NCBI GenBank assembly: GCA_036676495.1
Contig: JAKFCT010000046.1
Coordinates: 17,029 to 81,028, forward strand
Direction: 5' to 3'
DNA: 64,000 bases
Origin: Candidatus Sericytochromatia bacterium
GTDB lineage: Bacteria; Cyanobacteriota; Sericytochromatia; S15B-MN24; UBA4093
The position numbers were made by a program, and so were the translations under genes. Below are positions 1 to 64,000 of the stretch, piece after piece. How positions within the stretch are numbered: position 1 is the stretch's first letter; the number at the start of each line of letters is the position of its first letter. The notes below the pieces were generated by a model, which did not search any database, was not told the DNA's origin, and saw only the letters and a list, made by a program, of their open reading frames with translations.

Positions 1-170
1 CGGGCGATCGCGGGCGGGAAGGCCCTGACCATGCGGCGCGGCGGCCGGCGCGGGCGCCGGGGCGGCATGCGGCGCCCGGTTTCAGGCGAGAAGGCGAAAA
101 GCGGCTTGGGAAGCGACTTCCAGGGCCTTGTGCAGAACGACTGAAAATGCTCTCGGTCGCCGGAAGCGGC

Positions 171-728
171 TCAGGGCGTGCGCAGGTAGAAGCGCAGGGT
201 CAGCGTCGCCCGGATCGCGTCGGCGTCCCCCTCCGCGGTCGCGATCTCGAAGACCTCGATCCCCCGCACGGGCTCAGGCGCCTCGAGCCCTCCGATGAAG
301 GCCGAGACCGCCTCGTAGGCGCCGCTCACCTCGACGTCCACCGCATGGCTAGCCAGGCCGCCACGCGGCTCCGGCGTCGGCGCGATCGTCACCTGACCCA
401 GGCGAACCCCGGTCTCGGAGGCCATCTGACCCAGCACCCTTTGGATGGCCACGGTGGCGCTCTCGCGCTGACCCAGGCTCAACGGCGCGGGCTTCGCTTC
501 CGTGGGCGCCGTCAGCGGCGCGCGCGGCTCCGGAAGCAGCGCCGCCGAAAGCTCCGCATGCGCGTGACGCGTGCTCTCCTCCAGGCTGCGCGCGCGCGCC
601 AGCCGCGTGATCAGCGGATCCACCAGCCCCATGTACAGGATCACCGCCTCGGCGAAGAAGGCGAAGGCCAGGATCAGCTTGCGGTCGCGCGCCGACATCC
701 CCGCGCGGGGCAGCTTCGGCGTGCTCAT
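171..728 (-). CDS. pilO: type IV pilus assembly protein PilO-like
   Basis: N-terminal TM, coiled coil, then 'VEVSGAYEAVSAFIGGLE' typical of PilO/GspM; ATGA overlap with the upstream pilMN gene. Confidence 0.75.
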   Translation of the reverse strand: MSTPKLPRAGMSARDRKLILAFAFFAEAVILYMGLVDPLITRLARARSLEESTRHAHAELSAALLPEPRAPLTAPTEAKPAPLSLGQRESATVAIQRVLGQMASETGVRLGQVTIAPTPEPRGGLASHAVDVEVSGAYEAVSAFIGGLEAPEPVRGIEVFEIATAEGDADAIRATLTLRFYLRTP

Positions 729-2143
729 GGCCGGAACGTCCCTTGCGGCGCGAAGACCGCCTGCAACCGGAACCGATAGACCGGCTCGCCCTGCCAGCGC
801 TCTTCCGCGACCTCCGGCACCTCGATGCCCGTCAGCGAGCGGGACCGCCCCAGCGCCTCGGCCAGGAGCAACGGAGCCTGCCGAGACAAGGCATACCCCT
901 CGATCGTCAGGCCCGCCCCCTCCCGCAACGCCGTCCGCGACAGCCAGACGTCATGCGGCGTGTCGTCCTGGAAGCGCCGGAACAGGGCGACCACCGCCTC
1001 CGAGCGCGTCATGGCCTCGCGCAGCGCCTCCTCGGACTCCCGTCGCCCGTCCGGCGCGGTGAGCTGCGCCTGCAGGACCTGGATCTCGGATTGGAGGCGC
1101 TCCGCGGCGGCCTCGTGGGCCTTCACCCGATCCGAGAGCCAGACGTTCGCCCCCAAGGCGGCGATCAGCACCATCGCGAACGCCAGCGGAATCAGCACGC
1201 CCCGCGTGACGCGAGGGCGCGGCGCCTTCAGGCGATCCGGGCGCAAGTCGAAGACGAACGGGCCTCGCTCCGGACCGTAGAGCAGCGCTCCGCGCAGCGC
1301 CACGCTTCCGCCCTCCGGCGTCGTCGACGGGAGCACCTGCGACGTCACGCCCTCCGGCATCGTGAGCGCGTCGCCCAGCGGCTCGGGCACGTCCACCAGG
1401 AAGCAGCGTCCCAGTGAGGCCGTGAGCAGGCTGCGCTGCAGTTCGAGCGTCGTCTCGGCGATCGCCAGAGGCTCGCCGTCCCGCAGCTCCGAGGCGCGAA
1501 CGTAGAGGGTGCGCCAGCTATGAAGCGCCTCGCGCTCCCAGGAGCTGACATGGATCTGCTGCGGGAAGGCCGCGATCACCCCGCAGGACTGCGGAGCCTC
1601 GCCCCCGGCGGCCAAGCCCCGCAAGAGCGCCAGGGGAGCCGGCTCGACGCTGGAAACGGCAATCCCCGCCCCCTCGAAGACCTCCACCACGCGGTCGAGG
1701 TCGTCGCGCCGCGCCGCCGCCAAGAGGACCGTGAGCGCGCTCTCGTCCGAGTCCAGCAGGCTGAAGTCGGAGGCGACCTCCGCCCCGGCGAAGACCCGGT
1801 ACCGCTCGGCTTCCGCGCGAACCGCCAGCTCCAGCTCCTCGCGAGGCGGCACGAACGGGATGGGCAAGGTCACGGTTCGGATGAGCATGCCGTCGAGAGC
1901 CAGGTGAGCATGCCGCACGGGCCGCCCGACCTGCCGGAGGCAGGCCGCGAGGGCCTCCTGCAAAGCCTGCGGGTCGTGAAGCTGGAGGCTCGAGAGATCC
2001 CCGGACGCATCCGGGCCCAGGACGCCCGGAGGAAGGGGCACGCGGATGGGAGCGACGGCCGGATCGGGCGAGCCGAGCTCGAGGCCGTCCGAGGTCAGGA
2101 CGAAACTGTAGCGCGCCTTGGAACCGAAGGGGTTGCGAAGCAT
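725..2143 (-). CDS. fused PilM-PilN (GspL-like) pilus alignment protein
   Basis: PilM-like actin-fold segments (IRTVTLP, EAERY, VLLAAARR, VEPAPLALLR), then FDLRP (PilN INLLP-like), TM and a PilN-like domain (TPHDVWLS..LTIEGYA). Confidence 0.75.
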   Translation of the reverse strand: MLRNPFGSKARYSFVLTSDGLELGSPDPAVAPIRVPLPPGVLGPDASGDLSSLQLHDPQALQEALAACLRQVGRPVRHAHLALDGMLIRTVTLPIPFVPPREELELAVRAEAERYRVFAGAEVASDFSLLDSDESALTVLLAAARRDDLDRVVEVFEGAGIAVSSVEPAPLALLRGLAAGGEAPQSCGVIAAFPQQIHVSSWEREALHSWRTLYVRASELRDGEPLAIAETTLELQRSLLTASLGRCFLVDVPEPLGDALTMPEGVTSQVLPSTTPEGGSVALRGALLYGPERGPFVFDLRPDRLKAPRPRVTRGVLIPLAFAMVLIAALGANVWLSDRVKAHEAAAERLQSEIQVLQAQLTAPDGRRESEEALREAMTRSEAVVALFRRFQDDTPHDVWLSRTALREGAGLTIEGYALSRQAPLLLAEALGRSRSLTGIEVPEVAEERWQGEPVYRFRLQAVFAPQGTFRP

Positions 2144-2146
2144 GCG

Positions 2147-3079
2147 CTACCTTTCGTGCTTGGGGAGCACGTCGACGATGACGACGTAAGGGCGCCCGGG
2201 GCCGGACTCGGACGGCGCGCGCAGCGTCATGGTCAAGGTCGCCGGAAGGGACATCCGATCCACGTACTGGAAGGAGAACGCCATCGCGACCGTCTCGCCG
2301 GGCCGTACGACCACCACGCCGTCCAGCTTCCCGAGAGATTGCTTGGTCAGTCCACCGATGTCCATCGTCGTCCCCTTGCCCTTGTCCTCGGGAGCCGTCG
2401 GCGCCCAGGCGAGGCTCACGTAATCGAACGCCACGGGAGACTCGGACGCGTTGCGGAGGTTCAAGGTCAGCTTCGGGTTCTTCGTGCTCCCGTTCGAGAG
2501 GCGGATGCTCTCATCGGTCACCTCCAGGGCGCGGACCTGGGACGCCTCGCGCATGGTGGCCGAGATCGCCGGGATGTCCCGGATCTGCGCGCCCTCCACG
2601 CTCCGCACCTGCAGCTCGGTCACGTCGATCCGGCGCATCGCGTCCCGGGTCGACGTGGGCTCGCCTTCCACCGTGAAGTAGCGGAAACCGCCCCGCAGCA
2701 CGTGGAAAGAGGCGGAGTCGACCACGTCGCTCCATGCGCTCGGTAGGGCGTCCGCCGTGGCGCTGAGGCCGCGTTGAAGTTTCTGGGCCGCGAAGCGGTA
2801 GGTCACGTAACGGTAGCTGCCCTCATGAGGCTGCTTGAGAACGAACTCCGAGCTGCTGGGAGACCTGGCGATCCCGATGGCCTTGCGGACGTCCTCGCTG
2901 AACTGGCGCAGCGCGAAGGCCATGTCCTGCTGGTTCTGCATGCCGGTCCGGTTCTCCCGGTTCAGCGTGAACACGCGCGTCCCCACGGCGCCGATCAGGA
3001 GCGCGAGCATGCTGGCGATCGCCAGCGCGATCATCAGCTCGTAAAGGGTCATGCCCCGCGAACTCCGGCCCGTCATCAC
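2147..3079 (-). CDS. minor pilin (PilW-like) with class III signal peptide and extra C-terminal beta domain
   Basis: RG|MTLYELMIALAI prepilin motif with E5. Confidence 0.8.
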   Translation of the reverse strand: MMTGRSSRGMTLYELMIALAIASMLALLIGAVGTRVFTLNRENRTGMQNQQDMAFALRQFSEDVRKAIGIARSPSSSEFVLKQPHEGSYRYVTYRFAAQKLQRGLSATADALPSAWSDVVDSASFHVLRGGFRYFTVEGEPTSTRDAMRRIDVTELQVRSVEGAQIRDIPAISATMREASQVRALEVTDESIRLSNGSTKNPKLTLNLRNASESPVAFDYVSLAWAPTAPEDKGKGTTMDIGGLTKQSLGKLDGVVVVRPGETVAMAFSFQYVDRMSLPATLTMTLRAPSESGPGRPYVVIVDVLPKHER

Positions 3080-3450
3080 ATCGTCTCCTTCGCCGTCATG
3101 GTCACCATCCGGATGAGCGGGGCAGGCTCGCCCGCCTGAAAGACCCTCACCTCGGCCCGCTTCATTCGGGTTCCTGAAGCCGAGCGCTCCAGCACGTAAT
3201 CGAGCCCGGAGGTCGCATCGACTCCCGGGAAACTGCCCAACGGCTGGTCATCGTAGGCCTTGGAACGGACCTCCCGCTCCAGGACTTGCTGAGCGACCAC
3301 CAGGGCTTGCGCCTTCTGGCCGATGGCCCGGTTCGCCTGCGAGATGCCAATCCACATCTGGGCGGTCGGCACCAGCGCGATCGAGATGATGGCCAGGGCG
3401 ATCGCCACCTCGATGAGCGAGAATCCCGCTTCTGCCCGACGCCCGCTCAT
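3076..3450 (-). CDS. minor pilin (PilV-like)
   Basis: AG|FSLIEVAIALAII prepilin motif; ATG at 3450 overlaps the upstream stop. Confidence 0.8.
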   Translation of the reverse strand: MSGRRAEAGFSLIEVAIALAIISIALVPTAQMWIGISQANRAIGQKAQALVVAQQVLEREVRSKAYDDQPLGSFPGVDATSGLDYVLERSASGTRMKRAEVRVFQAGEPAPLIRMVTMTAKETM

Positions 3451-3839
3451 TCGAACTCCCAAAGCAGAATGCTCCCCTCACTGACGAAGGCCCGCGCGCG
3501 CGCCTCGTACGTGAAGCCCGCCAGCGTGGCCCGGCCCGTGCTGGAGATCCAGAAGGGGGCGCCCTCGGGCTCGGGCGGCATCATGGTGGTCTCGTACGCG
3601 ACCGTGGGCTCCCCGGCGGCCAAGACCGTGCGAGGCAAGCCAGCCGACGCGACGAAGGTCGCGAAGACGCCGGCCTCGGCGGCGTTGATCGCCTGAAGCT
3701 TGCCGTACTCCGCCGTCACCCGGTTCGCATGGGTGATCTGCGACGAGGCGAGCATCGTGGCCGCCGCCAGAAAGAAGAAGACCACGATGGCCAGCATCAG
3801 GAGCGTGGCGCCCCGTTCTTCGTTATGGCGCCCCGACAC
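3447..3839 (-). CDS. minor pilin (PilX-like, lacks E5)
   Basis: RG|ATLLMLAIVV hydrophobic helix without E5; 'QAINAAEAGV' PilX-like motif; GGAGGTGA RBS before GTG. Confidence 0.7.
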   Translation of the reverse strand: MSGRHNEERGATLLMLAIVVFFFLAAATMLASSQITHANRVTAEYGKLQAINAAEAGVFATFVASAGLPRTVLAAGEPTVAYETTMMPPEPEGAPFWISSTGRATLAGFTYEARARAFVSEGSILLWEFE

Positions 3840-3904
3840 GGCTCACCTCCTCTAACGCTCAGGATAGCGCCTGCTTGCAGGAGGACCATCCGTTGAAATT
3901 ACCG

Positions 3905-3919
3905 CATACCCCGGGTATG
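3905..3919. promoter_or_regulatory. palindromic operator-like site between divergent pilus operons
   Basis: CATACCC-C-GGGTATG perfect 7-1-7 inverted repeat. Confidence 0.4.
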
Positions 3920-3979
3920 GTTGGGAAGTATGCTGGGCATGTTACCCGTATTCCCCAGTTTCACAGGATTTCACGGCCG

Positions 3980-5716
3980 ATGATTGAACCCGAAACCCCG
4001 CGCGGCCCTCGTTTGCGCAAGTTGGGAGAGCTGCTCGTCGACGAGGGGCTCATCGCACCCGCCCAAGTGGATCGGGCGCTCGTGGAGTCCAGGCAGACCG
4101 GCGAACCGCTCGGCAAAATCCTCCTGAAGCGCGGCTTCATCACCGAGGAGCAACTCGGAGGCGCCCTGAGCGCCCAGGCAGGGACGGATTACCTGCGGAT
4201 CGGCTCATGGCACTTCGACCGGGAGCTGATCGACCTCTTCCCCCATGACTTCCTCCAGCGCCACCAGGTCCTGCCCATGCGGGTCCACGACGGGATGCTG
4301 CAGGTGGTCATGGTCCATCCCAACGACGTGGACACGCTCGACGAGATCCGGCTGTTGACGGGCCTCAAGCCCCAGCCGGTGGTGACCACGAGCAAGGAGT
4401 TCGACGACGCCTTCGCGGTCCTGCTGAGCTCACTGCAGGGGCAGGTCTCGGAGGCGATCGCCTCGCTGCGCCAGGAAGCGACCGAAACGGCGGGCTCGGA
4501 AGCCCAGCGCCTGGCCGACGAGGTGGCGGTCGAAGACCAGCCCATCGTGCGCCTTCTCAACTCGATCCTGGCCGACGCCATCTCCCGCGGCGCCTCCGAC
4601 GTCCACCTGGAGCCCCGCGAGAAGCGCATGCGCGTCCGCCTGCGCATCGACGGCGTCATGACCGACGTGACCGAGGTCCCCAAGGACCTCGAGGCCGCCC
4701 TGGTCTCGCGCCTCAAGATCATGGCCAACATGGACATCGCCGAGCGGCGCCGCCCCCAGGACGGTCGCAGCCGCCTCGCCGTCGCCGGCAAGACCTACGA
4801 CCTGCGCATCAACCTGATCCCCAGCATCTGGGGCGAAAAGGGCGTCATCCGGATCCTCAGGCCCGCCATGCTCTTCGGCGGCATCGAAAGCCTGGGCCTC
4901 GCTCCCGAGACCTTCGCCCAGCTCAAGGCCCTGATCGAGGCCCCGCATGGCATCGTCCTCGCGACGGGCCCCACGGGCTCCGGCAAGACCACCTCGCTCT
5001 ACTCCGCCCTCTACGAGCTGAACACCCCGGATCGCAACATCGTCACCATCGAGGATCCGGTGGAGTACCCCCTGGAAGGCATCACCCAGACCCAGGTGAA
5101 CCCGAAGGCGGGCCTCTCCTTCGCCGATGCGCTGCGCTCCCTCTTGCGCCAGGATCCCGACGTGATCATGGTCGGCGAGATCCGCGACGAGGAAACCCTC
5201 CATGCCGCCGTCTTCGCCGCGCTGACCGGGCACCTGGTGCTCTCGACCATCCACACGAACGACGCGGCCAGCACTCCCACGCGCATCCTCGAAATGGGCC
5301 TTCCCGCCTACCTCATGGCCTCCTCGATCCGCGGGGTGATCGCCCAGCGGTTGGTTCGCAAGCTCTGTCCGCATTGCCGGGAAGCCTTCACGGCCGGGGA
5401 CGGCTACCCGGAGATCCTGCGCCAAGCGCCCCTTTACCGGGGCCGAGGCTGCGGGCGTTGCCGCGAGACGGGCTTCAGCGGCCGGATCGGCCTCTTCGAG
5501 ATCATGACCATGACCCCGCGCCTGCAGGAGCTGGTGGGCGAAGGCGCTCCCGCCTACCGGATCCGCGAGGCGGCCGCCCGAGAAGGCATGCTCGCGATGG
5601 CGGACGACGCCCTGCGCAAGGTCCACGAGGGGATCACCACCCCCGAGGAGGTCGCCCGGGCGCTGGGCCCCAACTGGACGGAGCAACGATGCCAAGCTTT
5701 CTCTACCGAGCCGTAG
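3980..5716 (+). CDS. pilB: type IV pilus extension ATPase PilB (GspE family) with MshEN-like N-terminus
   Basis: Walker A GPTGSGKT, TIEDPVE, LRQDPDVIMVGEIRD, His box TGHLVLSTIH, CPHC..CGRC Zn site. Confidence 0.93.
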   Translation: MIEPETPRGPRLRKLGELLVDEGLIAPAQVDRALVESRQTGEPLGKILLKRGFITEEQLGGALSAQAGTDYLRIGSWHFDRELIDLFPHDFLQRHQVLPMRVHDGMLQVVMVHPNDVDTLDEIRLLTGLKPQPVVTTSKEFDDAFAVLLSSLQGQVSEAIASLRQEATETAGSEAQRLADEVAVEDQPIVRLLNSILADAISRGASDVHLEPREKRMRVRLRIDGVMTDVTEVPKDLEAALVSRLKIMANMDIAERRRPQDGRSRLAVAGKTYDLRINLIPSIWGEKGVIRILRPAMLFGGIESLGLAPETFAQLKALIEAPHGIVLATGPTGSGKTTSLYSALYELNTPDRNIVTIEDPVEYPLEGITQTQVNPKAGLSFADALRSLLRQDPDVIMVGEIRDEETLHAAVFAALTGHLVLSTIHTNDAASTPTRILEMGLPAYLMASSIRGVIAQRLVRKLCPHCREAFTAGDGYPEILRQAPLYRGRGCGRCRETGFSGRIGLFEIMTMTPRLQELVGEGAPAYRIREAAAREGMLAMADDALRKVHEGITTPEEVARALGPNWTEQRCQAFSTEP

Positions 5717-6927
5717 ATCTCGATAGCCGCCGGCAAGTCGACGGCTTGATCGAGGCCGACGACGAGCGCGCCGCCCGCACGCAGCTGCGCGCGCGCGGGG
5801 TCCTGCCCCTGGCCGTCTCCGCGATCGCGACCGACGCCGACACCGATCCCCGGCTCCAGGCCCTGATCGAGACCCTGACCTTCCACCCCGTATCGATCAA
5901 GGATCTGGCCATCTTCACCCAGCAGCTCGCCGCCCTGGTGGAAGCCGGCATTCCCTTGATCGACGCCATGCACTTACTCGATGAGCAGGTCTCCAACCCG
6001 TCGATCCGCAAAGCCCTGGCCGTGATCCGCAAGGATCTCTTCGGGGGGATCAGCCTGAGCGAAGCGCTCACGCGGCACCCGCGCATCTTCAACCCGCTCT
6101 TCATCAACCTGGTACAGGCCGGCGAGCTCAGCGGCTCGCTGGATACGATGCTCGTGCGCCTGGCCTCGATGATCGAGGCCAGCGCCGAGCTCGAGCGCAA
6201 GGTCAAGGGCGCGCTCACCTATCCCGGCCTGCTCGCCGCCACCCTGAGCATCGTGATCATGGTGATCATGGTCTACGTGGTTCCCGGCTTCCAGGGCATC
6301 TACGCCAAGACCGGGAACGCCCTCCCGCTTCCGACCCAGGTGCTGCTGGGCATCAGCACTTTCATCCGCTCCACGTACGTCGGCATCCTCGTGGGCGCGG
6401 CGGGCCTCTACGGGGCCTACCAGGTCTATCGCCGCAGCAAGGCGGGACGGCCCGTGATCGACAGCCTCTGGCTACGCGTGCCCCTCTTCGGTCGCCTGAT
6501 CCTGGAGCAGCAGGCCAACACCTTCGCCCGGGCCTTCGGGACCGTCTACGGAGCGGGGGTGCCGATCGTCCCGGCGCTCGAAAGCTGCCGCAAGCTGATC
6601 ACGAACTGGGCGATCGGCCATCAGATCGACCTCGCCCTGGACGGCGTGCGCCTGGGACGCCCCCTGACGGCGGGGCTTTCCAACAGCGAGCAGTTCCCGA
6701 AGATCTTGGCCCAGATGATGGCCATCGGCGAATCGTCCGGCCGGCTCGAAGAGATGTGCCAGAAGGCGGTGGCCTTCTCCGACAAGGAGCTCAACCACCG
6801 CATCCAGCAGATGACCGCCATGCTCGAGCCGATGCTCACCATCGTCATGGGGCTGATCGTGGCGGGAATCGCCCTCGCGCTCTACCTGCCGATGTTCGAC
6901 CTGCCAAGCCTGCTCATCAAGGGGTAG
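5689..6927 (+). CDS. pilC: type IV pilus platform protein PilC (GspF family)
   Basis: MPSFLYRA start, FTQQLAALVEAGIPL, AGELSGSLD, GESSGRLEEM, ALYLPMF. Confidence 0.93.
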   Translation: MPSFLYRAVDLDSRRQVDGLIEADDERAARTQLRARGVLPLAVSAIATDADTDPRLQALIETLTFHPVSIKDLAIFTQQLAALVEAGIPLIDAMHLLDEQVSNPSIRKALAVIRKDLFGGISLSEALTRHPRIFNPLFINLVQAGELSGSLDTMLVRLASMIEASAELERKVKGALTYPGLLAATLSIVIMVIMVYVVPGFQGIYAKTGNALPLPTQVLLGISTFIRSTYVGILVGAAGLYGAYQVYRRSKAGRPVIDSLWLRVPLFGRLILEQQANTFARAFGTVYGAGVPIVPALESCRKLITNWAIGHQIDLALDGVRLGRPLTAGLSNSEQFPKILAQMMAIGESSGRLEEMCQKAVAFSDKELNHRIQQMTAMLEPMLTIVMGLIVAGIALALYLPMFDLPSLLIKG

Positions 6928-6934
6928 CTGCCCG

Positions 6935-6998
6935 CGTCATTCCCGCGGAAGCGGGAATCCACCTGGACTCCCGCCGTCACCCCCGTGAAAACGGGGGG
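6935..6998. repeat. CGTC-tagged REP-like palindromic repeats (dRS3-like core ATTCCC-N8-GGGAAT)
   Basis: CGTCATTCCCGCGGAAGCGGGAATCCA plus a second copy CGTCACCCCCGTGAAAACGGGGG between convergent pilC and pilQ; same element at 42318. Confidence 0.75.
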
Positions 6999-7013
6999 CG
7001 GGCGCGGCGTTCC

Positions 7014-8699
7014 TTACTCCGAGACGATCCGGGGCGTCATCATGATGACGAGCTCGGTTTGCCGGTCCTGGACGCTCGATGAGCTGAAGAGCCAACCGAG
7101 AATCGGGATGTCGCCCAAGATCGGGAACTTGTTTCGGGTGGAGATCCGGGTGGTCTGGGTGAGGCCCGCGAGGCTGAGGGTCTTACCGCTCTCCACCGTG
7201 ACCTGCTGGGCGATCAGCTCCCGCCGGCTCAACAGCGACAAGGGGTTGCCGAGGGAGTCCTTCTGGGTCTCGCGGATGGTGGAGACCGTGGGATGGAGGC
7301 GCAAGGTGACGGTGCCGTCGGCTCCGACCTTGGGAAGGATGTTGAGCGAGACGCCCGCCACGCCGTAGATGGGCTCCACCACGATGACCGTCTGGCCGTT
7401 GCCCAGGTTGAGCCCCTGGTTGGAGATGCGGGTGCCCTTGATGACCTCGTCGACGATGTTGATCTGGCTCTCGGTGTTGTCCGTCGCGATGATGGTGGGG
7501 CGGGCCAGGATCTTGGCCCGGCGGTCCTGGACCATGGCGGTGAGCTTGGCCCGCAGGGCCGTGGGGAAGAACGTGGACGAGTCGTAGCCGATCGTCCAGC
7601 CGGGATTGGACGCAGCCCCGGGCTCGAAGGTCGTGCTGACGGAGTTCTGCGTGCCCCCGGCGGTGACGCCCAGGTCGAGCGCGTCCTGCGAGGCGATCTC
7701 GATGACCTCGACGTCGATGGCGACCTGCGCCAGCTTGCGATCGAGCTGCGGGATCAGGGCCTCGGCGGCGGCCAGCGATTCCGCGGATCCCATGACGATG
7801 ACCGAGTTCGTGCGCGTATCGGGGATGGCCACGGATTGGCGGGCCTCGATCGGCATGCTCTGGGTCTGCAGCGCCCGCATGCGGACCTGAGTCTGAGTCG
7901 CGCCCATCTCCACTCCCGAGGACGTCGAGACCGCCCCGTTGCCTTCCTTGACCATCTCCTGATCCACCTGCAGGGGGACTGCTTCCGCCTTGTTGCCGTT
8001 GTTGAAGAGCGAGGCGTTGAGCAGGGAGGCGACCTGGGTGGCATGGGCGTGGCTGAGCTTGAAGATGCGATGCTCCTGGGGGCGATCCAGGGACTCGACG
8101 ATCCGCTCGGCGATGGCGATCTCGCTGGCGGAGCCCATGACGAGCACGGTGTTGGTGCGGGGATCCGCCTTGGCGAGTTCGAGGCGCTGCTGGCTTTGAG
8201 ACGACGAGGTGCCTCCGGTGAGTCCGGAGTAGGGGGCGGTGAGCGTGCTGGTGTTGAGGAACTCCGCGACCCGCGCGGAACTGGCGTGCTTCAGCTCGAA
8301 GAGGCGCACGTTGGAGGCGAGCAGGCCGCGTTCGAAGGCCTTCTTGCGGCTGATCACGGCGAAGACGTTGCCCTTCCAGTAGGCCTGGAGGCCGCCCATC
8401 GCGAAGAGGGTCTCCAGGGCGTCCCCGAGCCGGACGTCCCGGAAGTCGACGTTGACCGTCTCCTTGAGGTCATCCTCGATGACCAGGCTGATGCGGCCCT
8501 TCTGGCCGACGAGGCGGATGGCCTCCCGGAGGGGGAGGTTGGTGATGGAGACGGAGATCTTGCGCTCGAAGTCTCCGCCCTTGAAGCTGGCCGCCGGGGA
8601 AGGAGAGACGGCCGGTGAGGAGGCCAGGGCGGCCGCGGGGGGCAATCCGAGGCTGAGGGCCAGCAGCAGCGCGAGACGCAGGCGGGAGGGCGAAAGCAT
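7014..8699 (-). CDS. pilQ: secretin PilQ/GspD
   Basis: Signal peptide, N-domains (ADPRTNTVLV, PDTRTNSVIV), secretin C-terminus KFPILGDIPILGWLF..TELVIMMTPRIV. Confidence 0.92.
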   Translation of the reverse strand: MLSPSRLRLALLLALSLGLPPAAALASSPAVSPSPAASFKGGDFERKISVSITNLPLREAIRLVGQKGRISLVIEDDLKETVNVDFRDVRLGDALETLFAMGGLQAYWKGNVFAVISRKKAFERGLLASNVRLFELKHASSARVAEFLNTSTLTAPYSGLTGGTSSSQSQQRLELAKADPRTNTVLVMGSASEIAIAERIVESLDRPQEHRIFKLSHAHATQVASLLNASLFNNGNKAEAVPLQVDQEMVKEGNGAVSTSSGVEMGATQTQVRMRALQTQSMPIEARQSVAIPDTRTNSVIVMGSAESLAAAEALIPQLDRKLAQVAIDVEVIEIASQDALDLGVTAGGTQNSVSTTFEPGAASNPGWTIGYDSSTFFPTALRAKLTAMVQDRRAKILARPTIIATDNTESQINIVDEVIKGTRISNQGLNLGNGQTVIVVEPIYGVAGVSLNILPKVGADGTVTLRLHPTVSTIRETQKDSLGNPLSLLSRRELIAQQVTVESGKTLSLAGLTQTTRISTRNKFPILGDIPILGWLFSSSSVQDRQTELVIMMTPRIVSE

Positions 8700-8701
8700 G
8701 A

Positions 8702-9130
8702 TCAGAGGACTCCTTCGCGGCGGAGGTGCTTGACGATCAAGCGGCCCTTCCGGCTCCAGGTGAGCTTGTGGGGGGTAATCGCGGTGACGGCGGCGCCTTC
8801 GAGCCGATCGCCCACGCGCACGAACCAGGTGCGATCGCCATCCGAGACGGCGGCGATCGCCTCGGTCTCGTCGTAGACGATGCCGACGTAGGCGAGCCGG
8901 TCCAGGACCGTTTCCGGTGGCTTGGCAGGGATACGCGGCGCTTCTCCGAGCGACGTCCCTCCAGGCTCGGCCGGAAGCGCGGGAAGTCCGGCCGGCCCCC
9001 GGCGCGGCACGATCAACGGGCGGTAGGGATTGCGACGGCCCAAGGTCTCCTGCGGCGGCTCCGCCCGGACATGGCCCGGCAGCCCCAGCAAGACGATCGC
9101 TCCGATGATCAGGACCGAGATCCCCCGCAT
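8702..9130 (-). CDS. PilP/GspC-like pilus protein
   Basis: GRRNPYRP motif, Pro-rich linker, 'YVGIV...AIAAV...FVRVGDRL' HR domain; directly upstream of the secretin. Confidence 0.65.
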   Translation of the reverse strand: MRGISVLIIGAIVLLGLPGHVRAEPPQETLGRRNPYRPLIVPRRGPAGLPALPAEPGGTSLGEAPRIPAKPPETVLDRLAYVGIVYDETEAIAAVSDGDRTWFVRVGDRLEGAAVTAITPHKLTWSRKGRLIVKHLRREGVL

Positions 9131-9319
9131 GGCTCCGTCAATCTCCTTTGAATCGCTCCTCTTTGATTATGCCCGAGCCGACAGGCAAGTATTCCGTAGT
9201 TTCCCGTGATCCCAAGGGTTTCAAGCCTTGCTAAGCTGAAAAGGGTCGTGATAGCCTGGCTACAGACCAACCGCAGGGCTGAACTTGGCTCGTAGAGCGA
9301 ATTTTAAGGAGTCTCAAAA

Positions 9320-9670
9320 ATGAAGAAAACTCACAAGAAGGAAGCCGGCTTCACCCTGATCGAGCTGGCGCTCATCATCGCGGTGCTGGGCATCCTGGGC
9401 GCCGTGGGCGCCGTGAAGCTGGCCTCGATGACCGAGGAAGCCAAGACGGCCGCCGTGAGGACCACCCTCGCCAACGCGCGCTCGGCCTTCGCCATCGGCA
9501 TCGCGAAGGAAACCGACGGCGGCGTCACCACCGCGGACATGGCCAAGTACATGACGGGCGCCGGCACCACGACCGACACCACCATCGAGGTCGAAGGCAA
9601 GTACCTCGTCACCTTCGAGGTCGACGCGCAGAAGAACATCACCAACGTCGCCTCGGCCTCGGTCAAGTAG
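9320..9670 (+). CDS. pilA: major type IV pilin
   Basis: AG|FTLIELALIIAVLGIL motif, strong RBS TAAGGAG, own terminator. Confidence 0.85.
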   Translation: MKKTHKKEAGFTLIELALIIAVLGILGAVGAVKLASMTEEAKTAAVRTTLANARSAFAIGIAKETDGGVTTADMAKYMTGAGTTTDTTIEVEGKYLVTFEVDAQKNITNVASASVK

Positions 9671-9692
9671 TCAGCCCGCCGCCCCTAAAAGC

Positions 9693-9721
9693 AAGCTCCC
9701 GCCCTGAGGGCGGGAGCTTTT
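9693..9721 (+). terminator. intrinsic terminator after pilA
   Basis: AAGCTCCCGCCC-TGA-GGGCGGGAGCTTTT. Confidence 0.8.
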
Positions 9722-9745
9722 CTCATGGAGCGACGACGGGGCGGG

Positions 9746-10540
9746 TCAGGGCTGTCCCAGGACGGCCCGCTTCACGAAGGCCGCCTTGCGCGGAGCGTCC
9801 CGCAGCATCGTCTCTTGATGCAAGTGATAGCAGGCGAAGGCCTGGCCCAGGTCGGAGCGGGGGTCCTGCTTCTGGCGGTCATGGGTGAACTCCTCGCGCC
9901 AGTCCGAGACGTCCCGATGCTCATGGCGGTAGTCGAACGGCAGGTCGTACGCGTCGTTGACGCCATAGGGCGTCCGGCCTCCCGGTCCTTGGGCCTTCCA
10001 CTCGCTGAGCGTGGCGAAGACCCCGACCTTCTCGAGATTTCGGCTCGCGCCGGGGCGATTCATGAGGGAGGAGGCACTCACTCCGGCCTGTCCGGTCGAG
10101 ACCGTCTGCCGGAAGGTTTCGAGGTCGAGCGGGTTCGCGACCCAGGCGAGCGCCACCGCGTGCAGGGTCGCCATGGCGATCGCCTCGTCGTTGTAGGCGC
10201 CGCCTCCGAGGTAGGCCCCGTCCTGGAGGCCGATTTCCTGCATGCTCGCGTCGTAGAACTCGGGGGCCTTCGGCGTGGCCTGCTGCACGCGCTTCAGGCG
10301 GCGGATGGGCTGCTTGGCGAGGAAGCCCCGGTCGACCTTGCGCAAGGCGTCCTGCACGGCGATGAGCTCGGAGCCCCAGCGCGCGCCGTCGGCCCCCTCG
10401 ACCACTTGAAGACCGAACTCCCTCTGGATGTCCTGTTTGAGGACCGTGAGGTCGGTGTCCGAGATCTGGCGGAAAGTCGGCAGCCAGGCGCATCCCGAGA
10501 GGAACAGCATGCCGCTCATGACCGAAAATCGAAGCTTCAT
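9746..10540 (-). CDS. hypothetical lipoprotein, possibly degenerate zincin-like fold
   Basis: Lipobox FLSG|C; no intact catalytic motif seen. Confidence 0.6.
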   Translation of the reverse strand: MKLRFSVMSGMLFLSGCAWLPTFRQISDTDLTVLKQDIQREFGLQVVEGADGARWGSELIAVQDALRKVDRGFLAKQPIRRLKRVQQATPKAPEFYDASMQEIGLQDGAYLGGGAYNDEAIAMATLHAVALAWVANPLDLETFRQTVSTGQAGVSASSLMNRPGASRNLEKVGVFATLSEWKAQGPGGRTPYGVNDAYDLPFDYRHEHRDVSDWREEFTHDRQKQDPRSDLGQAFACYHLHQETMLRDAPRKAAFVKRAVLGQP

Positions 10541-10714
10541 CGGAACACCCCGCTTTCCCCCGCCACCCGTTCAAGGGGGCGGGCACTCGGGATCCATTAT
10601 GCCCCGAACGCCCCCGATCCAGAAAGCCCGCGGATCTGGAGGGTAGAAGATCGCTTGACTGGGGAATAAGCGAGTAAGACCGCCTTCACCTTTCATTCAC
10701 ATCAGGTTGTATCA

Positions 10715-11668
10715 ATGGCCAACGTCCTGATCGTCGATTCCTCCCAACTGATGCTGCGGAACATGTTGGCCCTGCTGAGCCCTCACGGCTTCAACCTCCA
10801 GCTGGCCACATCGCCGATGCAAGCCCTCTCCATGCTGACGCGGCAGCGCCCGGACGTGATCGTCCTGGACGCCTACCTGCCCGGCGTCAACGGAGGGGAG
10901 TTCACCCGGCTCCTGCGCTCGAACCCCTCCTCCGAGGACATCCCGGTGATCCTCACGGCCAGCGAGGACCGGCTCCCCAAGTCCTTCGCCGAGATCGGCG
11001 CTCAGGCCCTCCTGGTGAAACCGATCGACATGGAGGTTCTCGCCAAGCTCATAAAGGGCTTCGTCGACCCGATGCCGAAGGAAAAGGAAGCGATCAAGTT
11101 CCTGCTGCTGGAGCATCCCGAGGACCTGAACGTCGAGGTGATCAAGGTCAAGACCCATGAGGTGCATATCCGGGGCGCGGAGTTGCCGAAGCTCCACGGC
11201 GGAGAGGCCGTGATCCTCAGCTACGGGGCGGATGCGGGGCTGGTGGCGCGAGACGCCACGGTCCAGACCTTCCAGGACGGGGTCGCCGTCCTGAGCCTGG
11301 GCGCCAAGGTCATCATCAAGCAGCAGCGCCGCTTCTTCCGGCGCGAGATCTCCCTGCCCCTGCGCTACCGCATCCCCGGAGACTTCTTCCGGCTCGCTCG
11401 CACCCTGGACATCTCCGCGGGGGGCATTCGCGCCATCGGCATGGGCGGAGCCCTGGAGATCGGGATGGCTCTCGACTTCCAGCTGGTCATCGATCCCGCG
11501 ATGCAACTGAGCATCCGAGGCGTGATCCGGCGCCTGGAGCCCGAAGCGGAGGGCGTGATGGCCGGGATCGAGTTCCAGGACATGGATCCCCGGGTCCAGG
11601 CCGAACTGACCATGTTCCTCTTCAACGGATCTCGCCTGGTGGCTTCAGTCCCCCAAGCGGCCCCCTGA
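10715..11668 (+). CDS. response regulator with C-terminal PilZ domain
   Basis: REC (VLIVD, IVLDAYLP, LTA, VKP); PilZ motifs RRFFR and DISAGG. Confidence 0.85.
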   Translation: MANVLIVDSSQLMLRNMLALLSPHGFNLQLATSPMQALSMLTRQRPDVIVLDAYLPGVNGGEFTRLLRSNPSSEDIPVILTASEDRLPKSFAEIGAQALLVKPIDMEVLAKLIKGFVDPMPKEKEAIKFLLLEHPEDLNVEVIKVKTHEVHIRGAELPKLHGGEAVILSYGADAGLVARDATVQTFQDGVAVLSLGAKVIIKQQRRFFRREISLPLRYRIPGDFFRLARTLDISAGGIRAIGMGGALEIGMALDFQLVIDPAMQLSIRGVIRRLEPEAEGVMAGIEFQDMDPRVQAELTMFLFNGSRLVASVPQAAP

Positions 11669-11729
11669 GCGAGACGCTCCCCCCCACCCCATGCCCCCGT
11701 CGGTCCTCCGAACCGGGGGCATTTCCTCG

Positions 11730-11780
11730 TTGACAGGCTTGATTGGCGCGTGTTACGCTCTTTTTGACAATTATTCTCAA
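11730..11780 (+). promoter_or_regulatory. sigma70 promoter and Fur box for feoAB
   Basis: TTGACA at 11730, TGnTACGCT at 11751; TTGACAAT-T-ATTCTCAA (11764-11780) fits the 7-1-7 Fur consensus. Confidence 0.75.
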
Positions 11781-11793
11781 TAGGAGAGAAACC

Positions 11794-12036
11794 ATGCCGC
11801 CAAGCCCCTCCATCACGCTCGATCAGGCGCGCAAGGGTGATCGCCTGCTCATCCAGGCCATCCCCGACGCGACCGTGAGGGTCCAGGTGGTCCGCTTCGG
11901 ACTCGCGATCGGCGCGACGGTCACCTGCCAGTCGGTCATGCCCGGCGGCCCGGTGATCCTGCGCCGGGGTTTCCAGGAGATCGCCATCGGCCGCGACCTC
12001 GCCCGCACCATTCAGGTGGAGAGGCAAGCCTCATGA
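11794..12036 (+). CDS. feoA: ferrous iron transport protein A
   Basis: 80-aa SH3-like protein, GPVIL..QEIAIGRDLARTIQV; overlaps the feoB start. Confidence 0.9.
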   Translation: MPPSPSITLDQARKGDRLLIQAIPDATVRVQVVRFGLAIGATVTCQSVMPGGPVILRRGFQEIAIGRDLARTIQVERQAS

Positions 12037-13889
12037 GAAGCCCGATCAACACCCACCACCACGCCAAGACCATGCCCACGCAAGGCCGCCGGATCGTCCT
12101 CGCTGGCAACCCCAACGTCGGCAAGTCGGTCTTCTTCAACGCCCTGACGGGCCTCTACGTCGACGTCTCCAACTACCCCGGCACCACCATCGAGATCTCG
12201 CGCGCCGCCTACGGCGACGACACCCTCATGGACACCCCCGGGGTCTACGGCGTCTCCAGCTTCAACGACGAGGAGCGGATCGCCCGCGACATCATCCTCG
12301 ACGCCGACGTCGTCCTCAACGTCGTCTCCAGCCTCTCGCTCGAGCGCGACCTCTTCCTCACCCAGCAGCTTCTCGACATGGGCAAGCGCGTCGTGGTGGC
12401 CCTCAACCAGATCGACGAGGCCCGCGCCAACGGCCTCGCCATCGACGCCGATCGCCTGAGCGCGCTCCTGGGCGTCCCGGTCATCCCGACCGTGGCGACC
12501 AAGGGCCAGGGCGTCTCCGAGGTCCGCGCGGCCCTCGCCCGCGCCTTCGACGCAGCCCCCCCTCGGCTCGATCCCGATCTCCAGCGGCTCTGCGATCGCC
12601 TGGATGCCGGCACCCCCGCCGAGCGCCTCATGATCCTCGAAGGCGACGAAACCGTCGCCGAACGCCTGGGCCTGCTCCCCGGGACCGAGCGCGAGGCGCT
12701 CTACGCCCTGCGCCGGACGCGGGTCAACGCCCTGGTCGCCGACGTCGTGAAGGAGTCCGTCCAAGGCGCCACCTTCTCCACCCGGCTCGGCCGCTTGATG
12801 CTGCACCCCGTCGCGGGCCTCGCCGCCGCCGCCGTGATCCTGGCCGGCCTCTACTACTTCGTCGGAGACCTGATCGCCCAGCAGCTGGTCGGCATCACCG
12901 AAGAAACGATCATGCTCGGCATGTACGAGCCTGCCGTCCGGGGCCTGGTGGAGCGCGTCTTCGCCGAAGGCACCCACCTTCACACCATCCTGGTCGGCGA
13001 GTTCGGCCTCCTCACCATGACGGTGACCTACATCCTCGGGCTGCTCCTGCCGTTGGCGGTCGGGTTCTACTTCTTCCTGGCCGTTCTTGAGGATTCCGGC
13101 TACCTGCCGCGGCTCGCCGTGCTGGTGGATCGCGGCCTCTCCAAAATGGGCCTGAACGGCCGCGCGGTCATCCCGCTGATCATCGGCTTCGGCTGCGTCA
13201 CGATGGCGACCATCACCACGCGCCTGCTGGGAACCCAGCGCGAGCGCACCATCGCCACCGCCATCCTGGGCCTCACCATCCCGTGCTCGGCCCAGGTCGG
13301 CGTCATCCTCGGCATGCTGGCCACGGTCGGCGGCTGGCAGGCATGGGCCATCTACGGCGGCACCATGTTCACCGTCCTGGTCGCGGTCGGCACCATCCTG
13401 GACAAGGTCGTGCCCGGCAAGTCCTCGTCCCTGCTCATCGACCTGCCGCCCATGCGCCTTCCCAACTGGAAGAACGTCTTCAAGAAGACCGGCGTCAAGA
13501 GCTGGGGCTTCCTGACCGAAGCCTCCCCGCTCTTCATGCTGGGCGCGCTCATCGTCACCCTGCTTCAGATCTCGGGCGGCCTCGAGGTCATCCAGCGCGC
13601 CCTGGCCCCCGCCACGGTCGGCTTGCTGCACCTGCCTCCCCAGGCGGCGACCGCCTTCATCATGGGCCTGATCCGGCGCGACTTCGGCGCCGCGGGGCTC
13701 ACCAGCCTGCCGCTCAGCCCCGATCAGGTGATCGTCTCGCTGGTGGTCATCACGCTCTTCGTTCCCTGCATCGCGACCGTGACCGTGCTCTTCAAGGAGC
13801 GGGGCTGGCGCGAAGCCCTCACCCTCTGGCTCGGCTCCTGGGTGATCGCCTTCGCCGTCGGCGGCGTGCTCGCGGCCATCCTGATGTAG
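12033..13889 (+). CDS. feoB: ferrous iron transporter B
   Basis: GNPNVGKS, NYPGTT, DTPG, EDSGYLPR, GFGC, TIPCSAQ, multiple TM segments. Confidence 0.96.
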   Translation: MRSPINTHHHAKTMPTQGRRIVLAGNPNVGKSVFFNALTGLYVDVSNYPGTTIEISRAAYGDDTLMDTPGVYGVSSFNDEERIARDIILDADVVLNVVSSLSLERDLFLTQQLLDMGKRVVVALNQIDEARANGLAIDADRLSALLGVPVIPTVATKGQGVSEVRAALARAFDAAPPRLDPDLQRLCDRLDAGTPAERLMILEGDETVAERLGLLPGTEREALYALRRTRVNALVADVVKESVQGATFSTRLGRLMLHPVAGLAAAAVILAGLYYFVGDLIAQQLVGITEETIMLGMYEPAVRGLVERVFAEGTHLHTILVGEFGLLTMTVTYILGLLLPLAVGFYFFLAVLEDSGYLPRLAVLVDRGLSKMGLNGRAVIPLIIGFGCVTMATITTRLLGTQRERTIATAILGLTIPCSAQVGVILGMLATVGGWQAWAIYGGTMFTVLVAVGTILDKVVPGKSSSLLIDLPPMRLPNWKNVFKKTGVKSWGFLTEASPLFMLGALIVTLLQISGGLEVIQRALAPATVGLLHLPPQAATAFIMGLIRRDFGAAGLTSLPLSPDQVIVSLVVITLFVPCIATVTVLFKERGWREALTLWLGSWVIAFAVGGVLAAILM

Positions 13890-13912
13890 GGCGGTTTCGA
13901 AAGGAGTTCGCC

Positions 13913-14068
13913 ATGCAACGCGTCGGATGCCCCACCTGCTGCTACGTCGTCGAGGTCGAAGGGACCGAGGCCCGTTGCCCGCGCTGCATGGCCGTCGTGA
14001 GAGCCGTCATGGCCTGCGCCATGGCCAACAGCAAATGCGGCGCCTGCCCGTCGAACCATACAGCCTGA
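13913..14068 (+). CDS. small Cys-rich metal-binding protein (51 aa, 8 Cys)
   Basis: AAGGAG RBS; MQRVGCPTCC..CPRC..C..CGAC directly after feoB. Confidence 0.7.
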   Translation: MQRVGCPTCCYVVEVEGTEARCPRCMAVVRAVMACAMANSKCGACPSNHTA

Positions 14069-14105
14069 CCTTTTCGAGCCGCCGGGACGATGGTCTAATG
14101 AACCC

Positions 14106-14453
14106 ATGATTCAAAACGTTCTGAGTTACCTGATCCAACACGACGGAGCCCCCGTCACCGAGATTCAACGGGTCTTCAAGCTCTCCGCGGACATGGCCGC
14201 CAACATCCTGATCCAGCTGGAGGATGCGGGCCTGCTTTACGAGCAGAAGCTCGAAGCCTGTCACCACATGGACTCCGACGGTCAGATGCTGACGCATGCC
14301 CATACGGGAGGCTGCGGCTCCGGCAACTGCGCCTCGGCGGAAGGCGCATGCGGCATCACCGAGTCCTTCGAGCGCGGCTGCTGCGGCATGAACGCGCCCT
14401 ATCGCATCACCCCCGCCGGCCGCTCCTTCCTGGAGCGCTTCGCCGCCAGCTGA
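14106..14453 (+). CDS. FeoC-like winged-helix protein with Cys/His-rich wing
   Basis: wHTH pattern (LIQLEDAGLL..YRITPAGR) with insert CHH..HAH..CGSGNC..C..CC. Confidence 0.7.
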   Translation: MIQNVLSYLIQHDGAPVTEIQRVFKLSADMAANILIQLEDAGLLYEQKLEACHHMDSDGQMLTHAHTGGCGSGNCASAEGACGITESFERGCCGMNAPYRITPAGRSFLERFAAS

Positions 14454-14468
14454 TGCCCCCTCGATAGC

Positions 14469-14508
14469 AAAACGCGCGGGCCGCTCCGGATTCGGAGCGG
14501 CCCGCGCG
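14469..14508. terminator. hairpin terminator between convergent feo and slt genes
   Basis: AAAA-CGCGCGGGCCGCTCCG-GATT-CGGAGCGGCCCGCGCG. Confidence 0.7.
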
Positions 14509-14544
14509 GCTTGTGAGGACCTCGCGAAACGCGGAGGCCGGGGT

Positions 14545-16851
14545 TCAAGGCCTTCCGTAGAGCGCCTGATAGCTCCAGAGGTTGCCGAAGACCTTCTTGA
14601 CGTAGTGGCGGGTCTCCGAATACGGGACCGCCTCCACCCAGGCATCCATGTCCCCGCCCCCGTTGCCGCGCCACTTGCGCACGGCTCCGGGGCCGGCGTT
14701 GTAGGCCGCGACGGCGTACGGGGAAATCCCCTCGAACTCGCCGTGCGTGTACCTCAGGTACCAGGCTCCCAGCTTGAGGTTCCAGAAGGGATCCGTCAGC
14801 TCCCGCTCGGGGCCGGGCACTTGCTTGCGCACCCAGTCCGCGGTGTAAGGCATCAGCTGAGCCAGGCCCATCGCCCCCACCCAGGAGCGGGAAGTCGGGT
14901 CGAAGAGGCTCTCCTGCTTGACCAAGGAGGTCAAGAGCAAGGGATCGATCCCATTGAGGGCGGCAGCCCGCTCCACCAGGGGACGGTACCCGAGCGGGAA
15001 GAGCAGGCGCGCGTCCTTGCCGGTCGCGACCGCGATGGTCCGGCGGTACTGCCCCGCCTGCAGGTGCAGCCAGGCCCGAAGGTCGGCATCCGCCTTCACC
15101 TTCTGGGAGTAGCGCAGGGCCGGCTCGGTCATGCCCAGGTAGACCCACTCCCGGACGGAGGCGGGCCAGTCGGCCATCTGCGCGAGGTAACGGGAGGCCG
15201 GGTTGGCCGGGTCGATCGCGCCGCCGTCCACGAGGGGCCTCAGGTCGTCCTGAGGCGCCGTGAGGGCCACGGGCTTGACGACGTAGCCGGGATCGGCCTC
15301 GCGCCCTTCCAGCGCGTCCAGGCGGTGCTTGGAGCGCCAGGAGTAGTAGGAGTTGGGGCGATGGGTCGAAGCCTTCCGATAGACGGCGATCGCCTCGGCC
15401 TTCCGGCCCTCGCGCTCGAGGATCTTACCCAGCCAGAAGGCTCCCCCGGGACCGTTCACCGTCTGAAGCGAATGGTAGCCCAGCTCCGTGGCCCAACGCT
15501 TGGCTGCTTTGAGGTTTCCGGCCGCATAGGCCTTCTGCATGAAGCGCCAGCGCACTTCGATAGCCTCCGAAGAATTGGGGAAGCGCTTGACGAGCGCCTG
15601 CTCGAAGGGAACGGCCTGAGCGTCGAGGTCCTGCTTGCGATAGACGAGCGCGAGGCGGTTGAGGCCTTGAAGGCCCCATTCGTCGTTCAGCGCCGAGGCC
15701 TTCTTGAAGAACTCCGCGGCCGCCGGGTAGCGCTTGCGCTGATCCTCGAGGCGTCCCAGCGCGACCAGGGACCGCCCGCGCAGCTCGGCATGGCCGGCCG
15801 AGCGGTGCAGGAGCTGATTGGCCTCGTAGTAGTTGCCGAGTTGCCAGTGGCAGACGCCCCGGCGGTAGATGCCCCAGGGCGAGTCATTGCCCTCGAGCAG
15901 CTGAAGCGCGAGCTTGTAGTCGCCGCGATCCATCAGGTCCAGCGCGACGTTGTAACGCTCCTTGGGAGGAAGGTCGTGGGTGGCCAGCGCGCGGGCCACG
16001 TCCTTGAGATGAGGTCCCGAGGGATGAGCTTCCCGGTAGCGGCGCAGCCACGTGAGCGGGTCCTCGCTGCTGCGGGTTCCCAGCAGGTACAGCGCCTCCT
16101 CGGCTTCCGCGGAGTCGGGGGACTCGGTGGCGATCGCCTCCCAGTGCTCCTCGGCCCGGTCCTCGTCGAGCTTCGAGAGGGCCATGTGCGCGCTCGAGAC
16201 CAGCGGGCTCTTGGGATAGCGCGCGACCATGCTGTCGAGAAGGGTCTTGGCGGCCCCCGGATCGGTCTCGGCGCGCAGCAAGCCTTCGCGCCAAAGCGAC
16301 CACTCGCTGAGGTCCGGGAACGTCAAGCGCAGGTCGCGGCAGCGATCCGCGGCTTCCTGCGTCCGGCCTTCCCGGATCAGGCATTCGGTGACGATCAGGC
16401 CGGAGCGCCGTGCGAAGGGATTGCCGGCCTGCGACTCCGCCAGCGCCTCGAAGCGCTCCCGCAAGGGCGTCCAGTCGTCCTCGTCGCCGGAAGCCACCTT
16501 CACGCGGTAATCCGCCATCAAGGCCTCGAAAGCGGCGCCGTGCTGCGCGTCGCGCTCCAGCTCCTCGCGCGCCGCGTTCGCGACCGAGCGGACCTGAGCC
16601 GCTTGCTGCCAGGCGGCGAGCGCCTTCTCGCGGTTCCCGAGACGGTAATAGGCGCGTCCGAGATCCAGGGTGAGCGCGGGATCCCGGGTGGCGGCACTTT
16701 CCCAGTGGCGCACGGCCTCGGTGTAATTCTTGAACTGATAGGCCAGCCGTCCTTGCAGGGCAGGGACGTCCGGGCGGGCCATGCCCACGGTGAGGGAAGC
16801 GGAGAGCAAGAGGGTGCCAGCCAGCAAAAAGCGGGGGAGTCGACGTCTCAC
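14545..16851 (-). CDS. slt: TPR-containing soluble lytic transglycosylase
   Basis: Signal peptide, TPR repeats, SLT motifs KQES, GAMGLAQLMP, AYNAGPG, ETRHYVKKV. Confidence 0.9.
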   Translation of the reverse strand: MRRRLPRFLLAGTLLLSASLTVGMARPDVPALQGRLAYQFKNYTEAVRHWESAATRDPALTLDLGRAYYRLGNREKALAAWQQAAQVRSVANAAREELERDAQHGAAFEALMADYRVKVASGDEDDWTPLRERFEALAESQAGNPFARRSGLIVTECLIREGRTQEAADRCRDLRLTFPDLSEWSLWREGLLRAETDPGAAKTLLDSMVARYPKSPLVSSAHMALSKLDEDRAEEHWEAIATESPDSAEAEEALYLLGTRSSEDPLTWLRRYREAHPSGPHLKDVARALATHDLPPKERYNVALDLMDRGDYKLALQLLEGNDSPWGIYRRGVCHWQLGNYYEANQLLHRSAGHAELRGRSLVALGRLEDQRKRYPAAAEFFKKASALNDEWGLQGLNRLALVYRKQDLDAQAVPFEQALVKRFPNSSEAIEVRWRFMQKAYAAGNLKAAKRWATELGYHSLQTVNGPGGAFWLGKILEREGRKAEAIAVYRKASTHRPNSYYSWRSKHRLDALEGREADPGYVVKPVALTAPQDDLRPLVDGGAIDPANPASRYLAQMADWPASVREWVYLGMTEPALRYSQKVKADADLRAWLHLQAGQYRRTIAVATGKDARLLFPLGYRPLVERAAALNGIDPLLLTSLVKQESLFDPTSRSWVGAMGLAQLMPYTADWVRKQVPGPERELTDPFWNLKLGAWYLRYTHGEFEGISPYAVAAYNAGPGAVRKWRGNGGGDMDAWVEAVPYSETRHYVKKVFGNLWSYQALYGRP

Positions 16852-16992
16852 AGGTCCTACCTTCCTACTTCCCCCCGGCTGGATGCGGCATCCGCCGAGG
16901 GACGCTCCCGCAACCGCCGCACGATCATGCGACGGGGGGACGCTCGGGGGGAGATGAGGGATCCCAGGTTCCTTACCCGGCCAGCCCCGACC

Positions 16993-17763
16993 CTACACCT
17001 GGGCGAAAACCGCTTGAATCGCGGAATGCAGGCGGGTGTTGCTGGCCAAGATCTCGCGGGCGTACGGATCGAAGGGGTTACCTTGGTAATCGGTGACCAT
17101 GCCTCCGGCCTCCTGGACGATCAAGGCGCCTGCCGCGACGTCCCAGGCCGAGAGGCCCGGTTCCCAGAAGGCCTCGTAGCGGCCGCAGGCCACCTGACAG
17201 AGGTCAAGCGCCGCAGACCCGGCGCGCCGGACGCCCTGGGAGTGATGGAGCATGGCTTTGAAGCGATCGTAGTTGCTGCCGGATTGAATGACGTCGTAGG
17301 GGAAACCCGTGGAGAGGAGTGCCCGCTTGAGTTCTTCGACCGGGGAAACCTGGATCGGGTTCCCGTTGAGCGTGGCCCCGAAGCCCCGAGCCGCCGAGAA
17401 CATCTCGTCCCAGATGGGGTGATAGACGGCCCCGGCCACGATCGCGCCGTCGATGGAAAGCGCGATCGAGACGCAGTAGTAAGGGAAGCCATGGGCGTAG
17501 TTGGTCGTCCCGTCGACCGGATCGACGATCCAGCGATAGGCGGACGCGCTGGACGCGAGGCCTTCCTCTTCGCCCAGGACGTCGTGATCAGGGTAGCGTC
17601 GGGCGATCTCCTCGCGGATGAGGGTCTCGGCCATGCGGTCGACCTCGGTCACGATGTCGATGTCGCCCTTGTACTCGATGCGTTGAATCTTGCCGCGATG
17701 CTCGCGCAGGATGACCCCGGCCTTGCGGGCGACCTCCTCGGCGAAGTGACGGTATGCTTGCAC
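16993..17763 (-). CDS. suhB: inositol monophosphatase
   Basis: VTEVD, GEE, WIVDPVDGTTNY, WDVAAG; GTG start with AAGGAGG RBS. Confidence 0.92.
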   Translation of the reverse strand: MQAYRHFAEEVARKAGVILREHRGKIQRIEYKGDIDIVTEVDRMAETLIREEIARRYPDHDVLGEEEGLASSASAYRWIVDPVDGTTNYAHGFPYYCVSIALSIDGAIVAGAVYHPIWDEMFSAARGFGATLNGNPIQVSPVEELKRALLSTGFPYDVIQSGSNYDRFKAMLHHSQGVRRAGSAALDLCQVACGRYEAFWEPGLSAWDVAAGALIVQEAGGMVTDYQGNPFDPYAREILASNTRLHSAIQAVFAQV

Positions 17764-17933
17764 GGATCTGCCTCCTTGAGCGGCTCGCCTCATGGCCCCC
17801 CTCACGCGAGGACTCCGGGCCATGGCCGCGGCCCCATGATAGCACTCCCCCCTCCGGGCGATCCGGTTCAGCTCCGGGATCGAGCCGGGTATAAACCAAG
17901 CATCAGGACGATCGATCGGGCAAGGAGGCGAAA

Positions 17934-18818
17934 ATGGCCATTCAGCGTTGGGCGCTAGCTCTGGGAGCCACCCTGCTCCTCAGCGCGCCCTCCTGGGCTG
18001 CCGCCAAAACCGCCGAAAACCTGGACTTCCGGCTGGAGGTGGAATCGATTTCCTGGACGGCAACAGGCTTCGTGGTGAAGGCGCAGATCGAGAACCGCAC
18101 GGGCAGCCCCGACCTCTTCCTGCACCATGAGGCGAACCGTGACGATCCGGACGGCTTCACGTACACGCCGACGGAGCCCGGCGCCGCGGCGGCGCAACGC
18201 CGGACCTTCACCCTCAAGGGGCTGACGCAGGCGCGCAGTGCGGCCTCGCTGGCCTTCGGAGTGGCGGCCAACGAGAACGCCGGCCTCCTGATCGTGGGAG
18301 AGGCGCGTCCGCCGTACCGGCAAGTGGCGATCGCCCTCCAGCCCCTGCTTCCCGAGCGCCCCTCATCCCCCCCTCCGACCGCCAAGGCGCCTGCTGCCGG
18401 CGTTTCCGGGGACGCCCAGCCGATACGTTCGAAGTCGGAGGGGCTTGCGGAGGGGAGTTCCGGCCAGAGTAACGGGCCCATCAAGCGCTTCATGCCGCCG
18501 CACCCGTCCCTGGGTGACAGCATCGCGCTTTGGGAGGGGAAAGCGGGCCCACAGGGAGACGGTTGGACGCGGCTTTACACGGAGCTTCCCGAGATCACCC
18601 TGGACGAGCTCGCACGCGTGCTGGAAAGCCCCGCGCAGATCTGGCATGGCCGCGAGGGGTATCTCTACTTGCGCAACGTGGGGGGACAGCGCGCGCTGGC
18701 GGTCTCTGTCCGGGACGCGCAGGTGATCTCCGCGCGCTACGTCACTCCCCAGACCTTGGGGCAGGTCCTCGGCCCCAAGACGCGTTACCCGAAGCGGATC
18801 TACATGGGGCGGCCGTAG
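17934..18818 (+). CDS. secreted hypothetical two-domain protein
   Basis: AAGGAGG RBS, Sec signal peptide (SWA|A), Pro-rich linker. Confidence 0.7.
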   Translation: MAIQRWALALGATLLLSAPSWAAAKTAENLDFRLEVESISWTATGFVVKAQIENRTGSPDLFLHHEANRDDPDGFTYTPTEPGAAAAQRRTFTLKGLTQARSAASLAFGVAANENAGLLIVGEARPPYRQVAIALQPLLPERPSSPPPTAKAPAAGVSGDAQPIRSKSEGLAEGSSGQSNGPIKRFMPPHPSLGDSIALWEGKAGPQGDGWTRLYTELPEITLDELARVLESPAQIWHGREGYLYLRNVGGQRALAVSVRDAQVISARYVTPQTLGQVLGPKTRYPKRIYMGRP

Positions 18819-18852
18819 CGGCCGCCGCGACCGAGCGCGGCGGCGAGACGGC

Positions 18853-19896
18853 TTATTTGCCGGCCGGCAGCAACCCGGCGGTCAGGGGTTTGCCCATGAC
18901 GTCCGCGATCCGCTGGAGCTCGCTCATCATGGAGCGGAACTGCTCGGGGTAGAGGCTCTGGGGGCCGTCGGACTTGGCCTGGGTCGGATCCCGGTGCACC
19001 TCGACCATGATGCCGTCGGCGCCGGCCGCCGTGGCGGCCCGGGCGATAGGGATCACCAGCTCGCGGCGCCCGGTCCCGTGGGAGGGGTCGGCCACGATGG
19101 GCAGGTGGGAGAGCTGCTTGATGACCGGGATGGCGTTGATGTCGACCATGTTCCGGGTGTAGGTCTCGAAGGAGCGCACGCCGCGCTCGCAGAGGATGAC
19201 CTGTTCGTTGCCTTCCGCGAGGATGTACTCGGCGGCGAGCAACCACTCCTTGAGGGTGGCCGAGAGGCCGCGCTTGAGCATGACGGGCTTGGCAGCGCGC
19301 CCCGCGCGGCGCAGGAGCGAGAAGTTCTGCATGTTGCGCGCGCCGATCTGGATGATGTCGGCGTATTCCTCGACGGCGTCGAGGCTTTCCAGGTCGATGG
19401 CCTCGGTGATCACCGCGAGGCCGTAGCGCTCGCGGGCCTTGGCGAGAAGCTTGAGCCCTTCGACGCCCATGCCCTGGTACGAGTAGGGGCTGGTGCGCGG
19501 CTTGAAGGCGCCGCCCCGCAGGACGGTGGCGCCCGCCATGGCGACGGCCTCCGCGGTCTCCAGGAGTTGGGCTTCGCTTTCGACCCCGCAGGGGCCCGCC
19601 ATCACGACGGTCCGCGGGCCGCCGATCACCGTGCCGTTGAAGAGCGTGATCGTGGTATCCGTCTTCTTCCACTCGCGGCTGACCAGCTTGTACGGGGAAG
19701 AGACGCTGATGACCTCCTGGACGCCGGGCAAGCCCTCGACCCGCGAGCTGTCGACCGGACCGTCGTTGCCGACGACGCCGATCGCCATGCGCTGCTCCCC
19801 GGGAATGGGTCGCGCCTGGTAGCCCATCTCCTCGATGACCCCCACCACGCGTTGAATCTCTTCCGAACCGGCATCATACTGCATGACCACGAGCAT
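18853..19896 (-). CDS. aroF: DAHP synthase class I-beta
   Basis: AGPCGVES, RGGAFKPRTSPYSYQG, QIGARNMQN, DPSHGTG, N-terminal regulatory domain. Confidence 0.95.
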   Translation of the reverse strand: MLVVMQYDAGSEEIQRVVGVIEEMGYQARPIPGEQRMAIGVVGNDGPVDSSRVEGLPGVQEVISVSSPYKLVSREWKKTDTTITLFNGTVIGGPRTVVMAGPCGVESEAQLLETAEAVAMAGATVLRGGAFKPRTSPYSYQGMGVEGLKLLAKARERYGLAVITEAIDLESLDAVEEYADIIQIGARNMQNFSLLRRAGRAAKPVMLKRGLSATLKEWLLAAEYILAEGNEQVILCERGVRSFETYTRNMVDINAIPVIKQLSHLPIVADPSHGTGRRELVIPIARAATAAGADGIMVEVHRDPTQAKSDGPQSLYPEQFRSMMSELQRIADVMGKPLTAGLLPAGK

Positions 19897-20107
19897 CCCA
19901 TCTCTCCTATAGGCCGTAACCAACGGTTGTTCTCTAGTATACCCCTAGACGGCGCTCATACGGCCAAATTGGCCGAATCCACTTAGTTGACCTGACGATG
20001 TTCTCACGAATTCCTTACGGAATATTGCTGGTTATTAATCATCAAGTTAGGTAAACTACGCCTTCGACAGGCGAGCGATCGGGCTCCGGCCTGCCTCGGA
20101 GGTCGCG

Positions 20108-22348
20108 ATGCGTATTCACGTCGGCATGCCCCGCAGCCCCTACGAAGCCTTCGCCCTCATGACCCGCCAGGGCGCCATGGGCGAGGATCGTGGCCCCTTG
20201 GCGCGTCGCGCCATGCCCGGCCTCGCGCAATCCGCACCGGTGCTCCGCAGCCAGCTTCTCGCCCGCGCCGAGCGCTACGAGGGCTTGAGCGAAAAGCTCC
20301 AGGCCCTGCGCACCTCCTTGCAGCAGTTCACTCCCCCGGCCGTGACGGGGGCGCTCAGCCTCCCCACCGGCATGACGCCGGCCCGTTCGGGGGCAGCGAC
20401 AGGTCCCGCAAGCGCATCGACCGGTTCGGCCGGCTCCTCGGGCGCCCCGTCGGGCGCCGTGTCGTCCGGCGGGGGATCCTCACGGACGGATCACCCCGCC
20501 GTGCTTCTCGCCTCGCATGCCATCTTTCTCGCCCCCGGGACCTCCGGCACGGACGGCAAGGCTCCGACGCAGGCCCGGCTCGAGACCGAAGCGGTCGAAC
20601 TCATCCAGACGACGGCCACCCTGCGGGGGGACAAGATCCAGCTCAACAACAAGGGGGGCCAGACCGATTTCGGCAGCGTGACGATCAATGGGGTCGAGAC
20701 CGTGATCGGCACGTTCACGGGCACCTCGGTCGAGGAGGCGGCGCGCCACATCGCCGCCCAACTGAACCAGAACGCGGAGAACACGGTCGTCGCCTCGGTG
20801 GACGCGCAGAGCCGGGACCGGGTGATTCTGACGTCCAAGGTCGCGGGCAGCGCCGGGGGGATCTCGATCGATCAGGTCGAGCGCGACCGCACCACCAAGG
20901 GCGCGATCGGGTTTCTGGAGCATGATTTCGCGCAGGGAGCGACCCTCGAGACCGACCTCGGGGAAGTCACGATCAACGGCGTCACGACGCGCTTCGGCAA
21001 GCAGAAGTACTCCACCGTGCAGGACGCGGTCAAGGCCATGGCCGCGCTCCTGAATGCCGCTCACGGCGGCAGCCTGGAGGCAACGGTCGGGGGGACCGCT
21101 CAGGACCGCCTCGTCCTCACGTCCGCCGCTTCGGGTCCCGCGAGCGTCATCGCCGTCTCGGCCGTCATTCAAGGAACCGACAAGAGGGCCTCCAACGACG
21201 GCAACAACGGGTTCACGGCCGGGATCTTGGCCCGTGGGGGCGATTCCGAGCCCGGGACCCCGGGGGATCCGGGCTTCACAGACTTCGGCGGGATCACCAT
21301 CAACGGGATCTCGACGGTCTTCGGGCGGCTCGACAACCGCGACTACACGGCCGAGACGGCGGCCCTCTTCCTCGCCGAGCGGATCAACGAGACCAATGCG
21401 AGCGTTCGCGCCACCGTCGAAGAGGGGCGTCTCAAGCTCAGTTCGACGGAGACGGGGTCGAACGCCCGGATCCAGGTGGAGGCGATCGCCCCCGATTCCG
21501 ACGGCAACCGGGACAATGACCGCGCCTTGGGGTTCGTCCTGGGATCGGCCAGCGGCAGCACCACGACACAACCTTCGCCCTCCCCGTCGCCCCTTTCGAC
21601 CGCGACGATCTATGCCCCGGCGAGCTCCGACGGAGCCAGCTCAGCCGATGGCGCGGATCCCGGCAAGTCGAGCGACATGGCTTCCGCGCGAGCCGACGCG
21701 TTTCAGGCCCAAGCCCAGGAGTGGCTGAGCATGACCAACGCATACCTCTCCGCCCTGGACGCGCGTTCCCAGGAGCATCCCCATGGCGAGTTCCGGGCCT
21801 TCGGCCACACGATCCAGGCCATGCTGCAGCAGGATTCCCGGCTTTCCGCCGTGGGACTCCAGGTCGAAGGCGGGAGGCTTTCCCTGGACGAAAAAGCGTT
21901 CATGCAGGCTTTCGAGACGGATCCGCAGGCGGCGCTCGGCGCCATGCAAGGGTTCCGCGAGACGCTCGATCCGTTGCTGGCTTCCCAGGCGTACGCCATG
22001 GACTTCATGCGCGGGGTGGCGGAGGCCACCCGCGACCGCGTCCCCGAGATCAGCCAGGCCATGACCATGCGGTTCCGGCTGGAGCAGCGCAGCAAGGAGG
22101 TCTCCCTCTGGCTGGAATCCCTGGATAAGATGGCTCCCCAGCTCGAGGACCAGGGCGCACGACTCCGCAAGCTGGAAGAAAGCGAAACGGAGAAGGCGGA
22201 GCGCGAAGACCGCGAAGCCCCATCCCGAGCGAATGCGCCGACGGCATCGGAAGCGCCACGGGGGAATCCGCTGGAAGGATGGCGTGAAACGCAGCTGGCG
22301 GCAGCGCCGCGATGGACCTCACGCGAGTTTCAATCGCGCCTCATGTAG
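20108..22348 (+). CDS. FliD-like flagellar filament cap paralog with three flagellin-IN-like repeats
   Basis: FliD_N-like helix, 3x TD(F/L)G-x-(V/I)TING repeats, FliD_C-like LSAVGL..GRLSLDEKAF..DP. Confidence 0.65.
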   Translation: MRIHVGMPRSPYEAFALMTRQGAMGEDRGPLARRAMPGLAQSAPVLRSQLLARAERYEGLSEKLQALRTSLQQFTPPAVTGALSLPTGMTPARSGAATGPASASTGSAGSSGAPSGAVSSGGGSSRTDHPAVLLASHAIFLAPGTSGTDGKAPTQARLETEAVELIQTTATLRGDKIQLNNKGGQTDFGSVTINGVETVIGTFTGTSVEEAARHIAAQLNQNAENTVVASVDAQSRDRVILTSKVAGSAGGISIDQVERDRTTKGAIGFLEHDFAQGATLETDLGEVTINGVTTRFGKQKYSTVQDAVKAMAALLNAAHGGSLEATVGGTAQDRLVLTSAASGPASVIAVSAVIQGTDKRASNDGNNGFTAGILARGGDSEPGTPGDPGFTDFGGITINGISTVFGRLDNRDYTAETAALFLAERINETNASVRATVEEGRLKLSSTETGSNARIQVEAIAPDSDGNRDNDRALGFVLGSASGSTTTQPSPSPSPLSTATIYAPASSDGASSADGADPGKSSDMASARADAFQAQAQEWLSMTNAYLSALDARSQEHPHGEFRAFGHTIQAMLQQDSRLSAVGLQVEGGRLSLDEKAFMQAFETDPQAALGAMQGFRETLDPLLASQAYAMDFMRGVAEATRDRVPEISQAMTMRFRLEQRSKEVSLWLESLDKMAPQLEDQGARLRKLEESETEKAEREDREAPSRANAPTASEAPRGNPLEGWRETQLAAAPRWTSREFQSRLM

Positions 22349-22382
22349 AAAGCGGGCCGCCCCCATGGGGGCGGCCCGCTTT
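22349..22382. terminator. bidirectional intrinsic terminator
   Basis: AAAGCGGGCCGCCCCC-AT-GGGGGCGGCCCGCTTT between convergent genes. Confidence 0.8.
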
Positions 22383-22391
22383 CTCACTATT

Positions 22392-22847
22392 TTAGGAACC
22401 GCAGGCTCCGCCAGAGCAGCAACCGCTGCTGGCAGGGGGCTCCTCTTTCTTGGGCTCGGGGGCCGAACCGCAGCCGCCGGATCCGCAGCCGCAACCGCCA
22501 TGCGACTTCGCATGAGCTTCCTCGTCCTTGGGACGGAACGAGGAGCCGCAGCCGCAGCCCGAGGACGCGTTGGGGTTGGAGATGGTGAAGCCACCGCCCA
22601 TCAACTCGTTCTTGAAGCCAATCTCGGCGCCCTCGAGGTACTGCGCGCTGTAGGGGTCGATGACAACCTTCAGGCCATCGACGTCGTACTCCTGATCGTT
22701 CGACTTGGCCTCGTCGAGGCCCATGCCGTAGCTGAAACCGGAGCAGCCGCCGGGCTTCACGTAGACCCGCAGGGCGAGATCTTTGCGCATCTGGCCCGCC
22801 AGGGCCTCTTGAAGCTTGTCCTTCGCTTCAGGGGAAACAATGACCAT
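22392..22847 (-). CDS. A-type Fe-S carrier (IscA/ErpA/HesB) with Cys-rich tail
   Basis: GGCSGFSY, NPNA..CGCGSSF; GGAGG RBS before ATG 22847. Confidence 0.9.
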   Translation of the reverse strand: MVIVSPEAKDKLQEALAGQMRKDLALRVYVKPGGCSGFSYGMGLDEAKSNDQEYDVDGLKVVIDPYSAQYLEGAEIGFKNELMGGGFTISNPNASSGCGCGSSFRPKDEEAHAKSHGGCGCGSGGCGSAPEPKKEEPPASSGCCSGGACGS

Positions 22848-23070
22848 GAACCGGACCTCCGCGATCGAAATGGATAACCAGGTTTCATTATACCCGCTCA
22901 ACCGCCGCTCCCTCAAGGGAAATCCTCGAATCGGATCGCTGCGGCAGGAGCGCTTCGCGGCCGGCCGGGGATCCGGACGCAAGGATCGCGAAAAAGGATA
23001 AGATAAGGTAAAAAGGATTGCCGGGTGCGTGAGGCGCCCTTGCCGTACTCCCCCTGTGATGGAGGTGAAG

Positions 23071-24264
23071 ATGTTCGATCGACTCGCGTCCCGAAAGCCC
23101 GTCGCCCTGGCCCTCGGAGTCTCGCTGCTCCTCTTGGGCGGGTGTCAGAGCCTCTCGGGGAGCGGAGGCCGCCTCGCCACCGAGGCGGAATCGGCCGAAG
23201 CAACCGCGCTTCCCTCGAACGCCGAGATCCGCCCTTATCTCCAGAACGTCACGGTCGACGGCATCACCATTCTTTGGCGCAGCGCCAAGAAGGGCCTCGG
23301 GGAGGTCACGATCACCGGGCCCGACGGCCGCGCGCAGCGCTTCCCCGAAGCCGGCGCGACCCAGGACCACCGGATTCGCCTCACCAACCTGCACCCGGCC
23401 ACCACGTACCGCTACTCCGTCACGCAGGATGGCCGCCCCGTCTGGACCAGCGAGTTCAAGACGGCCCGGCCGCGCGGCCAGAACGGCTTCACCTTCGGCG
23501 TCATGGGAGATATGGGCAAAGGCACCCCCGAGCAGTTCGCGATCGCCAAGCAGCTCGCCCAGTACGACCCCGAATTCACCCTCCTCACCGGGGACATCGT
23601 CTACTTCCGCGGGGCCGAGGGCGACTACCTTCCCAAGTACTTCAAGCCCTACCAGGATCTCATCGACGACCAGGTCTTCTTTCCCACGCTCGGCAACCAC
23701 GACATCCTGACCTGGCTGGGCAAGCCCTACTTCCGCTTCTTCGAGCTGCCCACCGGCAACGTCGAGGCGGCGGGGCGCTACTACCAGTTCTCGTACGGGG
23801 ACGTGGACTTCTTCGGCCTGGATTCGAACCAGGCGTTCACCAAGCTCCTGCCGCAGTACCGCTGGGTGAAGGCCGCCCTCGAGGGCTCCACGGCCAAGTG
23901 GAAGGTCGTCTTCTTCCACCACCCTCCCTACTCCGCGGGCAAGCACGGGGATGACAAGGGGGTCAAGGAGCACCTGGTCCCCCTCTTCGAGAAGTACGGG
24001 GTGGACGTGGTCTTCGCGGGCCACGAGCACAACTACGAGCGCATCAAGCCCATGCGCGAGTTCGAGAGCAGCGGACGCCCCATCACCTACATCGTGACCG
24101 GCGGCGGCGGCACGGATCTGCGGCCGGTCGGCAAGAACGCCCGCACCGCGTACTCCGAGAGCATCCACCACTTCATGGGCGTCACGGTCGACGACCAGCG
24201 CATCTCCATCCAGGCCATCGATCAAGGCGGCCGGGTCTTCGATTCGACCGTCGTCACCAAGTAA
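23071..24264 (+). CDS. purple acid phosphatase-like metallophosphoesterase lipoprotein
   Basis: Lipobox LGG|C, FN3-like domain, GDMG, GDIVY, GNHD, GHEH. Confidence 0.9.
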   Translation: MFDRLASRKPVALALGVSLLLLGGCQSLSGSGGRLATEAESAEATALPSNAEIRPYLQNVTVDGITILWRSAKKGLGEVTITGPDGRAQRFPEAGATQDHRIRLTNLHPATTYRYSVTQDGRPVWTSEFKTARPRGQNGFTFGVMGDMGKGTPEQFAIAKQLAQYDPEFTLLTGDIVYFRGAEGDYLPKYFKPYQDLIDDQVFFPTLGNHDILTWLGKPYFRFFELPTGNVEAAGRYYQFSYGDVDFFGLDSNQAFTKLLPQYRWVKAALEGSTAKWKVVFFHHPPYSAGKHGDDKGVKEHLVPLFEKYGVDVVFAGHEHNYERIKPMREFESSGRPITYIVTGGGGTDLRPVGKNARTAYSESIHHFMGVTVDDQRISIQAIDQGGRVFDSTVVTK

Positions 24265-24275
24265 GCTTCATGAGA

Positions 24276-24315
24276 GAGTCCCCCTTGCGCCGACGGCGCA
24301 AGGGGGACTCGTTTT
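24276..24315 (+). terminator. intrinsic terminator
   Basis: GAGTCCCCCTTGCGCC-GAC-GGCGCAAGGGGGACTC-GTTTT. Confidence 0.8.
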
Positions 24316-24321
24316 GGACGC

Positions 24322-25278
24322 TTAGCGGGGGAGGCGCTTCACCGCGGCCTCGTACTCGGCCAGCATGGAGCGAAGCACCTCGCCGGCCGGGCGGATATCG
24401 CGGATGAGGCCGCTGACCTGCCCGATCTCGATCTCGCCCTCGTCGAGGTTGCCCTCGTGGATGGCCTGGCGGGCACGGCCCGAGCCGAGCAGGTCGACGA
24501 GCTCCTCCTTGCTGGCGCCGCGGGCCTCCGCCTCCATGACCTGCCGGGCGAACGGATTCACCAGCAGGCGAACCGGAATGACCTTCTTCAGCAGCAGGCG
24601 GGTCTGGCCCTCTTCGGCGCCCACGATCGCCTCCTTGAAGGCCTGATGCGCCGACGACTCGGTCGTGGCGGCGAAGCGCGTTCCGACCTGGACCCCCTCG
24701 GCTCCCAGCGCGAAGCAGGCCGCCATGGCGCGGCCGTCCCCGACGCCTCCCGCGGCGATCACCGGGATGGAGACGGCGTCTGCCACCTGCGGCACCAGCA
24801 CCATGGTGGTGGTCTCCTCGGGGCTGTTGTGGCCGCCGGCCTCGAAGCCCTCCGCCACCACCGCGTCACAACCGGCCGCCTCGGACTTGAGGGCGTGCTT
24901 GGCGGTCCCGACCACCTGCACCACCGTGCAGCCGCGCTCCTTGAGCATCGGGGTGAACTTGCTGGGGCTGCCGCCGGACATGAAGAAGATCCGGACTCCC
25001 TCCTCGAGGGCGATCGCCACCCAGTCCTCAGAGTACTTGTAGAAGAGCGGCATGTTCACGCCGAAGGGCAATTCCGTGAGGGACTTGGCCTTGCGGACCT
25101 GCTCGCGGAAGATCTCGGGGCGCATCGAACCCGCTCCCACCAGGCCCAATCCGCCGGCGTTGGAGACGGCCGCCGCGAGCTTTCCTCCCGAGACCCAGAT
25201 CATGCCGGCCTGGACGATGGGATAGCGAATGCCGAAGAGATCGGTGAGGCGCGTACGAAGAGTCGTGGGTTCAGTCAT
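24322..25278 (-). CDS. FabK/nitronate monooxygenase family flavoprotein
   Basis: YPIVQAGM, AEGFEAGGH, PVIAAGG, GVQVGTRF. Confidence 0.9.
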   Translation of the reverse strand: MTEPTTLRTRLTDLFGIRYPIVQAGMIWVSGGKLAAAVSNAGGLGLVGAGSMRPEIFREQVRKAKSLTELPFGVNMPLFYKYSEDWVAIALEEGVRIFFMSGGSPSKFTPMLKERGCTVVQVVGTAKHALKSEAAGCDAVVAEGFEAGGHNSPEETTTMVLVPQVADAVSIPVIAAGGVGDGRAMAACFALGAEGVQVGTRFAATTESSAHQAFKEAIVGAEEGQTRLLLKKVIPVRLLVNPFARQVMEAEARGASKEELVDLLGSGRARQAIHEGNLDEGEIEIGQVSGLIRDIRPAGEVLRSMLAEYEAAVKRLPR

Positions 25279-25495
25279 GAGGGGCTCCTGAAAGCGCGTC
25301 GCAAGCGCTGACGCCCGCGGCAGGACGGCCGCGAGGTCCTCGGGTCGCAAAACGGCGCGCGGGTCGCGGGGAAACGCCCTCATGGTAGCACAGCGCGGCG
25401 CGCCGGCGACCTGCGCGCCCCGCAGAGCCTCAGAGCGAACATCGTTTCGACCGGTCGCTACGCTTTACGGCAAAAGCCGCGGGCGCCAGGCGCGC

Positions 25496-25695
25496 AAGAA
25501 AATACCGGTGATCCGTGAAGATCACCGGTCGGCTTGAGAGCAGGCGAAAAGCGTGGCGACGAAGAAGCGGCGATGCGGAGAAGGGCTCTCAAGGGCAGAA
25601 GGGGGGCGGCGACTGAACGAAGATCCCCTTCATGCACGTCATAACGGCGTTGATCCGCCCTGCGCCTGGGTTTGCAGGGCTGGTTGCCTGTTCCA
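25496..25695 (-). ncRNA. candidate ~200-nt structured small RNA (or long 3' UTR)
   Basis: Intergenic; TATAGT -10-like site (25707-25702), two internal stems, terminator ACCGGTGATC-N6-GATCACCGGT-ATTTTCTT. Confidence 0.35.
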
Positions 25696-25740
25696 GAACC
25701 CACTATACCGCGAAACTCCCGCGCGAAGGTTAAGACCAGA

Positions 25741-26118
25741 TTAAGAATTCACTGCCTCGTCGGAAGGCCGGGCCGCGGCAGCGGGTTTCGGGAAGGCCTC
25801 CTCCGCCTCGGGCGGCATGCGCAGCCGCTCCAGCACCCGGCCCTCGAGCGTGGCATCCAGGATCGCATCGACGTCCGCGATCGTCACGCCGGAGTACCAG
25901 GTGCCTTCCGGATAAAGCACGACGTTGGGGCCCCACTGACAGGGCTTCAGGCAGCTCGAGGAGTTGATCTGCACCGTGCCATGCAGGTTCCGCGCATGGA
26001 TCCGCGCTTTGAAGGCGGTGAAGATGTCCGAGGCCCCCTGCTCTCCGCAGGATCCCTTGGGGTTTCCGGGAGGGCGGGTATTGGTGCAGATGAAGAGATG
26101 GTGCTTGGGCGTGGGCAT
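25741..26118 (-). CDS. thioredoxin-like [2Fe-2S] ferredoxin
   Basis: HLFICTN..SC..SSCLKPC..GPNVVLYPEGTWY. Confidence 0.9.
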   Translation of the reverse strand: MPTPKHHLFICTNTRPPGNPKGSCGEQGASDIFTAFKARIHARNLHGTVQINSSSCLKPCQWGPNVVLYPEGTWYSGVTIADVDAILDATLEGRVLERLRMPPEAEEAFPKPAAAARPSDEAVNS

Positions 26119-26164
26119 GAGAGTCCCTTTCTAGCAGGTGTTCTTGCCAAGCCGGCTCGCGGGG

Positions 26165-27595
26165 CTACGAGGGGGTCAGCCGGAAGCGATCGCCCTCGGC
26201 CAGGTTGGCGGCGAAATCGAGCAGCTCCGCGGCCAAGGGGTTCAGGTGCTCGACCCGAACCGCGTAGAGCGTGCGGCGGTCCTTGAGGATCAGCTGCGTA
26301 TGGTCGTTGACCACGACTCCGCGCATGCTGTCCCCGAAGAGCAGGATCATCAGGCTCTCGAGCTCGTCGATGGCCCGTTGCCCCTCTTCCCCCATCGTGC
26401 CGGTCATCAGGCGGTCCAGCGACAAGGCGGCCTCATGGTAGGTCGCGAGGCGATGTACCGAGTAACCGAGGTGGCGCTCCAAGAACGCCCGGTGTCCCGC
26501 GGCGTCCTCACCCCAGAGCATCACCAGGCCCGCGTCGATCATCAGGGTCCCGCCGACCCGCCCGAGCAGATGCGACGCCGCCTTGCGAACGGGGCGCTCC
26601 GGATGGCGCATCGCCTCGGCCAACGGCGCGATCATCTCACGCCCGTAGACCGGGGCGAGGGTCTCCAGGGCCGCCACCACCCCGCTGCGGAAGCGGGGAT
26701 TGCCGAGGTGGCGGCAAAGCGGAACGATCGCTTCGGGGTTGTGGAGCTTGACGAAGCTCTGGATCACCAGATCATGCGACGGGTAATCGGGAACGTCCAG
26801 CAGCCGGGCGAGCAGGGAAACCAGCCCCGGATGCTGGCTCCTCACGAGGATCTGGAGCGCCTCCGTGCTCGCCAGGGAATGGCGCATGTCCGGAAGCACC
26901 CGGGCAATCGCACGGCTCGCGAGCTCCCGGTCCAGGTGGGTCATGACCCGGATCAACGCCGGAGCCGCCGCTCCGACCTCGGGCAGCATGGCCCCTAGGC
27001 GCTCGATGACCGGGATCCCGAACGGCAGGAGCGCCTCCTGGGCATGGCGCACGACATCCTTGTCCTGGCTCGCCAGCGCATGGGCGATCGCCTCGATCGT
27101 CTCCGGTTCCTGGGCCACCTTGAGGCCATGGATGGCGGCGATCTGAACGGCCGGGACCGTATCGGTCAGACGCTTGACGAGAGTCTCGATGGCCGCGGGA
27201 GTCTGATAGCGTCCCAGGGCGGAGACCGCCGCCCGGCGAACGACCGCGTGCGGGTCCCCTGCCAGCTTGATGAGGGCCTCCTGCACCACGGCGTCGGAAA
27301 ACCGCCGCATGCCGTCGATGGCCGCGAGGCGGTTGTTGGGTTCGGAGTCCGAGACGGCCTGCAGCAGGAACTCCAAGGCCATGGCATCGCCCCGGGTGGC
27401 CAGCGCGCGGATCACCCCGGCGCGCACCGCGGGGTTCGGATCGTGGATGCGGGCCTGGAAGTAGAAACGGGTCCCCTTGAGGCCCCCGCTGACGACGAAG
27501 TAGGCGACTTGCAAGGCCGCCAGGATCACCATCACGGTGATCAAGACACTGAAGCCGGAGGTGGCAATGTTCAAAAGAAAGGGACCGGTGCTCAC
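26165..27595 (-). CDS. membrane-anchored HEAT-repeat protein
   Basis: N-terminal TM; repeats such as DPNPAVRAGVIRAL and DPHAVVRRAAVSALG. Confidence 0.85.
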   Translation of the reverse strand: MSTGPFLLNIATSGFSVLITVMVILAALQVAYFVVSGGLKGTRFYFQARIHDPNPAVRAGVIRALATRGDAMALEFLLQAVSDSEPNNRLAAIDGMRRFSDAVVQEALIKLAGDPHAVVRRAAVSALGRYQTPAAIETLVKRLTDTVPAVQIAAIHGLKVAQEPETIEAIAHALASQDKDVVRHAQEALLPFGIPVIERLGAMLPEVGAAAPALIRVMTHLDRELASRAIARVLPDMRHSLASTEALQILVRSQHPGLVSLLARLLDVPDYPSHDLVIQSFVKLHNPEAIVPLCRHLGNPRFRSGVVAALETLAPVYGREMIAPLAEAMRHPERPVRKAASHLLGRVGGTLMIDAGLVMLWGEDAAGHRAFLERHLGYSVHRLATYHEAALSLDRLMTGTMGEEGQRAIDELESLMILLFGDSMRGVVVNDHTQLILKDRRTLYAVRVEHLNPLAAELLDFAANLAEGDRFRLTPS

Positions 27596-27794
27596 GACGG
27601 ACTCCTCAGTAGGCGCAGCGCCCGCAGCTGCAATCCTGCAATTATCCCGTCATGCCGCCCTGAGCGCAAGGGCGGACGTCACGTCCCAGAAAAGGCCGAT
27701 TCCTGTCCGAAAGCGTAGTATAATGGCGGCGAGCGCCCCGTTGGGCCAGCGGGCCCAGATGTGCTTCGCTTTCGCAAAAAGGAAATCCGAATCC

Positions 27795-28157
27795 ATGGCA
27801 AACGCTCCCGAAAACAAAAAGATGCTCGTGGGTCTGCGCTGCGGCTGCAAGGCCGAACTGGAGACCAACATCGCGGACGGGCTCGACCTCGTGGCCTACG
27901 ACGCCGCCGCCTGCTCCAAGGGTCATTCCAAGCCGACCCTGCCCCTTCCCATCGTCGGCTTCGGCCCTCTCTGGGGCTGGGACGACAACCGGGCCGACCG
28001 TCGCGCCCTGCCCTCGATCAAGGTGGCGCAGTTCGAGCCCGAGCACGTCTACAAGCTGCTCGAGGGCTATTTCTTCGCCAACGAGCCCGGCAAGGGATAT
28101 CCCGCCTTCGGCCCCATCTCCACGATCCGCTGGGCCGAAACGGCCAAGCACCACTAG
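27795..28157 (+). CDS. hypothetical protein (120 aa) with CGC..CxxGH motif
   Basis: AAGGA RBS, upstream TATAAT, host-like high-GC3 codons. Confidence 0.7.
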   Translation: MANAPENKKMLVGLRCGCKAELETNIADGLDLVAYDAAACSKGHSKPTLPLPIVGFGPLWGWDDNRADRRALPSIKVAQFEPEHVYKLLEGYFFANEPGKGYPAFGPISTIRWAETAKHH

Positions 28158-28214
28158 GGCGTCAGGCTCCCGAGTTCGCTCGGGAGCCTTCTTCCTAGAG
28201 CAGCCATCAGGCCG

Positions 28215-28850
28215 TCAATAGAGCCGCCGCTTGAGGCAGAGCAGGATCGCCTGCACGCGATTGCCCACCCGCAGCTTCTCGTAGAGCTGCGTGAGATTGT
28301 TGCGGACGGTCTTCTCGCTCAAGGCCAGGTGATCGGCGATCACCCGGGTCTCATGGCCCTGGACCAGCAGCCGCGCGAGCTGAAGTTCCCGAGCGGAGAG
28401 GCTCTCGACCGGAACCTGCATGGGCGGAGCGTCGACGAGCGCTCTACCAGGATAAGCGGCTTCACGACTCAGCAGCGCCTTCTCGATGACCAGGTTCAGC
28501 TGGCGCAGCTCGCGCAGAGGCTTCTGGATGAAATCATAGGCCCGCCCCTCGCGTAGGGCGGTGATCGCATCCTCCATCGTCCCCCGCCCGCTCAGAAAGA
28601 TGACGATCACCTTGGGGCAGAGGTCCTTGATCAGGCTGAGCAGTTGCAGCCCGTCCAGGCCCGGCAACTTGAGATCCATGATGATGACGTCGAACGCATG
28701 CTGCTGGACCCGCTCCATGGCCTCGAGGCCGTCCTTGGCACTCATGATCGCGTAGCCCGAATCGTGCAGCCACTTCTCGAGGATCTCGCGCTGATCGCTA
28801 TCATCCTCGACCAGCAAGACCCTGACCTTCTGAGGTGGAACCTGGTGCAT
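28215..28850 (-). CDS. response regulator, REC plus LuxR-type HTH
   Basis: VEDD, MDLKLP, QKP; LSARELQ..LSEKTVRNNLTQLYEKL. Confidence 0.92.
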   Translation of the reverse strand: MHQVPPQKVRVLLVEDDSDQREILEKWLHDSGYAIMSAKDGLEAMERVQQHAFDVIIMDLKLPGLDGLQLLSLIKDLCPKVIVIFLSGRGTMEDAITALREGRAYDFIQKPLRELRQLNLVIEKALLSREAAYPGRALVDAPPMQVPVESLSARELQLARLLVQGHETRVIADHLALSEKTVRNNLTQLYEKLRVGNRVQAILLCLKRRLY

Positions 28851-28997
28851 CAGGCACCGGCCTCGACGCGCATGGCGTATCGTTCTTCCTTGGCTGAGCG
28901 GACGCCGTTCCGCCCCTCGCGGGGATTCTCGCTATAATAATTGAGCATGTCGTGAGGTTGAAACTGCAACGCCCCTCCAAGATGGCCGGTAACTAGC

Positions 28998-29858
28998 ATG
29001 ACATGGCACTTCCTCATCACACTCCTCCTCGGCTTCGCCCTCGGCATGCACCTCGGCTCGGCCCGCCGGCGATCCGCGCATTTCCGATCGGCACGCCGAG
29101 CCACGCCCGAGCCGCCCCCGTGGGCCACTCCCCCGGAAGCGGACCCGCTCGACGTCCAGTTCCTCGACATCCTCTCGCATGAGCTCCGGACTCCGCTCTC
29201 CAGCATCCTCGGAGCCGCCGATCTCTTGCAGCAAGGCCTGGCGGGCTCCTTGACCCTCGAACAGCACTACTTCCTCGACAAGATCCTGCGCCAAGCCGAC
29301 GACATGCAAGGCTTGCTCAACGACCTCATCGACATGCGCCGGGCCCACCTTGGCAAGCTACACCTCATTCCCGGCCGGGTCCACCTCTCCCCCTTCCTCG
29401 AGGAAGCGCTCTCCGATCTCGCTCCGCTCGCCGTTCGAGCCTCGTTGCGCATGGTGATCCGGGTGCCGCCCGACCTTCCAGCCATCTGGGGAGACCCCGC
29501 GCGGCTGCGTCAGGTGCTCGGCAACCTGATCTCGAACGCCATCAAGTTCACGCCGGCGAGCGGGACGATCGCGGTTCGCGCCTGGGAAGCGGGAGCGCAC
29601 GTCCACATCGAGGTTCGCGACAGCGGCATCGGCATCGCCCAGCCGGATCACGCGAAGATTTTCGCACGATTCTGGCAACCCGAAGCGGGGCATGCCCAGG
29701 GAGGGCTCGGTCTTGGGCTCCCCCTCTGCAAAGCGCTCGTCGAGGCGCATGGAGGGCGTATCGAGGTGCGCAGCGAGCTCGGGAAAGGGAGCGCCTTCAC
29801 GATCAGCCTGCCCCAGGCGGAAGCTCGCCAGCCGCAGGCGGGATCACGGGCAAGGTGA
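28998..29858 (+). CDS. histidine kinase (single TM, HisKA-HATPase, no sensor domain)
   Basis: [29 protein letters not shown]. Confidence 0.92.
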
Positions 29859-30570
29859 ACCAGAAGGTGCTTCCCTGGCCCTGCCGGCTTTCAACCCCGA
29901 TCGCTCCCCCGTGCGCCTCGATGAAGGCCTTGCAGATCGCGAGACCCAGTCCAAGCCCGCCGGTTCGATCCGGGTGGATCTGCCCGAAAGCCTGAAAGAG
30001 CATGGCTTGCTCCTCCTCCGAAAGGCCCAAGCCCGTATCGGAGATCGTGACGAGCAAGTTGGCGCCGCGGCTCTCGGCAGCCACCCGGATATGGCCTCCG
30101 CCATGGGTGAACTTCACGGCATTCCCGATCAAGTTGGTAAGGACTTTGCTGAGCTTCTGGGCATCGCCCATGAAGACGGGAAGCGCGGGTGGGACCTCGT
30201 TCACGAGGACCTGGGAATTCGCCTCGGCCAGCGGATCCAGCGTCCGGATCGCATGGCCGACGAGCTCGGGAAAGTCGACCGGCTGCAAGACGAGCTGCAA
30301 GCGACCGGCTTGCAGCTCGCTCATGAGGAGCAGGTCGTTCACCATGATCGACAGGGACTGCGCGGAGACCGAGAGGCTGCGCATGAAGCCGAGCTGCTTT
30401 TCGTTCAACGGGCCGAGGATCTGCTCGGAGAAGAGCGGGATCGTCCCGATGATGACACTCAAGGGAGTGCGCAGCTCATGCGTGAGGTTGCTCAGGAAGG
30501 CCTCCGCCAGGTGACCGGTGCGGGGGGACGTCTCCGTGAGCGGCAAACGCTCGAACATGGAGGCCTCCAT
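29803..30570 (-). CDS. minimal cytoplasmic histidine kinase (HisKA-HATPase only)
   Basis: [29 protein letters not shown]; starts 2 nt after the cheW stop (alternative start 30558). Confidence 0.9.
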
Positions 30571-30572
30571 CC

Positions 30573-31028
30573 TTACGCGACCTCCAGGGCCCGGACCTCC
30601 TCCTGATTGAGGATGAGATCCAGGTCCAGGAGGATGAGCAACCGCCCTTCGAGCTTGGCGATGCCCCGGATGAAGCTGGCGTCGATCGCGCTGGTGACCA
30701 GCTCGGGGGCGGCCTCGACGGCGTCCGTCCCGAGGCGGAGGACCTCGCTCACCCCGTCGACGATCATGCCGACCGTCCGCCCGCCGATCGTCACGATGAT
30801 GATCCGGGTGCTCTTGGTCGACGGGTTCACCGCGAGGCCGAAGCGCTTTCGCAGATCGACCACGGGAATGATCTTGCCGCGCAGGTTGACCACCCCTTCG
30901 ACGAACGCGGCCGAGCGCGGCACCTTGGTGATCTCGGGCATGCGCACGATCTCCTGGACCGCCGCGATGTCGACCGCGAACTCCTCGGTGCCCAGGTTGA
31001 AGCTGACGAGCTGAAGAACGTCGGCCAT
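30573..31028 (-). CDS. cheW: chemotaxis coupling protein CheW
   Basis: LVSFNLGTEEFAV, GVVNLRGKIIPVVDLR, GMIVDGVSEV. Confidence 0.95.
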   Translation of the reverse strand: MADVLQLVSFNLGTEEFAVDIAAVQEIVRMPEITKVPRSAAFVEGVVNLRGKIIPVVDLRKRFGLAVNPSTKSTRIIIVTIGGRTVGMIVDGVSEVLRLGTDAVEAAPELVTSAIDASFIRGIAKLEGRLLILLDLDLILNQEEVRALEVA

Positions 31029-31029
31029 G

Positions 31030-33051
31030 TTACTTCCTCCCTCCGGTCAGCATGGGAGCCGGAGCCTGGGCGACGGCGCGCTTGAGTTCGCGGGAGGCCT
31101 GGCCGTCCTTGAAGAAGGCGATCGCCTCCATGAGCGCCTGGGCCTGAGATTGCAAGTCCACGGCCGCACGGGCGACGAAGCCCGTGGAGGTGGAGGTCTC
31201 GTGCGCCGCGCGGTTGATGGTCTCGACCGCCATGACGACCTGGTCTCCGCCCTTCTTCTGCTCGGTGGTGGCCACGGAGACCTGCTGGGTCATGCGGTTC
31301 ATGGTCTCGACGGCCTTGGTAATCTGCTCGGAGCCCTTGGCTTGCTCGCGCGTGGCGGACATGACCTCGTGCGTGAGGCGATTCATGGCGGCGACGGCCT
31401 CGGTGATCTGGCTGGCGGCCCGGCTCTGTTCCTGGGTGGCCTGACCGATCTGCGCGCCGACGATGGCGGATTGCTCGGCGGCTCCGACGATCACGCGGAT
31501 GGCCTCCCCGGCGCCTTGCGCCAGCTGGGTGCCTTCCTGGATGGCCGCCTCTCCATGCTGGGTGCTCGCGACGGCCTGCTCGGTCTCCTTCTGGATCCCC
31601 TTGATGAGGGTCGCGATCTCGCCGGTGGCCTTGGCGGAACGCTCGGCGAGCTTGCGGACCTCGTCGGCGACCACCGCGAAGCCCCGGCCGTGCTCGCCGG
31701 CCCGCGCCGCCTCGATCGCCGCGTTGAGGGCAAGCAAATTGGTCTGCTCGGCGATGTCGTCGATCACCGCGATGATCGCGCCGATCTCCTCGGAGGACTG
31801 CCCCAAGCGCTCGATGACGGTGACGACCTCGTCCATGACGTCATGGATCCGCTGCATACCGGTGATGGTCTGCTCCACGGCCTTGCTGCCCTCGCTCGCG
31901 GCCGTCGCGGTCCGCTGGGCGTTCTCATTGGCTTGCTTGGCGTTGCCCGCCACCTGCTGGACCGACGCGGCCATCTCCTCGATGCTGGCCGAGGTCTGGT
32001 TCACCGCCGCACCCAGGGCGTCGGCGTTGCTCGCCACTTGCTGGATGCTGGCGGCCATCTCCTCGATGCTGCTGGAGGTCTCCTCGACCGCCGCCGAGAG
32101 CGAGTGAACGTTGCCCGAGACCTGGGTGATGCTGGCTGCCATCTCCTCCATCGAGCTGGAAGTCTCCTCGACGGCCGAGGCCTGGTTCTGGGCCGCGTGG
32201 GCCATCTGCTCGGAGCTGGAGGAAATCTGGTCGGCTCCCGCCGCCACCGAGCTGGCCACCCCGCGCACCTGACCCACGATCTGCCGGAGGTTGTCGATCA
32301 TCGTCTGGAAACTGCGGGCCATGTCCCCCAGCTCGTCGTTCGTCTTGATCATGACCCGCTGATCCAGGTTCCCCTCGGCGAGACCCTCAGCAGCCCGCGA
32401 CACGGCCTGAAGTCCCGTCGAGATCTGGCGCGACAGGAAGAGGGCAATGCCCAACCCGAGCGCCAGGGCCAAGACCAAGAGGGCAAGGGTCAACATGCGG
32501 ACCTGCTCGTAGGTCGCCTTGCCGTTCTCGCTCTCCTCCTTGGCGCCCGCCTCGCGGCGCTGGGCGAAACCGGCCATGACCTCGTCGAGATCGTTGACGA
32601 GCACGCGGGCCTTGGCGGCCACCTCGATCGCCTGGGCATCCTCGTTGCGGCGCGCATGGGCGAGGATCCGCTCCTGCAGGGGGACGAACTCCGCCCAGAG
32701 CGCTTGATAGCGGCGGAAGTCCTGCTGGCCCTGCTCTCCGTAGATCAGCGGCTTGAACTTCTCCATCTGCTCCGTGAAGGCTCCCGCATACTTGACGACG
32801 GCCCGCGCGTGCTGATCGATCTCGCTGGGATCGCTCGCGAGGATCAGGTTCTTCTCGGCCCGCCCCCGGTAGATCAAGTTGAGGTTCGCTTCCTTGACGG
32901 TGCTGATGCCCATGGTCTGGTTCAGGTACATGGCGTCGAGCATGGCGCTGAATTCACCGAGCTTGACGATCGAAAATATCCCGATGATCGCCATGAGCAC
33001 GAGCACGCTGGCGAATCCCGTGAGCAACTTGGTTCCGATGGTGAGCCGCAT
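31030..33051 (-). CDS. methyl-accepting chemotaxis protein (4HB sensor, HAMP, extended signalling domain)
   Basis: TM-4HB-TM-HAMP; [37 protein letters not shown]; AAGGAGG RBS. Confidence 0.95.
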
Positions 33052-33463
33052 CCTTCCTCCTTGGTAAGCCTGCTGAATCGTCTCTTTCCAAGCAGCCAAA
33101 ACCCAGACCGGAAGGCGGTTATCGAGACCCGATCCGCCGGAGTTAGCCTGGCTTGCTGCGCTTAGAGAACGGTTGGGCCCAATCATAGGCACCGCGCCCC
33201 AGCTTCGAACAGAGCCGCTTGTCCTGACCTCTGGGACGTGAGGATCGCGCGGGATCGCGCCGCCTCAAAGCCAGTTTTCGCGCGAACCAGGAGGATATCA
33301 AAGCAAAAACGCCGCGTCGTCAGCGCCACCGAACCTGGACGACATGCTTCCTCAAGCCAGGATATTTGTCCCGGCGTTGCAAACGCAAACCGCCCCCCAA
33401 GTCAAAGTCCTTGGGCAGCGGCTCACGAAGTCTTTGGATTCGGCGGTCGATCCGACGGGAGGT

Positions 33464-35488
33464 TTACCCCTGCCGCGGACCGTTCAGCATGGGCAAGGCT
33501 TCCCGCTGGTTATCGAGGGCGGGGGCAGCGCTGGCCTGGGCGTCCTTGAAGAAGGCGATCGCCTCCGTCAACGACCGCGCCTGCGCTTGAAGGCCGGTGG
33601 CCGCCTGCGCGACGAGCCCGGTCGCGTTGGAGGTCTCCTGCGCCGAGCGGTTGATGCTCTCGACGGCCAGGACGACCTGGTCTCCGCCCTTCTTCTGCTC
33701 GGTGGTGGCCACCGCGACCTGCTGGGTCATGCGGTTCATGGACTCGACCGCCTTGATGATCTGTTCGGAGCCCTTGGCCTGCTCGCGGGTCGCCGCCAGA
33801 ACCGACTGGGTCAGGCGGCTCATGGAGTTGACCGCCTCGACGATCTGCTCGGCCGCGCGCTTCTGCTCCTGGGTGGCCTGCTCGATCTGAGCGCCGACGA
33901 CCGCACTCTGGCCGGCTTCCTTGACGATCGACTGGATGGCCTCGCCGGCGACCTGGGCGAGCTGGGTGCCCTCGGCGATCGCCGCCTCCCCTTGCTGCGA
34001 GGTCTTGATGGCCGCCTCGGTCTCCTTCTGGATGCCCTTGATCAGCCCCGCGATCTCGCCGGTGGCCTTGGCGGAGCGCTCGGCGAGCTTGCGGACCTCG
34101 TCCGCGACCACCGCGAAGCCCCGGCCGTGCTCGCCGGCCCGCGCCGCCTCGATGGCCGCGTTGAGGGCAAGCAAATTGGTCTGCTCGGCGATGTCGTCGA
34201 TCACCGCGATGATCGCGCCGATCTCCTCCGACGACTTGCCCAGGGTCTGGATGACCGTGGACACCTGGTTGGTGGCGGCGCTAATGCGCTGCATGCCCGC
34301 GATGGTCTGCTCCACCGCGAGGCTGCCGCGATCGCAGGCCGCCTTCCCGGCCTGGGCGTTATGGTTCGAGATCTCGGCGTTATGGGCCACCTGCTGGATG
34401 CTGGCGGCCATCTCCTCGATGCTGGCCGAGGTCTGGTTCACCGCCGCGCCCAGGGTCTCGGCGTTGCCGGCCACTTGCTGGATGCTGGCCACCATCTCCT
34501 CGATGCTGCTGGACGTCTCCTCGACCGCTGCCGACAAGGCATGGGCGTTGCCCGAAACCTGGGTGATGCTGGCCGCCATCTCCTCCATCGAGCTGGAGGT
34601 TTCCTCGACCGCCGCCGCCTGGGTCTGAGCCGCTTGCGCCATCCGCTCCGAGCTTCCCGAAAGCTGCTCGGCGCTGACAGAGACCGCGCGGGAGGCCCCG
34701 CGCACCTGAGCGACGATCTGGCGGAGGCTATCGATCATTCGCTGGACGCTCTTGGCCATGTCTCCCAGCTCGTCGTCCGATTTCACGTCGACCTGCTGAT
34801 CCAGGTGGCCGTACGCTAGAGCTTCGGCCGCATGGACGACCGCCCGGAGGCCCCGCGTGATCTGCTTCGACAGGAGCATGGCGAAGGCCGCCCCCATGAG
34901 CGCCGCGAGGATCATCAGGGCGATGGACCATGCCCGGGCCACCATGAAGCGGGCCTTGCCGGCGTCGCTTGCCGCCTTGGCATGCGCCTCCGCTCCTTGA
35001 GCCAAGCCGTTGAGCGCCGTGTTCAGGCGCATGCGCAGATCATAGGTCTGCGCCTGGAGCGCCAGGGCCTGGGCGTCCTCGTTGCGGCGCGCATGCGCCA
35101 GGGTTCGCTCTTGGAGCGGCACGATCTGCGCCCAGGTCTCCTGGTAATCGCGGAAGAGTTGCTTGCCCTTCTCGCTTTCGATCAAGGGCTCGAGCTTGTC
35201 CAGGTACTCCAGCGCCAGGCCCTCAAAGGTGGCGATGGCCTTGGCCTGCTCCTCGATGGCGGCGGCGTCGTCCGCATGGATCACGGCCAGCTCGCTGTAG
35301 GCCCGGTAGATCATGTTGAGGTTGGCTTCCTTGCTGAAGCTGATCGCCATGGCCTCGCGCGCGTACATCTCGTCGAGGCGATCGCTGAAATCCCCGATCT
35401 GGGTGACGGCATAGACGCCGTTGCCCAGGAAGACGAGAATGGTGGCGGCAAACGCGAGCTGGAGCTTTCGCCCGATGGTGAAACGCAT
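33464..35488 (-). CDS. methyl-accepting chemotaxis protein, tandem paralog
   Basis: Same architecture and a near-identical signalling tip as 31030-33051. Confidence 0.95.
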
Positions 35489-35673
35489 ACTTCCTCCTAA
35501 GTCGGTCGCGCGCCCTTATTCCCCCTGATCTCTTGGAAACACCCGGATCAGAAGGAGGAAGAGGACTGGAAACGACCGCACCTACGGCGTTTCAGCGCGA
35601 GAGGCACCCTCAATCATAGGCAATTGCTGGCTCGCGCGCGTAAGTAGTTAGAAGGTATTTTTGGAAACGACGC

Positions 35674-36912
35674 CTAGTCGTAGAGCAGGTAGGGCTTGCG
35701 GGTCTCCAGGAATGCCGCTTCGTCTCGCTGCCAGGCCTTCACGATCGACTCGACGGGCGAGCCCGTCGTCAGTGCCTGGCGAAGCGAGGCGTTTCCGGCC
35801 ATCTGGTCGAAGCCCTTGGGCTCCAGCCTGAGCTTTCCGGGGTGCAGGCGCTGGATTTCCTCGAGCATGACGGCTCCGGTCCGCACCGCCTGGAAGCGAT
35901 CGCGATCCGTGAGACGGATCTCCACGCCCCGCTTCTCCCCGACCTGGGTGGCCAGGAAGGTCACGCCCGGCAGTTGTCGGGCGTTGAGGGCCTTCGCCAG
36001 CTTCTCCCCATCGATCCAGGGGGCGCCGACGCGTTCGAAGGGGCGATCGCCCATCCGGCAATCGACGTTGCTCGCCTCGAAGAGGCAGATGCCGGGGTAG
36101 AGTGCCGCCGTCGTCGGGCTGAGCATGGCGGGGCTGGGCTTGGACCAGGGCAGCCCGGTCGCCTCGAACCACATCCCGCGCTTCCAGCCCTTCATCGGCA
36201 AGACCGTGAGCTCGCAGCCGATGCCATACGCCTCGTTGAACAAGCGCGCCATCTCTCCCATGGTCATGCCGTGCCGCACGGGAATCGGGTAATACCCCAC
36301 GAAGGACGCGAGCTTGGGGTCGAGCCGGAAACCCTCCACTCCAACGCCGTTGATGGGGTTGGGGCGATCCAGGACGACGAAGGGCAAGCCGGCGTCTCGA
36401 GCGGCCTGCATGGCGAGCGCCATGGTCGAGGCATAGGTGTAGAAGCGCGCTCCGACGTCCGGCAAATCGATGACCAGGACGTCCAGTCCCTTCAGCATCT
36501 CGGGCGTGGGCTTCTTGGTGGGGCCGTAGAGCGAGTGAATGGGGATTTCGCTCTCATGCGTGCCGGACGCGATGTTGCCCTGGCGATCCGCCTTGAGACC
36601 ATGCTCGGGAGTGAGGATGGCCTCCACGCGCATGCGCGGATCGGCCAGCAAGCGGTCCAGCACTGGGACGCCCTCTCCATCGACGGCGGCGCGGTTGGTG
36701 ATGAGCCCGATGCGCTTGCCCGCGAGCAGGCTCGCCCGCTCTTTGAGCAAGAGGTCGACCCCGAGGGTCACCGGGGCGGCTTCCTGGGGGGTTCCCGCCG
36801 CTCCCCGGAGTGGCGTCGAGGGACGTGGGGCGACGGCCTGCGCGGAGGACCAGAGGGTAGGCGTGGCAAGGGGGACGGCGGCGAGGGCGGCGACGAGGAC
36901 GAGGCGCTTCAC
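35674..36912 (-). CDS. namZ: exo-beta-N-acetylmuramidase NamZ (DUF1343)
   Basis: IGLITN, PEHG, DVGARFYTY, LDRPNP, RHGMTMGE. Confidence 0.9.
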   Translation of the reverse strand: MKRLVLVAALAAVPLATPTLWSSAQAVAPRPSTPLRGAAGTPQEAAPVTLGVDLLLKERASLLAGKRIGLITNRAAVDGEGVPVLDRLLADPRMRVEAILTPEHGLKADRQGNIASGTHESEIPIHSLYGPTKKPTPEMLKGLDVLVIDLPDVGARFYTYASTMALAMQAARDAGLPFVVLDRPNPINGVGVEGFRLDPKLASFVGYYPIPVRHGMTMGEMARLFNEAYGIGCELTVLPMKGWKRGMWFEATGLPWSKPSPAMLSPTTAALYPGICLFEASNVDCRMGDRPFERVGAPWIDGEKLAKALNARQLPGVTFLATQVGEKRGVEIRLTDRDRFQAVRTGAVMLEEIQRLHPGKLRLEPKGFDQMAGNASLRQALTTGSPVESIVKAWQRDEAAFLETRKPYLLYD

Positions 36913-36913
36913 G

Positions 36914-37819
36914 TTACGGCCTCGGCTGCCGGCGCTCGGGGCGCTGGCCGTCCATCAGGCTGCGGGCGTCGAGGAAGGCGTTTTCGGGGACGATCATGAG
37001 GTTGGGGGACTGCTTGATGGCATCCGTCTTCATCTTGGCGATCTCGATCTGGGTGTACTGCTCGGGGGAGATGCCCAGGGCGGCGCGGGCCTTGGCGCGG
37101 CCTTGCGCCTCGATCAGGGCGGCATCGGCCTTCCCCTGGGCCTCGATGCGCATGCGCTCGGACTCCATGCGCGACTTCTCCAGGGCTTGCTTGGCAGCAA
37201 GCGTCTCCTGCTCGATCTGGGCCTTGGTCTCGACCGACTTCTTGATGGCCTCCGGCAAGGCGATGTCCGAGATGGCCACGGTCTCGATCCGCACGAAGTC
37301 GTCACCGATCCCGTCGATGTCCACGATGGCGTCCTTGAGGCCGGACTGCAGCACCTGCTTCATGAGGGAGGCGACGCGGGCGCCGCGGGTCTGGTAGACC
37401 TCGATGACGCCGGACTGGCTGAAGGCGTAGCCGGCCGCTTGCTGGATCACGGGCTCCCAGCGGGAGGCGACCAGGCCGCTATGGCCGTCGAAGGGCTTCT
37501 TGTAGCGCTCGTAAAGCTTCACGACGTTGTCGTTGCTCGTCGAGAAGTCCGGCTTGTACTGGACCCGCACGTCCACCGTGATCTCCTGGCCTTCCTTGGT
37601 GTTGACCCGGAAGTTGTCGAGGTTGATGTTGTCGACCACGGTCGGGAACTCGAAGACGCGGGTCCCGATCCCCACGAAGTGGAAGCCGGCGGCCAGCGGC
37701 TTTGGCGTGATCGCTCCACTGTAGACGTTGGTCTTGACGCCGACGGCGCCCGGTTCGATGGTCGCGCAACCGGTCAGGGAGAGGGCCAAGAGGGCGAGGA
37801 GAGCGGGCATGCGTTTCAC
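36914..37819 (-). CDS. SPFH/prohibitin family lipoprotein
   Basis: Lipobox LTG|C, IEPGAVGV, C-terminal AQGKADA coiled coil; GTG start with AAGGAGG. Confidence 0.85.
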   Translation of the reverse strand: MKRMPALLALLALSLTGCATIEPGAVGVKTNVYSGAITPKPLAAGFHFVGIGTRVFEFPTVVDNINLDNFRVNTKEGQEITVDVRVQYKPDFSTSNDNVVKLYERYKKPFDGHSGLVASRWEPVIQQAAGYAFSQSGVIEVYQTRGARVASLMKQVLQSGLKDAIVDIDGIGDDFVRIETVAISDIALPEAIKKSVETKAQIEQETLAAKQALEKSRMESERMRIEAQGKADAALIEAQGRAKARAALGISPEQYTQIEIAKMKTDAIKQSPNLMIVPENAFLDARSLMDGQRPERRQPRP

Positions 37820-38023
37820 GGGGGATCCTCCTTGTCGGGCCGCGCGGGGGTGGAAGGGCAGGGGCGAACGGAGACGGCCATCTTGGTTATACCCCGGCCC
37901 GAAGCGCCCTACCGGGGGGATCATGGTAGGATCGAGGCAGCGCCGACGACGGGCGTCACGTGCCTGCGGCCGCCCCGGCCCACATCATGGGTGAACGCTT
38001 TCACCACCTGTGAGGATGAGAAC

Positions 38024-39064
38024 TTGGAACTATTTGAACGCTGCCGATCCGTTTCCGCCCTGGCCATCGTCGGGACGGCCAAGAACGTCGGCAAGACCAC
38101 CACCATGAACTGGCTGATCGAGCGCTTCGAGGCGCAGGGGATTCGCCTGGGACTGACCTCGGTGGGGCGCGACGGGGAGGACCTCGACATGGTCACCGAT
38201 CGCCCCAAGCCGCGCATCACCCCGCCTCCGGGCACGCTGGTGGCGACCGCCCATCTTTCGGCTAAGCGCTCGTCGGCGCGCCTCAAGGAGGTCCGGCCGA
38301 CTCCCTTCCGGACGGCGATCGGACCGGTCTCCATCTACGAGGTCCAGACCTTGGGCACCGTCGAGGTGGCGGGGCCGGTCTCGATGGCCGATACGCGCCG
38401 GCTGGTGGAGATGCTCCGCGCGCTGGGAGCGCGCCAGGTGATCGTGGACGGCGCCATCGATCGCCGGGCGTCGGCCGCGTCGGACGTGGCCGAGGGCGTG
38501 ATCCTGGCGACCGGCCTGGCCCTCTCGGAGGATCCCGAGGAGGTCGTGCAGCGCACCATGGCGCATGTTCGCTGGCTACAGTTGCCGATCGCCCCCTTCG
38601 CGGTCCCGGATCAGGCCGGCGCGCTCCGCGCGGACGGCCGTTTCCATCCGTGGCCGGGCAAGAGCCTGCTCGAGCAAGGCTCGGAGCTGGCCCAGTGGCT
38701 TCCGTCCGATGCCAAGGCCCTGGTCATGCCCGGAGCCTTCACCGAAGCCATGGCGCGCGGCCTGCTGACACGGAAGGGATCCGCGCGGGAGCTGGCCGTG
38801 GTGGTTCCCGACGGGACGCATGTCCTGATGGAAGGCGAAGTCTTCGGGCTCCTCGAGGAGCAAGGGGTGACGGTCTACGCGTCGCGCCCGATCCAGTTGG
38901 TCGCGGTGACCCTGAACCCCACCAGCCCGCAAGGGGCGTCGACCGATCCGGTGACGTTCCTGGAGCGGATGCAAGCGGAACTGCCGGACGTGCCGGTTTT
39001 CGACCTGGTGCTGGAACGAGAGCGCGCGGCCTCAGGAGCGATCGATGGAGCGATCCGGAGGTAA
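38024..39064 (+). CDS. kamB: lysine 5,6-aminomutase reactivase subunit KamB-like
   Basis: AIVGTAKNVGKTT, GLTSVGRDGE, VDGAIDR, ILATG; lies next to kamDE; TTG start inferred from GAGGA RBS. Confidence 0.7.
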   Translation: MELFERCRSVSALAIVGTAKNVGKTTTMNWLIERFEAQGIRLGLTSVGRDGEDLDMVTDRPKPRITPPPGTLVATAHLSAKRSSARLKEVRPTPFRTAIGPVSIYEVQTLGTVEVAGPVSMADTRRLVEMLRALGARQVIVDGAIDRRASAASDVAEGVILATGLALSEDPEEVVQRTMAHVRWLQLPIAPFAVPDQAGALRADGRFHPWPGKSLLEQGSELAQWLPSDAKALVMPGAFTEAMARGLLTRKGSARELAVVVPDGTHVLMEGEVFGLLEEQGVTVYASRPIQLVAVTLNPTSPQGASTDPVTFLERMQAELPDVPVFDLVLERERAASGAIDGAIRR

Positions 39065-39439
39065 GGTTCCGGCGCGCTGGAGGACGGCGTCGATGGTCGC
39101 GATCAGCTCGCGGCGCCGGAAGGGCTTGACGACGTAGCCATCGGCGCCGGCTTCCAGCGCCTTGTCCTGGTCCTCGGGGCGGGCATGCGCCGAGATGCAG
39201 ATCACGGGGAGATCCCGGGTGCCGGGAGCCTCGCGTAGCCGCGCGAGCACGGCATAGCCATCCATGTGGGCCATGTGAAGATCGAGCAGCATGGCGTCGA
39301 TGGCCGGACCTTGATCCAGGAAGGCCAGGGCCTCGAGCCCGTTGGCCGCCTCGAAGGCCTGATGCCCCAGGTGGCTGAAGATAGCGAGCAAGAGTTGCCG
39401 ATTGAGGGCTTCGTCCTCGACGATGAGAAAATTGAGAAT
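39032..39439 (-). CDS. single-domain response regulator (CheY/DivK-like)
   Basis: LIVEDE, LLDLHM, ISA, VKP; start uncertain (ATT at 39439 with RBS, or TTG at 39529). Confidence 0.85.
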   Translation of the reverse strand: MLNFLIVEDEALNRQLLLAIFSHLGHQAFEAANGLEALAFLDQGPAIDAMLLDLHMAHMDGYAVLARLREAPGTRDLPVICISAHARPEDQDKALEAGADGYVVKPFRRRELIATIDAVLQRAGTLPPDRSIDRS

Positions 39440-39603
39440 GGACGGATCTCCTGATGCGAGCGGCGCTCCCGCGGCCGCGTTCGAAGGGCTGTAAAGAAAA
39501 TTCCACCGGGCGATATCCGTTGCTATCAATATCTTACTGTCTCATCTTGTCTCACGCTACCCGAAAAACCTGAAATCGTCCCTGCGGGCGTGTTAACAGC
39601 TTG

Positions 39604-39633
39604 TTGACACCTTGGAAGCCTTGCGGCTACTAT
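39604..39633 (+). promoter_or_regulatory. sigma70-type promoter
   Basis: TTGACA-N18-TACTAT upstream of the HTH gene. Confidence 0.6.
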
Positions 39634-39654
39634 GGCTGGCGGAGGCTTGTTTGC

Positions 39655-39849
39655 ATGATCAATTCCCTGCTGACGATCAAAGACGTGATGACCCGGCTCC
39701 AGGTAAGTCGCGCCACGATTTATCGGCTGATCGCGCGGGGCGAGCTCAAGCCCTTCAAGATCGGACGTTCGCTCCGATTCGACGAACATGACCTCGACAC
39801 CTTCATCGCCCGCAAGAAGGACGCTCCGCCTCCCAGGTCCCTCGAGTAG
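39655..39849 (+). CDS. excisionase/AlpA/BldC-like small HTH DNA-binding protein
   Basis: LLTIKDVMTRLQVSRATIYRLIARGEL..KIGRSLRF; GGAGG RBS. Confidence 0.88.
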   Translation: MINSLLTIKDVMTRLQVSRATIYRLIARGELKPFKIGRSLRFDEHDLDTFIARKKDAPPPRSLE

Positions 39850-39984
39850 CCTCCCGCGCCCGACTTTCCGGGACGCGACGGACGTGAGATAATGGGCGCG
39901 GGCCGCTGGCCCTTGCCTGTTGACTTTTCCCCGCGCCGCGGGGTGCCGTCAACGCCGCCCCATTTCGACTAAGGGACCCTGACG

Positions 39985-41544
39985 ATGCATATTACGATCG
40001 ATACCGCGAAGGTCGCCTACGGGCGCGAGCTCGCGCAACGTATCGCCAAGCCGATGCTTGAATACTTCCGCAGCCACTCGACGCTCGCCACCGAGCGCGC
40101 CGTGCTGCGGCTCTACGGCGTGGACGGAGTGGACGAGGCCGGCGTGCCCTGGCCGAACCGGGTGGTCGACGCCCTGGCCGCCCAGGACAAGCTCGCCCGG
40201 GGAGCCTCGTACTGGCTCGCGCATGCGGCGCTGTCGACCGGCAAGTCCATTCAAGAGGCGGCGATCGCCCTGGCCGAAGGCCAGGTCGACCTCGATGCCC
40301 CCATCCCCGACCGGGAGGTCACGGCCTGGGCCGACGATACCGCCGGACGCCTCCTCGACGACCTGCTTGCCAAGCGTCGTGAGCGCCAGGCCACCCGCGC
40401 GCGGCTGGGGCAAGGCCCGAAGCCCTGGCGCTACCTGATCGTCGCCACCGGCAACATCTACGAGGACGTGCCCCAGGCCGTCGCCGCCGCGCGCGCCGGA
40501 GCGGACATCATCGCCGTCATCCGCTCCACCGGGCAATCGCTGATCGACTTCGTCCCCTACGGCCACACCACCGAGGGCACCGGCGGCACCTACGCCACCG
40601 GCGCCAACTTCAAGCTGATGCGCGAAGCCCTCGACGAGGTCGGCGAGGAGTTGGGACGCTACATCCAGCTCACCAACTACGCCTCCGGCCTCTGCATGCC
40701 CGAGATCACCGCCCTGGCCGCCCAGGAAGGGCTCGACATGCTGCTCAACGACGCCATGTACGGGATCCTCTTCCGGGACATCAACATCTTCCGGACGCTT
40801 TGCGACCAGTACTTCTCGCGCCTGATCTGCGGAGCGACCGACATCATCATCAACACCGGTGAGGACAACTACCTCACCACCTCGGACGCCTTCGAGCAGG
40901 GCCACACGGTCCTGGCCAGCCAGTTCATCAACGAGAACTTCGCGCTGACGGCCGGCATGCCCCAGCGCCTGATGGGCCTCGGCCATGCCTTCGAGATGAA
41001 CCCCCGCACCCCCAACGGCCTCATGTACGAAATCGCCATGGCCCAGCTGGTGCGGCAGGTCTTCCCGGAGGCCCCGCTCAAGTACATGCCGCCGACCAAG
41101 CACATCACCGGCGACATCTTCCAGGCCCACGCCCATAACGCCCTCTTCAACCTGGTCTCGGTGCTGACCCACCAGGAAATCCACCTGATCGGCATCCTGA
41201 CCGAGGCCATCCACACCCCGTTCGCCTCGGATCGCTTCATGGCGCTCACCAACACCAACTACGTCTTCAACTACGCCCAGGACATGGGCGCCGAGCTCGA
41301 GTTCAAGGAAGACGGGATCGTCGCCAACCGGGCCCGCGAGGTCCTGGACAAGTCCATCGAACTGCTCGAGGAAGTCGAGCGCATGGGCATGGTGGAAGCC
41401 ATCGGCAAGGGCGTCTTCGCCGACGTCAAGCGCGCTCCCGACGGCGGCAAGGGCTACCTCGGCGTCTTCGCGCGCGCGGCCGATTACATGAATCCCTTTA
41501 TGACCCGCCTGGAGCGGCTGAATCACGTGGAGGCGCTGCGGTGA
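39985..41544 (+). CDS. kamD: lysine 5,6-aminomutase alpha subunit
   Basis: IVATGNIYED, AVIRSTGQSLIDFVPYG, NYASGLCMPEI, KYMPPTK. Confidence 0.95.
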   Translation: MHITIDTAKVAYGRELAQRIAKPMLEYFRSHSTLATERAVLRLYGVDGVDEAGVPWPNRVVDALAAQDKLARGASYWLAHAALSTGKSIQEAAIALAEGQVDLDAPIPDREVTAWADDTAGRLLDDLLAKRRERQATRARLGQGPKPWRYLIVATGNIYEDVPQAVAAARAGADIIAVIRSTGQSLIDFVPYGHTTEGTGGTYATGANFKLMREALDEVGEELGRYIQLTNYASGLCMPEITALAAQEGLDMLLNDAMYGILFRDINIFRTLCDQYFSRLICGATDIIINTGEDNYLTTSDAFEQGHTVLASQFINENFALTAGMPQRLMGLGHAFEMNPRTPNGLMYEIAMAQLVRQVFPEAPLKYMPPTKHITGDIFQAHAHNALFNLVSVLTHQEIHLIGILTEAIHTPFASDRFMALTNTNYVFNYAQDMGAELEFKEDGIVANRAREVLDKSIELLEEVERMGMVEAIGKGVFADVKRAPDGGKGYLGVFARAADYMNPFMTRLERLNHVEALR

Positions 41545-42311
41545 GCAACCCAACCTACCCCCGGAAACCCGACCTCACCAAGATCCGTCCCTACGGCGAC
41601 ACGCTCGACGACGGGAAGGTCCAGCTGAGCTTCACCCTGCCGGTGCCGGCAGGCCCGGAAGCCTACGAGGCCGCCAAGCGGCTCGTGCTCATGATGGGCC
41701 TCGAGGATCCGTCGATCGTCTCGATGCAGGCGGTCGACCCCACGCTGACCTACTTCATCGTCTACGGCGCCTGCACCAAGACCGTCGACTTCACCAGCAT
41801 CTACGTGCCCCGCTCCGAGTTCACCGTCATGGACATGGGTGAAGTGGACGACCTCATCGAGAAGGAATTCGGGCGCGAGCTGACGATCGTCGGCGCCTGC
41901 ACCGGCACCGACGCCCATACCGTGGGCATCGACGCCATCATGAACATGAAGGGCTTCAACGGCCACTACGGCCTGGAGCGCTACCGGATGATCAACGCCA
42001 TCAACATGGGCGCCCAGGTGCCCAACGAGACGCTGGTGGCTCGGGCGATCGCCGAAAAGGCCGACGCCATCTTGGTCTCCCAGGTGGTCACCCAGAAGAA
42101 CCTCCACATCATGACCCTCACGAACCTGATCGAGATCCTCGAGGCCGAAGGCCTGCGCGGCAAGATGGTGGTGGCGGTCGGCGGCCCCCGGATCACCCAC
42201 GACCTCGCGACCGAGCTGGGCTTCGACGCGGGCTTCAGCGTGGGCTCCTACGCCGAGGACGTCGCCAGCTTCGTGGTCCAGGAGCTGATTCGGCGCCGGG
42301 ACGCCCAGTAA
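41541..42311 (+). CDS. kamE: lysine 5,6-aminomutase beta subunit (B12-binding)
   Basis: PYGDTLDDGKVQLSFTLP; DAHTVGIDAIMNMKG (DxHxxG plus PLP Lys). Confidence 0.95.
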   Translation: MSNPTYPRKPDLTKIRPYGDTLDDGKVQLSFTLPVPAGPEAYEAAKRLVLMMGLEDPSIVSMQAVDPTLTYFIVYGACTKTVDFTSIYVPRSEFTVMDMGEVDDLIEKEFGRELTIVGACTGTDAHTVGIDAIMNMKGFNGHYGLERYRMINAINMGAQVPNETLVARAIAEKADAILVSQVVTQKNLHIMTLTNLIEILEAEGLRGKMVVAVGGPRITHDLATELGFDAGFSVGSYAEDVASFVVQELIRRRDAQ

Positions 42312-42317
42312 GCCGTC

Positions 42318-42371
42318 CGTCATTCCCGCGAAAGCGGGAATCCAGTAGGCTCCCGCTTTCACGGGAGTGAC
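42318..42371. repeat. inverted pair of CGTC-type REP elements
   Basis: CGTCATTCCCGCGAAAGCGGGAATCC-AGTA-GGCTCCCGCTTTCACGGGAGTGAC. Confidence 0.8.
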
Positions 42372-42406
42372 GGGGGTTGGGAGCGGGAGTGACGGGTGAC
42401 GGACAC

Positions 42407-42446
42407 TCCCCCGCTCCCGCAACGCGGGAGCGGGGGATTCCTTTTT
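42407..42446 (+). terminator. intrinsic terminator after kamDE
   Basis: TCCCCCGCTCCCGC-AAC-GCGGGAGCGGGGGA-TTCCTTTTT. Confidence 0.75.
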
Positions 42447-42531
42447 GAAAAACGCCCCGTCGCCGGTTTGTGCGCGTTGCGGGAGGTGCTAGATTGGCCT
42501 CGGGAACTCCCGCCCCCGAAAGGAGAGGGCC

Positions 42532-43413
42532 ATGCGCGTGCATCACCTCAACTGCGGAACCTGGTGCCCTCCCGCCGCCCGCCTCTTCAACGGCACCGAC
42601 GGCTACGCCTCGCCCGGAAAGCTCGTTTGCCACTGCCTGCTCATCGAATCGGACGAGGGCCTCGTCCTCGTCGACACCGGCCTGGGCGTCCAGGACCTGG
42701 AGGACCCGAGCTCCCGCATCGGAGCCGGCTGGACCGCCCTGATGCGCCCCGAGGCCGACCCGGAACAGAGCGCCCTGCGGCAAGTCGAAGAGCTCGGCTT
42801 CTACCACGACGACGTCCGGCACATCATCGTCACCCACCTGGACTTCGACCATGCCGGCGGCATCCCGGACTTCCCCGAGGCCAAGGTCCACGTCTTCGAA
42901 CCCGAGTACGAGGCCGCGATGCACCCCGACACCTTCCGGGAGCGCTTCCGCTACAAGCCCAACCAGCTCAAGCGGGCGCATGAGTGGGTCCGCTACGAAC
43001 TCGAGGGCGATCGCTGGTTCGGCTTCGACGCGGTCCGCACCCTGGGAGACCTCAACCTCGACATCCTGCTGATCCCGCTGGCCGGCCATACCCGCGGCCA
43101 CTGCGGAGTCGCCGTTCGGACGCCGGAGGGCTGGCTGCTGAACGCCGGAGACGCCTACTTCCATCACGACGAGCTCTGGAGCAAGGGAGAAGAGCCCCCC
43201 CTGGGCCTGAAGCTCTACCAGAGCGTCATGCACATGAACAAGCACAAGCGCCAGGCCAACATGGACCGCCTCCGTGCGCTCGCCCGGGAGCAATCCCGCC
43301 AGGTGAAAATCTTCAGCTCTCATGATCCGTCCGAGCTCGCGGCCTTCCACGAGCCGGAGCTGGTCTACCCGCCGATCGGGACCGAACCCCGCTTCGGGCG
43401 CAGGCCCCGATAG
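42532..43413 (+). CDS. metallo-beta-lactamase fold hydrolase
   Basis: LVDTG, THLDFDHAGG, GHTRGH, GDA, SSHD. Confidence 0.9.
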   Translation: MRVHHLNCGTWCPPAARLFNGTDGYASPGKLVCHCLLIESDEGLVLVDTGLGVQDLEDPSSRIGAGWTALMRPEADPEQSALRQVEELGFYHDDVRHIIVTHLDFDHAGGIPDFPEAKVHVFEPEYEAAMHPDTFRERFRYKPNQLKRAHEWVRYELEGDRWFGFDAVRTLGDLNLDILLIPLAGHTRGHCGVAVRTPEGWLLNAGDAYFHHDELWSKGEEPPLGLKLYQSVMHMNKHKRQANMDRLRALAREQSRQVKIFSSHDPSELAAFHEPELVYPPIGTEPRFGRRPR

Positions 43414-44297
43414 GCCTCGGAGCGCCAGATCCACCAGGGCTCGCGCGTCTCCGTGACGATGGTCTCCGGAGGGAAGAGCTTGCGCACCGCCCGGTTGAGA
43501 TCGCACCACATGAAGCGGATGCCCGAGCACGCCCGCGCCCGGGTCCGCTCCTGCAGCCTCCGGATCAGCATCGGCGCGAGTCCGCCTCCCTGCACGTCCC
43601 GGCTGAGCGCCAGCTCGTAGAGGAAGACCTCGTCGGGAGCGGAAAGCGTGGCGATGAGTACCCCCACGAGCCGCTCCCCGTCCAGCACCATGGCGCTCAC
43701 GTCCGGCAAGAAAGTCCCGAAACGGCCTTCCCGGATCTCAGCGAGCCGCGTCATGCAGGCCTCGGGGGTGGGCAGCTCGGGAAAACACAGGAACAAGCCG
43801 TCGATCGTGCCCTGGGTGCTGGCTGAAAGCAGGCTGGCCGCCTCCGGGTCGCGGGCCGGATCCCAGTCGATCAGCCGGAAGGGCTCGGGGACGTCCAGGG
43901 GCGCCGGAGGCACGCGGCAGAGCTCCTGGACCATGTCGATCCGCTCGATGCGCTGAAAGCCGTGCCGCTTCAGGCCAGGGGCCAGCACGGCCTCTCCGAA
44001 GCGCTCGGGAGCCATGAGCGCGAGGGTGCCGGCGGCTTGAAGGGGGGCGATCGCCGCCTCCAGGAGCGCTTCGCGCGCTTGCGGGTCCCGCGCGTAGAGG
44101 CCGCCCAGGATCCGGACCTCCTGACCCGGCAGGAAGGCGAAGCCACGGGGTCCCTGAGGCATGGCCCAGATTCGCAGGTGCTCGGGAGTCGCGAAGACGG
44201 CGTCGCGGAGGCCCACCACCTCGGGGGCCTCCGCGGCGAACTCCGCGAGCAAGGTTTCGACGGCCAGGAAATCCAGCGGGTGAAACGCTCGGAGCAA
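43365..44297 (-). CDS. tandem GNAT-family acyltransferase
   Basis: C-terminal motif A LYELALSRDVQGGGLAPML..NRAVRKLF; TTG start just after the upstream stop (alternative start 44315). Confidence 0.7.
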   Translation of the reverse strand: MLRAFHPLDFLAVETLLAEFAAEAPEVVGLRDAVFATPEHLRIWAMPQGPRGFAFLPGQEVRILGGLYARDPQAREALLEAAIAPLQAAGTLALMAPERFGEAVLAPGLKRHGFQRIERIDMVQELCRVPPAPLDVPEPFRLIDWDPARDPEAASLLSASTQGTIDGLFLCFPELPTPEACMTRLAEIREGRFGTFLPDVSAMVLDGERLVGVLIATLSAPDEVFLYELALSRDVQGGGLAPMLIRRLQERTRARACSGIRFMWCDLNRAVRKLFPPETIVTETREPWWIWRSEAYRGLRPKRGSVPIGG

Positions 44298-44298
44298 G

Positions 44299-45261
44299 CT
44301 ACTTCCGATCGGCAAAGGGATTGGTCCCCGGCATCATGCGCCGGGTCTGCTTACCCAGGGGCTGGGTGGACTTCGCAGGCGAGGTGAGGGAGCCGGACTT
44401 GCCGGGAGTGGCGGACTGCTTGAAGGGCGGCTCGGCGGCCGGGGCCGCGTTGGCGAAGAGCTCCGCCAGCTCGGGATAAGGAGCGAGTTGCTCGGCCAGG
44501 CGCTCGAGGTAGAACATCTTGCCGCGAAGCTTGTAGAAAGCGCTCGTGTTTCCCAGGAGATGGGAGAGCTCCCAGTCGTACTCTCCGACTCCCTTGAGGG
44601 CCCGGTAGGCCTCCTTGAGCAAGGCCTGGGTATCCTGGAAATGCGTGATCGCCAGGGAGAGGACGGGCTTGATCTCGGGGGCGTTCGCGACGGCGGTGGC
44701 GGCCCGGGAAACGCGGATCGGATCGACCGTCGTGTCCGGCAGCAACGGCTGCTCGGGGTTCAGGATGCGCTGCACGATCAGGACGGGCTCTTGGACATCC
44801 GCCAGCAGCAAACGCGCAGCCGCCGCATCCACCTGGGCTTTGGCCAGGAGGTACGGCTTGCTCTGGGTCGAGTCGGAGAACTGGACGTCCTGGGGGGCGG
44901 CCGCCGCGAGGCCGGCCCGGATGGATTCCAGGTTGGCCCGGTAATCATGGCTTTGGATCGCGACCATGGCCTTGCTTGCCTGGTAAAGCTCCTGGCTGGC
45001 CCGAAGCTTCTCGAGGAGCGGCCCATCACCCGGCGCCGGAGGCCCCGCCTCGACCTCCGCGATGAAGGGGGTCAGCTGGGAGATCATCCGGTCGTAGTAG
45101 GCAACGCGCTCGAGGTTCTGCTTCAGCAGGCCGTCGAGCTGAGCCAGACGGGCACGGGAGTCCCGCTGCACCTGCTCCTGGAGCTCCGTGAATTGCTTGC
45201 GCAGCGCCTCTTCCTCGGCGATCTCCGCGGGGCTCCGGGGCTGGGGGTTAGGGTTGGCCAT
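44299..45261 (-). CDS. hypothetical helical protein (partner B), paralog of 45556-46539
   Basis: Shared motifs EKLxASxxLY, ANLE, YLLAKAxxD, DWxL, KLxGK. Confidence 0.8.
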   Translation of the reverse strand: MANPNPQPRSPAEIAEEEALRKQFTELQEQVQRDSRARLAQLDGLLKQNLERVAYYDRMISQLTPFIAEVEAGPPAPGDGPLLEKLRASQELYQASKAMVAIQSHDYRANLESIRAGLAAAAPQDVQFSDSTQSKPYLLAKAQVDAAAARLLLADVQEPVLIVQRILNPEQPLLPDTTVDPIRVSRAATAVANAPEIKPVLSLAITHFQDTQALLKEAYRALKGVGEYDWELSHLLGNTSAFYKLRGKMFYLERLAEQLAPYPELAELFANAAPAAEPPFKQSATPGKSGSLTSPAKSTQPLGKQTRRMMPGTNPFADRK

Positions 45262-45273
45262 GTCGCTTCAGGC

Positions 45274-45528
45274 TCAGCTCCGCTGCAAGGTCAGCGAGCG
45301 CTGCTGGCGCATCCGCTCGAGCGCTTGATCGTCCACGGCCCGCTGGGCGGCGGCATCCGCACGCTGATTGTCTTGCTGATTGCCCCGCATGGCCTGGCTC
45401 ATGGAGTTCAGGCCGCTCTGGATGCCTTGCAGCATTTGAATGCCCTGCTGAAGGACCCGTGAGACCTGGTTGACGATGTTGCTGACCTGATTGACGACGT
45501 TGCCGATGGCTTTGACTGCACCGCCCAT
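45274..45528 (-). CDS. small amphipathic Q/N-rich protein B (84 aa, MGGAV start)
   Basis: AAGGAGG RBS; heptad-like hydrophobic pattern. Confidence 0.8.
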   Translation of the reverse strand: MGGAVKAIGNVVNQVSNIVNQVSRVLQQGIQMLQGIQSGLNSMSQAMRGNQQDNQRADAAAQRAVDDQALERMRQQRSLTLQRS

Positions 45529-45555
45529 GACGGACCTCCTTATCGGTTTAGGAGC

Positions 45556-46539
45556 TTATCCCTGCTTGTTGAGGAGCCGGCCCGTGCCGCCCAGGTTGCC
45601 GGTCTGACCGGGCTTGGATGGCCCCAGCTTGCCCGTCTGGTTGAGGCGGCCGGTGCCGGCGCCGGTCACCGGAGCGGGGGTCATCCAGGCATGCTCGCGC
45701 TGGTAGGGAGGGGGCTCGACGGGCTCGGGCTTCAGGAAGATCTCGGCGAGCGGCGTGCCTTCCACCTGCTCCGGCAGGCGGTCCAGCTGGAGGAGCTTGC
45801 CCTTGAGCTTGCCCCAGACCTTGTCGCCGAACTCGTGGATCAGATCGAGGGACCAGTCGAACTTCCGGATGCCGCGGACGACCTTCTTGCCTTCCTCGAC
45901 GAGGTCGCGGGACTCCTTGAAGGTCGAGAGCGCGAGGTTCATCTCGATCTTGAGCTTGGAATCCTTGTCGAGGCAATCCTTGATCTGCAGGACCAGCGGA
46001 TTGTCGACGTCCTTGCGCTGAGGGGCGAAGTACCATTCGAGGATGGACATCGGCAGGCCGTGGCCGGCCAGCTTCAGCCGCGCTCCCGCGACGTCGGTCT
46101 CGGCCTTGGCCAGCAGGTACTCGGGAGCCTCGCTGATATCCGTGAACTTGGCCTCCGGGTTGAGCTCGCCCGAGGCGATCTCGAGGTTGGCCTTCATCTC
46201 CCCCATCTGCAGCTCGACGAGGCGGATGCCCGCTTCGTAGAGGTCCAGGCTGGCCTGGAGCTTCTCGCCGATCATCTCGGCGTAAGGGGAGGGAGGAACG
46301 GACTCCATTTCCTTGAGAAGCGGCCGCAGCTCGGCCAGCTGCGCCTGCAGGAAGGCCAGGCGAGCCTGGTTCTCCTGGATCATGTCGGTCAAGGCGTTGC
46401 GGGTCTGGCCGGAGATCTGCGTCACTTTCGCGGTGATCTGCTCCAGCTCCCCGCGAAGACGCTCGGCTTCGGCCTGAAGGCGCGCCTCCTCGGCGGCTTC
46501 CTCGGGGGTCTGGATGGGGCCCGTTCCTCGGTTCTGCAT
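45556..46539 (-). CDS. hypothetical helical protein (partner A) with TGxL tail repeats
   Basis: AAAGGA RBS; N-terminal coiled coil; paralog of 44299-45261. Confidence 0.8.
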   Translation of the reverse strand: MQNRGTGPIQTPEEAAEEARLQAEAERLRGELEQITAKVTQISGQTRNALTDMIQENQARLAFLQAQLAELRPLLKEMESVPPSPYAEMIGEKLQASLDLYEAGIRLVELQMGEMKANLEIASGELNPEAKFTDISEAPEYLLAKAETDVAGARLKLAGHGLPMSILEWYFAPQRKDVDNPLVLQIKDCLDKDSKLKIEMNLALSTFKESRDLVEEGKKVVRGIRKFDWSLDLIHEFGDKVWGKLKGKLLQLDRLPEQVEGTPLAEIFLKPEPVEPPPYQREHAWMTPAPVTGAGTGRLNQTGKLGPSKPGQTGNLGGTGRLLNKQG

Positions 46540-46571
46540 GATGTGTTTTTCCTTTTTAGGTTACCAGCGCC

Positions 46572-46901
46572 TTAGAACGCCTGGCGAACGGCCTGAACGG
46601 CTGAGTTGAGCTGTTGGAAGGGTTGGGCGATGTTCTGAACCTGACCGGAGGCCCGCTGGAGGAAGCCGCCCACTTCGTTGCCGGCCGAGCGAGCGACGTT
46701 CGCCCAATCGTCCACCGAGCGCGCTTCCTGAGCCCGCTGCCGGATGCCGTCGAAGATCTTGCCGAAGTCCCCGAACATGTTGCTGAAGCTCGAGATGGCC
46801 CCCGAGATGTTGTTGACGATGTTGCCGATCGAGCTGATGGCGTTGCCGATCCCCTGGACCGCGTTGGCGACGTTGCTGATGGCGTTGACTGCTCCACCCA
46901 T
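46572..46901 (-). CDS. small amphipathic N/S/G-rich protein A (109 aa, MGGAV start)
   Basis: GAGGAGG RBS before ATG 46901; N-terminus aligns with 45274-45528. Confidence 0.8.
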   Translation of the reverse strand: MGGAVNAISNVANAVQGIGNAISSIGNIVNNISGAISSFSNMFGDFGKIFDGIRQRAQEARSVDDWANVARSAGNEVGGFLQRASGQVQNIAQPFQQLNSAVQAVRQAF

Positions 46902-47156
46902 GGTTGGCCTCCTCTCAACTTTCCCTGTTACATCAGGACGAGAATCGCGTTGCTGCTCCTCTTGTACCAAGTTTTGCCAGCCGCTCCACCGCTTTAACTG
47001 AAAAAAATGGACATCGGGGCAAGGCTTAACGAGAGCAAAGGTGGATTTAACGAAGTAAACGCTTCCTAAACAAAGGGTTCCCTTGCGGGCGCCTTTCCGG
47101 CACAATGATATCAGTAGAGCCGGCCCGGGCGCCGGCCGTGACGGGAGACCCACACC

Positions 47157-47561
47157 ATGTCTGAATACACGTCCATGATTCGCCTGCGCATGGGAGAGCA
47201 TGACGCTCACTACGCGGGCAGCCTGGTTGCAGGCGCCAAGATGCTGGAGCTGTTCGGCGACGTCGCCACGGAGCTTCTGATCCAGCTCGACGGAGACGAA
47301 GGCCTCTTCGTGGCCTATTCCAACGTCGAGTTCCTCAAGCCCGTCTACGCCGGGGATTACATCGAGGCCATCGGCCGCGTCACCAAGGTCGGCAACACCT
47401 CGCGCACCATGGAGTTCGAGGCCCGCAAGGTCATCCAGCTCTGCCGCCGGGACGGCCTCTCGGAGTCGGCCGCCGAGATCCTCGACGCTCCCGAAGTGGT
47501 CTGCCGTGCGACCGGCACCTGCGTGACCCCCAAGGACAAGCAGCGGCTCGCAGGAGTCTGA
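47157..47561 (+). CDS. kal: 3-aminobutyryl-CoA ammonia-lyase
   Basis: Hotdog fold; [32 protein letters not shown]. Confidence 0.93.
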
Positions 47562-47562
47562 G

Positions 47563-48405
47563 ATGAGCCGCAATCCGCTGATTATCACCTGCTCGCCGGT
47601 CGGCGCCGAGGTCATGAAGACGGATAACCCGGCCGCTCCCTACACTCCCGCCGAGATCGCCCAGGAGGCGATTGGCGCCGTGAAGGCCGGGGCGTCGATC
47701 GTCCACCTTCACGCCCGCGAGGAGGACGGCACCCCCAGCCAGCGGACGGCGCTCTTCGCGGAGGCCGTCCGGCTGATCCGTCGGGAAGTCGATGTCATCA
47801 TCCAGATCTCGACCGGTGGCGCCGTCACCGCCACTCCCGACGAGCGCCTGGCGCCCGTGCGAGAGCTCGATCCGGCTCCCGAGATGGCCTCCCTCACCCT
47901 GGGAACGGTCAACTTCGGCGGCGACGTCTTCTGGAACGCGCCGGACCTCATCGAGACCTTCGCCAAGGAGTTCCAGCTGCGCGGCATCAAGCCCGAGCTC
48001 GAGATCTTCGAGGCGGGCATGATGACGACCGCGCAGCGCCTCGTGAAGAAGGGGCTGCTGACGGGCCCCCTGCACTACGACTTCGTGCTGGGAGTGCCGG
48101 GAGCGCTGGCGGGGACGCCGGAGAACCTCATGTACCTGTACGGCCAGCTGCCGGAAGGGGCGACCTGGACGGTCGCGGGGATCGGGGCCGCCGAGCTGAA
48201 GCTGGGGACCATGGCGATCGCCCTGGGAGGCCATGTCCGCGTGGGCTTCGAGGACAACGTCTTCTACCGCAAGGGCGAGCTCGCCAAGAGCAACGCGCAG
48301 CTGGTCGAGCGGATCGCGCGGATCGCCGCCGAGCTGGATCGCCCCGTCGCCACCCCGGACGAGGCCCGCGCCCTGCTTTCGATGCAGCAAAGGAGCCTGG
48401 CATGA
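47563..48405 (+). CDS. kce: 3-keto-5-aminohexanoate cleavage enzyme
   Basis: GAE, HLHAR, STGGA, RVGFEDN; lies between kal and kdd. Confidence 0.93.
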   Translation: MSRNPLIITCSPVGAEVMKTDNPAAPYTPAEIAQEAIGAVKAGASIVHLHAREEDGTPSQRTALFAEAVRLIRREVDVIIQISTGGAVTATPDERLAPVRELDPAPEMASLTLGTVNFGGDVFWNAPDLIETFAKEFQLRGIKPELEIFEAGMMTTAQRLVKKGLLTGPLHYDFVLGVPGALAGTPENLMYLYGQLPEGATWTVAGIGAAELKLGTMAIALGGHVRVGFEDNVFYRKGELAKSNAQLVERIARIAAELDRPVATPDEARALLSMQQRSLA

Positions 48406-48460
48406 ATCCCATCAATAGCCGACAGGCATTCGGAGTAGATTCTCCGGCGAGGAACGAGCG

Positions 48461-49519
48461 ATGACCATGACCATGACCGCCAACCCCTTCGGAACCCACC
48501 GGGTCATCCGGCCCCAGGGAGCCCTCCCCTACTCGGGCGAGAAGCTCGACCCCAGCCTTCCGGCGCTGGACACGGAGCTGGCCATCGAGGTCGAGGCCCT
48601 GAACATCGACTCGGCCTCCTTCAACCAGCTCAAGCAAGCCGCCGACGGCGACGCCGCCAAGCTCGGAGCCATGGTCATGGAGATCGTCCGGGAGCGCGGC
48701 AAGATGCACAACCCCGTCACCGGCTCGGGCGGCGTCCTGATCGGCCGGGTTTCGGAGCGCGGAGCCAAGCGCACGGACGACGTGAAGGTGGGCGATCGCC
48801 TCGTCACCCTGATCTCGCTCACCACCACCCCCTTGCACCTGGAGTCGGTCGGTGAGGTCGACTGGAGCGCCCACCAGATCAAGGTGAAGGGCCATGCGAT
48901 CCTCTTCGAGCGCAGCCTCTACGCCAAGATCCCCACGGACCTCCCCGAGAAGCTCGCCATGTCGGTGCTGGACGTCTGCGGCGCCCCAGCCCAGACCGAA
49001 CGCCTGGTCAAGCCCGGCATGCGGGTCGTCATCCTCGGAGCCGCCGGCCGCTCGGGCCTCTTGTGCTCCTGGGTCGCCGCCAGCCAGGTCGGCCCCGAGG
49101 GCCAGGTCATCGGGATCGTCCCCAAGCTTCCCGTCCCCGGCAAAACCGTCACCCAGGCGGAGTTCATGCAGCGCTTCCCGCTGCCCATGACCGTCGTCGA
49201 GGGCGACGCCCTCGATCCGGTCGCCACTTACGAGCAGGTCGGCGCCTTGACCGACGGCCAGTACGCGGATCTGGTCATCAACTGCGTGAACGTCCCCAAC
49301 ACCGAGATGGCGAGCATCCTGGCCTGCCGGAACGGTGGGAAGGTGTACTTCTTCAGCATGGCCACCTCCTTCACGGCGGCCGCCCTCGGCGCCGAGAGCG
49401 TCGGACAGGATATCGAGCTGCTGATCGGCAACGGCTACGCCAAGGGCCATGCCGAGATGAGCCTCGACCTCGTGCGCAAGCACCCCGCCCTGCGCGAGCT
49501 CCTGGAGGCCCTGGAGTAA
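48461..49519 (+). CDS. kdd: L-erythro-3,5-diaminohexanoate dehydrogenase
   Basis: FGTHRVI, LNIDSASF, RGKMHNPVTGSGG, FFSMATSFTAAALGAE. Confidence 0.93.
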   Translation: MTMTMTANPFGTHRVIRPQGALPYSGEKLDPSLPALDTELAIEVEALNIDSASFNQLKQAADGDAAKLGAMVMEIVRERGKMHNPVTGSGGVLIGRVSERGAKRTDDVKVGDRLVTLISLTTTPLHLESVGEVDWSAHQIKVKGHAILFERSLYAKIPTDLPEKLAMSVLDVCGAPAQTERLVKPGMRVVILGAAGRSGLLCSWVAASQVGPEGQVIGIVPKLPVPGKTVTQAEFMQRFPLPMTVVEGDALDPVATYEQVGALTDGQYADLVINCVNVPNTEMASILACRNGGKVYFFSMATSFTAAALGAESVGQDIELLIGNGYAKGHAEMSLDLVRKHPALRELLEALE

Positions 49520-49535
49520 CCACTGCAAGGAACCC

Positions 49536-49729
49536 GATTGTAGCCATGGCGGGCGCAGAGGCCCGCCCCACAAACAGCTTCACCTGTGCCACAAACACCT
49601 TTACCTTTGCCTCAATCGGCATACCCTGTGCCACAAACAGGGGGACCTGTGCCACAAACAAGGTGGCAGGGGGTAACCCAAGGTGATGAGTCTGTGGGGC
49701 GGGCCTCCGCGCCCGCCATGGTTATAATC
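49536..49729. repeat. REPIN/MITE-like element: 37-bp inverted repeats enclosing a 21-bp tandem array
   Basis: IRs 49536-49572 and 49693-49729 (3 mismatches); TGCCACAAACA-type units at 49566, 49587, 49608, 49629, 49650. Confidence 0.8.
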
Positions 49730-49756
49730 CCCCCCTTCTCTGGAAGGGGGGTTTTT
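49730..49756 (+). terminator. intrinsic terminator of kal-kce-kdd
   Basis: CCCCCCTTC-TCTG-GAAGGGGGG-TTTTT. Confidence 0.7.
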
Positions 49757-49983
49757 GCTATACTGAAAGTTCCCATGCGCGTCATGACGCCACTCGCGGC
49801 GCCTCCAAGCAAAGGACATGCGTATGCACCGGTTCGTTCAACTCGCGTTCGAGCCCGCCTTCGGGAACGGACAAACTCCTCACTACGGCCTGTGATCCAG
49901 GACCGTCGCCGGTTCCTGCCGGCGCGACGATCCCGCTGATCCTGCGCGCCCCCGGGGCGCCTCCATCCGAGAGGAGTGTATCC

Positions 49984-51378
49984 ATGGCCGTTATCGATCC
50001 CACCCAGCATCCCTACACCGAAGAAGAGATCATCGCCCTCAAGCCCGCCGTCGATCCTGCCACGCTGGTTCACAAGCAGCTGAAGCAGGGAGAGTTCTGG
50101 CGCGCGATCCCGGCGTACCGCGAGGTCGACGAGAAGACCTTCCTCGACCACCTCTGGCAGGGCAAGAACTCGATCATGACCCCCGAGAAGCTCCTGGAGA
50201 CCATCCAGGACCTCGCGCCCGCCGAGTTCATCGAGGACGTCCGCAACGGCTTCAAGCACGCGCCCATGGCGATGCGCGTCAGCCCCTACATGCTCTCCAA
50301 CATCGACTGGAGCGATCCCTACAACGACCCGATCCGCACCCAGTTCATCCCGGTCGCCTCGCGCCTGCTTCCCGACCATCCCAAGCTCACCCTCGACTCG
50401 CTTCACGAGCAGGATGACGCCCCGGTGCCGGGCCTGACCCACCGCTACCCCGACAAGGCCCTCTTCCTGGCCCTCGACATCTGCCCGGTGTACTGCCGCT
50501 TCTGCACCCGCTCCTACGCGGTCGGCACCAACACCGAGGAGGTCGAGAAGGTCCAGCTCAGCGCCAGCGCCGCGCGCTGGGCCAAGGCCTTCAAGTACAT
50601 CGCCTCGCGCCCCGAGCTCGAGGACATCGTCGTCTCGGGCGGCGACTCCTACCAGATCCCCGCCAAGAACATCAAGCTGATCGGCGAGACCCTGCTCGCC
50701 ATGGACAACATCCGCCGGATCCGCTTCGCCACCAAGGGCCCCGCGGTCATGCCGATGAAGCTCCTCACCGACACCGCCTGGGTCGAGGCCCTCTCCGACG
50801 TCGCCGCCATGGGCCGCCGTCTCGGCAAGGAAGTGGTCCTGCACACCCACTTCAACCACCCCAACGAGATCACCTGGATCACCGAGAAGGCCATGCAGGT
50901 GCTCTTCGAGCGCGGCATCTACGTCCGCAACCAGGCCGTCCTGCAGCGCGGGGTCAACGACTCCAAGGAGACCATGCAGCTCCTGGTCAAGCGTCTCGCC
51001 CACGTGAACGTCCACCCCTACTACGTCTACCAGCACGACATGGTCAAGGGCGTGGAGGATCTCCGCACCACCGTTCAGACCGCCCTCGACATCGAGAAGT
51101 GGGTCCGCGGCACCACGGCGGGCTTCAACACCCCGACCTTCGTCTGCGACGCCCCCGGCGGCGGCGGCAAGCGCGACATCCACTCCTACGAGTACTACGA
51201 CCGCGAGAACGGCATCATCGTCTACACCGCGCCCAGCGTGAAGAAGGACGAGATCTTCCTGTACTTCGACCCCATCAACCAGCTTTCGCCCGAAGCCCAG
51301 GAGCGCTGGAAGGATCCGGTCGTGGCCGAGGAGATGATCGCCGAGGCCACGCGCAAGGCCGGTCTCGGCAAGCGCTAA
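49984..51378 (+). CDS. kamA: L-lysine 2,3-aminomutase (radical SAM, PLP)
   Basis: THRYPDK, CPVYCRFC, SGGD, HFNHPNE, DAPGGGGK; pathway context. Confidence 0.92.
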   Translation: MAVIDPTQHPYTEEEIIALKPAVDPATLVHKQLKQGEFWRAIPAYREVDEKTFLDHLWQGKNSIMTPEKLLETIQDLAPAEFIEDVRNGFKHAPMAMRVSPYMLSNIDWSDPYNDPIRTQFIPVASRLLPDHPKLTLDSLHEQDDAPVPGLTHRYPDKALFLALDICPVYCRFCTRSYAVGTNTEEVEKVQLSASAARWAKAFKYIASRPELEDIVVSGGDSYQIPAKNIKLIGETLLAMDNIRRIRFATKGPAVMPMKLLTDTAWVEALSDVAAMGRRLGKEVVLHTHFNHPNEITWITEKAMQVLFERGIYVRNQAVLQRGVNDSKETMQLLVKRLAHVNVHPYYVYQHDMVKGVEDLRTTVQTALDIEKWVRGTTAGFNTPTFVCDAPGGGGKRDIHSYEYYDRENGIIVYTAPSVKKDEIFLYFDPINQLSPEAQERWKDPVVAEEMIAEATRKAGLGKR

Positions 51379-51393
51379 ACACGCAGCCGTGCG

Positions 51394-51427
51394 GGCGGGG
51401 CAGGCGTAAAGCCTGCCCCGCCTTTTT
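51394..51427 (+). terminator. intrinsic terminator after kamA
   Basis: GGCGGGGCAGGC-GTAAA-GCCTGCCCCGCC-TTTTT. Confidence 0.85.
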
Positions 51428-51430
51428 GGC

Positions 51431-52474
51431 TCAGTCCGCGGAGAGGATCACCTTCATGGCCTTCTCCTTGGCCGCGTTCCCGAAGACGTCGTAGGCCTGC
51501 ATGATCTCGCTCAGCTTGAAGCGGTGCGAGATCAGCTGCTCCGGTTTCAGCTTCCCCGAGCGCACGGTCTTCAAGAGCATCGGGGTGGTGTTGGCGTTGA
51601 CCAGCCCCATCGTGATCGTGATGTTCGCGATCCAGAGCCGCTCCAGGTGCAGCTCGACGGGCTTGCCGTGCACGCCGAGGTTCGCGACGTGACCGCCCGC
51701 CGTCACGATGTTCTGGCAGATGTCGAAGGTGGCGGGGATGCCCACCGCCTCCATCGCGACGTCCACGCCCTTGCCCTGGGTCAGCTCCTTGACCTTCGCC
51801 ACGACGTCTCCCTGGCCCGAGGTGATCGTCTGGGTGGCCCCGAACTGCTTGGCGACTGCCAGGCGGTTGTCGTCGAGGTCGATCATGATGATCTCGGCCG
51901 GCGAGAAGAACTGCGCCGTCAGCAAGGCCGACATGCCGACCGGCCCGGCGCCCACGATCGCCACCGTGTCGCCGGGCTTCACCTTGCCGTTCAGCACGCC
52001 GATCTCGAAACCCGTGGGCAGGATGTCGCTGAGCATGACGAGCGCCTGCTCATCCATCCCTTCCGGGACATGGTAAAGGCTGTTGTCCGCGTAGGGCACG
52101 CGCACCAGCTCTGCCTGCGTCCCGTCGATCAAGTGCCCGAAGATCCAGCCGCCCCCGTTCTCGCAGTGTGAGTACATCGAGACCTTGCAGTACGCGCAGC
52201 GCCCGCACGACGTGATGGCGGAGATGAGCACGTGATCGCCGGGCTTGAAGCTGGTGACCGCCGATCCCACTTCCTGGACGACCCCGACGCCCTCGTGTCC
52301 GAGCACCCGCCCGTCGGTGACGGCGGGGACGTCCCCTTTCAGGATGTGAAGATCCGTTCCGCAGATGGTGGTGTGCAGGATCTTGACGATGGCGTCCGTC
52401 GGCGCCTGGATCGTCGGATCGGCCTTGTCTTCCCAGGCTTTCTGGCCGGGGCCGTGGTAAACCAATGCACGCAT
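51431..52474 (-). CDS. zinc-dependent alcohol dehydrogenase (MDR family)
   Basis: ICGTDLH, GHEGVG, CGRCAYC..C, GAGPVG. Confidence 0.93.
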   Translation of the reverse strand: MRALVYHGPGQKAWEDKADPTIQAPTDAIVKILHTTICGTDLHILKGDVPAVTDGRVLGHEGVGVVQEVGSAVTSFKPGDHVLISAITSCGRCAYCKVSMYSHCENGGGWIFGHLIDGTQAELVRVPYADNSLYHVPEGMDEQALVMLSDILPTGFEIGVLNGKVKPGDTVAIVGAGPVGMSALLTAQFFSPAEIIMIDLDDNRLAVAKQFGATQTITSGQGDVVAKVKELTQGKGVDVAMEAVGIPATFDICQNIVTAGGHVANLGVHGKPVELHLERLWIANITITMGLVNANTTPMLLKTVRSGKLKPEQLISHRFKLSEIMQAYDVFGNAAKEKAMKVILSAD

Positions 52475-52710
52475 GTCCGAACCCTCCTCTTTCTCCCTGG
52501 GCCATTCATGACGCAGCGTCCCCCCCGCGCCTATGGCGCCCACGCACAAGAAGAGGCACGGCCACCCCGGATCCGGTAACACTCCGTAATCTTTTCGTGG
52601 CTTTCTACCGATGGAGCAAAGGGTATAACGCCCTAGAGGCCTCCGACCTCGGGGGCGCCGAAGGCGCGTGCAGCCCCCGAAACGGGCGCGGGCCCCTCAG
52701 GAGTCATGAG

Positions 52711-54252
52711 ATGAAGCGTGCATGGATGGGAATCGTGCTGGGTCTGGCCAGCCTGCTCGGAGTCGCCCTCGCGCGGGCGGAAGCCGGCAGCGAGCCCATG
52801 GCGGGACTGCGGGCGATGGAGCAGAAGCAATGCATCGCCTGCCACACCATTCCCGGCACGGATCCGACCTACCGCACCGCGCCCAGCCTGGAATTCGTCA
52901 ACCGCAAGCTGAAGCCCGACTGGCTCACGAGCTACCTGCATAGCCCCGAAGCCCTCGAAACCTCCCTCAATATGCCGCGCATCCGCCTGGAGCCTCAAGA
53001 AATCCAGGACCTGGCGGCCTTCGTGCTGGGGGATCCTCCCCCCGCTCAGCCCGTCTCGCTCGGGGACAGCGCGCGGGGCCAGAAGCTCTACGAGGATCTC
53101 GACTGCCTCGCCTGCCACTACGGCGGAGAGTACTCGCCCGACCTCACGAACCTCGGCCAGAAGGTCCGGCCGGACTGGCTGAAGACCTACATGGCCAAGC
53201 CGCAGGACTATCACTCGGGAATCGTCATGCCCAGCTTCCGCCTGACGGAGAGTGAAACCCAGCACATGACGGCCTATTTGCTCGGTCGAGCGGTCCTTCC
53301 CAACGACGTCCCCTTCCAGGGAGGCTCGCGCGCGAAAGGCCGCGCGCTCGCAGAGGCCAAGTCCTGTACGAGCTGCCACCAGATGCCGGGCTTCCGGTCC
53401 GTGGAGAAGCGCCCCCTGACCCACGTCCCTCCCGCGCTCCGGAAAGGCCTCGACGGGGTCCTCGCCGGCCGGGAGGACCTCAACGCGGTCCTGCACCCGA
53501 CGCTCTCCCGGACCATGAGCTATGGCTGGGAGCTCGAGGAAGAGGCCCGGATCGCCGAGGCCCTGCTGGCCCTCCCTTCGAATCGCCCCGAGAGCCACCG
53601 ACCCGGGGGTCAACGACCCGGGGACCAGAAGCCCGAGGATCGGGTGCTCTCGGAGGGCCGCCGGATCGTCAACAAGTACAACTGCCGGGGCTGCCACACC
53701 ATCGAAGGGCGGGGGGAATCGTTCGCGCCGGTCCTGGACATCGAGGGATTGCGCGTGACGGAAGGCTGGCTATCGCATTTCCTGGCAGGCCCCAAGGAGT
53801 TGCGGCCGGATCACCCGGGCCGGATGCCCAGCTTCCCGCTGAAGGCGGGGGAGATCGAGTCGCTTTTGGTGTATTTCCGGGCGATCGCCGACGGGAAATA
53901 CCCCAACCCCACGCCGGCCGGGCAAACGGTCTCCATGACGCAACTCGAGCGCGGCCGCGAGCTCTTCACCGCCCAGAACTGCGGCTGGTGCCACCGCATC
54001 GACGGCCAGCAGCCGCCCGTCGCCATGCCCCTGCCCCCGGGCGCCGATCTCTCCGAAGCCCGCCGCTTCGCCCCGGACCTCGGCCATGCCCCCGAACGCC
54101 TGAAGGAAGGCTGGACCGAGCACTGGATCAAGCACCCTCAGGACTACCTTCCCGACACCCTCATGCCGGGTTACCCCTTGCCAGAGCCTGACGTGGTGGC
54201 CCTGCGCGCCTTCCTCATGCACACGAACGACGAGTCCGCCACCGCTCCGTAG
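52711..54252 (+). CDS. exported penta-heme cytochrome c built of tandem class I domains
   Basis: Signal peptide; CIACH, CLACH, CTSCH, CRGCH, CGWCH; four downstream MP ligand motifs. Confidence 0.88.
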   Translation: MKRAWMGIVLGLASLLGVALARAEAGSEPMAGLRAMEQKQCIACHTIPGTDPTYRTAPSLEFVNRKLKPDWLTSYLHSPEALETSLNMPRIRLEPQEIQDLAAFVLGDPPPAQPVSLGDSARGQKLYEDLDCLACHYGGEYSPDLTNLGQKVRPDWLKTYMAKPQDYHSGIVMPSFRLTESETQHMTAYLLGRAVLPNDVPFQGGSRAKGRALAEAKSCTSCHQMPGFRSVEKRPLTHVPPALRKGLDGVLAGREDLNAVLHPTLSRTMSYGWELEEEARIAEALLALPSNRPESHRPGGQRPGDQKPEDRVLSEGRRIVNKYNCRGCHTIEGRGESFAPVLDIEGLRVTEGWLSHFLAGPKELRPDHPGRMPSFPLKAGEIESLLVYFRAIADGKYPNPTPAGQTVSMTQLERGRELFTAQNCGWCHRIDGQQPPVAMPLPPGADLSEARRFAPDLGHAPERLKEGWTEHWIKHPQDYLPDTLMPGYPLPEPDVVALRAFLMHTNDESATAP

Positions 54253-54264
54253 TCCTCCGCGATG

Positions 54265-54279
54265 TACCCCCTGGGGGTA
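54265..54279. promoter_or_regulatory. CsoR/RcnR/CstR-type operator
   Basis: TACCCCC-T-GGGGGTA palindrome immediately before TATGCT (-10-like). Confidence 0.65.
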
Positions 54280-54327
54280 TTATGCTAAGCTGGGGCGTTC
54301 GTCGTTTCATGCGAGAAGGAGCCCGCC

Positions 54328-55311
54328 ATGCGCCCCAGCCTCTTTGCGACCGTGCTACTGACCGCCCTCGCCGTGCTCGCCCCCGCGGTCATGGCGGCTT
54401 CCGGCCTCCGGGTCGGCCCCCAGCCGACCAGCGATCGACGCTTTCCCTTCGTCGAAGCGGGGCCCGCCTTCACGGGAACTCCCCTCGCCATGCGCCAAGC
54501 CCAGCTTCCGGCGGTGATCCTGGTGACGGCGGGTCCCCAGGAAGCGCTCGCCGCCCAAGCCTCGGCGATCGCCTTGATGCTGGGCCAGTGGACGGAAGCG
54601 CCCTCCAGGCAGCCACTCCTACGCCAGGCAAGCGAGCTGACGCCCGATGACCTCACGCAGCGGCACCTGATCGTCCTGGGGCAGCGCAACCCACTGGTCG
54701 AACGCCTGGGAAAACGGGTGCCGAATGATCTCGGTCAAGACGGCCCCGCCCTCTGGGTCGTGGAGGACGCGTTCGCTCCCGGCAAGCACGTCATGGTGCT
54801 GGCGGGCCGGAACGACGCCGAGCTTTCCCAGGCGGCGGATTACCTGGCCAACGAACGGCTCTTCTTCAAGGCGGGCGCCTATGACGGCTTCCTGGCCTTC
54901 GTCCGGCTGCGCGGCTATCTTGCGAGCGACAACTTCGCGGCGGCGGCAGACCTGCTGGACGACCCGCGCCAGCTGAAGGGCTGCGCCAAGCCCGTCGAGA
55001 AGATGGGTCCCAAGCTGGCGGCGATGCCTCCCGAGGTGGGGCAGCTGGCCCAGCGGCGCAACCAGCTGGTTTTCGGGGAGATCCGCAAGGCGATCGCCCA
55101 GCAGGACAAGCAGGTGGCCCTCGCGCGCTGGCAAGAGACCATGACGACCTGCTACGCCTGCCACCAGGGGCGCGGCGGTCCGCAGGTCCGGAAGTACAAG
55201 CCCCTGGAGTACCCCCACCGCAAGCACCAGGAGATCGCGGAGCGCGCCGGCATGAGCTGTGTGACCTGCCACCAGGGCGTCACGGAGATCGTCGGGTACG
55301 ACGCGCGCTAA
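54328..55311 (+). CDS. exported di-heme cytochrome c with N-terminal alpha/beta domain
   Basis: AAGGAG RBS, signal peptide, CYACH and CVTCH near the C-terminus. Confidence 0.8.
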   Translation: MRPSLFATVLLTALAVLAPAVMAASGLRVGPQPTSDRRFPFVEAGPAFTGTPLAMRQAQLPAVILVTAGPQEALAAQASAIALMLGQWTEAPSRQPLLRQASELTPDDLTQRHLIVLGQRNPLVERLGKRVPNDLGQDGPALWVVEDAFAPGKHVMVLAGRNDAELSQAADYLANERLFFKAGAYDGFLAFVRLRGYLASDNFAAAADLLDDPRQLKGCAKPVEKMGPKLAAMPPEVGQLAQRRNQLVFGEIRKAIAQQDKQVALARWQETMTTCYACHQGRGGPQVRKYKPLEYPHRKHQEIAERAGMSCVTCHQGVTEIVGYDAR

Positions 55312-56387
55312 GCCGCGTCGACGCGCAGGACGACCCCCAGCTCCTCCATGGTTTGCAAGGCCGCGTCGAGCTGGGGCAATGACTCCGGGAAGAGGACGCG
55401 CGGCTCGGGAAGCGGATGAGATCCGAGGCCGAGGAGCCGCTCGAGCTGGATCGCCGCCCCGACGGCCGTCATGTGACTCTGGCCCTCGGGATCCACGAGC
55501 GCCGCGCGCCGCGCGGTCGGCCGGCCTTCCGCGTCGCGCCCCTTCACCTCGATCACGACCTCGTGCGCGGCTCCCGCGCCCGGGTTGTAGAGGATCGCGC
55601 GGCGCAGGCCGGCGAAGCGCGGGCCGCTGATCAGCTTCCAGAGCCCGGAGCGAACGAGCAGTCTGAGCGCCTCGGTGCTCCCCGTGTCGTCGAAGCCCAG
55701 GCGGGTGGCGACGGTCTTCGCGCCGCTGAAGGCGGGAAGCGTCGCCTGCTCGGGAGTATCGATCCGGTAGACGGTGGCGCTTCGGCCGCTCGGAAAGGTC
55801 ACGCGCCGCCCGTCCGTGAGGGGACGCACCTGCCGTCGCGCTCCCTCGCTCAGCACGTCGAACGGGATCTCCAGGCGATCCATGTAGGCCACCGAGTTCG
55901 GTCCCGCCTGGTCGCGGGTCGCGTACAGGATCGCGACGTCGATGGCCTCGACCTCCGCGACGTCGCGGATGACCGCCGCCGCGACCAGCGGCACCAAGCC
56001 TCCCATCCAGGCCGAGGAGAACACCACGGGGGCGCTCAAGCGCTCGCTCGCAACCCGCAAGGCCGCGTCCCGGACGCGCGCGGTCCAGCGGGTGAGGTCC
56101 ACGAGGGGAATCCCCTGCCGGAGGGCCTCCACCAGCAAGCGATCCTCCGGATCGTTGACGGCCCCGATGACGGCGGCGGGGTGTGGGAGCAAGGCCAGCG
56201 GATGCTCGGCGCAGAGATCCAGCGTCACGGCCTCCGCATGGCCGAGCGACGCGGCGAACGCGGCCCCCTGCTCCGGATGGCGTCCCCCCAGCATGAGCGG
56301 GAGGTGGGCATGACGCCGGCGAAGCAAGCTGGCGATCTGGCGGCCGACGAGGCCGTAGCCTCCGGCGATCAGGACGGGTGATTCCAT
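55308..56387 (-). CDS. saccharopine dehydrogenase-like NAD(P)-binding oxidoreductase
   Basis: LIAGGYGLVG Rossmann motif, GGR, DPEGQSHMTA. Confidence 0.75.
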   Translation of the reverse strand: MESPVLIAGGYGLVGRQIASLLRRRHAHLPLMLGGRHPEQGAAFAASLGHAEAVTLDLCAEHPLALLPHPAAVIGAVNDPEDRLLVEALRQGIPLVDLTRWTARVRDAALRVASERLSAPVVFSSAWMGGLVPLVAAAVIRDVAEVEAIDVAILYATRDQAGPNSVAYMDRLEIPFDVLSEGARRQVRPLTDGRRVTFPSGRSATVYRIDTPEQATLPAFSGAKTVATRLGFDDTGSTEALRLLVRSGLWKLISGPRFAGLRRAILYNPGAGAAHEVVIEVKGRDAEGRPTARRAALVDPEGQSHMTAVGAAIQLERLLGLGSHPLPEPRVLFPESLPQLDAALQTMEELGVVLRVDAA

Positions 56388-56417
56388 GGCGGGCTCCTTG
56401 TAAGCAAGCAATCGACG

Positions 56418-56436
56418 ATGTAATCATTGATTACAT
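56418..56436. promoter_or_regulatory. likely TetR operator
   Basis: ATGTAATC-ATT-GATTACAT palindrome between the divergent oxidoreductase and tetR; minus-strand TTGACA at 56456-56451. Confidence 0.75.
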
Positions 56437-56510
56437 TTTCCCCTCGATCCTGTCAAGCGGCTTGATCCGGGGGGCGGAGCCTGTCAGAATCAATCAGGAG
56501 GGAGCCGAGC

Positions 56511-57125
56511 ATGTCACGAACGTCCGCCCGCCGAAGCTACCACCACGGAGATCTGCGGCGCAGCCTGTTGGACGCCGCGCTCGACCTGGTCGCCGAGAAA
56601 GGCGCCCATGCCCTGAGCATCCGCGAGGCCGCTCAGATGGCCGGAGTCAGCGCCGGAGCCCCGTACCGGCACTTTCCGTCCAAGGACTTCCTCCTCGCGG
56701 CGCTCGCCGCCGACGGCTACCGAGAGCTGGCCGAACGCCTGCAGCAGGCCCGCGAGGGCAGCCGCGACGACTTCGGCCGGCAGGTCCAGGCCGCCGCAGA
56801 GGCCTACCTGCACGTCGCCCTCGAGCATCCCGAACGCTTCCGCCTCATGTTCGGCGGCTACTTCCCGTCCCCGGAAAGCTATCCCGACCTGCTCGCCGCA
56901 TGCTCCGTCACGGAGACCCTGCTGCTCGACATGCTCCGCGACGGCCAAGCCGCCGGCGCCGTGAGCCCCCTCCCCGTCGAGCAGCTCGCCACCGTGACCC
57001 ATGCCTTCATCCACGGCTTGGCCTCCCTGCTCATCGAAAAACAGCTCACGCTCCCCGACGAGCTCCCGCTCGAGGCATGGTTCGCACCGCTCTTCGACGC
57101 CTTCTGGAAAGGGCTCTCCGCATGA
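56511..57125 (+). CDS. TetR/AcrR family regulator (WHG-type C-terminus)
   Basis: YHHGDLR, LSIREAA..GVSAGAPYRHF, FIHGLA. Confidence 0.92.
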   Translation: MSRTSARRSYHHGDLRRSLLDAALDLVAEKGAHALSIREAAQMAGVSAGAPYRHFPSKDFLLAALAADGYRELAERLQQAREGSRDDFGRQVQAAAEAYLHVALEHPERFRLMFGGYFPSPESYPDLLAACSVTETLLLDMLRDGQAAGAVSPLPVEQLATVTHAFIHGLASLLIEKQLTLPDELPLEAWFAPLFDAFWKGLSA

Positions 57126-59305
57126 GCGCGCCGCAAGACGCCCCGCTCCAGACCCTCACCGGGATCGTGGAGCGCGTGACCTACCACAACCCCGAGAACG
57201 GCTACACCGTCGCCAAGCTCAAGGCTCCCCGCGAGCTCGACCTGGTAACGGTCGTCGGAAGCTTCGCCCAGATCAACGCCGGAGAGTCGCTGCGCCTGCG
57301 CGGCCACTGGGCCACGCATCCCAAGCATGGATCCCAGTTCAAGGCCCTGTTCTCCGACGTCCTCGCCCCCGCCACCGTCGTCGGCCTCGAAAAATACCTG
57401 GGCTCCGGCCTGATCAAGGGCGTGGGGCCCGTAACCGCCAAGCGCATGGTCAAGCACTTCGGCGTAGACATCCTGGACATCATCGACACGGCGCCGGAAC
57501 GACTCAACGAGGTCCCCGGCGTCGGCCCCAAGCGCGTCAAGCTCATCGCCAAGGCCTGGGTCGAGCAAAAAGCCATCAAGGAAGTCATGGTCTTCCTCCA
57601 AGGCCACGGCGTCTCCACCACCTACGCCGTCAAGATCTACAAGGCCTACGGCGACGACTCCATCCAGGTCGTCACCGAGAACCCGTACCGGCTGGCCGAA
57701 GAGATTTGGGGCATCGGCTTCATCACCGCCGACAAGATCGCCCGTGCCCTCGGAGTGGCCGAGGACTCCCTCGGCCGCCTACGCGCCGGCCTCCTCTACG
57801 TGCTGGGCCAGGCCTCCGACTCCGGGCACGTCTTCCTGCCGCGCCCGGAGCTGCTAAGTAACGCCTCCGAGATCCTCAAGATCGACCCCGAGCGCCTCGA
57901 GGCGGTCATCGGGCCCATGGTCGAAGACAAGGCCCTCATCGTCGAGGAGGAAGCCATCTACCTGCCGCCCCTCTACTACTGCGAGGTCGGCGTGGCCAAC
58001 CGCCTGCGGGCGCTCTCGCGAAACCCCTTGCCCCTCGATCCCGGCCCGCTGGACGCGCTGCTGACGGACTTGGAGGAGAGCGAGGACCTGAGCCTGGCCG
58101 CGCAGCAGCGCTCCGCCGTCCTCGAAGCCGTGAAGAACCGATGCTTCATCCTGACCGGCGGCCCAGGAACCGGGAAGACCACGACCACTCGGGCCATCCT
58201 GAAGCTCTTCGAGCGCCTGGGAAAACGGGTCCTCCTGGCCAGCCCCACCGGGCGCGCCGCCAAGCGCCTCAGCGAGGTCACGGGAGGCGAAGCCAAGACC
58301 CTCCACCGCCTGCTGGAGTTCACCCCCGAGAAGATGGCCTTCTCGCGCAACGCCGAGAACCCCCTGGCGGGGGATGTGATCATCGTGGACGAGGCCTCGA
58401 TGATCGACCTCATGCTCACCAACAACTTGCTAAAAGCCGTTTCGGACGGCGCGCAGCTGCTCTTCGTCGGAGACGCCGATCAGTTGCCGAGCGTGGGAGC
58501 GGGAAGGGTCCTCCAGGACATGCTGGAGTCGGGCATCGTGCCCCATGCCCGCCTGACGGAGGTCTTCCGCCAGGCCGAGGGCTCGCAGCTGGTGGCCAAC
58601 GCGCACCGGATCAACCGGGGCCTCATGCCCGAGCTGGTCGTCCCCGACGGCAAGCAGCAGAGCGATTCCTACTTCGTGCCCGTGGACGCCCCCGAGGAGG
58701 TGCCGGCCAAGATCGCGCAGATCGTCTCCAAGAGCCTCGCCAAGCGCCTGGGCTATCATCCCCGGGAGGATATCCAGGTGCTCTGCCCCATGAACCGCGG
58801 CATCCCGGGAGCCAACCACCTCAACGGCGTCCTTCAAGACGCCCTCAACCCCCTGAAGCCGGGAGACGCGGTCGCCCATTCCGGGGGGCGCTCCTTCCGG
58901 GCGGGCGACAAGGTCATCCAGCTTCGCAACAACTACGACAAGGGCGCCTTCAACGGCGATACCGGCATCGTCTCCTCCATCGACCTGGAGGAACAGGAGC
59001 TGATGGTCAGCTTCTGGGACCATGAGGTGCGCTACGAGTTCCATGAGCTCAACGAGCTGGCCCTGGCCTACGCCATCACGGTCCACAAGAGCCAGGGCAG
59101 CGAGTACCCCGTGGTGGTCATGCCGCTCACCATGCAGCACTACCCCATGCTGCAGCGCAACTTGCTCTATACCGGGCTCACCCGGGCCAAGAAGCGGGTC
59201 GTGATCGTGGGGACCAAGAAGGCGATCGCCATGGCCCTGCGCAACGTCGAGGGCAACGCCCGCCATACCCGGCTCGCCCAGCGCCTCCAGACCCCGGAGT
59301 TCTAA
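57122..59305 (+). CDS. recD2: RecD2 SF1B helicase
   Basis: HhH repeats, GGPGTGKT, VDEASM, VGDADQLPSVG, TVHKSQGSEY, LYTGLTRA. Confidence 0.95.
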   Translation: MSAPQDAPLQTLTGIVERVTYHNPENGYTVAKLKAPRELDLVTVVGSFAQINAGESLRLRGHWATHPKHGSQFKALFSDVLAPATVVGLEKYLGSGLIKGVGPVTAKRMVKHFGVDILDIIDTAPERLNEVPGVGPKRVKLIAKAWVEQKAIKEVMVFLQGHGVSTTYAVKIYKAYGDDSIQVVTENPYRLAEEIWGIGFITADKIARALGVAEDSLGRLRAGLLYVLGQASDSGHVFLPRPELLSNASEILKIDPERLEAVIGPMVEDKALIVEEEAIYLPPLYYCEVGVANRLRALSRNPLPLDPGPLDALLTDLEESEDLSLAAQQRSAVLEAVKNRCFILTGGPGTGKTTTTRAILKLFERLGKRVLLASPTGRAAKRLSEVTGGEAKTLHRLLEFTPEKMAFSRNAENPLAGDVIIVDEASMIDLMLTNNLLKAVSDGAQLLFVGDADQLPSVGAGRVLQDMLESGIVPHARLTEVFRQAEGSQLVANAHRINRGLMPELVVPDGKQQSDSYFVPVDAPEEVPAKIAQIVSKSLAKRLGYHPREDIQVLCPMNRGIPGANHLNGVLQDALNPLKPGDAVAHSGGRSFRAGDKVIQLRNNYDKGAFNGDTGIVSSIDLEEQELMVSFWDHEVRYEFHELNELALAYAITVHKSQGSEYPVVVMPLTMQHYPMLQRNLLYTGLTRAKKRVVIVGTKKAIAMALRNVEGNARHTRLAQRLQTPEF

Positions 59306-59328
59306 GTCCGGGGCTCGCTCAGCCGCAC

Positions 59329-59976
59329 CTACGCGAAATTGCGGTCGTACCAGGCCTTCGCGGCGGCGATCGCCTCGCGGGGAATCTCATGCCCCCCGTC
59401 ATGAGCGAAAGCCTCGGGCTGAATCCCTCGCGCAGCCAGCGCCTGGACCGACTCCTCGAGCCGCGAGAACGGGAACAAGCCATCCCGCCGGCCCAAGGTC
59501 AGGAAGACGCGAGGCTTCGGACCCTCGGCTTCCGGAGCGGGAAGCGCCTCCAGGACGAAGGAAGGGATGTAGCCGCTGAAGGCCATGACGCCCGCCACCT
59601 TCTCCGGGTGGCGCACGGCATACGAAAGGGACATGATGGCCCCCTGGCTGAAGCCCGTCAGGATCAGCGGCCGGGACGCGAAGTCCGAGACCTTCCGGAG
59701 ATCGTCGAGATAGGCGTCCAGCGTTTCCAGGGCGTGCTCGAAGGACGCCGGATCGGGAACGCCGATCCGGACCAGGCGGTACCACGCGTAACCGGGCGGA
59801 TGAGGGAGCGGACTGCGCGGGAAGGCGAGCGCCGCACGGCCCTCGAGCCAGGTGAAGGCGGAGGGGAGGTCGTCCTCGTTGGAGCCGATGCCGTGCATGC
59901 CCACGACCAGCGGAGCCGAGGGATCGCCTTCGAGAGCGAAGACATGGGTCGGAAGATCGTGGATGACCTGCTTCAT
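59329..59976 (-). CDS. phospholipase/carboxylesterase (alpha/beta hydrolase)
   Basis: HGIGSNE, GFSQGA, GGHEI. Confidence 0.9.
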   Translation of the reverse strand: MKQVIHDLPTHVFALEGDPSAPLVVGMHGIGSNEDDLPSAFTWLEGRAALAFPRSPLPHPPGYAWYRLVRIGVPDPASFEHALETLDAYLDDLRKVSDFASRPLILTGFSQGAIMSLSYAVRHPEKVAGVMAFSGYIPSFVLEALPAPEAEGPKPRVFLTLGRRDGLFPFSRLEESVQALAARGIQPEAFAHDGGHEIPREAIAAAKAWYDRNFA

Positions 59977-60075
59977 GGAGACCTCCAATGCAAGGGGAGC
60001 TTTCGGGACGCGCCGCTCTTGCTCGGCATCCCCGGCCGAAGCCCGAGGCCCTTGCCGCCCACGGGTCGCCCCTCG

Positions 60076-60104
60076 ATAGTAGTTCTACGTAGAATGATTG
60101 TCAA
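60076..60104 (-). promoter_or_regulatory. sigma70 promoter with palindromic operator in the spacer
   Basis: TTGACA-N17-TACTAT; TTCTACGTAGAA palindrome at 60083-60094. Confidence 0.7.
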
Positions 60105-60277
60105 CTCATGCCAGCGGCGGAAGGGCCATGAAGGAAGCCCGCCGGGGTGTGAGACCGGCGGGCTCGGTTCAGAGAGGGGATGGGGTGTCGATGGGTTTAG
60201 AGTATCCCATCACGCCGATACGGGGTGTCAGGGGCGTCGCATGGGCCATGCGATCTTGGTAACGGCCGCTTGCCCGA

Positions 60278-60919
60278 TTAGCCCCATGCCGAGCGCAAGA
60301 CGCGCTCCGAGGCAAAGAGGACGTCCAGGCCCTCAGGCCCCCAGCGATGCTCCATGGTGACCTGCACCGTGGTGTTGAAGAGGTAGGAGTACTTGGCCAC
60401 CGCGGCCTTATCATCCTTGGCGTAGGCCTGCTGGAAGGCGATCGCCTCCTCGGCATGCGCCAGCATCGCGGTCAAGGACGCCGTCTCCCGGAACTTGTTG
60501 GCCAACTCCCCATCCTCGGCGAAGATCTGCTCGATCCGCGCCTTGTCCGGATGATCCCCGACCACCACGACCCGGCCCATCGTATCCGTCTGAAGCCGCA
60601 GGGGATGCGACCTGTCGATGTCCTCTCCCTCCAGGGCGGCCGTCAAGCGCTTCTGGTACTCGGCCTTCGCCTCATTGCGCGCCATGCGCATCTCGTCCCC
60701 GGTGATGACCCCGTCATCGGCATACTTGAATAGCGGCGGGATCCCCTTCGACTTGAGCGACACGGGCGCGGTCTCAGCCCCAACCTCCCCGGACGCCTGA
60801 GCAAGCGCCTGCGCGAAGGTCGTATCGGCCGCAGACGGGCGGGTCGTGGGAGTGGAGGAGACCTGAAAATTGCTTGAAGGAGCGCTCGGAGAGACCGTGG
60901 GTCGGTGAGTAATCTGCAT
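60278..60919 (-). CDS. hypothetical protein, likely sigma28-regulated
   Basis: S/T/P-rich N-terminus, 'TFAQAL', GRVVVVGDHPDKARIE domain. Confidence 0.75.
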   Translation of the reverse strand: MQITHRPTVSPSAPSSNFQVSSTPTTRPSAADTTFAQALAQASGEVGAETAPVSLKSKGIPPLFKYADDGVITGDEMRMARNEAKAEYQKRLTAALEGEDIDRSHPLRLQTDTMGRVVVVGDHPDKARIEQIFAEDGELANKFRETASLTAMLAHAEEAIAFQQAYAKDDKAAVAKYSYLFNTTVQVTMEHRWGPEGLDVLFASERVLRSAWG

Positions 60920-61006
60920 GGTGGCCCTCATTTCAACGTCGGTTCACCTCGATGCGGCCTGGCTCGCACCAATCGGCTTCCGGGGTCCGCGGGAACCCCT
61001 GCTTAG

Positions 61007-61033
61007 TTATCGGCTCCGCGCCGCCATGCTTGA
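61007..61033 (-). promoter_or_regulatory. sigma28 (FliA/SigD)-type promoter
   Basis: TCAA-N15-GCCGATAA on the minus strand. Confidence 0.7.
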
Positions 61034-61035
61034 GG

Positions 61036-61464
61036 TCAGTCCTCTCCGCGAAACGCCCCGCGCCCTTTCTTGGTCTGCGAGCGGGCCTTCTTGCTGGCCA
61101 CCCGGCGCTCCTGGGAGCCCTTGGTAGGCTTGGTGGCCTTGCGCTTCTTGGGGACGAAGAGCGCCTGCTTGACCAGGGCCACCAACTTCTCCTCGGCGAG
61201 CAAGCGGTTCTCGGGCTGGTTGCGGGTTTCGGAGGCCGTGACCAGCAGGAAGCCGCCCTCGATCCAGCGCTTGCCCGCAATGAGTCGCAGGCGCTCCTGG
61301 GCCTCAGGGCTGAGGCCGCGAATCTGAGCGACCTCCACCCGCAGCTCGACCTTGCTGGAGACCTTGTTGACGTTCTGGCCGCCAGGTCCGGACGAGCGGG
61401 TGGCGCTGAAGGCGATCGCCGACTCCGGGATCACGATCCCGGGGGCCACGGGAAGATCGGGCAA
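61036..61464 (-). CDS. arfB: alternative ribosome rescue factor ArfB
   Basis: RSSGPGGQNVNK, basic tail KKRKATKPT; TTG start with AAAGGA RBS. Confidence 0.93.
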   Translation of the reverse strand: MPDLPVAPGIVIPESAIAFSATRSSGPGGQNVNKVSSKVELRVEVAQIRGLSPEAQERLRLIAGKRWIEGGFLLVTASETRNQPENRLLAEEKLVALVKQALFVPKKRKATKPTKGSQERRVASKKARSQTKKGRGAFRGED

Positions 61465-61539
61465 AGGGTATCCTTTCTGGACCAGCGGCAGGGTACGGCC
61501 CCCGCTGATCGGGTAAGAGACGTACAGGAGGACGATCAA

Positions 61540-61731
61540 ATGGCGACCAGCACCTGTTCCCAGTGTAACTCCAGCTACCCCAGCATGCTCAAAGCTTGCC
61601 CGGCATGCAAGTCGGAGGCGCCAAGCCGAACCGCCGCCCCATCGGACATCAAGAAGTTCGTCCCGCTGATTGTCGCCGTCGACGTCCTGCTCATCGGCGG
61701 CTTCCTCTTCTACTTCTTCGTGCTACGGTGA
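61540..61731 (+). CDS. small zinc-ribbon membrane protein
   Basis: AGGAGG RBS; CSQC..CPAC plus C-terminal TM. Confidence 0.75.
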   Translation: MATSTCSQCNSSYPSMLKACPACKSEAPSRTAAPSDIKKFVPLIVAVDVLLIGGFLFYFFVLR

Positions 61732-61747
61732 GGGCGCACCAAGCGAT

Positions 61748-62917
61748 CTAAACCGGCTCGGGCGCGTAAACGCGCTCCCCAGCCACGAACGTGCCCCGGC
61801 AGCGGAAGTCCGCATCCAGCAGCGCCAGATCCGCCCGCATGCCGACGGCGATCGCCCCGCGATCGGCCAGCCCCAAGCTGCGGGCCGGCGTCGTGGCCGC
61901 CATGCGCGCAGCATCGGCCAGGGGGATGCCCGCCGCTTCCACCACGTTGCGCAGGGCCCGCTCCAGCGTGATGATCGACCCCGCGATGGTGCCGTCCGGC
62001 AGCTTGGCGACGTCGGGGCCGATGTGAATCTCGCGGCCTCCCAGATGATGGGTCCCCGGAGGCAGGCCGGCGCCCATCAGGGCATCGGAGACCAGCATGA
62101 GCCGGTCGGCTCCCTTGCAGCGGTAAGCCACCTGGATTCCCGCCGGGTGAACGTGCACCAGATCCGCGATCAGCTCGGTATCCAGGCCGTCCTGAACCAG
62201 GGCCGCGCCCAGCGTGCCGGGCTCACGATGGTGGAAGGGGCGCATGGCATTGCAAAGGTGCGTCACCCGGGTGGCCCCGGCCGCAGCCGCCGCGACGGCC
62301 TGATCGTACGTGGCGTCCGTATGCCCGATGGAGACCCGGATCCCCAGCCCGAGCAGCTCGTCGATGAGCTCCGAGGCGCCTTCGAGTTCGGGCGCCAGGG
62401 TGACGATCCGGATGACGTCGGCATACCGGCGGATCACGTCCCGCAGCGCCGGGTCCGCGACCGGACGCAGGGCCTCCGGCGGCTGCGCGCCCTTGTACTT
62501 CGGGGCGATGAAGCTGCTCTCGAGGTGCGCGCCCAGGATGGAAGCGCCTCCGAGGGGAGCGCGCATGGCGGCGCGGATGGCGACCAGGACATCTTCGAGC
62601 TGTTCGGCGGTGCAGGCAAAGAGGGTGGGGACCCAGGAGGTGACTCCATGGCGCGCGAGGTGGCGCGAAAGGGTGTCGAAGGCCTCGAGGGTCGCGTGCA
62701 TGGTGTCGGCGTCGAGCCCCCCGTGCACGTGGGTGTCGATGAAGCCCGGCAGCACCCAGTTCCCGCGCGCATCGACCGTCTCGGTGCCGGCCGGGACCGC
62801 CGACGCGCCCAAGTCCTTCCCGATGGCCGCGATCCGACCGTCAGCCATCAAGAGGTCGGCCTCCAGGATGCCGGTCGGCATGACGACCTTGCCGTGTTTG
62901 AGGAGCGTCGGGTTCAA
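61748..62917 (-). CDS. nagA: N-acetylglucosamine-6-phosphate deacetylase
   Basis: PGFIDTHVHG, GAHLE, TLAPE, GHT, THLCNAM, IAGS. Confidence 0.93.
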   Translation of the reverse strand: MNPTLLKHGKVVMPTGILEADLLMADGRIAAIGKDLGASAVPAGTETVDARGNWVLPGFIDTHVHGGLDADTMHATLEAFDTLSRHLARHGVTSWVPTLFACTAEQLEDVLVAIRAAMRAPLGGASILGAHLESSFIAPKYKGAQPPEALRPVADPALRDVIRRYADVIRIVTLAPELEGASELIDELLGLGIRVSIGHTDATYDQAVAAAAAGATRVTHLCNAMRPFHHREPGTLGAALVQDGLDTELIADLVHVHPAGIQVAYRCKGADRLMLVSDALMGAGLPPGTHHLGGREIHIGPDVAKLPDGTIAGSIITLERALRNVVEAAGIPLADAARMAATTPARSLGLADRGAIAVGMRADLALLDADFRCRGTFVAGERVYAPEPV

Positions 62918-63183
62918 CCTGGTGTCCTTTCGTGAAAACGGGGCGCTGCCAGCGCCAGCGGCTGCAAGAGCATCTCCTGCGGCTCCAGGAGCATGTCCCG
63001 CGGCCGAGCGGCCAATGACGGCGGCATCACGCCATGATACGGGAAGAGGCTCACCGAGCGAAAGAGGGGGGAAACTACGCCGAAGACGCTGAAAAGGCCT
63101 ATAATAGAGAAGACGTGACCCGTCTCCCGCGTCGGAGAGGGCCACAAGGACCGTCTCTACCCACCACGTCGAGAGGACGCCAC

Positions 63184-64000
63184 ATGCTCGAAGCCTACCG
63201 TCAGCACGTCGCCGAACGTGCCGCACTGGGGATTCCCCCGCTGCCCCTGACCGCCCAGCAGACCAGCGCGCTGGTCGAGCTGCTCCAGAATCCGCCCGCC
63301 GGCGAGGAGAATTTCCTCGTCGAGCTGCTGACCTACCGCGTTCCCGCGGGCGTCGACGACGCCGCCAAGGTCAAGGCGTCCTTCCTGGCCGCCGTTGCCG
63401 CCGGCGACGTCACCTGCTCCCTGATCTCCCGCGAGAAGGCCATCGAGCTGCTGGGCACCATGCTGGGCGGCTTCAACGTCGTGCCGCTGATCGAGGCCCT
63501 CGAAGGCCCCCACGGCGCGACCGCCGCGGAAGCCCTGAAGAAGACCCTCCTGGTCTTCGACTACTTCCACGACGTCAAGGAGCTGGCCGACAAGGGCAAC
63601 CCCCATGCCAAGGCCGTGATGCAGTCCTGGGCCGACGCGGAGTGGTTCACCTCGCGCCCCGAGGTCCCCGCGTCGCAGAAGCTGACCGTCTTCAAGGTCA
63701 CCGGCGAGACCAACACCGACGATCTCTCGCCCGCTCCGGACGCCTGGTCGCGCCCGGACATCCCGCTGCACGCGCTGGCCATGCTCAAGAACCCCCGGCC
63801 GGGCATCGAGCCCGAAGAGGCCGGCGTCCGCGGCCCCGTCAAGTTCCTCGAGGACCTGAAGGCCAAGGGCCATCTCGTGGCCTACGTCGGTGACGTGGTC
63901 GGAACCGGCTCCAGCCGCAAGTCCGCCACCAACTCGGTGCTTTGGTTCACCGGCGAGGACGTCCCCTTCGTCCCCAACAAGCGCTTCGGCGGCGTCTGCA
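63184..64000 (+). CDS. acnB: aconitate hydratase B (truncated by window end)
   Basis: Own translation: MLEAYRQHVAERAALGIPPLPL..FKVTGETNTDDLSPA..GDVVGTGSSRKSATNS. Confidence 0.95.
   Translation, partial: MLEAYRQHVAERAALGIPPLPLTAQQTSALVELLQNPPAGEENFLVELLTYRVPAGVDDAAKVKASFLAAVAAGDVTCSLISREKAIELLGTMLGGFNVVPLIEALEGPHGATAAEALKKTLLVFDYFHDVKELADKGNPHAKAVMQSWADAEWFTSRPEVPASQKLTVFKVTGETNTDDLSPAPDAWSRPDIPLHALAMLKNPRPGIEPEEAGVRGPVKFLEDLKAKGHLVAYVGDVVGTGSSRKSATNSVLWFTGEDVPFVPNKRFGGVC

Follow-up and report, generated by a model that had tools for sequence, protein, structure and literature searches.

A block of five tightly packed genes on the minus strand of a Candidatus Sericytochromatia genome raises the question of why two pairs of small and larger helical proteins should be encoded together with one acetyltransferase. 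The block occupies positions 43365-46901 of the window, the 64,000-nucleotide stretch of DNA that was analyzed. All five genes that a preliminary description of this DNA had listed are present in the order given there: small protein A, partner A, small protein B, partner B and a GNAT-type acetyltransferase (GNAT). The features are as follows.

46902..47156, minus strand: upstream non-coding region, shared with a divergent thioesterase gene (sequence read; alignment with G001 and G002)
46572..46901, minus strand: small protein A, 109 aa, start MGGAVNAISNVAN (ORF and translation)
45556..46539, minus strand: partner A, 327 aa (ORF; alignment with partner B)
45274..45528, minus strand: small protein B, 84 aa, start MGGAVKAIGNVVN (ORF and translation)
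44299..45261, minus strand: partner B, 320 aa (ORF; paralog of partner A)
43365..44315, minus strand: tandem GNAT, 316 aa (TTG 44315) or 310 aa (TTG 44297) (ORF; Pfam match)

The intergenic gaps from small A to partner B measure 32, 27 and 12 nt. The GNAT gene may start at TTG 44315, which overlaps partner B by 17 nt, or at TTG 44297, 1 nt past the partner B TAG. The latter start (310 aa) is likelier since GNAT orthologs and a database copy start at MLRPF/LRAF, and translation of the GNAT seems to be coupled to that of the last partner gene. The region upstream of small A carries a strong ribosome-binding site, GAGAGGAGG, 6 nt ahead of the ATG, and alignment shows that the blocks GTTAAATCC, CCGATGTCCATTTTTTT and TTGGTACAAGAGGAGCAGCA are kept in both sister genomes (G001 and G002). 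GC content dips to 0.60-0.61 in this region, and no sigma-70 consensus was found there. As had been described, the block interrupts a lysine-fermentation cluster, with lysine 5,6-aminomutase subunits (39985-42311) on one side and a BKACE gene (47563-48405) on the other. These surroundings are merely the insertion site of the module. The same gene order recurs in distant genomes and is therefore far beyond chance.

The module is conserved and hitherto undescribed. It is found in one order of Candidatus Sericytochromatia, and its carriers are uncultured, non-photosynthetic relatives of cyanobacteria. The partner family was found in every one of the 27 genomes of the order and in none of 20 others from the class, and public data contain few members (28 representative clusters among 1.84 billion). 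A small ORF starting with MGG lies directly upstream of 23 of the 26 close partner genes examined; two of the others are truncated by contig ends and one has a small ORF starting MFGLGN. The adjacency is thus conserved and the proposal that small protein and partner form a linked pair stands for close partner genes. Partner homologs without an MGG neighbor, which the preliminary description had named as evidence against pairing, are found only among more distant relatives: none of 18 remoter paralogs examined adjoins an MGG gene, and several adjoin other small helical ORFs. The pair is tandemly duplicated in the genus of the window, and arrays of three to five MGG genes precede one partner and GNAT in genus g7. 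Homologs of the GNAT occur in 18 of the 27 genomes, usually as one copy that closes the module. The suspected GNAT linkage is borne out in every one of these 18 genomes, where the best GNAT match closely follows a partner match on the same strand, with 18-400 nt between the ends of the profile matches (about 390 nt in G020, from search coordinates only). GNAT and MGG genes occur together in 16 genomes, GNAT alone in two, MGG alone in one and neither in eight, although these are related genomes and not independent observations.

Small protein A opens with MGG, forms a heptad amphipathic helix at about residues 8-53 and, after a polar middle, ends in a C-terminal helix; its orthologs are 74% (G001) and 91% (G002) identical. 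Small protein B also starts with MGG and is basic (pI 11.5) with a Q/N-rich tail, and its ATG is preceded by the ribosome-binding site AAGGAGG. The likeness between the two is mainly N-terminal, and BLAST aligns them merely at E 1e-5 and out of register. Across the order the small proteins span about 60-160 aa and share a helix of about 50 residues with amphipathic heptads, while the C-terminal part diverges freely. M1, G2 and G3 never vary among the 23 aligned small proteins, which were collected with a pattern that made M-G obligatory and left position 3 open to G, S, A or N. The alignment columns average 21% identity, and MGG is the sole invariant feature. The glycine codons vary synonymously among these 23 genes (codon 2: GGT 18, GGC 5; codon 3: GGA 11, GGT 10, GGC 2). 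All 23 also have a GGAGG-like site shortly 5' of the ATG, with a clear AGGAGG/GGAGG-type core in 20. Hydrophobic residues in the N-domains are spaced by 3-4, and hydropathy reaches 1.76-1.96 in six lineages. The small proteins of the window are moderately hydrophobic (maxima 1.0 and 0.8), which makes membrane activity less apparent in them than in their counterparts from other lineages.

Amphipathic or hydrophobic N-domains, together with tight small-large gene pairs in several copies, are also what a toxin-antitoxin or toxin-immunity system would present, the small protein being a membrane toxin that the partner neutralizes. This is highly improbable: every one of the 27 genomes of the order encodes the partner, a conserved soluble protein of about 300 aa, and no mobile-element hallmarks were seen around the module. 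A PADLOC scan of the five proteins likewise gave no significant match, the best being coiled-coil stretches resembling LeoB (E 0.0025) and LmuB (E 0.0081), with none for the other three proteins.

The enzyme that closes the block is a tandem GNAT, MshD-like in architecture but not assigned to the MshD enzyme family. Its identification as a GNAT holds, with a Pfam Acetyltransf_1 match of 27.0 bits against a curated cut-off of 20.7 at residues 204-280. The AlphaFold2 model (pLDDT 87.7) has two alpha/beta halves: a degenerate GNAT-like domain makes up the N-terminal one, and the C-terminal half contains the Pfam match, a QGGGLA acyl-CoA motif and an invariant Glu. In an alignment of 15 sequences E234 and G245 are invariant, and L246 and A247 nearly so; the stretch VQGGGLA fits the acyl-CoA-binding motif Q/R-x-x-G-x-G/A. 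Foldseek returned 337 matches at E <= 0.001 and, among the matches listed, all are GNAT-type acetyltransferases. The top matches in both Foldseek and VIA-align are the tandem GNATs MAB_4324, MshD and VipF. These tandem-repeat enzymes, which include glucosamine N-acetyltransferase, share with the GNAT two GNAT-like domains in a chain of about 300 aa (Foldseek E 1.6e-12 to 3e-11; VIA-align Z 18.7, 17.6 and 15.0, the first two being MAB_4324 over 272 residues and MshD over 273), at 10-18% identity (15-18% to MshD). MshD has one active domain only, and here too a single half, the C-terminal one, bears the Pfam match and the acyl-CoA motif. The substrates of the known tandem GNATs (a mycothiol precursor, glucosamine, host proteins), by contrast, have no counterpart in this gene context, and to our knowledge neither MshD, MAB_4324, VipF nor glucosamine N-acetyltransferase is encoded behind an MGG-protein family. 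The fold matches of the predicted model favor acetyl-CoA enzymes. A second GNAT match in G016, C68, carries an in-frame TGA.

A Gly at the second position favors removal of Met1 by methionine aminopeptidase. The reading preferred here, tentatively and at somewhat less than even probability, is that the GNAT acetylates Gly2 after Met removal while the partner acts as chaperone to the amphipathic helix at the N-terminus of a protein that is exported or active on membranes. Because the second residue is Gly, methionine aminopeptidase would cleave Met1 from the small protein. The C-terminal GNAT domain would then move an acyl group, most likely acetyl, from acyl-CoA onto the Gly2 alpha-amino group, which fits MGG being the only invariant part of the small proteins. 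A single GNAT may serve the adjoining pair and pairs encoded further off; such action at a distance must be assumed, since pairs without a nearby GNAT exist and pair A itself is separated from the GNAT by 1.2 kb. What results would be a small protein, its N-terminal helix capped, that acts on membranes or is exported.

The same enzyme could instead act elsewhere, on a small molecule, a lysine or the partner, with MGG in some other role, for instance as a mark that the partner or a different enzyme recognizes. Compared over its whole chain, the GNAT fold is best matched by acetyltransferases of small molecules or lysine (MshD, glucosamine N-acetyltransferase, VipF), which leaves room for a non-protein substrate. 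The C-terminal domain alone resembles the protein N-terminal acetyltransferases Ard1 (Z 14.6), RimI (Z 14.3), NatC (Z 13.9) and NatA (Z 13.3), and is equally near polyamine and aminoglycoside acetyltransferases (Z 13-15). G015 retains a partner and a GNAT, yet its small ORF starts MFGLGN, and MGG pairs occur apart from any GNAT: in G021, which has three pairs, no GNAT was found, though its assembly is split into 730 contigs, and five pairs stand without a GNAT in the fetched stretches (L036-L039 and L045), which are mostly short or contig-limited. Action on another substrate is nevertheless unlikely, given the constant position of the GNAT just 3' of the partner gene with start and stop codons that abut in the window, the joint presence or joint absence of GNAT and MGG in most genomes, and the restriction of invariance to the N-terminus of the proposed substrates.

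The proposed modification of Gly2 has two partial parallels among known systems. Eukaryotic N-myristoyltransferase has a two-lobed GNAT fold and acylates Gly2 after Met removal, which aids membrane binding of the N-terminus. The proposed logic is the same, with Gly2 exposed and then acylated, but N-myristoyltransferase is not among the matches listed (Foldseek and the best 50 of VIA-align). Its substrates prefer Ser or Thr at position 6, whereas the small proteins combine Gly2 in 23 of 23 with Ser at position 6 in only one (K 9, N 6, G 6, D 1, S 1) and so do not follow this preference. The other parallel is mycobacterial EsxA (ESAT-6) and EsxB; N-terminal acetylation of EsxA reportedly influences partner release and membrane lysis. 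The acetylating enzyme is the N-acetyltransferase Emp1 (PMC10653941). Both systems have a helical protein of about 100 aa beside a partner gene and a GNAT-type enzyme, with acetylation known for EsxA and proposed here. Unlike EsxA/EsxB, the present proteins show no sequence or family relation to that pair, the partner has about 300 aa rather than being a second 100-aa protein, the acetyltransferase is a tandem GNAT within the same operon, and the loci examined showed no type VII secretion genes.

The partners had been called clear paralogs, and the alignment confirms this at 32% identity over 257 aa (E 9e-28), with every motif listed earlier present. They are all-helical, soluble proteins of about 300 aa and mostly acidic, the acidity being a trait of the close subfamily; partner A has a pI of 5.3. 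In the AlphaFold2 model of partner A (pLDDT 85.8) a helical hairpin (12-123) is followed by a helical bundle (139-258) and a disordered tail. The hairpin is exposed and built of 55-residue helices, and the tail has an LP[YF] motif beside repeated TGxL, of which partner A has four. The hairpin may clasp the amphipathic helix at the small protein's N-terminus, thereby keeping it in solution, and, more speculatively, the tail may dock the pair onto another machine. Pfam, NCBIfam and fold comparison give no match for the partners, and when 27 partner homologs were profiled no family matched more than three members. The small proteins are also without a Pfam or NCBIfam match above cut-off; for the partners, the result agrees with the preliminary description, which recognized no family for them. 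The fold comparison that had been advised succeeded for the GNAT and gave no known fold for partners and small proteins. The partner hairpin superposes on various helical hairpins, IpaB (Z 9.9) and XaxAB (Z 9.4) among them, with values within the range of any long helical hairpin, and the hairpin alone matches CHMP4B (Z 10.6, 79 residues) and Snf7 (Z 10.1, 77 residues) within the helical background. No Pfam match to ESCRT-III, PspA or Vipp1 was obtained for the partners.

A long exposed hairpin, regular heptads over about 46 residues right behind MGG and the multi-copy paralogs of both proteins would also suit a structural coiled-coil assembly (cytoskeletal, coat or filament) in which small protein and partner co-assemble. 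Tropomyosin offers a parallel, as N-terminal acetylation stabilizes its first helix or head-to-tail contacts, and acetylation could do likewise here. Such an assembly is distinctly improbable, however, as small proteins that are highly variable and at times Cys-rich or very hydrophobic fit a structural lattice poorly, and no cytoskeletal family matched.

As another alternative, the small proteins may be secreted and diversifying, like bacteriocins or effectors. The MGG N-domain would then serve trafficking or recognition, the partner would be an export adaptor or chaperone (for example of a flagellar-type apparatus), and the GNAT would mature or neutralize the protein before export. Highly variable C-terminal parts follow the conserved N-domain, with seven Cys in L037 and L045, glycine-zipper tails in L032 and L043 and, in one small protein, a LysM-like stretch that falls short of the Pfam cut-off (E 0.0012; 19.2 against 20.9 bits). 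The several MGG genes per partner and GNAT in genus g7 agree with this. Flagellar gene clusters are present in the genome, two full-length FlhA genes among them, and an FlhB paralog has a distant partner paralog as its neighbor. Remote partner paralogs also adjoin a YjfB motility gene and an 81-aa ORF whose best Pfam match is the T3SS needle, again below cut-off (E 0.0054; 17.3 bits against 29.4). In the loci examined, however, no transporter or secretion gene is conserved within the module, and 45 of the 47 genomes from the class carry FlhA, whose distribution therefore does not track the module. The preliminary description had regarded membership in a known flagellar or secretion family as counting against a novel system, and Pfam and NCBIfam profile searches with partners and small proteins found no such family above cut-off. 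These searches neither strengthen nor contradict the export by a flagellar or WXG100-like route that had been suggested. The Pfam profile T3SS_needle_F did not match the four MGG proteins scanned. For small A and small B the Pfam scan gave no WXG100 match at any E up to 10, and a reading of the translations by eye picked up no W-x-G motif. PE/PPE pairs and T3SS needle or translocator proteins with their chaperone or tip proteins are similar in form, being tandem pairs in which a larger helical protein accompanies one of about 80-110 aa, also helical, with several diverging paralog pairs per genome, but they differ in having no sequence match here and no secretion apparatus genes conserved beside the module. 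Secretion of this kind is fairly unlikely. RNA library contigs from a relative 90-97% identical cover, for pair B as for pair A, the small gene together with the 5' part of its partner gene, a weak hint that the module is expressed.

The module comprises five minus-strand genes in the order small A, partner A, small B, partner B and a GNAT, and all five were found where a preliminary description, made from the sequence alone, had placed them.

Genes of the module in the window
46572-46901, minus strand, small A (109 aa)
45556-46539, minus strand, partner A (327 aa)
45274-45528, minus strand, small B (84 aa)
44299-45261, minus strand, partner B (320 aa)
3' end at 43365, minus strand, GNAT (start TTG 44315 or TTG 44297)

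From small A to partner B the intergenic spacers are 32, 27 and 12 nt, and the small A ATG is preceded at 6 nt by a strong ribosome-binding site. A GNAT start at TTG 44315 would create a 17-nt overlap with partner B, while TTG 44297 lies 1 nt past the partner B TAG; judging by orthologs and a 310-aa database copy, the latter fits better. The partners, helical proteins of about 300 aa, had been described as paralogs, which is borne out by 32% identity over 257 aa (E 9e-28) and by the listed motifs being common to both. The GNAT assignment is likewise upheld by a Pfam match (27.0 bits against a cut-off of 20.7, residues 204-280). The scan of Pfam and NCBIfam left small proteins and partners unplaced, Pfam backing the GNAT only. 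A metallo-beta-lactamase-fold gene (42532-43413, plus strand) is convergent with the GNAT gene and overlaps it by 49 nt (43365-43413).

The only invariant columns among 23 aligned small proteins are M1, G2 and G3 (MGG). The search pattern for these ORFs demanded M-G and permitted G, S, A or N at position 3. Column identity averages 21%, and 18 of the 23 proteins have Ile8. Because a GGAGG-like site closely precedes the ATG in 23/23 genes, the start is secure, and since the Gly codons vary synonymously, MGG is conserved at the level of the protein. The helix that follows has a hydrophobic spacing of 3-4 over about 46 residues; hydropathy of this N-domain reaches 1.76-1.96 in six lineages but just 1.0 and 0.8 for the two small proteins of the window. 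The C-terminal parts are mutually unrelated, being Q/N-rich and charged, glycine-zipper-like, or Cys-rich (7 Cys, two proteins), and one is LysM-like, under the Pfam cut-off. In PHROGs, small A weakly matched tape-measure and tail proteins (E 2.6e-4 to 6e-3); these matches were read as shared Gly/Ala/Ser-rich helical composition and not as phage homology; no phage genes lie nearby.

The pairing of small protein and partner was examined in 40 fetched loci scored with our own profiles. For 23 of the 26 close partner genes, a small MGG ORF is found upstream in the same orientation, at about 270-680 nt. In two of the others (loci L042 and L053) the contig ends within the small ORF, and in the third (L046, genome G015) the small ORF starts MFGLGN. 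Partners without MGG neighbors, which would contradict the proposal of cognate pairs, were met among the distant paralogs only, 18/18 of which had no adjacent MGG gene; some of these adjoin other small helical ORFs. A toxin-antitoxin pair, with small protein and partner as its two members, is one of the main rival explanations of the module. Three genomes of one genus have arrays of 3-5 MGG genes ahead of a single partner and GNAT. A third MGG candidate on contig C52 was dropped as it sits within a 375-aa ORF.

Among the 27 genomes from the window's order, 18 carry a GNAT homolog. In 18/18 of these the best GNAT match sits just downstream of a partner match and shares its strand (assessed by coordinates alone in G020), which supports the suspected linkage.

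GNAT and MGG genes in the 27 genomes of the order
GNAT and MGG both present: 16 genomes
GNAT present, MGG not found: 2 genomes (G013, contig end cuts the small ORF; G015, ORF starts MFGLGN)
GNAT not found, MGG present: 1 genome (G021, a 730-contig assembly)
Neither found: 8 genomes (seven of a sister genus and one 64% complete)

These counts are not independent because the genomes are related. Five MGG-partner pairs lack a GNAT in the fetched stretches, which are mostly short or contig-limited; if the GNAT serves such pairs, it acts on products of distant genes.

The GNAT was modeled with confidence (pLDDT 87.7, pTM 0.82), and the predicted structure is that of a tandem GNAT. Over the whole chain it matches MAB_4324 (Foldseek E 1.6e-12; Z 18.7), MshD (Z 17.6) and VipF (Z 15.0), with no N-myristoyltransferase among the matches listed. 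The QGGGLA motif and an invariant Glu are located in the C-terminal domain. Superposed on Ard1, RimI, NatC and NatA, which acetylate protein N-termini, this domain scores Z 13.3-14.6, and it fits polyamine and aminoglycoside acetyltransferases just as well. A GNAT with a different substrate is a main rival. Removal of the initiator Met exposes Gly2 by an established rule, and the invariant N-terminus, the gene linkage and the co-occurrence together suggest that the tandem GNAT acetylates Gly2 of the small proteins.

In the partner model (pLDDT 85.8), residues 12-123 form a long helical hairpin and residues 139-258 a helical bundle, followed by a disordered tail. Foldseek returned 0 matches at E <= 0.001 for it, the top one being an F-BAR domain (E 0.019, TM 0.22), and VIA-align Z scores of up to 11 are inside the helical-hairpin background. 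Matches of the partner profile to PDB sequences, such as apolipoprotein A-IV (E 1.3e-5), were set aside as compositional coiled-coil matches. The partners are soluble proteins, acidic in the close group. When partner A (residues 1-290) and small A were modeled as a complex, the scores were 0.45, 0.65 and 0.01, and one unrelated control scored 0.56, values that weigh neither way on binding. The partner might chaperone the amphipathic N-terminal helix of the small protein; a structural assembly, to which these helical proteins would contribute, is another main rival.

TGxL motifs occur at 2.10 per 100 aa in the final 60 partner residues versus 0.03 elsewhere in the protein. The disordered tails (e.g. 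window 45556-45700) are enriched in the forms TGRL, TGKL and TGPL and in an LP[YF] motif, and the atypical small ORF of G015 (L046:5116-5562) likewise has KGTGKL and KGTGDL repeats. The T-x-x-L spacing is reminiscent of FHA-domain ligands.

Taken as a whole, the favored reading, in which Gly2 is exposed and acetylated by the GNAT, the partner chaperones the helix and the product, more speculatively, is membrane-active or exported, is plausible but tentative. The closest functional analogy is EsxA and its N-acetyltransferase Emp1 (PMC10653941). The analogy is one of function only; the module has no family relation to EsxA/Emp1. No description of the module was found in the literature on Sericytochromatia flagella and on N-terminal glycine and GNATs. 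Acylation of protein N-termini is a major targeting signal of eukaryotes. In bacteria it is, to our knowledge, known for few substrates only, with the enzymes mostly encoded elsewhere in the genome. The module offers an acyltransferase genetically tied to a family of proposed substrates in which nothing but the N-terminal Met-Gly-Gly is invariant, so that a dedicated bacterial N-terminal modification becomes simply and directly testable.

The partner family is rare in public data: a collection of 5.8 billion proteins holds 12 members, query included, and 28 representative clusters were found within 1.84 billion. The sources searched offer no name for it beyond 'hypothetical protein'. Profile A2, built from 27 partner homologs, matches 27/27 genomes of the window's order and 0/20 from the class's other families; the partner is multi-copy in most genomes, with six copies in that of the window. 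Two of the three module components are without detectable relatives in known families or solved folds. This lack of relatives, together with the presence of the partner in every examined genome of the order, makes it likely that the module marks lineage-specific cell biology in little-known non-photosynthetic sister groups of cyanobacteria, among which Candidatus Sericytochromatia belong. Two short matches to the start and end of the partner profile directly upstream of an MGG gene (L016:1661-2129, G010:C96) resemble what is left of an additional partner copy that has degraded.

The block had been said to interrupt a lysine-fermentation cluster, and comparison with sister genome G004 agrees.

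Lysine-fermentation genes
Window 39985-42311 and 47157-49519: lysine 5,6-aminomutase subunits, BKACE and a dehydrogenase-like gene, split
G004:C30:170320-171968: aminomutase beta subunit gene and BKACE gene, uninterrupted

The gap between the aminomutase beta gene and BKACE is 75 nt in G004 versus 5.25 kb in the window, so the module, with the metallo-beta-lactamase-fold and thioesterase genes, is an insertion into the lysine cluster that took place in the window's genus. In other families the module's neighbors are quite unlike the window's.

A TTGGTAC-N-GCA block conserved ahead of small A was considered as a sigma-54 site and rejected, the motif being absent upstream of the other MGG genes. 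The 92%-complete assembly of the window's genome yielded neither Sigma54_DBD, whose absence counts against that reading, nor any gene of the PspA/IM30 (Vipp1) family. A loose two-part motif, GT[GT]AAA followed 20-30 nt on by ..AT[AG]A, is found some 80-160 nt ahead of the MGG-gene start codon. It occurs in 12/26 upstream regions (e.g. window about 47010-47050) versus 0.4% of random 220-nt genome pieces, an enrichment inflated because the pattern was defined after the sequences were seen. An RNA library contains contigs of a relative (90-97% identity) that cover small B with the beginning of partner B, and small A with the beginning of partner A. This hints only weakly at expression; the library has none over the GNAT or flanks, and contigs cannot show absence.

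Flagellar clusters of the window's genome include two full-length FlhA (FHIPEP) genes, and the genome also has stand-alone genes matching the FlhA C-terminal domain alone.

FlhA (FHIPEP) genes of the window's genome, full-length and C-terminal-domain-only
G000:C38:27430-29388
G000:C45:58017-60008
G000:C38:14629-15312
G000:C47:3164-3892

Genomes of family f3 have 7-12 FHIPEP matches apiece. FlhA is present in 45/47 genomes of the class and so does not track the module. A secretion adaptor, the partner serving secretion of the small protein, is the remaining main rival. In a bolder and rather unlikely extension of the acetylation reading, the operon would encode a bacterial N-terminal-glycine system: the tandem GNAT would acylate Gly2 across an entire family of diversifying, membrane-active small proteins, a new class of helical chaperone would hand them over, and its TGxL-repeat tail would dock them to machinery for export or at the membrane, perhaps one of the two flagellar-type export gates. 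If true, prokaryotes would have a counterpart of the N-terminal acylation that eukaryotes use for targeting.

Several partner paralogs have neighbors of their own. At L062:4990-7188 (G000:C42) a 313-aa paralog is convergent, 12 nt apart, with a second FlhB-family gene (Bac_export_2, E 1.9e-114). Remote paralogs adjoin an 81-aa helical ORF (L048 (G008:C11) 3903-8499; L047:3379-3621; L052:2093-2338 and 3129-3374) whose top Pfam match is a T3SS needle family, under the cut-off (E 0.0054). In G008 it lies near a YjfB motility gene, a cNMP-binding gene and a PilM/PilN-like gene, and in sister genome G001 it is present in two identical tandem copies. A basic subfamily of paralogs (pI 9.5-9.7, tails ending GLFG) without an MGG gene occurs in genera g7 and g11 (L018, L020-L023), also adjoined by a helical ORF of about 100 aa. 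The neighboring 700-aa protein at L018 has a weak NHL match; its gene and a family-less 362-aa gene recur in L020-L023. The 362-aa product was dropped as a flagellar rod/hook candidate because it has no Pfam match. A further paralog on G000:C45 (L059:5975-9564), its subfamily not typed by pI or tail, adjoins two NHL-repeat proteins.
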